This document shows, one piece after another, positions 1-64,000 of a DNA stretch of 64,000 nt. Under the pieces are notes generated by a model, which was given only the letters and a program-made list of their open reading frames with translations, ran no database searches and was not told the origin of the DNA. The DNA is from Sphyrna mokarran (taxonomy: Eukaryota). A program made the position numbers and the translations under genes. The stretch covers positions 13,640,001 to 13,704,000 of the forward strand of contig JAGIQG010000032.1 in assembly GCA_024679065.1 (NCBI GenBank), read 5' to 3'. Positions within the stretch are counted from its first letter, which is position 1, and every line of letters starts with the position of its first letter.

Positions 1-2191
1 ATTAACCTGCTTTGAAAGTGCAACTTACTAATTAAAAAAAAGCTTTATTCTGGCTTTGTTTAATTTTTGTACATTTTTGATGTATCTTTAGTGTCCCTTA
101 ATATAAATAGTTGCTCACTAATGAATTTATCATTGAAAATAGTGTCCTGTAGCAAGGCAAGAATGTGCTGTCAAATCTGCTACAGGCAAGGGCCCGTTTG
201 GAACATTGCATCCAACCATGCAGCTCAACGAAGAGTAGAAATTGTGGGTAATGTACTATGAGTGCACACTAACCAAGCTGCCTCACAAGCAACAGCCAGA
301 AGCAAAACCACAATCCTATCCAGTAATGTTGCTGGGGATAGATTTCCTGCAGATCCGACAAAATATTGCTTCTCGCTTGGCATTTCAGTCATGCCTGCTC
401 GAAACCTTGCACGTTTATTTAATTTCCCCCCTCGTTTTCTACATTCCACACTCTCAGTCCTTCACAATCATCATGACAAAACATTTGTCTATTAAAATGT
501 TCGTCGCCTAGATGCATGCAGTCAGTGCAGGTGCTAATAACTGCGAAACCATTTAGTGATTTTACACCATGGCTGAATATTTCATGACGCTCTGTGTGTT
601 TCACGATTTAGTCAATGGACCTCTGTCACTTCAATCTTTGCTGACTGCCTTGACTGGCGCAATAAAGCTCCGCCAAGATAGCTATCTTTCACCAACTGTC
701 ACTCATTGCAGCCTGTCACTGGCAAACTCTTGTTGAACGCTACTACTCACAGAGAATAACTACGACATTTGTTACACCGTAATGCTCTGTTCTGATGGAT
801 TTGAACAAATGCGTTGTGATTAATAGACCCAACATTCACCGACTACAATTAGAAGCAAGTATCCGATGACCCTCTGAAATCCAACAGAATGGTATTAATT
901 TCATGTAAAGAATGTCAGACTGGCACTCGTTAGAACTTGTTATACTGAAGGCTCAAACAGTTCTGTGCTTGGCGTTCAAGCTGCGTTTAGCAATTCCAAT
1001 GTGATGCTGACTAGACAGCACTAGCAGGGGATGACTATTCTTGCTCAGTCCCTCTCCACCAGGCAATGAAAGCAGGCTGCTCTTTGAAATTTTCCATTCC
1101 CATCATGCAAACTGACAAAGGCATGCTTTTCAAAACCCACTTCCAAACTGTTGATCATTACTTATTTACTAAGGCCTTGAGGCATGTGTGCCTGCAAAAA
1201 CCATATTTGATACAATACATACCAGCTTATTCACCCTTGTGCAATAAGCACCCCTTAGGCTGACTTAAACCGGCACTTAATATTGCCCATAAAACGTAGC
1301 TTGTAATTCCAAAATATGTAATATTTAAGGTATAATATTTCTGCAGGAAAAGGATTTCTGAAGGGTTCGGTGACTCTGTGTTCAGTAATTCTCTGTTTTG
1401 CTGTGGGCTATGAGTTAAAAAAACTGCACCAAGCATAGACGACCTGTCATTTCACTACCCAAGGGCCACTAATATAAAGGAGTACCCTACAGCAGCAAAA
1501 CTTCGGCACAGCTTTGAAGCGTACGAGAACAGCAGAACTTGCTCCCTAGAATTATTACTGCATGCAGATCAAAAGAGCCAATGCATATTTTACATGGTAA
1601 ACAGGGACCCTCTGCTCATCTGTGAAATGTTTGGAGTTTCTGTAAACCTGAAGCAATCTTCATGTAATATCGTTTCATATGCTAAGTGGATGAAGCTGTT
1701 TACTTGTCTAACATTGTACGCACTTTAATCCTTGACACAGGAGCCGCACAGTATCCATCACAGCTCTTCTTCTACCTTACCCCCACCAATTATTAGCTTC
1801 TCCTTCTTTCCTCTGAGTCAAAATCAATTAATGCCAAATTAATACAAATGGACAAGATAAAAGGAATGTAGAAAATTTGGGTTCATTTTTCATTGCGCCG
1901 CCATATCTCACATATGGCCTAAAGTACAGAAAACAGGACTCGAAGGGCTTCGCGCAAACGGTGAATAGCCTGAGGCAGAGTAACCGTATGAGTCTCTCTG
2001 ATTGGTTACCGCTGTCATTAGTGCCATTGCTGTTTAAGAAGTACATGCGGACAGGCTGAGGTGACAGCTGAGACTTTAAAGGCTGCGTTTTCTCTAACAG
2101 CTTTTCCTACCCTCTTTCATGACAGAAATATTTCAACTCTATCATTAACTGCTGACAGGCTGACAGAATAAATACTTCAGCCTTTAAGGAT

Positions 2192-2236
2192 TTCTCTCTT
2201 GCTCGCTCACTCGCGCTCTCTCTCTCTCTCTCTCTT
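2192..2236. repeat. Imperfect (CT)n/(GA)n microsatellite just downstream of the 94-nt exon donor
   Basis: ttctctcttgctcgctcactcgcgctctctctctctctctctctt. Confidence 0.85.
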
Positions 2237-2266
2237 TAGACACAAGAGTTCTTTAAGCTGTCTTAC

Positions 2267-2360
2267 CTCATCAGTTTGGGTGAACTGTTGGGTGAATTTC
2301 GCATACCTCCATTTCGCTGCTTCTTTTTGGGTGACAGAGCTGATGGGTTTTCATCTTGAA
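2267..2360 (-). CDS. KCNMA1: KCNMA1 constitutive exon (94 nt): (L/F)[30 protein letters not shown](R)
   Basis: Acceptor cttccatatgtttgcag|TTCAAG and donor GATGAG|gtaaga; phase 1-2. Confidence 0.97.
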
Positions 2361-5300
2361 CTGCAAACATATGGAAGATGGGAGATTAGGAGCCATTTTA
2401 AGTCTGATATGATATGAAAATGAAATATTAAAAAAAATTAAACAGAAAGTGACTCATTATGAAAGTTAAAGGTCCCCATTATAGGCAACTAACAAGATTT
2501 GAGAATAGGAGGATAACGTAGGGAAAGCACAATCAAAATGAGTTTAAAACCCTAGCTATCACAACTAGGGTTATGTATTATTCAGTATTATTCAGACTAC
2601 GGTACTGTAAGGACAGTGAAACAGATAATTAAAGGAAAATTCAAATCAATACACATAGAAATAAAAAGAAGAGGAAGCTGAGTAGAAACAGCCTAAATTT
2701 GGGTGGTCAGGAACACAAGGCATCACTGACCACTCCAAAAATACGAATAAACCACACTCGGTATAGACTTAAATATATGTGATGTGCTGTAGTAATTTAT
2801 TAAAAAAATGAATCAAACCACTCGGGTTAAAGACGGTGTCATCCCGAGCATGCAGTTTTCACAAATGGGTGCCTGTGTTCAATCAGCAGTGGCCAAAGGA
2901 ACTACACATGTACAACTTGCAGGGCTGGGCAAAGCACACAAGGTGACAGAAAATACTCCAGGGTGCGTCCCTCTGCCTTTCAAACCAGGGCTGTTAAAAA
3001 AGGTAGATAAAGTTTAACTAAAGTATTTAATTCATTAATCCATTATGGACTATTAATTGTTGAACTACTTAAACAGTATGTTACTATTCCAAAAATGTTA
3101 AAACCCACATAACACTGTACCTTGCTTGTCATTCTGTTCATGGGGATTTAAATGCATTTAGGCAAATAGCATATTTTCAGTTACTCTAACATCATCTGAC
3201 ACCTTATTTACATATTTATTGAATCACTGGAATTCAATTGGAATTGTTAAAATAGGTACAGAGTTAGCAAGTAGCTGTGATCTGTACAACCTGTAGTTTA
3301 GTTTTGTTGCGGTCAGGACTAATGTTTTATATGCACATTGGGATATGGTGTGAATTCAGTGACTCACATGCAAGGACTACAAATTGGATTATTGACAATG
3401 GAAACCTGCAACCAATGTGGAATTTTATAGAATGACAGGTCAGAAAAGAGCATGTGGATCAAAGGTTTGGAAGAGGAATGGAAAGATAGAGGAATTTAAG
3501 AGGTTGCTTCCAATGATTGGAGTCACAGAATACAGGAAATAAGGTGCCATGGGAAATTGTGACATAATATTATGGTTTTAGGGTTTGCTGCATGTGCCTT
3601 TCCATTTATCATCTGCTAGATGCTATTAACTCTTTCAGTTTGTGCAGAATTACTGCACGGTATACAACAGGAACACAGATGGAGCCCATGATAAAAATAC
3701 TACCCCAGCCTTCAATACTGAACCCAATGACAGCAGCAACAACAAAAGAAGATATTTCTCTCTAAAGTGCACATAGGAATAAATTGAGATATTGCAACTA
3801 CTCCAATATTTTTGACAGAATTGAGAAAGGCTGCCAGAATCTCCGGGAGAGCTCGATTCATTGTGGCTGTCAGACTATGACGAACACATCAACCAGCATT
3901 AAACAACACTGTCTAGAACACAATTAGCAAGAGATTCTAGTATAATATGCTGCTTACAAAAAAAAAAAGCCCTTGCCAAGGGTTCTGGAGGGCTGCAGCA
4001 GTGACGACAGTGAGAGTTGGAAAGAAAATAATTCATGGGCTGTTAAATCGGGGTGGACTGAGATACTGGGTGATTTGAAACGCTAAAGAGCAGGGCTTTG
4101 GCTCAGAAATTTTCAAACATTTTCTGGAACATGTTTAGTCAGACTTCAAACTGTTATTACTGGCAAGTGATAAGATGACACAGTTCCACTCCCCCCTACC
4201 CTAAGACAGTGATCCACAAAACCTGGAACAGTACACTCTTTACCTTTAAAGCTGTGATATATTACCGTGAAACCACAAAAGTGTTTTCATTCCTCATTTG
4301 CAATATAATTTTTTAAACTTGCTTGAACATACATTTCCTTACATTAAATCAGCATGGGCAGGTGGTTCTGAATAATGTAGGTAGCCTTCATCTATTTGCG
4401 TTACTTATAAACATGCAATAGTGTATGTGTCCCAGCAGGTTCACAGAGTAATCTGTAACTACTAATAATTCTGCATGATATATTGACAAAAAGACATAAT
4501 CGCTGAAAAATAATTTCAGATCATATCCAAAAAGCTGTTAGTTGGGTTTATGCATTTTTAAATAATTTCTGCTTATTTTGAACTTAATTAAATTGTAATA
4601 AATCTATCCAAATCTCAGTCTCCCAGCACTGAAAAACCTGAGCTTTAAACTCTCGAGCTCTGAAACTAGTTGCTTTTACCAAGAATGGTTCTTTGTGTGT
4701 ACATGCACTCTCCTTTATTTTGAAACTTAATTGCATTTATTTGGGTTTGTTTAAATGGTGCAATGAAATGGAGACTTAACGCGCATCAGACAATAAAAGG
4801 ATCACTTCTGGGTGGACTGCACTCTTGTCACCACTTGGCAGATTTTCTGTGTGCGTCTGTTTTTTTTTTAAGTACTGTTTGAAAGGAGGGAAAAAAAGGC
4901 ACCCCAAACTACGCTGTCATGCACAGCTGTCAGCACTGGCTGCGGAATGTGACCAAGGGCATTTATGGAGGTCACTGAAAACAGAACGGATGGACTGGTA
5001 TCTGTACTCCATAGACAAGCTTAGTGCCTGATGTAACTTACAGTGGACAACACCTCCCTGTTCCCTTGCATTCAGCAGACACAGGCAACTGAGTGAAGGG
5101 TCACTGAGCAAGTAAACGTCCCCTTTGTTCCTGTTAACATGCAGCATGGATCCTGCCTCTTCTGTAACAGGTGCAAGCTTTGGCAAAAGCACGTGATTGT
5201 GGAATTGTGGGCTTTAAATGACTCACTTAGTAAACCCGCTTGAGCTTCATCCTTTACTGACAAGTATGAAAGAGGAGATACATTAAAAACAAATTTAAAC

Positions 5301-8300
5301 TGAGCATTGGCATGTCAGAAATTATTTTTGATAGCATTTTACAACTTCTTTTCCCCTGTTCTGCTTAAAAAAATACTTAGATCAAATTTCACTGGCAAGT
5401 CTTGGCTGTCTAAAATATATAATCTGATGTTGCAGTGAGACAAATAGTTACCAGCCAATTGGGATGTAGGACTTATAATCTTCAATGAGGTAAACAGTCA
5501 AACAAGCTTTCGCTGCACCTGCGCTTGTAGTTCATTATCTGGGATGCTGGCAAATCACTCAAAAGCAATTTGTATTAGTACAAATTGTACAGATAACACA
5601 CTTGCTACTTTGTGACTGTGTTGCAGGGCTTTAGTGCTTATAATTGAATTGATGACAACTTACACACATGCTCCTTAAGCAACCTTTTAACAATCGGCAC
5701 TATATGATGTATCCCGTAATGCACATAGCATAAATGGTGTCAAACCAGAAACCAGCCAAAGAGCAGAGTTCCTCAATTCTGTTGTTAAGATAAATTATAT
5801 TTAATGAGATCAAATCATGCTTAAAAACAAACCCATACATTTTCTCCCCTCTTCTCACTTTGATATTCTCCTATTGTCTGCAAGTTTTTTTAAAGTCTCC
5901 TATTGTATAGATGAGTTTTTCATGGACCCCACAAAAGGTGATCTGAATCCATTCAAGAATGGATATTCCAGCTGTAAGTTTCAGGACCTTCTTTTAAAAC
6001 CTGTTATCCATTTGGGAAGTGCCCTGTCACTATTCACCACTTGGATCTCAGTTTGGCTAAGCTAGGGAATAGAGTGTGTGGGAAAAGCCAAATTCCAAGT
6101 CCCATTTCCTTCAATTCTGTGCTGCAGCAAACTAAGGATTAAAGTGTTTAAGGAAACCAGACCCATTTCCCTTAATTACTCACCAATGCAACCTTCTCTT
6201 TTTCTAACTCTAGTTCCCATTGCTGCATTCTCAATGTGAAAGAGTTACTATTGTTTGCAGGATTGGGTAACTAGGCAGCAGTAAGATTTCTCATTGAAAA
6301 TGAACCTAATTATGAACTCTCTGGGTTGCACAATATTGTCCTGGGTCAGATTTGTGTTCATAATATCATGCTCTCCACAATAGCCCCCACCTTGAAAATA
6401 ATAACTAGCAGACTCTGCAGTCTATACTTTGTGCTAACACTCATCAGTACAAGCTTAACTTGTGAATAGGGGAGCAATAGAATCTACTGACCACAGTAGG
6501 AGAAACCCCGCTGAAATTAAACTGTTCTTCTGTGATACTGGCATTATTGTTCAGAGACCTGATTCTGGAGCTGAGGCTTCAAGAAGGCCCCTCCCAAACT
6601 CCCACCCCCCCCTTTCTGACCCACCTCCCATCAAACACACAAGGTAGCAAATGGCCAATGGCATTGAGAAGACTCAAAAGTAACTTCTAAAATGAAAATG
6701 TGTCCGTCCATCAAATAATTTGAGCTGAAATTAATAAACGTTGACATCAATTACAGTTTGCTTGATGCCAAATCTGAAGGTGCATTTCCTACAAGCTCTG
6801 GCATAATAACAGGGACCCAGTGGAAATAATGTGTGACTCATGTATGCTTGATTAGTGTGCACAGTAATTGTAATAAATAGTGTCCTGTGAACAACAGCAA
6901 ATCATTTGGATTAATTTAATATTTGGAGAAGTGCTTGAGGGATCGACAATAATACAAATAAATATCTACAGAAAACGTATTTTGCCATATTTAATCAGGA
7001 GCATCTCATCATGAATGACTTACAATAATTATATCACGCTATTTATCATTTTCCATTAATGTCTTTAACTTTGATAAGACATTGAGGATTGTCGAAAAAA
7101 TTCAGATCAAATCCTTGTAAGACTGAAGTTTTGAACCAAACATCTGAACCCGAGGAAGTGTAATGTGTTTTAGATTTCTCCTGTTACTGCGTAATTAGAC
7201 AGGGTTAATTCATTTCATCTGGTCATTATTATAAATCTTATTGAACTGATTGTCAAGCATCAGAAAACGTCAGAATGACTTATTGAGATCGTTTCACTTT
7301 TAATATAAGCCAATGGCTTTTTGTTTTGAAAAACACTGCACTTCCACATTAACGAGGACACTTCCAGAAATCTCTGGACAACGGCAGCAAAAATCCCCAA
7401 ACTAGCTTAAAGCAATTCGTGGAGGTTGATTTTAACGTCAGCTGCTGCTTAGATTCAAACCCCCGCACCGATAACTCCTGGATTCATCTGCGTGTTGTCA
7501 AACATGTACAGCATTAGTTTGAGAATTCGCAGGGTGGCAGTTTCACTGAGGATCCAGAATGATCCAGACGGCTGCTGTCTATTTACGCGCGGCAAGGCAA
7601 ATGATGTGCTTGCCGTGCATTTTTTCTCAGTTATGCAATGACTGGTTAGCAATTGAAAAGATAACATGAGAAAATGTTCATACTTTTTTTTATCAGCAAC
7701 TATGTTCCTTCAGCCTGCTCATTTATATTTCCCAGCTTGCACAATATTAGAGTTAAAAGGTCTTTGTCTCATCAGTGGTGAAGGGAAAGATACAAAACAT
7801 TGTCAGGGAATATCTCTGGGTTTGGTCAGCTATAATCTTTCAGACATTGTGCTTAGCATTTGTTGCAAATGAACTTATCTCTACGTATACAATCAGAACT
7901 GGTCGCACCCATTGAAATCAGACGCTATCCGTCAATTATATTCCTTTTGTAAAATCTACAAGGTTAGCGATTTTAACATAAAGAGGTTTCAGAAAGGCAT
8001 TTGTGAAATCTTTGAAACTCAGGATCAAATGCAGCAGAATTTTCCAGTCGCCCGTGGGGAATAAATAGGAGGTAAGGAAATAAACAGCCTATTTACTCTA
8101 ACGCCAAAGAACGCACGCCTGTGTGTGTGAGTGAGACAGTGTGACACTGTATGTAATCTATAATAAACACAGGGTTCTCTGATATCTTATTCCTTAAGTA
8201 GCAGCACCACCTGCTGTTTAATACATTCATCTAATCATCTGCACGATCTCTTCCACACTCCACCAACTATTGTTTTAATTTAAGTTTAAATGAAAAACAA

Positions 8301-11300
8301 TTACTAGGCATGGTGGAACTGGTTACATTTAGATTAGGCAGTGTACAGTAGTACTATTAAGTGAAACGGCCCCATTTAATTCGTTAATTTTTTAAAAAGC
8401 ATAATTCAAAACTAAAAATTAGAGTGCACTGATTACTTGAATAAAAATGTCTAAAGTATTCAACTATTTAATTATTTATTTTCACAAGGATTGTTTCCTT
8501 TCTATATATTTAATGCCCTATCCCTGGCCTTATGAAATCTGAATGAAGCTTTCTAAATGATAGTGTACATTAAAGGCAATATCCATATTTGGCTCAGCTA
8601 AGCAGTGCTCAAATAAATACCATAGTCCATGTCACTGCACTTTTTAGTTTAACCACCACATTGTTGTTCCCACATTACAACGACGCAGAACAGCAAGAAA
8701 CCACACTTAGCTTTTAATGTAGCATTAAAGAGGCACATGCTATTAAAACATCAAATAGACAGAAGACAGTAAATCCAATCTTGAGTTCCAAAAATGTTCA
8801 TGGAAACAACGGATTGCTGCCCTCTTCATGGTCTTAATGATACCATTATAAACACTTGCTCCACCTGCAGGAATGTGGCTTTCTCCCAGGTACCTGTGTA
8901 ATTGTCTGGAGTCCATTTCAGCTTCATTCAAAGATCATTTTTAGAACCTTTAAGATTACGCTTCTTGTGTAATATGTTCAGAGGACGAGCAGACTGGAAA
9001 TCAGGATGGAGTTGGGGAAGTGACAGAGGACGGCTCAGCAGGCATTTCAAATACGTCCAGCAATTATTTTTGATCAATGGGCAGAGCAGCACTTCAAGAC
9101 TTACCACAAGCGGCAGCTCGAAGGAGCCAGAGCTCTGCTGACGTTGCTGGCACTTGAAGATTCGGCAGAAAGGAGCTGCTGATATAGATATTCTTCCTCG
9201 ACATGTTTCACTTACAGCTTGCCTCCTCCTCCAACCTCCCCAGTGCCTCTTTACAATTATGGGTGGAATAGCTGAATTGGAGCAACTAAGAAGGTCCCAG
9301 GTGTAATCCCGGTTTATGTTGTGTCAGGCAGATGGGTGGGTGACCCAAACACTCTGGGTTAGAGAGGCACAAATTGGCTCTGCATCATTGAGAGGGATGC
9401 ATGTTTAAACATGGAGCTGGAAACATTTCTGTGATTGTTTCCCGCTTGCATTCTCATACCCCCGTCAAGATAAATAATAACCATTCAAACAAAACACCAG
9501 AGGGTGACCAGCATTTCTGTAACCATACCATGTTAGGAATCAAAACCTTGAAGAACTGGGGAGAAAAAATACAATCTAATTCAAAGGCCAGTACTTCAGT
9601 TAAAGAGCCCAGATATTTGACCCTATGTGTGTTGACTTAGGCACAAGCCAGTGACATAAATGAAGAGGCTTAAGATTCAAAAGATCAATATCAGCCATTT
9701 CATCTGAGCAAATCTTGATTATGGCTGATCCCAGTATCACTGACGTCTAATTGACAAAGTGGCTGCAAAAAAAACCCCAACTAAAATAGATAATCACTGC
9801 ACTCCAACTAGAAGGATAAATCTAAAGGAATGGAAACAAACTGCAGACGGGCAAGGCAGGTGGGTTAAGGGGAGAACACGGGAAAAATAAATCAAACGGA
9901 AGGCAAAAGGGACAGGGATAAATTAATTGTTGACAAACCAATGACTTACTTGAGCTGATATATCCGTTATAGCCATATTTTGCTGAAGATAATGCAAAAA
10001 AAAATGACAGGTTAAAAGATGCAGAAAACAAGAATTATGTTTCATGAAAGGTCAATGTGAAGCACAGGGAAAAGAAATTCAATACAGGGGACCTTACGTT
10101 TTAAAATGTCAGGATTGGTAATGCACTCCACTCAGTGTCTCCCATACATGTTACTAGTTGTATTGCTTCTTGTGCTCATCTCTATATACAAATGAACTCC
10201 TAAACTAAGTGATCACTAATGTATAATGGGTGACATTCGTAACACCACCAAAAATGTGCTGAAAATGATAAGGCATATATCTCGTAATGGCCATTAGAGA
10301 TCCTCGAGCCAATACAAAAATTCTATCACCAGTTTGGATCCTGAGGAGAGATGCCCAGGTGTACGAATCTCTATTAAGCTTGTTGTAAAGTTTAGTATTC
10401 ATTTCCACGCCCCGCGCCACATTAATACCAACAGGAGAAAGGGGTATATGATGCTGGCCAGCAGGCATGGCACATTCTGAAGTCAAATCAAACTAGGCAG
10501 TTGAACCATAGATGTCATTTGCAGAGTGAACCAGGGAAGCTGCTGGGAAAATACCTTTGAAGTAGAACATAGAGCAATGAAGGGATTGTGAAGAGGAGAA
10601 AAGTACATAGTTCAAGAAAGGAGTAAGCCTCCATAGTGAAGCACCAGGCCAGAATTCGGATAGAAAATGAGTTCAATCCCAATTATCCCGAAGAAACTTA
10701 ATGAAAGAAAACTGCAGTGCTAAATTGAGGAAGTAAAGGGATAAACTAATTGTTTGCAAACCGATGACTTACATGAACTGATATATCTGACAGACAGCAC
10801 CATAAGAGCTCTTTGCAATCTAAGTAGCTTTTGCTTTTCTGTGTGGTGTTCTACTCTGGAGATAATGCTAGCAGAAGAATTGCCTCACTAAAATTATTGA
10901 ATTCAGTGCTGACAAGTGCAATTGCTGTCTGCATCTGGATAGCCTGGGCGGAACTCTGTTTCTAATGCAGGCTGACTTGAGGAAAGAAACAGGAGCTGAA
11001 ATTTGCTTTGAGCCTGCTCTGGGTGAAGGTTTGCGCTTCTCCATAAAAGCTTTTGTATTATTCACAAAAGGTCACTCTTTGGACTGAAGGCAGGAGTGTG
11101 ACAGAAATGTTCCCAGGAAACAGTTCTTGTCCTGGCATCTGTCGCATGGAATAGTCCAGAGCGGAAGGGCTCCGAAAAATAACTGCTGAGCATCTGTCTT
11201 GCACAAAAAATGTTGCAAGAAGATTCTGCTGCCTGGTGGTAAGAAACTGTCAGGGTGAGTTTCATGACAACCAGCAACATTCAGAAAATGAAAATGCAAA

Positions 11301-12082
11301 CATAATTTCCATGTCACCACATATAAACCCTCCACTGAATTCACAGCACAAGATGCAGACAGCATCATTTCCAGCCTGTCCACATCACAACAAACCACTC
11401 ACTGTTTAGTTTCCAGTGACCCTGGTAAAAACACTGTAGTAACAAACCCAAGCTAACGACTGCCGTTAGCAATAGAAATTCCTGACCTCTCTTCTTAAAG
11501 CTCCAGTCTCTCTTCCAGTTGGCCTGCACAGGTTGTCTTTTAAATGTCATCTTGCTGCAACGCCCCCTTTAAAATGTTTGCATGGCATTAAGAACAGGTT
11601 AGCAGTGCATAGAAAGAAAAAGGACATTGCTTCCCATGATTTAACTACATTGGTACTTCACGGTATCATTTGGATAACAAATAGGGTCCCACAGCTTGAA
11701 ATTGCTTAGATCTATTTTTGCACACATTAATTACACACTGATCCTTTGGTGCAAGCATTCAAAGATCTCCTCCAAGCAAAACTTCATTCTCACTTAGCTA
11801 TATATGGAATTCCCTATTAAACCTCAATATTGAAAAGACAAGCTCAAGGTGACCCACCACCACCTTATCAGGATAACTACAAATTGAGCAACAATTGCAG
11901 CCTGGCAAGTCACTCACATCCCAAAAACAAACACTATCATAAGATAGGTCAGACAAGAAAAAGACACTTGTGGTTATTCATCTTACCAGAATGGTCTCTA
12001 TTTTTTTTAAAGTGAAGCCAGAAAGCCATTTTGTGCTCAACCATAATTCCCTACAATCCATTCCAACTTTCTTTCAGAATGA

Positions 12083-12300
12083 AAAGTAGAATACTGTGGG
12101 TGTTGGAAATCTAAACTAAGAAAGAGAAGATGCTAGGGGTGCTCAACAGGTCAGGCACCATTTGTGGAGACAGAATCAGAGTTAATGTCTGCGACCTTTC
12201 ATCAGAAGTTGGAAAAGTTAGAACTTTAATTGGTTTTGAGCAATGGGAGGGTTTGCACAAAGACAAAGGGTAGGTCTGTGATCAGGTGCAAAACAGGAGT
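12083..12300. mobile_element. Decayed Penelope-like terminal repeat fragment
   Basis: Resembles the common shark repeat ...gctggaaatactcagcaggtcaggcagcatctgtggagagagaaacagagttaa...ttcatcagaa; an opposite-orientation piece lies at about 14030-14100. Confidence 0.5.
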
Positions 12301-13087
12301 GATGGGATGATCTTGGGCCTCAGGGAAAAACCCAGCCCTTACTCAAAACCTAGTACATTTCTGACTTTTCCCAGTTCTAATGAAAGACCACAGGCTTGAA
12401 ATGCTGGACCTGAATTTATGCAAAGGTAGAAACTGCAAAAATGGCACGACAGGCCTGAATTGGAAATCCTGCCGAGTCCCACCCAGGAGAGGTAATAGAG
12501 ATAAATTGAACTTTGCACATCTCTGGCCCTCAGAGGCAGCTGTACATGTTAACATGTACAGCTGCCTCCAGTCTGATCTAATTGTTACTAGGAATTGGAA
12601 ATATGATAGTGCGCATTACACCTGATAGTTGAAGATTTAAATGTAGAGGAATTATGGTACCCTTTTTGAAATGGCCCCAGGATGGCTTTGTGAGAGGTCT
12701 GTACCCTTGGGGGGGAAACGTGATGTGCCCTTTGGGATTGTTCAAAGTAAACATGAATGTGTGTAATAGTGAATAAACAGTCAAGCTCATTGGAACACTC
12801 AAGCTCAATTGACCTGTCAAACAGAGATGTCACAGGGAACTGTCGAGGCAACTGTTAAGGCTCAATGGAACTGTCAAGCTTTCAACAGAATTAAATATCC
12901 AAACTTTTAATTAAAAAACTTTAATTAAAGAAAACTGGTGCTTGCTAACACTCTGCCTGTTAACATTAGTTATCATTATAGGATTAGTGCTGCATCACTG
13001 ATTTCACAATCTATCATTATCACAGTAGGTTGCCTGTCAGTTCCCATCTTGATTGACTGCTCAAAGTGGTTATAAAGCTTTTCATTT

Positions 13088-13440
13088 TATTTTCTTCATT
13101 CACGGGAAATGGGTGTTGCTAGCTGGCCAGCATTTATTGCCCTTCCCAGTTGCCCTTGGAGGGCAGTCGAGTGTCAATCACATTGCTGTGGCTCTACAGT
13201 CACATATAGGCCAGACCAAGTAATAAGGATGGTAGATGTTGTTCCCTAAATGAATCAGATGGGATTTTCCAACAATTGACAATAGTTTCAAGGCCATTGG
13301 TGGATTCTCAATTACAGATTTTTTTATTGAATTCAAATTCTACTATCTGCCTTGGCAGGATTTGAATCTGGGCCCTCAGAACATTAACTGAATTTGTGGG
13401 TTAATAGTCTAGTGATAATACCAGTGGGCCATCGCTTCCC
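13088..13440 (-). mobile_element. tRNA-derived SINE with Meta-domain-like core
   Basis: Reverse-complement match to the copy at 63247-63620 (ggccagcatttattgccc tail; cacattgctgtgg...cacatataggccagacc core). Confidence 0.75.
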
Positions 13441-15417
13441 CAGTTAAGTGTTTGGGGCCATGAAAACAAATGTTATGAGCGGTTGAAGAAATTTAAGTGT
13501 AGCAAATGAGTTAACAGAGTTCTTTTAAACAGTGAATTTATCTATAGATACTTAAAACTTTATTTTTTCTCAACATGATTCTGAGATCTGCCTATACTAG
13601 ATACTCTGAGGATACAGGGGATAGAAGTGCATGGGTGGGCACTAAATTGACATTGCTGCTATAAAGGGTCATGGGAGGTTGAAGGGGCACCGGTTGGCAA
13701 GGAGGTCATGAGTTGGCATGAAGGGATCATGGAAGTGTGGGGAGTGGGGACTGGGTTAAGGGCTAGAGGACTGTTACTTGTTTTATTGGGTTTTGCAGCT
13801 GGGACAGAGTACCGGATCACTGAGGTCTGCCTTTGTCCAGCTTAGCCCTAAATCCAGAAGCTCACATGCTATCTCTGAACTGTTTCCGAGGGGAGTAGGT
13901 CTGACTCCCAGAGAAACCCAGTACCCTGAAATAAAACCCAAACTTCTGGGGCACTTTCTCCTGCAAGGTGTTGATGGAGCCTGGAATTCTTTCAACTCCG
14001 AGTCCCGACCCAAGAGTGAAAATTCAGGCCATTAACTCTTTCTCTCTCCATGGATGCTACGTAGCTTGCTGAGTTTTCCTAGCATTTCTGATTTTGTTTA
14101 AGAACCATTTTGCCATTTCTTCTAAACTTGCCCCCATAAACTTGAACCATAATTTTATGTCCTGATGCTTTAACGTGGAAACAGAAGCAAACTCAATCAA
14201 ACTACTCGCATACAAAAAATAGTTTGAAGTTGAGTTTTGAGATCATTGTATAAGGAATAAAGTCCAGCAACAAGCAGAGCTGTTCCTGCAGTTGTTCATC
14301 CCAAATCCTATAATATTTTCTGTAGATCCCATTTCTACCCCAGACTTAGTAAGAAAAAGATAAGTGAGCATATGACTTTAATGTTCACATTTGTACTACG
14401 TATGCATGTGAAGGCTAACCTTTTTATGGGATTTATGCTAAAATAGCTTGACTGCTTTGCTTCCTTGATTGCTCTAGATCAGTAAATGTTTGTTAAGTAT
14501 ACATACATTGTAGATTCACCTGTATTATGTGAGTGTGTGTGCAAGGTGTCTTCTACTGAAATCCATGTTGATAAAACAGTGTTGCTGGAGCCACATCTGT
14601 GACTCGTCAGCCCTTTATGGTGCCCCTGTAAAGGTTTAATAAGAGATGATCAGGGGATGTAATGAGGTTTCTGTAGCTAACACTATTACCACTGCTGTAC
14701 CCTGTTGATATGTGCGAACATGTTGGTATGTTTGTACCTCTGCAATATGATATATTCTGCCACCTGCCAAATATTTTCCATGCTTGACAAAATAATGAGT
14801 TGCTCTCCATGGACCAATAACATTTCTACAGTTTAACTTATTCAGAGTTCAATGGCATAATTGTGTTGATGAATGCACCTTTAGCTTGTACTAATGCAAA
14901 AGCATTTGCATCAATCATTCCAACAGGAATTACTGTGCAGCTAAAAGATAGAAAGACTGCTGTGTGACTATTCTCCTGCTCATCCATTTTCCAATAGCCT
15001 CCCTTCATTTCCAATCTGGTATAGAATAATGAAATGTGAGTCAATTATGATTTTAATCTACTACTAAACTAATCCATATTCCTCTGAGAGAATGATTTGT
15101 TAATGTTGTACAGCTAAAGCAACAGTACCATTCAACCAAGTCATTTAAATATCAGTGTGATTAAAAAATTACTGTGGAACTGTGAAAATTGTGAATTGGT
15201 TGGAGCAATTTAATAGCCCATAGCCCTTCCAGCCTCACATGAAAGGATCAAGTCCAATGAAGGCTGCTAGGATAAAAGGCTCCCCTTCTTATAATTTGTA
15301 AAGCTTTTGTAAAGTTATTTTTGACAATAGCAACTAAGTTCTCATTGCTCACGAGTCTACAACTACAAAAATGGACAATAATTTGGGCAACTATTGGTCC
15401 TTGCGTCTAGTGTAGGA

Positions 15418-15634
15418 GCAGTAAGAAGCCTCACAATACCAGGTTAAAGTCCAACATCTTTATTTGGAATCATGAGCTTTCAGAGCACTGCTCCTTTCTC
15501 AGGTGAGTGACTTACTCGAGGAAAGAATAGCACTCTGAAGGCTTGTGATTCCAAATAAACCTGTTGGACTGTAACCTGGTGTTGTGAGACTTCTTGTTGT
15601 GTCCACCCCAGTCCAACATCGGCATCTCCACATC
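15418..15634. mobile_element. Penelope-like pseudo-LTR present as a head-to-head palindrome
   Basis: Arm aagaagcctcacaataccaggttaaagtccaaca..tttatttggaatca is the reverse complement of tgattccaaataaacctgttggactgtaacctggtgttgtgagacttctt. Confidence 0.75.
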
Positions 15635-15639
15635 TACTG

Positions 15640-16010
15640 TCAGAGATTAGTGTGTGGATACAACAGTGGACAATTGCGTGCTCTTTGAATCTGAATGAGA
15701 GTTTTAATTACTCAGGATATAAGCAGGAAGTCCAAGGTCCTGGAAATATTATAGAAAAGAACCGTAGGACAGATCCTCCTTGCTGGCAACTTAGCTATAA
15801 AGAGAGATTTTTAAGAACTGTTTCAAACTATACCATGATGGTAAAGAATGAGAAAACCTATTCAAGCTAAGAAAAATCAAACTTAGGAATGACAAACATT
15901 TGGAATGGACTTCCAGATCAAGCAGTGAAGACAAAGCTCATTTAAGGAACAGTTGGATGCTGAGATAGGCAATTGCAGATTATTTTTGGAAGGGTGAATA
16001 AGAATTCATT
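15640..16010 (+). mobile_element. Highly decayed CR1-type LINE 3' fragment
   Basis: Remnants of SYxERL, tggaatggacttcc and catttaagg..cagttggatg, typical of the CR1 ORF2 end. Confidence 0.45.
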
Positions 16011-17734
16011 GACTAGCCTTATTTAGTTTTTGCCACCTTGTAGCCAGATTCAGTAAGACTGTGCAAGGACCTGTACACATCATTAGTGCTCACATAAAGA
16101 CTCAATACCGTCCCCCACCTTGTACCAAAAAGTGAAAACATTTTTAACAGAAGAACCAAGTCTTGTATGAGTAATATTTATGATACTAAATATAACATTG
16201 TGCAAGAAATGGGTGACATAATGTACATCTCCTGTGATGAATGGCCTGAGGGAAGTCGGGGAGGAAATGGTTTTGTGGCATGAAAAAGTGTGAATTTTGG
16301 ATCTCTGAAAATGGAGGACTGGATCTTTCAGTGAACTCCAGATACCAATTAGACAGAGAATTCACAAAATTGTCCAATTTGGACAGCAAAGTCCTGTGGG
16401 TACATTCTGAAGCAGAGTGCGGCCAAAAATATTCCTGTTCCTCCCAGCTCAAAATTGAAGCAAGTTTAAAACATGAATTTGTTTTTATATTCGAGACCCC
16501 CAGTGGCCAAGAACCATTGTGTAACTGACAATACTGAGGGGCCCATGCTTGGAGCATACTCCACACCAATTTGGATAAGTTAGCCAGGTAAACACTGGAA
16601 CTGGTAATAGGCTCCTTTAATTGACATATCCCAAGTGAAAGAATCCAACTGTGCTTTCTTGTGTGGCCTACATTTGACTGGGTCCCCACATTACATGTTT
16701 GACACTGAACTGTCCCCCCAAAGTCATCTGGCAAGCAATTTAGTTACATCAAAATAATATGGGGCATCCCAGTACCATCTCAGGGCATACAGGGACAAGC
16801 AAACATAGCTGGTGACATCCACAACCCAGTGTGAAAAGTGGATTGGTAACTGTTGACCCGTGGCTTGTTCTCCCTAACCAAGGGGCACTGAGAATTAGTA
16901 CAGCAGTATCATATTAGTATCATATTTACTGGCCTCAAGTAATTCCAACATTTTTGGTTTTAATTCTGAAATGGTATAGGGACTACAGCATAGTCTCTCT
17001 CACCTAGTAGCCCTGCAATGTGAGAAGGATCCTTGTCACCATGCCCATTGCAAGAGCTTGCATGCGCAGTTGTTTAACATGGGAGATTGGTGCACTGCAG
17101 CTATTATATGGTTCTAGTTGCTGTTACTGCCTGCCACAGGAGTATTGGAAAGATCTACATGTAGATAATCAACCTGCTTGGGCCACACCACAAAGGCACC
17201 TTCCAAAGTCCTCAAGTCCTGGGATGAAACTTGAAGTCATTCCTTTTGGCTCAGAGTTAAGTGCACTACCCACTACACCCCAAATTCTGCACAGAATGAG
17301 ACCTACTTTACCCACAAAGCTCAACTGATTCACTAGGTAAACTGGGAAACCATTAGAGAATTACTTCATGTGTGATTTTAATCAGTGCTGCTGGGGTGAT
17401 GGCACATGTAAGTAGAAGTTTATAAAAATGTCATATTATTTAATCTCCATGTAACATTTGTGCTTTTCAGTTCTTCAAATGCTAACAAAAATGGAATAAA
17501 AGTCAGATTGAATAAGATTAAAATAATGCTTTGGCAGTTAATCTAACATCAAGGCTAGTTCATTCCAGCTACACACAATCCAGTCCCAATAAAGAAACAA
17601 CTGATCTGCCAAGTATCGCTCTGCTTGGCTCAGGACTGTACTTTGACCAAGATTTTAACTTAATAAGATAGGAATGGATAGGAATGGTGCTCTTTAATCA
17701 CCAACTTGGAACAGGATTTTTAAATAACATCAGC

Positions 17735-17882
17735 AAAGACATGCTAGTTAGGTGCACTAGCCGTGCTAAATTCTCCCACAGTGTACCTGAACAAGTGCTG
17801 GAGTGTGGCGACCAGGGGACTTATACAGTAACTCCACTGCAGAGTTACTGTGAGCTACTTGTGACACTGATAAATAAATAAA
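17735..17882 (+). mobile_element. V-SINE type B, 3' half
   Basis: gttaggtgcactagccgtgctaaattctccc...acagtaactccactgcag...ctacttgtgacactgataaataaa; same tail as copies at 53375 and 62890. Confidence 0.75.
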
Positions 17883-19296
17883 TGGAAACGGTAACTGGCT
17901 AAAAGTACTTATGAAATGGTAGTGAATGGGACATACACACCAGCTGTGGTTGTACACTGTACAATGTAGTTGGGCACTGTCTTGCAAACAATTAACTGGA
18001 AATGGTACACTACAACTCTGAACCTAAATCAGTATTCATATGTAAACTCCAGTTCTATACTTGAAACAAGATTTGTACACAACAGGAGTGCATTATTGGA
18101 AACTCATTAATGTGTCTTCGCGGTTAGTAGCCCATTTTTCTCCGATTATGTTTTCAGCAATTTTATTTTACTTGAAATTAGACATAAATTTCCTCGCTAT
18201 AATCCCATCAGAAAGTTGATTGCAGCTTATCAATCCATTTGGCAACCCGTAGATAGGATTAAATATTGTTGTTCCACTTCAAGAGCCCTTGTCAGCAACT
18301 ATTTATTCATAATCTGATTTTGGAAATTGATTTTCTTAATTAGCCATGGTTTTATGTTCTTAAAATTGTCCACTATTAAACAAACACTCTTATTCTGCTC
18401 TTGCTGAGAAAAGAGTCAACATTGGCAGAAAGAATGCATGGTCAATTTCCTCCCAGTCCACTCCCAGAGTTGCTCATAACCAATCACCAGGCAGCGTCCA
18501 GTGAACTGGTTGCAAGATAGGAGTATAAGGAACAGAATTAGACCATTCAACTCCTCAAGCTTGATCTGCCATTCAACAAGACTATGATTGATTTATAACT
18601 CAACTCCATTCTCCCATCTTTGCTCCATTTACCATGACACATTTACCCAACAAAAATCTCTCTTCCCCACAGTGGGGGGCTGAGGACTACAAATGCTGGC
18701 GTTGCAGACGCAACAGCTGCAAGATATCTTCTTGGAACCGAAATTTTGCAAGAGAGGAGTTTGGAACCCAAAGGATGAGTTTGAAGCTTGGGCAAGCAGT
18801 TCATCCCATGAGGCAGGCAAGTCAATCCAATAAGAGCACAGTTAAAGTTAAGTTTAGGAGCTGACTGGGATTTTCCAGTTATTTCCCGACATGATAGATC
18901 ATCTGCCTGGAGACTGGTGCCGAGTGTGCCTTTGATTCTAGCAGGCCTACAGACTACCTTGCCTGACTAAGTGGAGTACCTTGAGGGACACATCACCTCC
19001 TCCACCAGCAACATCCCACCCCATCCCCGTCCCACTGTGGTGACCTGGTTGCTTTTCTGTTTGCTTTTTAATGAAAATTTTCAACATGCAGCTCAAAGTG
19101 CACCCGGTTACCTACATTCTACTGCAGCTGAGTGGCTCCACCAGTGTGAGGCATTTCCCCATGCTGAACTGGACAGGAACCTGTCTCCTTCCAATTAATT
19201 TGAAAATCCCATGCGTTTCCCTTGGTAAGTTTCCTCAAAAAAAAAATCCAACCAATGCTCCCATCATTGGCAAAAATTTCAGCCTCAACATAGGAA

Positions 19297-19530
19297 CATA
19301 GGAATTAGGAGCAGAAATAGAAAAATTTAGTCTTCGAGCCTGCTCTGCCATTCAATCAGATCATGGCTGATTTCTCCCCGGTCTCAAATCTACCTCTCTG
19401 TCTCCCATATCCATTTAATCTATATTTTAAAAATCAGAAATGTACCTATTTCTTTCGTGAAACTATTTAATGATTCAGATTCCACCATGCCATAGGATGG
19501 CAAGTTCCAGAAATTCATCACCCTCTGCGA
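19297..19530 (-). mobile_element. CR1-type LINE 3' end
   Basis: aacataggaacatagg tail repeat followed by cctgctctgccattcaatcagatcatggctgat; related decayed copies at about 18515-18660, 20200-20440 and 44805-45150. Confidence 0.7.
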
Positions 19531-20814
19531 TAAGCCTTGCTTGTCTGCATTCTGTGCTAATATTTGTTGGTATTATTGTTCTCCAGTCTAGACATTAAAG
19601 TAGGCAAGTTCTGATGTATAGCTGTCATTTCCTTTTAATTTAGAGGTTTGGAATGATTTTTCTGCCCCTTTTAGTATACTGTCTCAACACAAAAGATGTA
19701 TGTGGAAGATGTGGGCGGCTAGGCTTCTGTCAATGGTACTCTATAGTCAAGAGTAAAAGAGCAGCCTAGACTAATTAATTCTCGAGCTTTTACAAAAAAT
19801 GCGCCTTGTCTTTATTTTGTATTTTGCCTGAAGAATGAAAAGATTGAAGAAAGTAAGGAAAAGGCTGGGCAATAAGACTAGTTATCTCCAAAAGTTACCA
19901 ATACAGTTGCTGTCCAATCTAAAGCAGGCAAATAAGAGATCGTTTGAACAGGTATTTTCCTCTACGGCAACTTGCATTTCCCAACATAAAACGTTCCATG
20001 TCAGTGTATTTCATGGCAGAAAAAAATTAGAATGGAAGAGGATAATAATGAAAAACTGAGAAGGTGGGCACTCAGTGGAACAGATGGCTTTTTGGAGGCA
20101 TTTGAAAGGTTATGGTAGCAAGTTACAGACTTGGCAAGGATGAGGGGTTCAGGTGGAGATACTCAAAAGAGGAAAAATTGACTGAAAGAACAGTGGGTGA
20201 TAGAAATATGGGAAATGTCAAAATAGCAGTAGGCCATTCAGGCTCTCTAGCCTGTTTTGTCAGTCAATTAAATCATGGCTGATCTCCATTTAACTCCAGG
20301 TAACCTCCATGGTCCTATTTCCCTTAAACCCCATTGCTTAACAAAAACACATCAATACCAGTTTTGAAACTTTCACATTGACCTATGCTCAGCAGCCTTT
20401 GAGAAGAGTGTGGCAGACTCACTCTCGCCTTTGTGTGTAGGAAAAATAGAGTAAAATGGGAGAGTGAAGTCTGTGTGAAACAAGGAACCTTAAATCTCAG
20501 TTCACCCAGGTGGAAGGTGACAGGGGTAGGGAAGAGGATGAGGTCACAAAAGGGATCTGAAAGCAAATGTATAGATCTTAAAATTTTAAAAACCAATTGT
20601 TGTGGTGTAAAGGACCATTGGACTCTGCAAAGGAATCAGGCAGTGGGAAAGTAGACATTTGGGATGATGATAAGTGTGGGGGCTTTTGCTACAGCAAATG
20701 TGCAGAGCTGGACATTGTGGATATTTGAGGAACAAATATGAATTGGACGCGAAGGAAGGGTTAAACCTCAAGACACAAACTGGAAAGAGTGCAAAAAAAG
20801 ATTTACAAGTATGT

Positions 20815-21240
20815 TATGAGACTGGGATTATGAGGAGAGGCTGGAACTTTTTTCCCTGTAGGAGGATGAGGGGTGACCTCAGAGGCTAATAAAATCATGA
20901 GGGGCATAAATAAGGTGAATAACCACGGTCTTTTCCCCAGAGTAGGGGATCCAAAACTAGAGAGCATAGGTTTAAGTTCCGAGGGGCAAAGATTTAAAAG
21001 GAACCTGAGGGGCAACTTTTTCATACAGAGGGTGGTGCATGTATGAAATGAGCTGCCAGAGGGAGGTGGTAGAAGCAGGTACAATTACAATATTTAAAAG
21101 ATATATGGATGTATATGGATGGGAAAGGTTTAGATGGATATGAGCCAAATACAGGCAAATAAGACTAGTTCAGTTTAGGAAAGTCGGTTGGTGTGGACAA
21201 TTGGGGCCAAAGGGCCTGCTTCTGTGCTGTACCTCTATGC
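20815..21240 (+). mobile_element. CR1/HER1 LINE 3' fragment
   Basis: Frameshifted RRMRGDL...GNFFIQRVV..WNELP remnant and tail gggccaaagggcctgcttctgtgctgta. Confidence 0.85.
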
Positions 21241-23239
21241 AACACTTTATTTTTGCTCAGACTCCTAATTCTAACAACAGGTTTAGAATCTGCGGTCTGA
21301 GCAATGTGTAAGCCTGAAACAGGGAAAGGTGTTTCAGACTTATGCTGACTGTTCCCACTCACATTAGCAGCTGTTGAAAGCAACACCCAATAGGATTTTG
21401 ACAAACTGAACTTTGGACTATATTTAAGTGGGTCACAGAGAAACGTGCACCACAGTTTGAGAAATTAGGTGCAGCGTTTGTTTCTGTATTTCAGTTTCCA
21501 TGTTTTACTTTCATCCATGCCAACTGCCACTCTGCTCTCTTTCTAGTTGTGTGAATATCAGCTCCCAGCTGCCTCTACACATTGTCAACAATCGTGTTTG
21601 CAAAACGCCCAGGTCCTCTGGACCAGGACTGCAGTGTAAACATGCAAGCATTTCTTTAAATGTCACCAAGATGTGTGGCTGTATTTGCTGTAAACACATG
21701 GACGAAACTCCTCTTGAAACAGATACCAATTGCTGCAAGCTAAAATACAGCTTTGCTTGGGGAACACTTGACTGCTCAGTGTTGAGGAAAAAGGAAAGGC
21801 AAAAAATGTCCTTAGTACATCTCAATCTTTCTAAATTGTTTGCTTAAATTGTGGCTCTTCCTCACGTGTTTGATATATTAATATGAAATAGTACAACACA
21901 CAAGCACAGACCTCGAGCAATTTTTTGTTCACCTGGCATTCTGACTTCCTTTGCAGAAAAAGCTTACAGCTGCGAGCACAATCCAAAGTGTTGAGGATCT
22001 AGACTTCAATACGAGGATGCTCTCTGACTTGCCTTTGAAATGCAGCATGTACATTGAGGATGGGCCAGGAAATGTCCAAAGTAATTACTGTGTTTGCCAA
22101 TTTGTGGGACCAGCTATGTGATCTTACTGAAATATCAAAATTGTGTTGTAATGAAAGAAAATTATCTGACAAAACCATGGAGTGTGCTAACATTACTGGG
22201 GTCCATACTGAAACCAAGCCAAGTAATGATATAATGGGTTTTAATGAGTATCTAGGGAAGCAATCTAGTACCACAGCGAAAGACAAAGGGCAAAAAGCAT
22301 CATAGCTGAACTGACACTAATTCAAGCTGATTGTCAGAGCAGCTGAAGAATGTAAGAAAGGAAATGTGATCTGTACATTTGACCTCTCTTTGATTCCATC
22401 CCCCACTGCTGCCATTTCTAATTGTCAAATAGTCAACATTTCACATCTGCTCATATTAATTTAATGAAAATCTGAATCTCACCACTCAGTGTCCTTTCTT
22501 TCCCCCTTGATTTCACGAACTATTTGTAAGCAGGCTCTGAACCAGGCTGCTTTTATTGCATGTGTGCCTACTGGATTTACAGTCTTCAACAACTAGAATT
22601 ATTCCCACGAAAGCAGGAAAAGTTTGCGGTTCATCAATGAATAGGTGTAAACCAAAATAAGCTGCACCGTACAATCAACTAAAATGGAATGCAAAGTAGT
22701 AAAGTTTACAACTAATGTCAAAATAAAAATGACATAGCAGTTTTCATCTTAAGCATTTATCTTCAACAGATTATAAAGGTCTAAGTGTACTAGGGCCACA
22801 GTTAGAAACAGTATCTGTTTAGAGAATTGGAGTTTAAGGTTGAGTGCTTCAAGTGAAATGGCTTCTGCTTAAAGGGGCAAAATTTGAAGTTGGTAACTAC
22901 TTAAAGTGATGATCTGTGCTTGCGTCGTTGTTTGAGACTGGTGCTTGCATAGAGTGGTGCAATTTGAGACTAATATCTGACATCCCATCATCCAATGAAG
23001 GGCTTATTCAAGATTTAATTACTTCCCAATTTGATACCTTTAATACCATCTTTGCCAGCCAGCTTGCCATTCTTCAAACTTTCAGCTCATCAATAACTCT
23101 GCTGCCCAGTTTCTCACCCACAACAATCCCTACTCCTTCACCACCCTTCTCCTCCCTTATTATCCCAACTTCCATACACTAAAATTTAAATTTCTATCCA
23201 CCAAGGATGTCAGTAATCATGAATGATGTAATCTCCTCA

Positions 23240-23532
23240 ATTCCCTTCCAAACCATGCATTCCTCCGAGTCCAGTTTCCTGTGCATCTTTGCCCTTTCCT
23301 CCTGTGCTGTTGTTTCAGCCAACTGGCTTCCACTCTCTGGCATTCCCACTTTATACCCCTCTGCTCTTCTATGTCCTTCTCTCCTAAAATTAAAATCTTC
23401 TGTTAAAAAAGCACCTCTTTGATGATGCTTTAGGTCTCTCTTCCTGATATTATCTTCTCAGTTTTCCTCAAGCTGCAATGAATCATCATGGGACATTGTT
23501 TTGTATTTACAGTGCTCTATAAATGCAAGCTG
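23240..23532 (+). mobile_element. Decayed L2-type LINE 3' end
   Basis: Pyrimidine-rich body ending gggacatt...gtgctctataaatgcaagctg, the L2/Deu-SINE-type tail. Confidence 0.5.
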
Positions 23533-24407
23533 AAATCAGCAGATGTATTGAGGAATGGGTTTGCTGACCTGAAATATACTGCCAACTCCCTATCATCCTT
23601 CAGTAAATGCTGCACACATTGGTGCAGAGCCCTATTCAGCGGTTTCCAAACTTTGGCTATATTTTAATATTTGTGAACAGTGTAAAATTAAAAATGCTAA
23701 AATCTAAGAGGCTGAGTAAGTTTTCAACTTAATGGCCACTAGTTTCCATTATTGCGAAATCAATACAAGGTCAAAAGGAAAAAAGTGATACAAGTTGATC
23801 TCACGCCACTTATATAAATTAAGTTTTGGTAACTGACATCGAGTTATACTGCACATCTTTGCATTGTTTCCCAGCATCAGTGCAAAAAAATTACAGGTAT
23901 AACTTTATTATGTTCTATTCAGACTACATTTGGAAGTTGCTCTGCATGTTTCAGAGGTGACTTACTCCAGCTCCAAGCCAGATTAATTGTCAATAACAGT
24001 TTAAAAGTTGGGCGCAACTCAATGCCTTTGCAGTCTGTCTTTTGTGAACAGCTAGATTAAGATCTCTGGCAACATTTTTGCCCCGAGTAAAACACTACGG
24101 TGTCAGGCTGGTCATTCAATCTAAATGTTACCTCCCAGTGTAAACAGAATAGAATGTTGTGAAATAAGCTGACAGAATTACTGCTTCTCAAAGGGGCCCT
24201 GCTATCCAGCAGCAGAACAGACTCAAATATGTCAGTGCCCAATTTTTGCATATTTGCGAAAGTAGCGTAAAACTAATTAAACTTCCAGGATAGGGGATCC
24301 AATGCTGGTCTGAAAACTGCAGGATCCCTAGCCTGGCATCCAAATACCAATTTTACAGATCATTTTACATTCATTTGGCCCACTCATCGCTACATTATAG
24401 ACACACA

Positions 24408-24526
24408 GGCCAGAATTTTACTGTCTCAGGATCGGGGCAGGCGAGGCTCGTAAAACAAAACTCTCCGTTGGGCCCAGGGCAGGATTTTACAAGCCTCGCC
24501 TGAACGAGTTCACAAAATACCAGCTA
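24408..24526. mobile_element. Short palindromic MITE-like element
   Basis: Inverted repeats ggcgaggctcgtaaaa and ttttacaagcctcgcc (15 of 16 positions match), with ggccagaatttt...aaaataccagc ends. Confidence 0.55.
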
Positions 24527-25283
24527 CAGTGTCAGTGTTTGTCAATGGCTTTAAAGGGTTTTAATATCTACCACCATTCCCAAATACCCTTACGACATTT
24601 CTGATGTTTAGACAGTCATAGAGTTTAGTGGTTTAATTCCAGAGTAATGATAATATTATGTGTTGGAAGTGGTTCCATATATACCAACATGTCACTAATC
24701 TGGGGGTTAAGTTTCACTATTGGTTGTCCCACCAATAAGAAACTGAAATGATATTGAATGTTGCAGCTCTTGGCACCAAGCACATAATAATGGGATGTTC
24801 AAGTTTGTTATACCAGGACGTATTGGCAATGCTCTGGGCTCACATAACTGTGGGCATTGTGTACTTTTGACAGAAAGAGATAATGAAAGAACATTTATAA
24901 AATTAAAACACAGCAATAATTAGAAATAAATCAGCTTAATTCAAGAGGATTTTCCCCCCAACCCATCTCCCATTCTAGTTGTGTACTTTAACTTTAATGA
25001 AGTCACTTCTCCATTGTTTATCCAGAATGACATTTAACGACATGGAATAACTTCAATACCACACCGTACCAAGAACATCCACATCAAAGCGGTACTCTGG
25101 GTCCCCCATGCTAATCCACAGACCCAAGTTCTAGCGAAGCACACATAGCAACTTTGTCACTAGGAAGCTCAATGAACGCAGCAGCAGTGGCAACTAAAAT
25201 ACAACTTACTGGACCACAGAATACAACACAGAAGGGACGACCCCACATAGGACGGACATGGAACAGCATGATGTTAAACTTAC

Positions 25284-25457
25284 AGGCACGTAAACTGGTG
25301 GAGCAATCATTAACAGAGACAGAAGAAAGTGGGAAGGTTCTCTCAAGGGTGTCCAAGTTACTATGTACACTGTCTGACATGCAAGTGCAGTCACGCTCAC
25401 AGCGTCCGCAATCAAAACAACATGCGAGTTTCATTCTCTTGTAGATGGACATCTTGG
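25284..25457 (-). CDS. KCNMA1: KCNMA1 STREX cassette exon (174 nt): (P)KMSIYKRMKLACCFDCGRCERDCTCMSDSVHSNLDTLERTFPLSSVSVNDCSTSLRA(F)
   Basis: Acceptor aacatgattatag|CCAAGATG and donor GTGCCT|gtaagt; 174 nt, phase 1-1; the peptide is visible inside ORF 25111..25509(-). Confidence 0.98.
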
Positions 25458-25512
25458 CTATAATCATGTTTTCGATGGAAGGAGAGGAAGAGGAGCAGGT
25501 TAATGGCAAGGT
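25458..25512 (-). promoter_or_regulatory. STREX 3' splice site: branch point, polypyrimidine tract and CaRRE1-position spacer
   Basis: Minus strand reads ccttgccATTAACctgctcctcttcctctccttccatcgaaAACATGATTAtag, collinear with the mammalian STREX 3' splice site as I recall it. Confidence 0.8.
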
Positions 25513-28500
25513 TACTCAGTCTGGCAGTTGGAAGGAATTAACAAGGGATCTAATACAGGCCTTAGTAACATAAGCAGGCTTGACAAGAAGAAGAGCTAAG
25601 ACTCGAAAGTAGCGACAAGAAAATCATCTTTAAAAAGTTTAAAAGAAAGAGCTCAGAAGGTAACTTTGAATATACAATTCACATTCTTAGATATTTCAAG
25701 TTCATGCCGCACGGGATACTATTCCACAGGAACACAAGAAGTTGCTGAAAATTTCAATTGTAGACCTGCACATCATATCCCTTTTAAAACAATTTAGCCA
25801 AAGCAGGCAATTGACAGAAACAGAATTGTATTTTAATGATTGTTCTTTTCGCCACTCTCCCTTGTTTTTGCACAAGCATGTGCTGGCAAGAATTTGGTAT
25901 AATTAGCATTTTCCTCATAATTACTACTGTGCTAATGAGCATGTCAAAATTAAGGTGGCACATAAAATACAGGTCCAATTCTTTCAAGCACACATGATGC
26001 CGAAATGGTTATTGTGCTAATTGATTCACTTGTTCAATGAAATTTGTAATATAAATAATATAAAACCATATTATTTGATAATAAACCTAATGTACTGGTA
26101 ATGAGGAATAATTTAAGTTACTCATATCAAGTAAAACAAAATCAGCCTTGGATGAACAAGCCATTATGCCACGTGAAGGACATATTTAAAGCTCTCGACT
26201 GAGTCAAGCACTGACCTAAGGCCATTTATATCAAAATTACTGGCCAAGCAAGGGTCACGCTATGATCGAGGAAAAAAAGGCACTGGAGGGTGATGAATGA
26301 GAGGCATCTTCAGTAGCATCCCCACTTCTCTGCAATCTTTTCAGCGGTTAGTTGCAAAACATTAATTTTCAGCAGGTTTTTTTTAGGTTATCCGCTAGCT
26401 GAGAAAAGAATGATCATATCATGCAGCACTAAGCCTGTTCAATGCACGCAACAAGACTAGTCGGTTAGCACTGGTATTTCAATGAAGAAAGTAGCATCAA
26501 AGCCTCATAAATGCTGGTGATGCTGGGCAGCATCGGCCTCTTGTCTTCCTTTGAATGATGCCAATCTTTTCAGCGTGACATTAATTGAGTCTGACAAGTC
26601 TTTAAAAGGAATGGAATCTAGAGGGAGATGAACCGTTTTTTGATCTTGTTTCTTGAAATGAAACCAAATACTTCAGCCAAATTATTCTCCCCAATCAACG
26701 GGGGAATTGTGTAGAAGACTTGCGGGTGCCCATTTTTTTTTTAAAAAAAAGGAAGACTCGAGGAACTATTTTTGAGTCCATGCAGAATTATCAAAATAAC
26801 AGCATGCTGATAAAAAATAACAGGCTTCAACCTTGGCAATAATAAATAAAGTAACAACAAAAATTCAATAAGGGTTATTAAGATTGAAGCATTCATAAAC
26901 ATTAACAGTATAGCTTGTGTCTCAAACAAATCCATGCTGTAATAAATACATTGCATTCATTGTGGAAATAAAACACAAACAGTAATAGCACTTTCAGACA
27001 ATGACATGTTGGGAAATGTTAGTTGTTGATGAGATGCATGTAATTCTACACACGAAGGACGTGTCCACTAACTCAACACACAAACTGCTATATGGAATCC
27101 TTGCAAAAACATGTTTATACTGCCATTTGTATTGAAAAGGTGATTTTTTGTTTTGGAAAAATCAGCATCAAGGAGGACCTGAGATACCCGCGCGCTGTTG
27201 GAGACCAGAAGAGGAGGCATGAGAAGGTCTCTGAGGACATCTAGTGGATGGACATCACAGAGCACCATGCTCAGCAAAATGTGGAAGCTGTCAGGATCCA
27301 GTCACGGGTAGTGAGTAAAAAAGGGCCCAACTACCAAGAAGAATTGAAATGGCGACCAATTCATTTCAATTCAATAGCTAGTGATGATTACTGGCATAAA
27401 AAGAAAAAGATGCAATGAAGAGTTGTGGGAATAAGATGATTATTTTGATTGGTGATGAATAAACTTTTTCTCCTGATTATAGTTCCTCAATTTGTAGGAC
27501 TTCCCATAGAAGATAGTCTCTTCAGTGAAAATACAGCAGCAACATTAAATTGGAGATTAAGAGCACTCTCAAAAAGGTGAGTGCCCAAATTATCTCTATA
27601 GGTTCAATAATAAAAAGCAAAAGACTTAATTCACCGCCTCTGTTTTTCTGAATGGAGCAGAGTGTCAGGGCCAGAGCTGTACTTTTGTCAAAGAAAGATT
27701 TAAAAATGCTTGGTTTTGTTTGCTAACTTGTAAATGGGCATTGGATTGGGCGGTTTGATCGAGATTACTGGTGAAGAATCAGTGAGATTTATCTCATCTG
27801 TCTGCCTATCCTGGATTTGAACATTCCTCCAAAAAAAATTGAGAAATCAAATGTAGAAACAACACATTCCTTCTGGCAAATCTCAGCCTTTTAAAAAATA
27901 TCCTAGGCAGAAATGTTCCTACTTTCTCTCCTGTATGCTTTCTTCTATGCAAGGATGATTTTCGCAGGGTACGGTGGCCCTCACTAATGAGTATAGACAA
28001 ACTATTCAACCAGACGGGCAAGTCTCATATGACGGTTATGCATGTATACTTTCAATCATTTGATCAAGGATTTATAGTTAGGAGAAGAAACCTAAACATT
28101 AGCTTTCCCTCCATCTGATAATGGGGGTATTAGCATTGACTAACATTCTAACTGCTGTCATGGCGAGACCAACTAACTAGAAGACCAAATCCGAACCTCT
28201 TCACCTACACCTTTTAAGACAGAGTCTTCACCCAGTGCCATGCGATGGGAATTCCTGATCGTTTTGGACTTGACAGCCCTGACATCAATGACATACACGC
28301 CATCCTCAAATTTACAGTCTGACTAAAGTCTCCAGAGGAACAGGGCAGTTGCTTCTGCCCCACATTTGAGGTCACTTGTACTGTTCCACTTCTTCATGTT
28401 GCTTAAAGAGAGTTACAATGGCATTCTGGTAACAAAAATGGCAACATGGGTGATAAAAATGGCAGCAGTGGTTGCCAGCCTCTTTAGCACCTCAAGTCAA

Positions 28501-28744
28501 CAAAGTAAGTTGGAAATCTTGCAAGGAGGTTTTGGAATGAATGCAATATTCGTTTCATCTTTCTTCATTCTGGTATATCCAACCAACAACAGGGACACTT
28601 GGCTATAGCTGACTTGAGCTGTGAAGCTGAATTCCATTCACTTCCTTTCCTTTAACTGAATCACAATTTTATTTCTGCTGGTATCTTGCCACTGGGCTGC
28701 TGTATTTTCTACAGATTCAAAGTGATCTGTGGGCAGTGTTGAAG

Positions 28745-28780
28745 ATGATGTGTACGTATGATGTAACTGCTACACATGCA
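28745..28780 (-). promoter_or_regulatory. RBFOX (TGCATG) site and YCAY cluster downstream of the IYF microexon
   Basis: Sense-strand TGCATG at 28775-28780, about 75 nt past the donor, followed by acatcatacgtacacatcatc. Confidence 0.55.
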
Positions 28781-28853
28781 ACATAAAAATCTCTTGCTTA
28801 AGGTAGACAAGTTGGATCGCACTCTGGGCAACAGGGAACCCGTTTTTACTCAC

Positions 28854-28862
28854 AATAGATCA
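28854..28862 (-). CDS. KCNMA1: KCNMA1 alternative 9-nt microexon (IYF / e20) at splice site C2
   Basis: taactgcacactggtag|TGATCTATT|gtgagt; phase 1-1; gives CKR-L-I-Y-F when joined to the 94-nt exon. Confidence 0.92.
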
Positions 28863-30869
28863 CTACCAGTGTGCAGTTAAATTATAGAGTTTCATGTTCC
28901 AGGGCAGCAGGGAGAAAAATAAATTAAAAATACATCAATCATCAAAAGGTACTTGCAATCATTTCATACATGGAATCTCATGTGCCTGAATTCCACGGAA
29001 AAAGGTTTATATGTAACTGTGTTTTGTGTTTTCTCTTTTCCCCATTATACGTTCTATAACAGTGAGATAAACCTAGAAGGGGTGAATGCTTAAGAAATAA
29101 GTTCACACACACAGAAGAAATACCAAACTTTAGCACTTTTTTTGAAAAAAATCATCTCATACAACTCTTCAAAAAAAAACTGGAATGGCTATTGCACTTC
29201 CTCCCATCCCACCCATAGAAAGGAAATTTTCTTTGCAAATTCTGGTCCGTTCCTTGAATAATTTAGATTACAATGAAAAAATAATGATACTTTTAAGCGG
29301 AATTTTTGTTTTGCTTTCAAGCAGCTACGGTTTTCTTTTTAAAAAAAGATAAAGCTACTCACTTTAATTATTCTTGACCTCTGTGGAGGCACCAAGTTTT
29401 TTTTTGTTTAAATTATTAATAATGGGCCTAAAAGGTTTGGACAAGTGGCTAAGTAGGTCAGGTATATGTTAACAATGTGACATGACTAATGCCAATATAA
29501 TGATAAATCTGCTACAATTCCATTCTAAATGTGACAGCAACTACTAAGATGTGTGCCCTTATCAAAAAAAACTCTGCATTTCTGGTACTGTATTCAAGTA
29601 TTGCATATTGCATGCTCCACCATTATGGGCTGTGAAATACAATGCATTTGGCAAGGATTTGTCTTTGTTTTTCCAGCTGACTTGGAGCATTACCTCTAGA
29701 GTTTTCAAACAGCGGCAGTTTAGTTCTGACAAGCTCTTTCTTCAGCCTCACTAATCATGTCATTTTATTTATACATCTGTTCTACATCACATCATTAATA
29801 GACTGAAATTTGGACTCCTCATTTTAGGCACGCCGTTATTCTCCAAGTATATTTTTTAATTTTTTGCGTACAGCTTAATCACATTAATGCTAATTATTTT
29901 TCGCTTCCCAGTCTGCACCATTCATTAATTTTCCCAGATTTCCCATTATGTATTAATGGCATAATGTTAATCTAAACTTGCCTTCCTTTCAGGTAATTAA
30001 ACTTCCTTTCATATAGCCTAAAAAATGTTGCTCTCCATTTAATTTCTCTTGCCTTAGTTATTTGACTAGGTTAATGAGTGAATGAAGGACGTTGCTGGTG
30101 TAGACACACTGTCATGGGCCAGTGACCAACAGAGGCCAGGCACTACGCCACTGAGTAAGTAGGAAGATAAGTCAAAGAGAGATATTCCATAGCCACTCTT
30201 CATCCTATTTTGTTGGCCAAGTTCAGAGTAACATTGGAGCAGGTTATTGGTCCATCCTATCGGCAAGTGGCATGGAGGGAAACCTTAAAAATTAAAGTGG
30301 AACCCAAGTTCTTCCCATTCTGATGCACATTACAAATAAAAAAATTCCTTATGTTTTTCCTTAAAATGATAATTTCACTGTTTGCAGGAATCTGAAAAGC
30401 ACATCGCTTTTAGAGCATTAAGGGTTGACTTAGAACGTTGATTAAAGAGTTCAATTCTTCACACACACTAACCTTTATCCACATCCTATGTTATATTCTG
30501 TAACAAACTTCATTGCTGCAGAACCAAACTCTGCCAAATAGGGACTATAATTAATGGTGGAGTTGCAATAAAACATGCACTTGTGTATGTGAAAACTGTT
30601 TAAAATAAGCATGTTGGATAACAGGAATTTATAGTTTGTTGTTTAGATACAGTGTTCATTGGGTGAGTAAATGGAAGTTTAACGACTATATTGCACTCCA
30701 TCTCTGATCATCGTGGATAAGCTATTAACAGAAATCATTGATGTCCGGCAAGCCCTCCACTAATTCACTGTTGGTGCAAAAACTTTAATATTTTATTGCA
30801 TTCAAGGTTACATTGGTTGCAAATTATCACTAATAACAAAGTACTGATGGAAAGATGATGAAATTATTA

Positions 30870-31004
<135 letters not shown>

Positions 31005-31559
31005 TTATCCACTAAACACCAACCATGCTTTATTCTGATGGAGAAAGACAGTCTAATGTCTTAAACAGCCAATCTTTACACAACGCGTGTAAATTTGGAA
31101 TGACGGAAAGCCAGAATTTAAGTTCCAAATTCCTGAATAAGGTCAGTGATGATTGTTCAGGGTAGTGAGGCAACATTTTGTTCCAATTGAAATGAAAATA
31201 TATTCAAGAATACATAAAAACATAAAAGGCCAGTTGCCTCATCAATCCCACTCCTTTCACAGCCATGCACATTTTCTGCTATTGTGGACTCTACCCAACA
31301 TATTTAATCTCCTAAGGGAAAGTTGTGTGAAATTTCTCCCTGTCTCCCTAAGATAATTGACTGAAACTCCAGAATATCAATCTATCCTAACAAGGCCCAT
31401 TATTCAATCCTGACCAGCTGCCTCCAACCAATGACGTTTCCATGGCGTCGGTGTCACAAGAACCATTGTGCTTCCGAAAGCCATTGATCATCTCTGTCTG
31501 CACATATCATTATAATCTTCAGTTTTACCTTTAACCAGATATGTAGCTGCTCCTCTTAA

Positions 31560-31850
31560 AGGAGTTAATCAGCACAGGCTGAACTGCTTTTGCTAAGAGT
31601 CTGTTCCAATATCCACACTACTCTGTGGGGGAAAGAACATTCTAATCTCCAGTCCTGCCTCAGGCTTGTTAATTCTGTTCTCATTTCCTGTAGTTCTGCT
31701 CTTACCATCCAAGTTAAATAACCTGCTTACATCCATATTATCCATGGCTATCAGCATTTTAAAGATCTGGATCCTTTCCTGAACTAACTTCTCCAATGAC
31801 AAATTCAGCTTGGAGAGTCTCTTTTCATTAATCACAACCCTAAGGCGTTC
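31560..31850 (-). mobile_element. Decayed CR1 LINE ORF2 3' fragment
   Basis: ORF 31593..31835(-) reads EKRLSKLNLSLEK...IQIFKML...SRLFNLDGKSRTTG, a CR1 C-terminal motif. Confidence 0.7.
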
Positions 31851-31916
31851 ATGTCCCTCTTTTAAAATGTTTTTGTTGGTGGAATCTTTCTGCTCATCAG
31901 TATCCAGATACTAAAT

Positions 31917-32433
31917 AAAGTTTAAAGTTTATTTATTAATCACAAGTAAGGCTTATATTAATATTACAATGAAGTCACTGTGAAATTCCCCTAGTTAGAA
32001 CATAGAACATAGAAAAACCATAGCACAAACAGGTCCTTTGGCCCACAAGTTGCACTGATCGTATGCCTACCTACCAGGCTTACCTATAACTCTCCATCCT
32101 ATTAAGTTCCATGTGCTCATCCAGAAGTCTCTCAAAAGACCCTATCGAATTTGCCTCCACCAGCACCGAAGGCAGCCGATTCCACTCACTCACCACCCTC
32201 TGAGTGAAAAATTTACCCCTGACATCTCCTGTGTACCTACTCCAGCCCCTGTCCAGGTCAATGCACCTAGCCAGCATGTCTTTCAGACTGTGGGAGGAAA
32301 TTGGAGCACCTGGAGGAAACCCACACAGACACAGGGAGAACGTGCAGACTCCTCAAAGACAATGGCCCAAGCCGGACATCGAACCCAGGTCCCTGGTGCT
32401 ATGAGGTGGTAGTGCTAACCACAATGCCATCGT
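31917..32433 (-). mobile_element. V-SINE type B split by a CR1 insertion (tail about 31917-31995, head about 32256-32433)
   Basis: Tail and head each match the intact copy at 48170-48455. Confidence 0.85.
31996..32248 (-). mobile_element. 5'-truncated CR1/HER1 LINE 3' end
   Basis: ORF 32080..32277(-) reads RGKFFTQRVVSEWNRLPSVLVEANSIGSFERLLD; (CATAGAA)n tail. Confidence 0.9.
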
Positions 32434-32529
32434 AAATGCTGTGAACAGAAATGGGATTTTTGCCTGGTGCCCAATGTCAGCATAATACAAACTCAACTGT
32501 GGATACAGAATGAAGCATTCTTTCCTCAA

Positions 32530-32900
32530 CCAACAAACTGCATTTAACTAGCACCTTTAACATGCAGTAAAACATTCAAAGGCATTTCACTGGACAGTTA
32601 TCAAGCAAAACTTCACATTGAGCCACATGAGGTATTTGAACAGATAATCCAAAGTTGCGCAGAGTGGTGTGGTTTAAGGAATGCTTGAAGAAGGAAAGTG
32701 AGGTTGGACGGGCAGATGAGTTTAAGAAGAGAATTCTAGTATTTAGGATCTGGGCAGTTGAAAGCCTAGCCACCAATAATGGTGCAATTGAAGGATGTGC
32801 AAGACAGCAGAAGCAGAAGAGTGCAAGATCTCAAAGTTATAAGCCAACAAAAGAATGTAGAGATAGGGAGAGGCAAGACCACAAAGGAATCTGGAAATTA
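32530..32900 (-). mobile_element. L2-type LINE 3' end
   Basis: caacaaactgcatttaactagcacctttaa... is the reverse complement of the L2 tail, followed by a purine-rich body. Confidence 0.6.
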
Positions 32901-33219
32901 ACATTATTCACACAAGCTAGAACTAATTGGCAGGAATAAGTTCAGTTCAGTAAATCTGGGAGATGGTCTTTAGGGAGAAATTCTGGTTACTGTAATAGGG
33001 GTCGCTCTACTGTGATTTGGACTGAGGAATATGAAAGATATGTTCTGCTTTTAGAAACATAGGTGTTAGTTGTGTTTTTTTTGTAGGATTTATTTTAAGA
33101 AGTAATTGCTCCAATTTTTCCACTGGATGAGTTTTGGATTTTGTTGAGCTCCCTAGCAGAAATCTGGTCAATCAGGATTCGCCTTCAGTAATACTCATTT
33201 GAACCTCTCATATAATTAT

Positions 33220-33533
33220 TGAATCCTTACAGTGCAGGAGGCCACCACTTGGCCCATCGAGTCTGTACTGACTGTCTGTCAGGCATATTCCTGTAATCCC
33301 AAGAATTCACTTTGCTAATCCCCCTAACCCACAAGTCTTGGGAGACTAAGGAGTAATTTAACATGGGAAATCAACCTAATTCGCACACCTTTGAACTATG
33401 GGAGGAAACAGAAGCATCTGGAGGAAACTCATGCAGACACAGGGAGATGTGCAAACTCCACACAGTTACCCACAGCGGATTGAACCCAGGTCTCTGGTGC
33501 TGTGATGCAGCAGTGCCAACCACTGTGCCACCC
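33220..33533 (-). mobile_element. HE1-type V-SINE
   Basis: tRNA-like head (ggcacagtggttggcactgctgc...gggttcaatcc), V-domain and CR1-like tail. Confidence 0.9.
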
Positions 33534-35299
33534 ACAATAGACATTTTGAGTAGCAATAACAGACACCATAACAAACATTTTGAGTAACAGGCAGCTTACA
33601 TGAAACCAGAAACATTTTCAATTCCTATCTGAAACTATAGACCCCATTTCAACTTAGTAGAAATGAATGAGTTTGAACGATTTAAAGTAAGGAACTAATC
33701 TGAGATGAAAATTTTATATAATCTGATTCAATGGTGTGACAACTTGCAAATTTTAAATGACAAAAAGCAGAGGCTTTATGATTGTAAATCAGCAAAAAAG
33801 ATTGAAACAGAATCAGATTTTTTTAAAAAGGCACCCTTCTCTAATTTCCACATTCACATCAATGGCATGGTTAATTCAGGCTTTTATTATTCTGTTAACA
33901 ATTTATTTCAAAAGCCAAACCTCAAAATCTGTAAATTCCCATCAGGCAGAGCAAAGTGTGCTGTTGAAAAACACACTGGGAATGTAAAGAAGTATTAATA
34001 ACTCTTGTCTGTTTAAACTATCCATGAATAGTGTGGTTCTTAACTGTTTAAGTGCAAGTGACCACAGTCCAACAGCATTTTGAGAAGACTTAGTGGTATT
34101 CGTGGGATGGTGCTCAGTCTTCTAGTAGAACTTGCACTTCAGCTAGCCATTTCCCACTAACACCTAGCTGTATCAATGAATTAAGCCCAGTTCAGTGAGT
34201 GAGTGGATGTTGACCAGTTCTTTCAATAAAGACTAATATGACATTAACTGGTATTAATATGTATTAGCATTTCACTGGAAGAAAATTTAGTCTTGAATGT
34301 CATTATCCTTTTTTGAGGGGTGAAAATAGGGAGCATCATGAAAAGACCAGTCTGGAGGTTTTGCTTATCTCCCAGTTTTTCAAGATTCAGCACTGTGCTC
34401 AATGGCATTGAAAACAATCCACATTGTTGTGTTTGGGCGGAGTAAGCTTCGCTGAGTCTTAACACTGTTATATATAACCAAGGGGTTTTAATGTTTTCAC
34501 TAGGTATGCTGAAGGCAGCCTCTCAAAGCTTTGCTATCATAGGTTGCACAAATGCAATTGCATCCCTTCCTAATTATGCAATTATGTTCGTAGCTTTTCT
34601 GATAATAATGTCCACGTTCAGAAGGGAAATCCTTTCGTTTTTAAGATCAACAAACTCTTTCCTTCCTCTGCACAAATTTTGACTGGCATTAATGATCAAA
34701 CTTCCAATACTAGCCAGGGATGCCTGAGACTCTTGGCCATGTGGTGTAGCCCATGATAGGTATTGGCACTCTTGATCAGTTTACTGGGAACACTTTCAAT
34801 CACTTGGGATTTTATCTGGCAATGTGTTCCCTTCTTCCCTTGATTGACAACCATAGTTGGACAAAGAAATATTGTGCACATAGCAAGTCTCATCATAACT
34901 GAGCAGCATTTAGAACAGACAGTTGAATTTGGCCTTCTAGCCTACTAGGGCAACTACAAAGTTTCCAGATATGTTTATAAATTTTGAAGTATTCCACATC
35001 TATTTAGCCTTTTACAGTACCAATACTGAAGAATGTTTTAGAAATAACACCAAATCAGAGAGATGCCTAAAAACTCTCACCAGAAGTTATGAAAATACTT
35101 TAATAACATATAGGATGAGTTACATTGCTGGATTACAAATAATAATACTGTCAGATTTGTTCTGATATCTTAACAGGAAAAGCAGAATTCCTCCTTCTCA
35201 CTCCTCCAAAGAAAATATATGGGAGTTTATATTATTTGGCACATATCATCATTAATTAAAAACAGATCACAATTGTGTATATATCAAATCAAGCAACTA

Positions 35300-35428
<129 letters not shown>

Positions 35429-38400
35429 CTATGGGAGAAAAGCATTGCTTTGATGACACATGAATTAAAGGGAATAGTTCAAACATCCTCAATGCAAAGG
35501 AAATCGCTCTTATTTGAACTGCACTTAGATTTCAGTATCTGCATATATTCCAACAGATGACTACAAATGATTTAATTAATAATGGAAAGGAGCTGGTTTA
35601 TTAGACCCATAATATTAAGACGCATGACAAGCAAAGCACCATATGCTTAAAAACATATGTCCTTAAATGAATTCTATTTTACCCAATTTGAAAGCCTTCT
35701 GATAACAAAGTAAAGCACAGGCTATATAATTTTAATCTGGATGATGTAACTCATTGCTAATCACAATCTGAATCAACAATGGAAGTGGTTTGAAATTCAA
35801 TTTACAGGCTGATTTTTCTTCTTTTGGTTATGATTGCTTTTCTTCTACAGAGAGGTAGTGTCTTTTGGCGCATATTTATTTGTTCTGGTTTGCCATCACT
35901 ATTTTTCTTTGTTCTATTTTGTTTGGAGTTCTTCTCCTTCTTGCTTATACTAGGACATGCTCTCCAGCTAAGGTGGCCCAGTGGTGTCTTACTTTCATGC
36001 TTCCCCACCGCTCCTGAGCTGATTAAGACAAGGAGATCTCTGAAATGAACTCCTCTGATTTTGATTCAGTGTCCCCTCTGACAATACAGCTCGTAAGCAG
36101 AAATCCGCCAGTTGAATAATTTCTGATAGAGGGGACTGGACATTGGCTAGAGTTTGACTTACAAATTAGTTACATTTAAATAACTAACCAATCTTATATA
36201 GGTAAACAAATCTTCATAGCACCATTTTGGTGAAGGAACTACGGACGAGATTCTTTATCCATTGACCATACATTGATTGAAAATCTAGCACTTTTTTTTC
36301 CTTAAAGTGAAGCTACTATTCTCAAATAATTTAAAAGGACAGAAACTGCAATGTCAAACAAACAAGTTTCAGTAGTTTGTGCAGTTCCTCTGTCACTGAA
36401 AAACAATGTGTGCTGAGTGCAACATCATTAATTAACTGTATCTTATCATTGGTTAAAATAACAGTCACAATTATTTAAAGGTAATACACGTCAAGCGTAC
36501 AACTACTGCACGGCACAGCTGTATGTTAAATTAGTTAGCTGACCCAAAGGAAAGAGATGGCTGGTACGTGTTATTGACAAGAATCCCAATCCTTGTGGTT
36601 AAATGGGCTGTTGTCTGAAATCTTCCTTTAGTCCCAATTGTTTACAATAAACATCCAGCTCTTTCCTCTGGCCTTTCTCAAACTACTTGGTTTCATATAG
36701 TTCTACTTTCATATCCAAAGGCTTTGATTTTTGGTAGAAAGAACAAAACAAAGATGAAAAGGAAAGGTAGCAGTAGAGAAAGCGCACTCGAGAGAACGCA
36801 CATTCACAAATAAAGCACAGTGAAATCTGAATTGCTTCCAGGGTTGAACTCCTTGCAGTTGCTGATTTACAAGTGTCATTAGTAGGGCCAGCTCCTTTTG
36901 GATTGCTGGTATTATGCCAGCACCACCTCTCCTTAGATGCAATTAAATTTCACAAGGAATCTTCAATGTCTTGAGGCAATAACCAGATTTTTGTTTCAAA
37001 TTTTCTTCCTATTCGTTCTGCCTGATTCTTACGTTCATTCATTACTTAATAGCTATTCCTTCAATTTGCCTCATCCTTGCCTCTCAGTTTGCAACATTTC
37101 TGGAGTCCAGTAGAATGGGCCTTAGCCCCTGACTTTGCTTTCTCAATAATAACAAAACGTTCAGAAATAAACCTGCTATTATTGTTTCCTGCAAGAACAT
37201 TTCAGAATGGCAATTCTGCTTTTAAAATCAAAATTCATTAGCGGAAATATAAAGAAAATCTGAATCAAAACCAGACAGATCCATGAGCATCAAAGCTAAT
37301 GAGTTTTGTCAACGTATTTTTGTTCTTATTTTAGATTTACTGCACTGATCTTCACCTTTCAATTTTCCCCATTTTCTTGTGAGCCATTTTTGCAATCTCC
37401 ATGTTGTTTCAAGTATTTTTATTGTCTCACAAGCTTTTTTAAATTTCATCTAATAGTTCCTGATTTTCAATAAAGCGGTTCATAAATCGCTTAATACAGT
37501 AGCTTCCTCTCTGTGACAGCACCTTCTGATATTCCCTCATCATCTTTTATCCTTCTAACTTCCTTAAGCTGTTTATGTGCCAGCTCTCATTTTCTGTGTA
37601 TTTCCAACATCTTCCACTTCTGTTAAAAGTTAGTTTCATTTCCAACACAAAACATATGGAATATCCCACTGTACATATCCTGAATTGTTGAGAATCTGCT
37701 AATATTATTCGACTTCTATAAACTGATGCTTCATTTGAAATCAAGTAACTTTATAGCAACTAATTAAAAAAATCTAACTTTCATTTATGTAACACCTTAC
37801 CACTGAACAAACCATACTAAAATATAACGTTCATTTAGACATGTCCCAACTGCAGAGAAATAGCTAAGCTGTAATGTTGACTATGTGTTCTAATAACCCT
37901 ACTTCCTGAAATGAATTCTGAAGCTTGAATCCAGATATGTTGAGTTGTGGGTATCCAGTTCATTACTGATATTTTCCAACAGAATTTTTAAAAGATAGTT
38001 TACAGTTGATGTTTCGGGTGAATCAAATGTGTATGGACCTTCCATACAGCACTATTGTTGGACAAAACACTAAGAACGTTGCACTTCAAGGTTTTTCAAA
38101 GAGTAAAATATAAATGATGCAGTTTATATCATAAAACCATGGTATGTATAACAGCATCATAGCTAGTTAGGTGAAAATAACTTGTACTTCTATATATACG
38201 ATTATGTTATTTACTAATATCAAGCTATGTATAATATTCATAGTACAAGAAAAAAAGCACTTAACTATGTGTTATCACTAATACAAGGTCTTGGTACCAT
38301 AATCTAGGCTTAAACTGCATTATGTGTATTTTTATAATTTAGACCACAGTATGTATGTACACATTGTACACTGGTGTATATGCCTCCATATTCATGTAAG

Positions 38401-39842
38401 CTTTCCTTTCTTTATAAATAGGGATCTGATTTCTGCAGAGATCAGATCCAATCTAATATTCAATTGGAACTGTAATTAGAATATAAATTAATAAAAACCA
38501 AGTCTCAGTATAGATTTCCATATATCAGCAAACTGTTCATACAAGGTTGACTTATTAACAGATTAAATTTTAACTAGAAAATCACAGAGTAATCCCAGGA
38601 AGCAAATTTCTGTTGGTATAGAGTTCAGTTCACTGTGGTAATGACATGCTTTCACCACAAACACACACAGAACAACAATATGCAACAAACAGCTCCAAAA
38701 ATAGAGGTACAACCATTGCAAGCCATATGTGACTGCAGGAACTAGTGTTGGATGGCTGAATGGCACTGGAAACTCTCCTATTTTTGTTTTACATGTATCA
38801 CTACACACAAGCTTAGAGTCAGACAAAGGATGGAGGCAAGGGACAGACACAAAGCAAAAGAGGAGAAAAAAAGGGGCAATCCATGGAAAAAGAGAATAAG
38901 CAAGGAGTTACTATGCTAGTTGGGTCAGCAATCAAATGAGGCTTGAAAAATTGAAACAAAAATCATGAAAAAATTCAAAGATTCAAATTGGTATCTTTAG
39001 ACTAAAAGGATACTGCCAAAACATTAATTTATTTCATGCATTAATATTTCACTCAATGTCAAGCAGCAAACAGGGTTTGGTTGTTGGGGGTGGGGGTGGT
39101 GTGGGTGGGCGCAGATGACAAGTGGCTGTCTTTAATAGTGGCTTGGGAGACAATCTGCAAGCTTGCTAAAGCAAGAAAAACTGTGAAGAAATGGTAAAAA
39201 ACTGCTTTCTGAAATATGTATTTCCACATTTAGTAAATTGACTATGTAAGTATGAAACGTGAGCAGTTACCATCAGGACATATTAAAATGATCATTGTTT
39301 TAAAAAAAATCATCATTAATTAGCTAATGAAATTAATTTGTGACTATTCATTTTTTCTTTTCAATGAATTCACAGACAACATTAAGTACTGTTTAAGTGT
39401 ATGAAAATCTGAAGACAGACAATGTGTAAGACATCAATTGAAGACTTTGACAAGCAGACAGCATAATAGCATTTTGGCTGACTGACATTTACATTACATC
39501 ATCATGGGGGATGGGGTGGAATAAAAGTTTACGGCAGCAAACGTTTTCATATGGAATGTTGGAGACACAATCTGCGAGACAGCGAAGAATAAAGGACCAT
39601 CTAGAAAAATATATGCAAATATCACGTTCCCCCCCCCACATAAATTAGTGCAAGGACAAGAAGTTTAAAAAAAACTATAAATGTCAAATGTTGACTAAAA
39701 TATGTTGTTATTTAGTATTATCCTGCTGACTTGGTGAGAGTAAAAGAATGAGCACTCTGGGAAATGCATAGCAAAGCTGGAAGATGTAAAGAATTGAAGA
39801 GAAAGTTAAGGTTGGTTGGAAAGTAAATGAAGAGAGTTTTAC

Positions 39843-39854
39843 CGCTTGGCACCT
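39843..39854 (-). CDS. KCNMA1: KCNMA1 alternative 12-nt microexon at splice site C1 (SRKR position); inclusion gives RES-RGAKR-ILINPG
   Basis: ctcttgttgtttacag|AGGTGCCAAGCG|gtaaaa; 12 nt, phase 2-2, ends AAGCG like the SRKR exon, lies in the correct intron after a long U-rich tract. Confidence 0.85.
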
Positions 39855-40436
39855 CTGTAAACAACAAGAGAACATTTCAATCAAATGCCATGGTAGGAAC
39901 AAACAGGTTGCAAAAAAACAAAAGGAAACATTCCAACTTGGCAAACATAAAACAAACAAAACAGTTTTGTTCCTTCAAAAACACAGATGTGGCAAAACGC
40001 AAAAAAACATAAAAAGGAATCCTACAAACAAGAACGCAAAGTTTGAACTTTGTTCTATTTTCTCCAAGATGTGATGGGATTACGAAGATGAATCTGTACA
40101 TTCCAAATATATTTTGGACACTACTCTTGGGCACTCGCTACACTCCTTCATCTATGTATTTCACCCTAAGATGTGATTGGCCTGTCATTATTCATGATAA
40201 TTGTGAGTTTCAATGGAAGTTAATCAAGCTTTCCCTTCTTCCTTCCTCCCATTTGTTCATCACGTCAACATAGTAAATGTCCCTAAGTTCTCTCAAATTA
40301 AACAAGTTCTACTACTTTCCTCTGTTAAAATCTTTCATAAACTTTCAGGAAAAATAACTAATGAAGATTCTGGAAACATACAGCAGCTTAATCAACATCT
40401 GACATGTCTTTCTCACCAAAACTAATGGCTGAAACA

Positions 40437-40752
40437 AATCATAGAATCCTACACTGCAGAAGGTGGCCAATCAGCCCATCGAGTCTGCACCAACCACAAT
40501 CTCATCTAGGCCCTATCCCCATAATCCCATGGATCTACCCTAGCTAGTCCCCTGACACCAAGGGGCAATTTAGCATGACCAATTCACCAAACCTGCACAT
40601 CTTTGGACATGGGAGGAAACCAGAGCACCTAGAGGAAACCTACACAGACACAGGGAGAATGTGCAAACTCAGCACAGACAGTGACTCAAGCTGGGCATTG
40701 AACCCAGGTCCCTGGCGCTGTGAGGCAGCAGTGCTAATCACTGTGCCATCCC
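40437..40752 (-). mobile_element. HE1-type V-SINE, full length
   Basis: A/B-box head, V-domain, tail ...ccttctgcagtgtaggattctatgatt. Confidence 0.92.
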
Positions 40753-43197
40753 GAAACAAAGGATTCCAACTGAACATTAACCTTTTTTTGCCTCTTTCAG
40801 CCGATTGAGCTGCCATGTTTCCCCAACATTTTTTTAAATAAGTGCCTTAAGATGCACTTGTTACCAAATTACTCCAAATTTAGACTTTACAAAAGTTTCT
40901 GTAACATAGAACCCAATCAATCCTATTTTTAATGGAAGCGATTGGACAGGAAATGTATTTTACATTAGGCTGGCATATAACATTGGACACATATAATGAC
41001 AGTGAGAGGCTGATTAGACATGCTAATTAGCATTGGTTGATACATAGCTCTTCATATGAACAGTTCATTATGTCTTACGGTGTCTGATGTATGCAATATT
41101 GAGTAGAAGGTTAATACTATATTTAAATGAAATTAAGATCAGTTATCAGTACAAATACCAAGCAGTGCTATCCTAAAAGTTCTTCAATTGGATATCTTCG
41201 AGATTATCTTTTGATAATAAAAGTCGCATTCACTTGTGCATTGTGAACCCTTCATTAGTGGCAATGAAAGGAATTACATGGTGTTAAGTGCATTTATATT
41301 TTGTCAGTTCAATGAACAACTTAAGAACTGTACAGTATAGGCCCTTTAATGATCCTGTTTGCAGAAAATTGGATCTAACATGAATATGAGACACTAATTT
41401 GGCCTCATTTATTGCCTTTGAAGACCTGATGCCCTGGGAGCAGAAGCTCTCCTGGTCCTAGGCTGAAAGTACAATACTGATTGGATTGTCCAGATCTATT
41501 TGTTTCAATATAGTTTAGCATGCTTTGAATAGTTTTTAAACAAGCAACATACAGCTTCAACCAGTTTTGCACAATCAGATGCTGCCAGGCACTACACCCA
41601 ATTTGAAAGAGCTCTTGGAATGATTGTCTTCAATTTAGCACCTAATACATGTCTACATCTGTGAGTGGATATTTAATCTTAGTTCTTAAGAATTTACAGT
41701 GCATATTACTGCTAATTGGGATTAGCAGTGAATCAATAATGATTACTTAATGCAAATAAGTGGATTAAAGTACAGTTTGCTTAACATGAGGCTGCTTCCA
41801 TTAAGTGGCTTCTACTGTATTAATGAATAAAATCAGCATCATTTATCTCCTTTCACATTTAAGGGCAACTATGTCTGAACTGCATTCACTTTATAATATA
41901 TACAAAGCTTTGCTTCCATTTCATATATACTGTTACGTGGAAATATGCCTGAACTGACTTTGAATGGTGTAAACTAGTGCTAGATGAGATGGGCTATGCT
42001 CACAAAGCACTTAACTGCTGTCTATGGCCAATGGCAATCAGCCTATTCCAAAAATGACTAATGAGCAAGTGCTTCCCAACCATGCATCACATAACCTTCA
42101 AAGATTCCTGGACAGTACTTAACCATCAATCATGATGACTGCAGGAACTAAGTAAGTATCTGTAGGAAGTTACTTTGAAATCTAGAGGCATTTCTGATTA
42201 AAATGATGGTAAACTTGAAGAATGTTAACAATTAACTATAAACAATTAACCTTGTTCGGCTCTGTTATGATAATTGTAAAGAAGAACATGTTTTACCAAG
42301 AGTGTACTGTCGGAAAGGTAATGATATTCCCATTAGAATGAACAGAGATCAGCACCACCATGGTACTACATTTTATACTGGCTGCAATGATAAAACAATA
42401 CTACTGTCAGCCTTTAAATACTCCTCTTCCCTTTTCAATCACTGTTGAAAGCAAAACAGTGGTAGGTGCTTCCCTAATCATCACAGGACTTTTCTGACTC
42501 ATTCTCATTTCTTTGTACCTCCCGCATGGGTTTACTTCTTTCCAATATAAAACAAGCAGAATCCAACATTAGTAACCGAGTGAAACAGTTGGTGTACTTT
42601 CTTTATTTACTTCAGGTTTTTAAGACATATTTGTTCAGTTTTTCAAAAGGAGGGAAAAAGACTAGTTGCAATGTATTTTTGCAAAAAATATTTAATATCT
42701 GCTTGATGTGTATCAGTTTATAAAAGTGTGTTCCATTAAAAGAGATGGAGTAACAAGTAAATGAAGGATGATATTGATATGACCAATTAATCTGATTTTG
42801 AAGAAATATTTAGATATTTAATGTCCTGTTAGTTAACATTCCTTGCAGTACTCATGGGCACAATGTTTTCAATAGTATGTTGTGGGAAGAATCACTCCCT
42901 CAATGAGTTAAGGAAACACATTGGGAGAATTATAGATCCCAGGAATTATTTCAATTGTACAGCTTTTGAGTCTTTCACTCCACTCTGCAACCAACATGGG
43001 AAAGGGATAAAAGGCTCTAACAGGCTTTTAATCAGATTCAAGCTGCCAATGTGAAATGGAGTTAGAAGATGCTGAGTTTGTAGCAACAACTGAAATGTCT
43101 TTGTCAACACTTAGCGTCCACTTGACAGTTCGGTCGATTAGAAAGACTTGTGATGCAATTAATACTCACAATTCACAAGAAAGGCTGTGGCACTCAC

Positions 43198-43266
43198 CTG
43201 CTTTCCCTTGTGTCCGATTTGTATTCTATGGCTAACAATAACAGCTTCAGTTTCACAAAACAGAGC
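43198..43266 (-). CDS. KCNMA1: KCNMA1 constitutive exon (69 nt): (E)[22 protein letters not shown](S/R)
   Basis: Acceptor ttgccttccatttacag|GCTCTG and donor AGCAG|gtgagt; phase 2-2; matches Slo1 [17 protein letters not shown]. Confidence 0.97.
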
Positions 43267-43484
43267 CTGTAAATGGAAGGCAAAGAACCAGTCACCTCGT
43301 ATCATTACATATCAGGCAGGTAAAGCCATTTCACAAATAAAGTCAGTAGACGATATTCTTGACAGGAGGATCATTCTGATCTTAGATAATTCCTCATGGA
43401 GTTGTAAAAAATACTTGCAGGTGTATGATCAAAGAGAGATAACCTTAAGAAGCCTCCTGGCTCACTGATGCCAGAATAGATACT

Positions 43485-43769
43485 GTCATAGAATCCCTGC
43501 AGGACAGAAGGAGGCCATTCAGCCTATCAAGTTTGCACTGACCCAAACCCACCCAGGCGCACATTCTTACCCTGCTAACCTCCTAACACTAGGGTCAATT
43601 TAGCATGGCCAATCAACCTAACCCGCAAATCTTTGGGCTATGCAAGGAAACCCACGCAGACATGTGGAGAATGTGCAGACTCCGCACAGACAGTGATCCA
43701 AGACGGGAATCGAATCCGGATTCCTGAGGCTATGAGGCAGCAGTGCTAACTACTGTGCCACCATGCTGC
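43485..43769 (-). mobile_element. HE1-type V-SINE
   Basis: Same head, V-domain and tail as the 40437 copy. Confidence 0.9.
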
Positions 43770-45309
43770 TATGGGCAAACGCTTAGTTTGTTCTGGACCT
43801 CTCCTGAAATTACTAGAGGATCGACGATGTCAGAGATGGGGGACCAGGGACATGGATCGGGGGAGATGGTGAGGCATACAGAGCAGTGACAAATACTTTT
43901 TCCAAGTTTTGCGAAGTAATGGGGCGAAGGTTTCTTTGAAAACAGGCCTCTGAAGAAAGTACACATCAGGTGATAGAAGCTGTGCCACATTGCTCAACTC
44001 TCCATTGTAATTGGTCTTGGTACCAATCAATCCTGATTAAAATGTGATTTTTATCCCAGAGCCACATAAAGTAGATCTTGTCAGTATCAATGATTGGAGA
44101 ATCCAAAGTGTCTACCTCAGGGTCAAGCGACATTATTTGGCCGTCAAGTCAAAACCAGGGCACCCCAGAAATTAAGAATTATACTTAATATTAGGCCCTG
44201 CAATAACAATTTAATATTATTTCTCCTTAAGCCAGACAATTGCAAGTACTGTTCACAAAGCAGTCAGTCATAAGTGCATTTGTGTTAAATCTATGCCCAG
44301 TAAACCGCAACGATCTTCTTAATAGAGAATGAATCAAAAGATAAAAGGATCATCCATATAATTTCTGATTGTGTACATCAACTTGCTTGTCAATTAACAC
44401 ACTTGAAGTGTCAAGTGAGAAAATATTTCTAGCTCTGGTCCTATCATCCATCACTTTACTCTACTAATTATAGTCATTCTATTACATTTACTAAGAAAAA
44501 AGGCTGAAAATCAATTTTTATTAGTTGCACAATCATTATTAATTAAGCAAGAAATATTGAATCCAAGTATGAAGAAAAATCAGTGTAAAATTAAATTTAT
44601 AATACTTTTGTCATTAATGACAGCTGAACCCACACAAGTATTTATTTTGTGCAGTATGATATGTACTAAAGAGAAATTGAAACAAAACTCAATGGACAAC
44701 TTATCATCAACTTAAATTGGAAGTTGATCATAATTACTAATCGTCCTGAAATTTTAAAGGTCAGTGACCGTCTCAAAGTCTTTAAACATAGCTACCGTAT
44801 TAAGGTACATATGAACAAGAACAGACCATTCAGGTCTTCAAGCTTGGTCTGGCGTATGTCACCTGGTCAGTATCAACTCCATTTGCCTTTCTTTCACATG
44901 TATCCTTTCACACACACAGCAAAAAAAAAAATTAGTCAATCTCAGTCTAAGTTTTCAATTGATCAAGCATCTTTTGCGAGAGAATTTTCCACATTTCCAT
45001 CGTGTGTGGAAACAGTACTTTCTGATGTCACCCTTGTATGATCTATTTCTAACTTCAATATTACACCGCTTGTTACAGACAAAATATCTGTAACTCACCA
45101 GAAAAAATATCTTCTGTCTAACTACACTTTTACCATTTTATCCCCTTATCGAGCTAAACATAGCTAAAGCATTCTTTCGGAGAGCAGTGCAGACTCATTG
45201 GTCAGAACGGCCTCTTTCTGCACTGCAGTGGTTCTATGGATTCTGTGGTTCAACAGGCCAAAAGATGGACAGATTGGCTGATGCCATACACCATAACATA
45301 ACATTCAGT

Positions 45310-45545
45310 TTAGTATTTATTAGTGTCACAAAGTAATAATTACATTAAAGCTGCAATGAAGTTATTGCCACAATCTGGTGCCTGTTTGAGTACACTGGGG
45401 GAGAAATTCTGGGCCAATGCACCTAACCAGCATATCTTTTGGAGAGTGGGAGGAAACCCACGCAGATACCGAGAGAACGTGCAAACTCCACACAGACAGT
45501 GACCCATGCCAGGAATTGAACCTGGGACCCTGGTGCTGCAAGGTT
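45310..45545 (-). mobile_element. V-SINE type B; a plus-strand HE1 tail fragment lies at about 45170-45245
   Basis: tttattagtgtcaca...gcaatgaagtta tail and V-domain. Confidence 0.85.
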
Positions 45546-47809
45546 GGGCAGAAAGGCAACGAGCTAGCCATTTGTTTTATTTTATGTGTCTCTGCCACCT
45601 GGCCTTTATTCCTGCTGATGAGGGATGGGGTGGGCGGAGGGAACGACTGTAAAATCCAACCCCCCCAACCGTATTGTATCAATCACATTAAAGAATTCTC
45701 CCAGATAACAACATTAGGAAGTTTAAAGCACTGGTTATCTTTCACATTATTTTTCTCTCTGTAAAGTGATAAAGATTTGAATGTACATATTAAGCTAGAA
45801 ACTTAATATTGTGAATATAACATATTTTAAAAACCGATTGAATTTTTATTATAATGGAAGCATTTGACGTTTCACAGATACAAAATTATTTTTCCTGGGC
45901 CGGAGAGGTTGTTCATTATCAATTAAGAATTCAGACCTCATTGAATAAGACATAATATTTCAAGGATCTTTACAGTGAGGCCAAATATAAAAATGGAAGC
46001 TCGCATCAGTTCAAGTGATTTCAAAGGATTTTCATCCATAGGAACTTGGCAACAGCACATCCTGTGGGGAAGCAAGGACTCACTGACTGCGGCTTTTGGA
46101 TTTTCACATTTAACGGTGAATGTTTCGGTGCCAGAATCTGCTGTCAGTTTCACAGTCATAATTACGGTGAATGTTGTAGTCACACTGTCATTACAACTGC
46201 AAAATCCTGGCCATTATATTTTACAGTCAAAGATTCTGGAAATAACTCTAAAAGCTCCACAGTATCAAAGCAGGTTATCCAATTGAATATTTCACAATGT
46301 CCAGCACAGATCCACATCACTGGATGAAGAATCACCCAGAATCTACGATGAATCAATCAGGCATTTTGAAAATAATCAGCTCCAATACTTACACTTTAAA
46401 ACTTTTCATCTATTTAATGATATCTTTCTCTTTCCTAACACGATTCCATAAAACAGCTGTATTTACAGTACTGTTAACATGGATTAATTTGTGCAACAAT
46501 ATACAAAAGGACATATTGATTATCATAGGGCTTAATTAAAGAGAATTGGATAGCATTATCCATCTAACACTAGCAAGGACATGAGAGTATGAATAATGAG
46601 GTCTCTTTAATTTAAACTAGAAAACAGGATAATTGAGTCTCTAGGCAAAACCTATGTGTCAAGTGAAGATTTTTAGGCGATTCCTAAATCTCATTAGAAC
46701 ATCTGCATTCATTGATCATCACTTCCTTGTGGCACTGCATCATTAGTCGACAATAACAACCCCTCCTTGTTTAAATCTCATTAACCCCATGAGAACAGAT
46801 GATGCGAGTTTTCCAAGCAGCCATTACCATGACAAGGCGACTGTTGTTTGGTATATGAACATGACTCTCGTAATAAAGTAATCAGTTTCTCCCGAGGGGA
46901 AATCCAAAATCTGAACTGTAATTACCATATGAAGACATTAACTGCTTTCATATACTCTACTTATATTTGGAAGGCCAATCCAATTCCATTTGGTGAGCTC
47001 AATTGAATTTGATTCCCCCTTCACATTAACGGTCATCTTTGCCCTGACCTAGGGCACGCCTTGGACACCACTGAAATATCTACCCATCATTCCTGATGAC
47101 ATTACTTGGAAGAAGAATCAGTCTATTTATACTAAGCACTATATGCAGCTATCTGATTTGGAACCCAGATTTATTTTAATTATGCTACTTATCTCTCCAT
47201 ATTAAGTTGCATTCCTGTTCCAACATTAAATTGTATTACCCTTTCCAGATAGAAAGGTAATACCTTATATTCAGCGACAAGTTAGCGTTCCATGCTACAT
47301 TTGAGGAGGTCAAGAAGATAGCTGTACATTTTTCTTCCAGTAAGATTTAGCAGTCACGAGAAGGTGTATGAAGGAGGCTGACTCATCCTTACATCCTTTG
47401 CAACACAGCTCAGATTAGGCACTTATCATACAACGAATAATGAGACCTATACCTAACAATGTGGGTCGCATATTCTAAACTACCTACTGGAAAATGCAAA
47501 CTACTATATTTTAAAACATTACCCTTCCTGTGAGTAACGGTGATATGTAGAAATTCTCAATACTGCTGTGTTCTCCTTATAAATGGTTTTTCACTGCTGT
47601 TTTATGAAAGATTACTTCAACATTTTTGAGTGAACCAGTGTAGTTAACTTGACAGATAGTAGTTATTGAAGCCAATCAGGAAAGTGTGATGGATAATTTT
47701 TTTGCGCCTTGCAAATAGCTCATTCACAGATTAAATGTATAGGCTGTCACATTTAATGTGTGACTGTTATTCACAAGACTTTTAATTATATGTACTAATG
47801 GATAGGGAG

Positions 47810-48150
47810 CAGTAATCGCCAGAGAGGAGTAAGTAGTCAGAAAAGCACTAAGCAGAGAGACCAACAAAGATAGGGAGGAAAGGGGGCTGCTGAAAGGTGG
47901 AACTGACAATGAGCAGAGAGATAACAGCAAGAGGAGGTAGACATGGAAGTGACATGGAGAGTGGTGAGGGAAGGATTAGTAGGAGCTTTACTGGGTAAGA
48001 AATGACAGGATCGAGCACCAAGTGATAGAGAATGTTCGAAGTAGTGCTGAGAAATAATGAATCCAAAATGAAGCTGCGAAGAGGGTCTGACATGGAAGTT
48101 GAAAATGATCAGGTAATGCAACCAGGAAATAGGTCTCCCTGAACACAAAA
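47810..48150 (-). mobile_element. Decayed L2-type LINE internal fragment
   Basis: Minus-strand translation LDPVISYPVKLL resembles the L2 ORF2 LDPIPTKLL region; pyrimidine-rich minus strand. Confidence 0.4.
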
Positions 48151-48169
48151 ATATTCCCCTCTGTCTCTC

Positions 48170-48455
48170 TTAAGTTTAAATTTATTTATTAGTTCACAAG
48201 TAGGCTTACATTAACATTGCAATGAAGTTACTGTGAAAATCCTCTAATGGCCACACTCCAGTGCTTGCCTGTTCAGGTACGCTGAGGGAGAATTTAGCAT
48301 GGCCAATGCATTTAATCAACAGGTCTTTTGGACTGGGACAGAAACCCAGGCATACACAGTGAGAACATGCAGACTCGACACAGAGGGTGATCCAAACTGG
48401 GAATCAAACCTGGGTCCCTGGTGCTGTGAGGCAGCAGTGCTAATCACTGTATGCC
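48170..48455 (-). mobile_element. V-SINE type B, near full length
   Basis: Head gcatacagtgattagcactgctgcctcacagcaccagggacccaggtttgattccc and tail ttttcacagtaacttcattgcaatgttaatgtaagcctacttgtgaactaataaataaa. Confidence 0.9.
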
Positions 48456-48659
48456 CATTAACAATAGTTGAAACTTCCTGGCTATTTATGCTGCAGTTAA
48501 CGGAGATTTGGCTGAGCACCAAATTCTCCAGCCTCGCTTGCAGCAGCAGCAAGGCACGAACGCCAGGAAAATTCAGACCCAAATTCAGATCATTTTGGTC
48601 AATGTTGTTTGCTTTAAATGGGATATAGGATGCAAGAACTGAGAATAGATAACACTATC

Positions 48660-49184
48660 TATTCGCAGTTCTGGTCGCCTCACTATAGGAAGGACGTGGA
48701 AGCTATTGAAAGGGTGCAGAGGAGATTTACAAGGATGTTGCCTGGATTGGGAGGCATGCCTTATGAAGACAGGTTGAGGGAGCTGGGACTGTTCTCCCTG
48801 GAGAGACGAAGGTTGAGAGGCGACCTGATAGAGGTTTACAAGATGTTGAGAGGAATAGATAGGGTGGACTCTCAGAGACTATTTCCCAGGGCTGAAATGG
48901 TCGCGACGAGAGGGCACAGATTTAAGGTGCAGGGAAGCAAGTACAGAGGGGATGCTAGGGGAAAGTTTTTCACTCAGAGGGTGGTGAGTGAATGGAATCG
49001 GCTGCCGTCGGTGGTGGTCGAGGCGAACTCGCTGGGGTCTTTTAAAAGACTTCTGGATGAGTATATGGGATCCAATGGGATTGGGGGTTATAGATAGGTC
49101 TATGGCTGGGTAGGTTTTGATGTGTTCGGCACAACTTGTGGGCTGAAGGGCCTGTTTGTGCTGTAGTGTTCTATGTTCTATGTT
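48660..49184 (+). mobile_element. Relatively young 5'-truncated CR1/HER1 LINE (ORF2 C-terminus plus 3' UTR)
   Basis: Uninterrupted frame in ORF 48618..49097: QFWSPHYRKDVEAIERVQRRFTRMLPGL...LFSLERRRLRGDLIEVYKML...TRGHRFK; ends (TTCTATG)n. Confidence 0.95.
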
Positions 49185-50216
49185 TTATCACTTGGGGTAT
49201 TCGGAGTTAGAGGGAGCTTGGTAAAATTCAGAGCTTTAATTTATGCTCGCACAATGCCTTAGTCCCCACTCTCACATCGTGTAACATTTTTATTTCGCAC
49301 ACTAGGCTTTTTAACAACTTTGCTCAGATTAAGACTGCCAATTTTAGACTAGAGAGAGAACAGCTCTGTGTACACCGTTAGAACTGGGGTGAAATTGTTC
49401 AAGCTTATTTTACATTCACCTCTCCCAGCTAGCATATAAAAAAATTTTAATCCATTTGGCTGACTTGGCCTTGAATTTGGGTGTCAGAGTTGAAGGATAA
49501 TGCTTCACTTACTAAACCATCTGGCCCACGCATTGCGCATTTTTGTGCATCGACCCAGTTCTACATTGAATGAGCACATGACCTTGTCACTGATGTACAA
49601 AGTGGCTTTGTCACATGTCCCTACTTCTGAATTCACTCTGACATGAAGTCCAATCCAAACTCCAAGTCAGGGCAAATCTGGAGATCAAAGTTTATTCATT
49701 TCACATTGAATTAAGAGGAAAATGTGGAGCTGTGCAGAAGTAAGACTCCATATCTTGTATCAGGCAACAGCAATTTCCATTTCTATAGTGCTCCATATGC
49801 AAGGAAGTGCCTCAAGATCCTTGCTAGAGTGATGCATAACCAGTAGATGTTGAGTGAGAGAAGACAGAATTCCATGGTTGAACATGAGGGCTATAAGCAA
49901 GTGTTTATCGGCAAGAGAGAGATACTTTTACAGCCAGCTGCAACAGAGATGAGCAAAAAGGATGGAGTAATTTACTGCTGGTGGAATAGATCCATGTTTA
50001 GACTGTCACATATACACAAGGACAAAGGTGCAGCTCATGTAAATGAGACCCGAGGCAACAAAGTATGACATGGTCATTCTTGGAGAAAATACTTTTTACA
50101 AGTGAAGCAGTGGTAAAACTGTTCCAACAATCTGCATTTAAAGCAATTAATCAGAGCTTACCAATGAGCTTAAAGTCAATGTTGGAGATGAGAGTCAAAA
50201 ATTGTTTGTTTACTTA

Positions 50217-50327
<111 letters not shown>

Positions 50328-50363
50328 CTAGAATGGAAAGAGAAATGGAACGTTGACACATCT

Positions 50364-50679
50364 AGAATCATAGAATACAATCCCTACAATGTAGGAGGAG
50401 GCCATTCAGCTCATCTAGCCTACAACGGCAACAACCCCATGCTAGTCATGGTTCCCCATTACCCCACATATTTACGCTGCTAATCCCCCTGACACTAAGG
50501 AGCAATTTACTATTGCCAATCAACCTAATCTGAGCATCTCTGGAGTCTGGGAGGAAATCCACGCTAACAAGGGGAGAACTTGTAAATTCCAGACAGACAG
50601 TACCCCCCAAGCCAGAATTGAACCCGGGTCCCTGGTGCTGTCAGGCAGCAGTGCTAAACACTGAGCCACCATGTCGCCC
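50364..50679 (-). mobile_element. HE1-type V-SINE abutting the acceptor of the 110-nt exon
   Basis: Head, V-domain and tail tagaatcatagaat. Confidence 0.9.
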
Positions 50680-51174
50680 TTAGAGGAAAGTCAAACTTTG
50701 GATTTTACTCCATCTCCTCTGTACAGGTCAGTGCTGTAATTCCAATGGTGACACCTAGATTTGAATTTCACTTGGACTGACAAAATGAAAGTTATACTAA
50801 TTAAATTAGATTAAGCAGTTGAGATTTATACAAAATATCCACCATGGTGAAGTAATAGGATGCCACAAACATGAGATTAGAAATGTTACATTAGTCCCGT
50901 TGAAGGCATTCGTTCTGCCAATATAACAATCACTTCCCACTGAAGAATAAATGAAGGAGACACTGTCCTTTTCTTTCTTAGGTTAAGGTTCAAGCACAAG
51001 GATAGACAATATAGCTTTCACCTAAACCATACCAGGACAAATCCATTTTGGTCCTAATGTACAGAGGAAAAAAGTCTATCCAAATCATCCTTACTTGGCA
51101 ATCACAAAATGTTTCATAAATGACCTCACAAATAACAAACAGCATCATATGCTGTCTAGGTTCACTTATATATG

Positions 51175-51450
51175 CCTACAATGCAGAAATGGGCCATTCA
51201 ACCCATCAAGGCTGTACTGACTCTTCAAAAGAGAATTTTAGCATAATCCTCATAATCCCAAGCATTTACCATGGCCAGAGCACCTAACCTGCACATCTTT
51301 GGACTATCGGAGGAAACCAGGCCACACAGCAGAAACCCACGCAGACACAGGGGAGAACAAGCAGACTCCTCACAGTCACGTAAGGCCGGAATTGAATCTG
51401 GGTCCATGGAGCTATGAGGCAGTACTGCTAACCACTGTTACATTGTGCTG
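51175..51450 (-). mobile_element. HE1-type V-SINE
   Basis: cacctaacctgcacatctttggact V-domain with head and tail. Confidence 0.88.
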
Positions 51451-51616
51451 ACAAGGAACCTACTACTTTTCTATGCATTAACACTTATTCCAGTTCCATT
51501 CCAAATATTATCAAAGTTCCTATGGCTGTGTTACCAGTTTTCTTCCTAAATCATACTTTCTCCCTCATGTCACTGATATTATAATGCATAGTTATTCTGT
51601 CAGTTAATCATACAAT

Positions 51617-51913
51617 TATAGAAACCCTACGGTGCAGAAGGAAGCTATTCAGCCGATCAAGTTTGCACCGACAACAATCCCATCCAGGTCCTATCTCTGA
51701 AATTCCACATATTTACCCTGTTAATCCCTCTGACATACACACCCTAGGACATTAAGGGGCAATTTAGCATGGCCAACGAACCTAACCTGCACATCTCTGG
51801 ACTGTGGAAGGAAACATGCAGACACTGGGAGAACATGCAAACTCCACCCAAACGAGGAATCAAACTGAGGTCCCTGGAGCTGTAAGGCAGCAGTGCTTAC
51901 CACTGTGCTGTCC
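51617..51913 (-). mobile_element. HE1-type V-SINE
   Basis: ggggcaatttagcatggccaacgaacctaacctgcacatct V-domain with head and tail. Confidence 0.88.
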
Positions 51914-52355
51914 CTTGAGGATTGAATATGGTTGAGTATTGGCTTTGATAGTAAAACTATTTTAACTAAACTTGTGTCTGAGTAGTGGCCACAGCTGGAT
52001 TTGGTATTCAATTTTTTTTGTTCAAAATGGCAGCATTCAATCCAACCTGTATAAACATGCCCTTCTAGATTAGGAGCATTCTCATTTGTCACTCTGCTGC
52101 TGAGGCCTCTCTCAACTAAATCTGACTAACGAGTAATTTTAAATTGCAAACTTGTGATTAGGTCATTGAAAATGCATTGTTTCTCATTATTTCATGACAG
52201 TAGAAATGGATGAGGGAGAGAAATTACATATTTTATTTTTGAAAGAGATTCAATATTAGAAAATGAAACCTGAACGACTGTAACCTTGGCTGCCCTCCAA
52301 ACCTGCTCAACTGAGACCTTGCCACAAAACTGCTGAAGGCTTTTATCTCCAAATT

Positions 52356-52678
52356 TAGAAATCATAGAATCCCTATAATGCAGAAGGAGTCCAATCAGTC
52401 CATTGAATCTGCACTGACCATAATCCCACCCAGGTTTTATCCCGATAATCCCGATCATTTACCCTAGCTAGTCCCCCTGACGCTAAAGAGTCAAATTAGC
52501 GTGGTCAATTTACCTGACCCACCCATCTTTTGACCATGGGAGAAAACAGAAGTACCTGGAGGAAAAGCATGCAGCCAAAGGGAGAATGTGCAAACTCCAC
52601 ACGAACAGTGACCCAAGCTGGGAATCGAACCTGGGTCCTTGGCGCTGTAAAACAGCAGTGCTAACCACTGTGCTGCCT
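52356..52678 (-). mobile_element. HE1-type V-SINE
   Basis: Head ggcagcacagtggttagcactgctg, V-domain, tail gggattctatgatt. Confidence 0.9.
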
Positions 52679-53374
52679 GGGTTTTTATTTTTTGGATCAG
52701 GCAAGAAGCAGCTGAGAAAGGTGACAGAGTCAAATAATCTTCACATGCCATATCTCTTTACTGAGCAAATAGAACGAAACAAACTAAACATGTACATACT
52801 TTATCAGCTATGTTGTAAGTTTGCCACTTCTTTAGACGCTGCTATGGCACACACCATTTTGTAATTGATGGGAAGATGATCTGCTCCCAACTTTCTGCCA
52901 ACACCTGACATGACTTGAGGACTGGGAAGTGTTGGCATAGTTTCTTATGCCAAAGAAAAGAGTCTCTGTTCCATCTGACACCTCTCCATTCCACAAGACT
53001 GAAGTCAGACTTTATTATCTGATACTCATGGGGAAGGTGTCTGAAGTAGCATGTAAGTGAGCCAACAAAACGTATTGCCAACCAACCCCATTTATCTCAC
53101 AAAGAGAATTGCTAGGAAAGAAAAATAAACATAAGTCTTCAACTCCCGATTAATTATAATCGTCTGGAAAGTTCCAGAATATTTTATTGTACTAAGTGGA
53201 AATCGAATGCCAGCAAATTCAAATTAGTGCTGGCTTCTGCACAAAGGCGATGGTGGTGGGGGGTAGGTGTGTGTGGAGAAGAAAGAGAGAGACGGGAAAT
53301 TCTTTGGGCAAAGTCAATCACACTCACCGACTGGGTTCATGAAGGAGAAAATCACTGGTTAGTTGATCACAATT

Positions 53375-53645
53375 GGGTGGCATGGTGGTTAGTACTGCTG
53401 CCTCACAATGCCAGGGACCTGAGTTCGATTCCAACCTCGGGTCACTGTTTGTGCAGAGTCTGCACGTTTTCCCTCGTGTCTGCATAGATTTCCTCCCACG
53501 TTCCAAAAGACGTGTTGGCTAAGCATATTGACCATGCTAAATTTTCCCTCAGTATACCTGAACAAGCACCGGAGTGTAGCAATTCGAGTAATTTCACATA
53601 ATGTCATTGCAGTAAGCCTACCTGTGAAACTGATAATAAACTGAA
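53375..53645 (+). mobile_element. V-SINE type B
   Basis: gggtggcatggtggttagtactgctgcctcacaatgccagggacctgagttcgattcc...gtaagcctacctgtgaaactgataataaac. Confidence 0.88.
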
Positions 53646-53924
53646 CAATTGGAAAACCACCCCTAATAAACCAAACAGCATGGGACTGTGACATGGGTGG
53701 TTGAATTGTGCAAACATGATGGGATCAGAAGGTTAACATGGTTCACAATTTCGGTAACATTTTCAAGACCACTGAAAAAATGCATTTTCTGTTAATTTCT
53801 TTTCTATCTGGTGCTTTCTAAATGAGACTATTAATACCTAATCAGGAATTGAACTCAGGTCCCTGCACTCTGAAGCAGCAGTGACATCCATTGTGTCACT
53901 GTGTCGCCCATGTTTTTACCTAAA

Positions 53925-54170
53925 GAAAGAATACATTTGTACAGTGTGTTTTCTATCCAGAGATTCTCACAGCCGATTAAATACATTTGAATTGTTTTGG
54001 GTGTAAGGCAAGCAATGTGTGTACAACAAGTCATGGGAAAGTAAACAAGAAAAGTGACCAATTGATCTTTTTTGGTGCCAGCAGTTGAGTTGTAAATGTT
54101 GGCTAGGACACTGGAACTACTGTCCTTCATTGAACATTGCAACTTACATTAAACCCAGCTGAATGGACCA
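53925..54170 (-). mobile_element. Decayed Deu-domain SINE (SacSINE1-like); a V-SINE head fragment lies at about 53843-53908
   Basis: gttgagttgtaaatgttggctaggacactggaactac resembles the Deu core seen at 62490-62880. Confidence 0.55.
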
Positions 54171-54804
54171 GATTACATAATTTGGAAACAATTAAGACGA
54201 TGTTGTTTGGATTTAATTCTTTTCAAATATTTCTTGTCAATGAATCAAACCACTTCAATCAACAATTTTAAGGATGAGGTAACAGTGAAGGAGTCATTTT
54301 GAATGGCTGGTAAGAGTAATGCTGGTGAAAAAGTTTTTGCAGATATGTTTAAAAATCTGTGAGGGTTAGGGTTAGGGTGAATGATGATGAGCACTCCCAA
54401 CTTACATGCGCCATCTCAGACCCAGCAGTGATAAATGCTTGTTGACGTGGCAGGTCACAGAGCTATTTCCCCAGTAATCAAGTTTGTATGAGCTGTGATG
54501 ATTATTTATGAGGCGCTAAGTTCTCCAATTTAGAAAAGATTAAACTTTGCAGTGATGATGTACATTTTCAGCTTCCAAAAACCATTAATTGCTCCACAGC
54601 ATTCAGAATGGATTTGCGGAGGTTCACAGTGTCTATGTGCCTTCGCAGTGGAACAGGGGTTGGGATTTATCCACCAACGGATTAGATGAATTTGGGAGAC
54701 AGCTGTTGGGAGGACAATATGACGGGCATTAGTTAGGAATCTGAATTTGACTTCTTTATTGAAGTTCTCCTGAACATCTGTAAAATGTGTTTCCCTCAAC
54801 TATA

Positions 54805-54985
54805 TTACTGAAACCAATTATCTGGTCATTATCACAGCTGGGATCTTGCTGTGCATAAATTGATTACCTTGTTTCCCTACCTTGACAGAATGACCAGACT
54901 TCAAAAATATCTTAATGACTGAAGTGCTCTGGGGCAGCCAGAGGTCTTTAAAGTCTCTATATAAATGCAAGTTAGTTTCTTTTCT
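54805..54985 (+). mobile_element. Deu-domain SINE 3' half
   Basis: attatctggtcattatcaca...gggatcttgctgtgcataaattg...ctatataaatgcaagt. Confidence 0.7.
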
Positions 54986-55224
54986 TTCTTTAACACTTCA
55001 ATTTTTTTTCTGGTGTCATGTTTAGATTTATTATTAAAATATGACACTACTTCTGTCTCTGGAGGTTTACAACTTTCAAATACAAATGCATTCTACGAAG
55101 TAATAACATAAATCAAATATTGTTAAAGGAAAGTTATCCCAGTCACTTACTGTTGCTGAATATTATGCACTGGTTTTTCAACTCTAATCTCCTCACCCCA
55201 ACAATAAATACCCAGAATAAAGAG

Positions 55225-55750
55225 GCATATCAGCCATGACTCTCAACAACCTTTACAGATGCACCATAGAAAGCATTCTTTCTGGTTGTATCACAGCTTG
55301 GCGTGGCTCCTATTCTGCCCAAGACTGCAAGAAACTACAAAAGGTCATGAATATAGCGCAGTCCATCATGCAAAACAGTCTCCCATACACTGACTTCACC
55401 TACACTTCCAGCTGCCTCAGCAAAGCAGCCAGCATAATTAAGCACCCCATGCACCTTAGACATTCTCTCTTCCATCTTCTTTGTTGGGAAAATGATACAA
55501 AAGTCTGAGGTCACCAACAAACAACTCAAGAACAGCTTCCTCCCTGCTGCCGTCAGGCATTTGAATGGACCTGCCTTGCATTAATTTGATCTTTTTCTAC
55601 ACCCTAGCGATGACTGTAACACTACATTCTGCACTCTCTCCTTTCCTTCTTTATGAACGGTATGCTTCCTGTGTATAGCAAGCAAGAAACACTAATTTAC
55701 ACTGTATGCTAATATATGTGATTAATCAATAATAAATCAAATCCAATCTG
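55225..55750 (+). mobile_element. Rex1/Babar-type LINE 3' end
   Basis: ORF 55236..55508 reads LYRCTIESILSGCITAW..AQDCKKLQKV, then RLKNSF-like residues and an aataaatcaaatcc tail. Confidence 0.85.
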
Positions 55751-56854
55751 GTGGTATAAAAGAATGTTCTAGGGCAATAACACAGTACAAAATACATATT
55801 ACCTTGTAGGCATTGTGACAGCTGTGCACACATTGATGGTTCTGCACAGCTGTGGGTGGGTATTTGTGTGGGGTTCATTATTGGCAAGTCAAGGTGATCG
55901 TTCCTTGTCCAGGGGTTCAGGTCACAATGGAAGGGGGACGGAGCAAAAGGAAAGAGTCTTTTGATAGCATGTAGCCTGTGTTGTTGGTTGGGGTGGTGGT
56001 CAGTGGGGGTGCCATCTATCCAAATAGGCATCAGTCCAGTAACTTCTTTAGCTGAGGAGGAATTCAGGGTCACATTAGGGTGAAGTGATACCCCAGCAAA
56101 GGAAGACTCTTCAGTTCCAGAGGCAGCTTGTATGTCACTAACTGGCAGGTCTCCCATAGGTCAAATTGTTGGCTGGAAGCAGTCTGGGAGCAAAGGCAAC
56201 TGACAGCCATCAACAACTAAACCACTACATCCTTCCTTCAGTACTGAAGGGCAAATTACTGCTTAGTAATTTTCCCTTTAAATCCTCCTCTTAATTGTCA
56301 GCACTCAGTACCAAGTCATTTGGTAATTAGTGACATGTGATTTGCTGATCTAAATTTAAGTTATCCCACTATTCACCATTGATAACCATTGAGTAACTAA
56401 TGGAGGAAAAGACAACCTACAACACGTATAATACACTCCAACTGAAAAGTTCTAGAAAAGCATTTGGAACAAAGCAAAAAAATCCAAGCGTTTTGCTTGA
56501 TAGGTGTTTAATGATAAAACTGCAGCAATGAGACAATAATTATTACCAACATCACTTCTGAATCTGCACTGCAGCAATTCCTAAAAAACTAGAGATGCTG
56601 CTCCATCTCTGCTGAGAAAGTTAATTCATTCATTTTCATGTGCAACATACCTCCGATCATGCACCATCACTTTGCCATACCCTGGAACAATCCTCACATG
56701 TTTAGAAACTCCTCTAGCAGTTGAGAATATCTGCTCCTTGAAAGTGGGGTTTCATTTGTGACGGATCATGGACTCCAAGACAATTGTTGTTCTGAATTGG
56801 AATGATTCAGATTGTAATGGAAGATTCTGGAGTCAGCCAAAATTAGGAGCTGAA

Positions 56855-57180
56855 GGGGCGGCATAGTTTTACATTGGTTAGCATTGCTGCCTCATGCTGC
56901 CATGGATTTGAGCTTTGGGTGACTGTCCATAGAGTCTGCGCTTTCTCCTCTTGTCTACATTGTTTTTCTCCCGTGTTCCAGTTTCTTCCAAAGTCAAAAA
57001 AAGTGTTGGTTAGGCAGATTGCCATCCTAAATTGCCCTTTTAGTGTCCTAAGGTGTGTAGGTTAGGTGGATTAGCCATGGTAAATGCATGGGGTTACAGG
57101 GTCAGGCCTGGGAAGATGCTCTTTTGGAGAGTGAGTGTAAACTCAATGGGCCATTTCTGCACTTTAGGGATTCTGTGGTT
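56855..57180 (+). mobile_element. HE1-type V-SINE
   Basis: ggggcggcatag...ggttagcattgctgcctca head and tttctgcactttagggattct tail. Confidence 0.85.
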
Positions 57181-57419
57181 ATCTGGAGAAGTTTTGGGCT
57201 TAGATATTTTCATATTCTATGTTCCTAAAGGGTTTCTCTAAATGTGGCAGGTATCTGAGTGTGATAATTGGCTGTCAAAAAGCTGGACATTGAAAGTTCT
57301 TCCCATTGTTGGACAATAGCTTGGAGCCATTTCACAAACTAATATACTAGGCTAGCACTTGATGCCTGGTACTCTCATTGTAGTAGATGTAAATCCAAGT
57401 CCCAGGTTATGAAGAACAA

Positions 57420-58130
57420 AGGGTGAAATTTTCCAATTTCTTTTCCTAAATGCTGGCTGATGCTAGGAAACCAGTTTGCAGCTCACCAGCTGCACAGCCA
57501 GCTTTCCTCTCCATATGTTATAGCACTTAGTACAAAAATTGCTGGAGATGTGTTTCACTGGCAGGGTGGGACGGGACCTGAGACAGCCAGGAGCATCAGT
57601 TCTCCAGAGATTAGGGCACCCTCACGATCTTACAAAAATAAAAATACAAAGATCCACCCACAGAAGCAAAGAGACCCCACCCCCCTCGCAACCAATCTCC
57701 TCATCGCTACATGGGACCTGCAGACTCCCCAACTCAAGCTCCCTTCACCATGCTGCCCCAGCACTGCCCCTTCAAGTGTCATGGGCAATACCAGGGTACT
57801 TAGGACAGTGTCTGGGTACTGCCCAGAGATGTTCTTCTCCCACCAGTGCAGTCCTGCTGGTTCCTTTCACTGGGCTGTTATTACTCTAGATTTGTTGTAA
57901 ACCTCATTGATATGATGGGTGTAATTCCTAATGTGAGGGTGGACAACACAACTGGGGAACTTGTTAATGGTATTTAAATGAGGTATCTAATCTTCTTGGG
58001 CAGCATCTCATTATATTACTGGTGGGGGGAATCTGGAAATGCGATCTCATTGGCGAGATTCTTGTTTTCCAACTCTTGTAGGATTCTGCACCCACGTCAT
58101 CATTCCTCTTGCTGACTTAAAATTTCCTGC
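57420..58130. mobile_element. Decayed non-autonomous DNA transposon-like repeat
   Basis: GC-richer block bounded by gggtgaaatttt and aaaatttcctgc; similar ends at about 12451/14030 and 19270-19284. Confidence 0.4.
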
Positions 58131-58185
58131 ATGTTTCATGACTCTTGGATGCTGTGGCAAAAAGGGTCACTTGAAACAAGAACAA

Positions 58186-58502
58186 GGGCATCACAGTGGC
58201 TAGCACTGCTGCCTTACAGTGCCAAGGACCCAGGTTCAATTCTGACCTCAGGTGATTATGTGGAGTTTGCACATTTTCCCTGTGTCTGCATGGGTTTCTT
58301 CTGGGTGCTCTGGTTTCTTGAGTGCTCTGGTTTCCTCCCAGACTCAGATGTGCAGGTTACATGGATTGCTAAATTGCCTTTGGTGTCCAAAGATGTGCAG
58401 TTAAGAGTGGGGATGGAGAGCTGGGCCTGGATGGGATGCTCTTTTGGACAGTTGGTGTAAACCCAATGGGCTGAATGGCCACTTTCTGCACTGGTGGGAT
58501 TT
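58186..58502 (+). mobile_element. HE1-type V-SINE
   Basis: cacagtggctagcactgctgccttacagtgccaaggacccaggttcaattc head and gggctgaatggccactttctgcactg tail. Confidence 0.88.
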
Positions 58503-61271
58503 AATAAAGAACACAAGAAGCTTTGCTTCCTGCATCTGCAACCAAAATCTCATGCTATAGTTGTCAAGATTCCATACAGTCCAAAGCCAAATATCTAAAA
58601 TCATCCAAAAAATGACAAGCTTGCCATGGTTGAGCTCGTTTGGAACAATTTTACGAAACTCTCTCACATCAACAGCAGACAGCCAAAGAGAACTTGTACC
58701 ACCCTTTTTATGACACACCGTTACCTAAATTGGACAAGGCACTCACCATTTCTATTCCCACACAAGCTAATTACAACGTTGTCTTTAATAATGGGTTTAT
58801 AGTACAACCATTTCAGGCAGGAAACTGACAGGAACTGAATAGAAGCTGCAGCCAACAACAATCCATACTTCAACAATCAGCTGAGATGCAGAAATCAGAG
58901 TGTGGTGATTAGCAGCATTGTTCATTGCATTTAGCGGGAGTTTGTATAAACATCAGTGGCGACTACTGTATTGAGAAGCTAATGCATGGTAACACACATT
59001 TTTGATTAGAGTTTCCATCCCTCCTCCCTTCATTTAAAGTGATTTATACTTTATATTGAAAAGTGTGGCTCAAAAGAACACAATCTGAGGACCTGAAACC
59101 TAATGGAGAATCACTCGAAGAGTTATGACTACAGAAATGAAAAGCTGAAGTGCGTGCTACATATTGGCATGTATTGTGCCAATAAACTATGAAACATGTT
59201 TGTGCTGTGACATCTGTGCTAAGGTCTCCAAGATTTTACAAAGAACATACAAATCAAACATTAAAAAGTGGAGTCCAAAACTCAAGTCATGACATCACTA
59301 GATTTGAATTGAGATTGGAAGAGAGAAGAACTTTCATTAAATGGGCATAAAGAGTGAAGGAACTGATGAGGAAGTGACATTTGCATAAGCAGCACCGGGC
59401 TTTTGAGATAGCTACACTGAGTAAAGTTTTTGATTCATATACTGGGCTGTCATTCTCATTCAAATCAGATGACAGGAGTTTACTACATTAGAATGAAATA
59501 GAGACGAACTGGGAGCTAATAAATTTGAAGTCCACGTGTCTTTGTGCGATCATGGATAAAGAGAAGAAACAGCACGTGCGGAGGAGAACCGGTGCCATGG
59601 GAATCATGGCCATTCCTGGAAGAGGTGCCAAATTGACTGGAATTAATGACGCTGATTTTTGAAGTTGTAGTACTGAGGTAGTAAATCAATCAGCGATGGA
59701 ACAGAATCAAAGTCAGAAGTATTCGGGTGCAAAGGCAAAACTAAAAAATATGCACCTCAATTAAAAGTGCACACAAGAGTTCCTGTCATGAACTGAAAGA
59801 AAAGCAACTTCTGGCTTCATGTACATGAGAATTCTCCTTGGACTCAGATAGATTTATGTGCGGATTAATGTGCTGAGGAAAATGTATTATCCGAACAGCA
59901 TTCAAATATACTTAATACTGTTTTTAATAATTTGCATGTGTTTTTGGAGTTAGCTTGTACAAGTACTAGCTAAGCAATTCTTTACACTGGTACTTTTTAA
60001 AGCCTGGATTTAATGCAAAATAACTTTGAGAAATGTACAAAAATATTTCAGCATGAACACATAATTTAGTGATTTGTCAATGTGTTTCTGGCACTTTATC
60101 AACTCTGTGTTTAATATGCACCATTTATTTTCAGACTTAATTTTGAAAGATGAAATCAGCACTTGGATTTCGAAATGCTCCATAAACTCCCTTCACACCA
60201 AATTCTTGAGTGACAACACAGAACCAAGTGATTGATCATTTTCAGGTTTTCTTAACCCTCGAATGAGATTTTGATTAAAACAAATCATTTTTCATCAACG
60301 GATCACCAGGTGATTAGTTATTTCAGCAGAACGTAAGTAAACAAACAGCAGCTGTGATTAATAAAGGCGATGGATGGGATCCAACTTTTTAATTCCCAGA
60401 CAGGTTCAGCGTTCCTACAGCCAATTGAGGAAGTTTCATTATTCCCCTAATCCCTAAAAGCTTTGGCCTGCACAACTGGTCCTGTTAAAAGCCAAGGCCC
60501 TGGAGACTCTGCTATGCCGATTAAAAGCCAGAGGAACAACAGTAAATTATCAAATACACTTCGGAAAAAAATATAAAGTCTATTCTCAACTTGGTGACAG
60601 GTATGATGTATGTATGTTTTGAAATGATGTGAAACCTTACCTAAACTAATTACTTCATTCATGTTAACAAAGCACTCCTCAGAGCCTGATAATTAACTGA
60701 TTCGTGCCCAAAGCACTGTGGCATGGAACATCAGAAAAAGGTTGCTTTCCCGCTAACTAAAATAAAAAAGTTAACATATAACAATTTATTTTACAGTATA
60801 ACACAAATGGCAAGTGTTAACTGCGATGGCTAAACATGCATGCATAACACAAGACTTCACAACAACTCAGGACCTGTTCACTGCCACAATTCATTTTACA
60901 CCATATCCAATGTCACTGAGAGTTTGTCCTTGCATAGCGTACAGCAGTTCTGGGAGTTTCAATGTCCTCTGGGGGCAGCAGATGCATTCAGAGCAGATCT
61001 GCACACTTGACAGTCCTATATCGCATAAATGTGGAGGCAAAACTTCTGGGATGGTGGCCTATAAGAATGCTCTAATCAGCAAGTGTTTTACAGTTTTGAC
61101 CACTTACACAGGATTTGAATATGAAAAAATTGAATAACAAACCTTCATGTTCTCTCAAATATATGAAGCCTTAGCTAACTTAGAAGCTGAGAATTTCCCA
61201 GTAGTATTTTTACAAGTACCAGTGCAGGCAAGATTCACCTATCAAATTTGGTAAACAATAGCAAGAAAGAA

Positions 61272-61575
61272 GCATAGAATCCCAAAAGTGCAAAAGGAGG
61301 TCATTCGACCCATCAAGCCTACACTGACAACAATCCAGGTCCTATTTCCATAACTCCACGTAATCCCCCGACACTAAGGGGCAATTTAGGACGGCCAATC
61401 AACCTAACCCGCACATCTCTGGACAGTTGGAGGAAACTCGAGCACCTGGAGAAAACCCATGCAGACACAGGAAGAACATGCAAACTCCACACAGTCATCC
61501 AAGGCTGGAAATAAACCCAGGTTATCCAAGTCCCTGCCCTGTGAGGCAGCAGTGCTAACCACTGTGCTACCTTGC
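61272..61575 (-). mobile_element. HE1-type V-SINE
   Basis: Head, V-domain (ggccaatcaacctaacccgcacatct) and tail. Confidence 0.9.
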
Positions 61576-62489
61576 CACACATCACTATTTAATTGTTATT
61601 TATTTTCAGGTTTTTAAACACTGTTGCCCTGCACATAACGACAGACACAACTACCTCCAAAGATAGAGACAATAGCAGTTTCCATACCCCTCTAGCCAGA
61701 GCTGATGGTATGATAGGTTCCTACAAGCAACCCAAGGTCATCCGTTATCTACTTAACTGAGAAAATATCACCAGAACTTAAAGCTATGGGCATGGCAAGT
61801 GCAACATATAGTTTTCTAAATTTATAATCTGGCACATCCATAGCATGAATATGCGAGGATAAGGTGTTAGAAAAAATCACGGTACAAAAAAAAATCATGT
61901 TGCACAGTTGAGCGTGCAACACATCAGTCATACCAATAATGAGAAACACAAATTACTCAAAGCAGTTTTGTTGCAGTTGAAAGAAATCATTAATTCTCCT
62001 GTTGACTGGTGTTTTGGACTTTCTTCTACAAATAGTAAATGGCATCAGAATCATTCAGATAAATAATAGGTTTTTTTTTATGTAATTTTTATAGGTCAGT
62101 AAAATTCTTACATTAGAGGTGGCATTACAGTCACAACCATAATAAATGAGTGTTACATGCAGGTCCTTGCACTGACCATTAAAATGAATGCTACTATCAC
62201 TCCTGGTCTAATTGCGTGACACACACAAGAGAACCAATAATCCATCACTATTCACAAACCACCCCAATCAACATAGCTGTAACCACCCCCCTCCCCTCAC
62301 CAAAAAAAATGGTGAACCAGCAATAACCATCTACTCTGAATCTTATGTCACTGAATTCAAAGTGATTCAATAATTCAATCGCTTAGCACTATATTACCAT
62401 TTAAGTGATATCTATGTTGCTTCTTTTTTCCTTTGACATTTTGCGTTGTTTTCGTAACAATACTTCAAATTATCAATATGGCCCATGAC

Positions 62490-62880
62490 AAAAGACTTGT
62501 GCTTATTTATCGAGCTCATTTCATGATCATCAGACACCTTAAAGCGCTTTAATCCAGTGAGGTACCTTTCATAGTCACTATTGTAATGCAGGAAACATAG
62601 CAACCAGTTAACTCTCAGCAAGTTCCCACAAACAGCAATGTGATAATGTTTTTTGTGATATTGACTGAGGGATAAATATTGATCAGGACACCAAGGGAAC
62701 TCCACTGCCTTTCTTTCATCATGGAATTTTTTCCCATCTCTCCTGCACTGCTCTACGGGGCCTCAATTCAGCATCTCATTCAAAAGGTGGCAACTCCAAT
62801 AATGCCATGCCAGCTCAGTATCACACTAGAATGTCAGCCTTCATTGTTGTGTTCAAACTCTGGAGTGGGACTTGAGGCAC
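62490..62880 (-). mobile_element. Deu-domain SINE (SacSINE1-like), 5' end interrupted by a V-SINE
   Basis: cccacaaacagcaatgtgataatg...gagggataaatattgatcaggacacc...gtcagcct...ggagtgggacttga. Confidence 0.8.
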
Positions 62881-62889
62881 CAGATTTGA

Positions 62890-63195
62890 ACGGCACGGTG
62901 GTGCAGTGATTAGCACTGCTGCCTCCTAGTGCCAGGGACCCAGGTTCAATTCCCTACTTGGATCATTGTCTGTGCAGAGTCTGCATGTTCTCCCCATGTC
63001 AGCGTGGGCTTCCTCCAGGTGCTCCAGTTTCCTTTCACAGTCCGAAAGATGTGCTGGTTAGGTGCACTTGCCATGTTAAACTCTCCTCAGTGTACCCAAA
63101 CATGCGCAGCAGTGTGACGACTAAAGAATTTTCACAGTAACTCCATTGCAGTGTTAACGTAAGCCTACTTGATATTGATAAATAAACTAAAACTA
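62890..63195 (+). mobile_element. V-SINE type B, full length
   Basis: cggcacggtggtgcagtgattagcactgctgcctc head and ttttcacagtaactccattgcagtgttaacgtaagcctacttg tail; an isolated opposite-strand tail lies at about 63640-63716. Confidence 0.9.
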
Positions 63196-63246
63196 CAAAA
63201 AAACCCCCAAAATCTTATAATTCAGAAGCTGGTGTATTATCAGTGA

Positions 63247-63620
63247 CACTAGGGATACTAGTGAAGTGATATTACCACTGGACTGGTAAGCCAGAGACCC
63301 AAATTACTGCTCTAAAGACCTAGGTTTGAATCCCAGCATGGCAGATAATGAAATTTGAATTTGATAACAATCTGGAATTAAAAATCTAATGATGAACATG
63401 AAACCATTGTCAAATGTTATAAAAACCCATTTGGTTTACTAATGTCCTTTAGGGAAGGAAATCTACTGTCCTTATATGATCTGGTCTACGTGACTCCAGA
63501 CCCACAGCAACGTGGTTGCTTCTTAAATGCTCTCTGAAATGGCCAGGCAAGCCGCACAGATTAGAATGGGCAAGAAATGCTGGACCAACCAGGGACACCC
63601 CATCCCCTGAATAAAAAAAA
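63247..63620 (+). mobile_element. tRNA-derived SINE with Meta-domain-like core
   Basis: ctaatgtcctttagggaaggaaatct..tgtcctta...gtgactccagacccacagcaa core and gggcaagaaatgctgg tail. Confidence 0.8.
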
Positions 63621-64000
63621 TGATTATACATCATACGTTTAAGTTTAAAGTTTATTTATCAGTGTCACCAGTTGGCTGACATTAACATTGCAATGAAGTT
63701 ACTGTGAAAATCCCCTATATATATATTACTGATGTTGTGTACTATATTCCAGACTTCATGTTGTACTCTATTTACTAGCATTTCCTGTGTTTTAGTATTT
63801 TTTTTAAACAAGGAAATTGGGTAAGTAGGATTTTTTGTAATTACTGAAGTCTCAAATTGCAGTAAAATTATTTTCTATAATTTGCCTCATTAGAAAAAGC
63901 AGATGTATGTTCCATTTCATGGAAAGTTTGAATGCCTCCAACATATGAAGAACAGGTGACTAAATATTCAAGAATTAAAACTATAATTTTACTTAGCGCA

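Follow-up and report, generated by a model that had tools for sequence, protein, structure and literature searches.

A GAKR-encoding 12-nt microexon at splice site 1 of the BK channel gene kcnma1 in the shark Sphyrna mokarran

Introduction

The closest described counterpart of the exon reported here is the SRKR exon at splice site 1 of mouse Kcnma1/Slo1 (Shelley et al., 2013; PMC3840924). According to the available text of that paper, SRKR right-shifts the G-V curve of the mouse channel and phosphatase abolishes the shift. Mutation of the serine of SRKR itself (S644A) left the G-V relation unaffected, while S642A, just upstream of the insert, abolished the SRKR shift and S642D mimicked it, S642 being presented as a constitutive site. 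The authors proposed that S642, in the presence of the insert, comes to lie in a loop and away from the hydrophobic ILI. A commentary (PMC3840922) agrees and, in its available part, treats the kinases at S642 as an open question; the available text of neither article names a kinase for this site. The effect of SRKR in human, chick and turtle clones was small or mixed, according to the same part of PMC3840924.

Related inserts are present in deposited elasmobranch proteins. The site-1 exon and the mouse mechanism are already known, and GAKR and GAKC are already in GenBank, in a protein of the shark Scyliorhinus retifer (AWO14627.1) and in a skate clone (AJP74816.1; King et al., 2016), respectively. 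The latter originated from mRNA of 100 ampullae, as stated in the available text of 10.1101/274449. We found no publication remarking on the GAKR or GAKC insert; figures or supplements of Bellono 2017/2018, King 2016, Jones 1999 and Miranda-Rottmann 2010 may show it, and the letters GAK are absent from the portions of 10.1101/274449 and 10.1101/2020.01.27.922161 that could be searched. GAKR is apparently a new sequence variant of a known exon that has passed without comment in the literature.

Results

The window, a stretch of 64,000 nucleotides of the S. mokarran genome, lies inside shark kcnma1 (BK/Slo1 alpha) on the minus strand, and the kcnma1 exons found in it have canonical splice sites (Table 1). 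A whole-protein search of the genome returned one kcnma1 locus (contig C905) and a more distant BK paralog (C894:15499111-15598414; 38-63% identity by exon), which is likely Slo3/kcnu1 (name inferred). The exon starting with ILINPG had one match in the whole genome.

Table 1. Coordinates of the kcnma1 features in the window
Feature	Position	Strand	Basis
12-nt cassette microexon, BK splice site 1 (SRKR position)	39843..39854	-	AG/GT, phase 2, junction R-GAK-R, same peptide in AWO14627.1
U-rich AG-free zone upstream of the microexon acceptor	39855..39938	-	82 nt between AGs
Constitutive exon LCFVK...KSDTRES, carries the mouse S642-equivalent serine	43198..43266	-	splice sites, phase
Constitutive exon ILINPG...KEVK (end of RCK1)	35301..35387	-	splice sites, matches solved BK structures
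kcnma1 exon IEEDT...AVCE	50218..50327	-	canonical splice sites
kcnma1 exon AFFY...CGCKR	30875..30951	-	canonical splice sites
Candidate 9-nt IYF/IYS microexon at the STREX site	28854..28862	-	TAG acceptor, weak pyrimidine tract
STREX exon, 174 nt	25284..25457	-	canonical splice sites
33-nt alternative exon (P)KYGYNGYISS	9950..9982	-	as in AWO14627.1
kcnma1 exon QDENP...PKLMR	2267..2360	-	canonical splice sites

Judged by its sequence, the 12-nt segment on the minus strand (AGGTGCCAAGCG) is an optional cassette microexon at splice site 1 of the shark gene. It is bounded by the acceptor TTACAG and the donor GTAAAA. The upstream exon ends in phase 2 after RES, and the predicted junctions are RES-RGAKR-ILINPG with the microexon, as the earlier note had read it, and RES-S when it is skipped. 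The host intron of 7,810 nt contains 24 candidates of the form AG-12nt-GT, and no other among them yields a junction peptide with KR at its end. The same note had seen no second exon coding for SRKR in the intron (35388-43197), and our search among AG..GT/GC cassettes of up to 18 nt likewise gave none. When the intron was simulated with a second-order Markov model, 3 of 300 runs produced a KR-ending AG-12-GT cassette by chance, and 0 of 300 one with comparable splice signals.

The AG-free zone before the microexon is 48% T, versus 33% for the whole intron. The gap of its acceptor is the fourth longest among the 492 AGs of the intron, and on the minus strand of the window 31 of 4,071 AGs have a gap of at least 82 nt. 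A branch-point-like match lies about 30 nt upstream of the acceptor. Neural microexons of the SRRM4 type have a long U-rich AG-free region upstream and a UGC close to the 3' splice site. The former is present here, and the latter is not, since there is no UGC closer than 58 nt upstream. A high-copy repeat, recognised by very high contig depth, lies about 600 nt upstream of the microexon (about 40430-40500). We also compared three runs, one of them presumably RNA, with 35000-40500, a stretch outside which the upstream exon lies; near relatives covered the intron, and no joint at the microexon was seen, the differences listed ending before it.

With regard to nucleotide likeness, the SRKR primer printed in the available part of PMC3840924 supplies 11 of the 12 letters of the mouse exon, and the mouse exon given in the earlier note agrees with all 11, the twelfth letter falling outside the primer. 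The shark microexon matches 6 of these 11 letters. We rejected this likeness as evidence, because 183 of 300 simulations were at least as similar. What supports the exon is therefore its position, phase and splice signals, together with the transcripts of relatives.

To the mouse exon, the shark exon is alike in junction, length, phase 2 and K-R end, and both lie just downstream of the conserved serine (mouse S642; Shelley et al., 2013, available text). They differ in having S-R there and G-A here, so that, as first noted, a serine and one arginine are lost while length and phase are kept. The junction formed by skipping also differs, being RES-R in mammals versus RES-S in the shark and most non-mammalian sequences of our tally. 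In mammals, use of the insert varies with time of day, according to the earlier note.

That tally comprised 446 proteins, taken from top search matches and cluster listings and not a random sample. The site-1 junction was RSRKR in 235, skipped with S in 148, RGAKC in 16, SS in 13 (bird and reptile models) and skipped with R in 9; the remainder comprised four lamprey proteins with a 14-residue insert, one each of RSQKR, RGAKR and SCQMR, four models of other kinds and 14 proteins whose junction could not be read. RSRKR was found in bichir, gar, teleosts, lungfish, reptiles and birds, and RSQKR in coelacanth. One BK sequence in the PDB has RSRSR. Among the best of 1,763 matches to the GAKR-bearing region, only three GAK-type cluster representatives stood at the top. 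No chimaera or hagfish sequence occurred among the protein search matches and cluster listings.

The single RGAKR is AWO14627.1 of S. retifer, whose RES-RGAKR-ILINPG junction is identical to the one predicted here, and which, like the window, also contains the 33-nt exon KYGYNGYISS. It comes from another species, and the neighbouring exon reads KSNTRE in place of the KSDTRE of the window. Because this difference tells the two apart, GAKR is common to two shark species. We take AWO14627.1 to be the clone reported from ampullae by Bellono et al. 2018. The same RGAK insert occurs at site 1 in skates, in the clone AJP74816.1 and 15 Leucoraja and Amblyraja gene models, with a different last residue, Cys (RGAKC). 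By its sequence, the terminal Cys of the skate insert may be a site of lipidation or redox modification at the RCK1 loop. The skate clone KY355737, which has been recorded from, has mutants named KR655 and SVLS674 in the available part of the source. Depending on the start codon, these names fit insert-bearing numbering (K651 + 4). A pore-residue number that we take to belong to KY355737 does not fit this numbering.

Among the 117 cartilaginous-fish proteins, 100 skip the exon and 17 include it, and 11 shark and 7 batoid species have skip forms only among the proteins tallied. The first protein search was biased toward skip forms, and the largest shark/ray cluster has 100 members, of which the 85 outside the tally may hold further GAKR forms. 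Included and skipped forms both occur in Scyliorhinus (different species), Leucoraja and Amblyraja. In lamprey, one predicted model (Petromyzon marinus XP_075921862.1) has a four-residue insert at site 1 as well, again with Arg as its last residue and with a different peptide (SCQMR). The lamprey models show two unlike site-1 inserts, this one and the 14-residue insert, which ends in CLAC.

Other alternative exons of the gene were also compared. The product of the 9-nt candidate (LIYF/LIYS) is found in 16 of the 117 cartilaginous-fish proteins. The STREX peptide of the window is identical to that of Scyliorhinus and one to four residues off those of four batoid genera, which by itself points most probably to a shark. 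The KYGYNGYISS exon, scored by its RY/KY start, is present in 26 of the 117 proteins, though according to PMC10486799 the insert occurs in the Bellono skate clone only. The acceptor of the ILINPG exon (35388-35393, minus strand) is a tandem GAG-TAG, and use of its upstream AG would add one Ser; RES-SS is the junction of the 13 SS proteins in the tally. Upstream of the window, the gene has its two mutually exclusive pore exons, SYVPEIIELIG and RYVPEIAALIL, next to each other (L002:297-389 and about 474-570). An AlphaFold model of AWO14627.1, made from a 28-sequence alignment, had a mean pLDDT of 27.7 and was not used in our conclusions.

Discussion

The shared site, phase, length and KR end lead us to infer that the GAKR exon is orthologous with the SRKR exon, and the microexon would then date at least to the jawed-vertebrate ancestor. 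Since one lamprey model has an Arg-ending four-residue insert at the same junction, the site-1 microexon is probably ancestral to vertebrates, the lamprey insert, known here from protein sequence, being a putative orthologue. The earlier note spoke of SRKR as rewritten. This is apt for the third codon of the exon as counted on the junction peptide, where Ala is likely the derived state in elasmobranchs, because bony vertebrates have R and coelacanth and lamprey have Q. It goes too far for the preceding residue, at which lamprey has C and the codons of S, G and C are one letter apart, so that the direction between S and G is not fixed.

What the insert does in the shark has to be judged by analogy with mouse. 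With GAKR included, the terminal loop of RCK1 would be longer and would gain basic residues, three in the shark (from 0 to 3) as in mouse (from 1 to 4). The conserved serine, which the shark keeps as the RES serine closing the upstream exon, would be left open to phosphorylation, and the phosphorylated serine is predicted to reduce opening of the channel. Relative to this serine, the shark retains Arg at -2, +1 and +5 and Lys at +4. Repositioning of the loop and its distance from ILI depend on the length of the insert and not on its serine, which favours an SRKR-like action. We consider it reasonably probable that the GAKR exon acts like SRKR in mouse, perhaps more weakly; its effect may be smaller because Ala replaces the Arg at +3 from the serine. 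Both the mechanism through S642 and the finding that the exon serine can be dispensed with come from mouse, and their carry-over to GAKR is by analogy.

The earlier note hinted that loss of the exon serine may change the phosphorylation-dependent regulation. This is not supported by the mouse data, since S644A was inert (PMC3840924, available text) and the shark keeps the equivalent of S642, and we predict that the loss is neutral. Arg to Ala at +3 would then be the only substitution left as a functional variable. The lost Arg could nevertheless be essential, because no S642 kinase is named in the available text of PMC3840924 or PMC3840922. Moreover, RSRKR is nearly invariant in bony vertebrates (235 against one RSQKR among the 446 proteins), which suggests that its residues matter and counts against the SRKR-like action, as do the further loss of Arg in skates (GAKC), the many cartilaginous-fish proteins lacking the insert and the small or mixed SRKR effects in the human, chick and turtle clones.

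On the other hand, GAKR may be a functionally distinct variant, in which Arg to Ala (and Arg to Cys in skates) removes the basic determinants of the kinase. What remains would be a spacer insensitive to phosphorylation, which electrosensory or hair cells might combine with the alternative pore exon. The basic residues after the serine drop from four in bony vertebrates to three in the shark and two in skates. Furthermore, the pore exon RYVPEIAALIL is present in all 17 insert-bearing cartilaginous-fish proteins, and the insert in none of the 76 with the canonical pore exon. The skate ampullary clone has both, both pore exons are present in the shark genome, and the alternative one is reported to lower conductance (10.1101/274449, available text). 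Yet the 17 proteins, which represent three species, are not independent: gene models account for 15 of them and may all be based on the same skate cDNA. The alternative pore exon also occurs without the insert in 24 cartilaginous-fish proteins, the exon serine is dispensable in mouse, and the shark keeps the Arg and Lys positions listed above. On balance, a distinct function is a possible but rather unlikely explanation.

The association with the pore exon raises the possibility that inclusion of the microexon may be enriched in sensory cells, which we regard as a lead only because of this non-independence. The relevance to electroreceptors urged in the earlier note is weakened for sharks, in which Kv, rather than BK, was reported as the carrier of the electroreceptor K+ current (PMC11057056, citing Bellono 2018; available text). 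A bolder proposal is that in cartilaginous fishes the ancient microexon of site 1 has become an exon of sensory cells, spliced in together with the pore exon of low conductance, GAKR and GAKC having shed basic residues required for S642 phosphorylation. We hold this to be doubtful. If it were true, the BK channel of electroreceptors would be uncoupled from a kinase switch kept by bony vertebrates, skates would have gained a modifiable Cys, and the published elasmobranch BK recordings would be of the insert isoform, unnoticed, with the shark gene models missing the exon.

Still less likely is a relaxed, near-neutral microexon, that is, a harmless frame-preserving insert in a surface loop, rarely included, whose peptide drifts in cartilaginous fishes. 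The 18 shark and batoid species with skip forms only, the weak donor GTAAAA and the lack of a nearby UGC are consistent with it, and so is the skate Arg-to-Cys change, which takes one C-to-T transition at the final CG of the exon, given the phase-2 junction. Drift does not sit well with the invariance of G-A-K between sharks and skates or with the kept U-rich AG-free zone, and the exon is included in both deposited sequences that are not gene models. Automated annotation can also miss a 12-nt exon unlike those of curated proteins. Finally, a chance AG..GT pair, unused as an exon in S. mokarran, would account for the chance-level likeness to the mouse letters, but it is highly improbable, because the segment encodes exactly the insert of another shark's deposited protein and no simulation gave a comparable candidate.

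These results do not change the view of BK channels or electroreception, and would do so only if the reading of a distinct function were true. They do indicate that the tallied shark gene models omit an exon that is present in a deposited shark protein. Moreover, they bring together a natural series of substitutions in one regulatory loop, with SRKR in bony vertebrates, SQKR in coelacanth, GAKR in shark, GAKC in skate and CQMR in lamprey. This series can be used for testing which basic residues license phosphorylation of S642.
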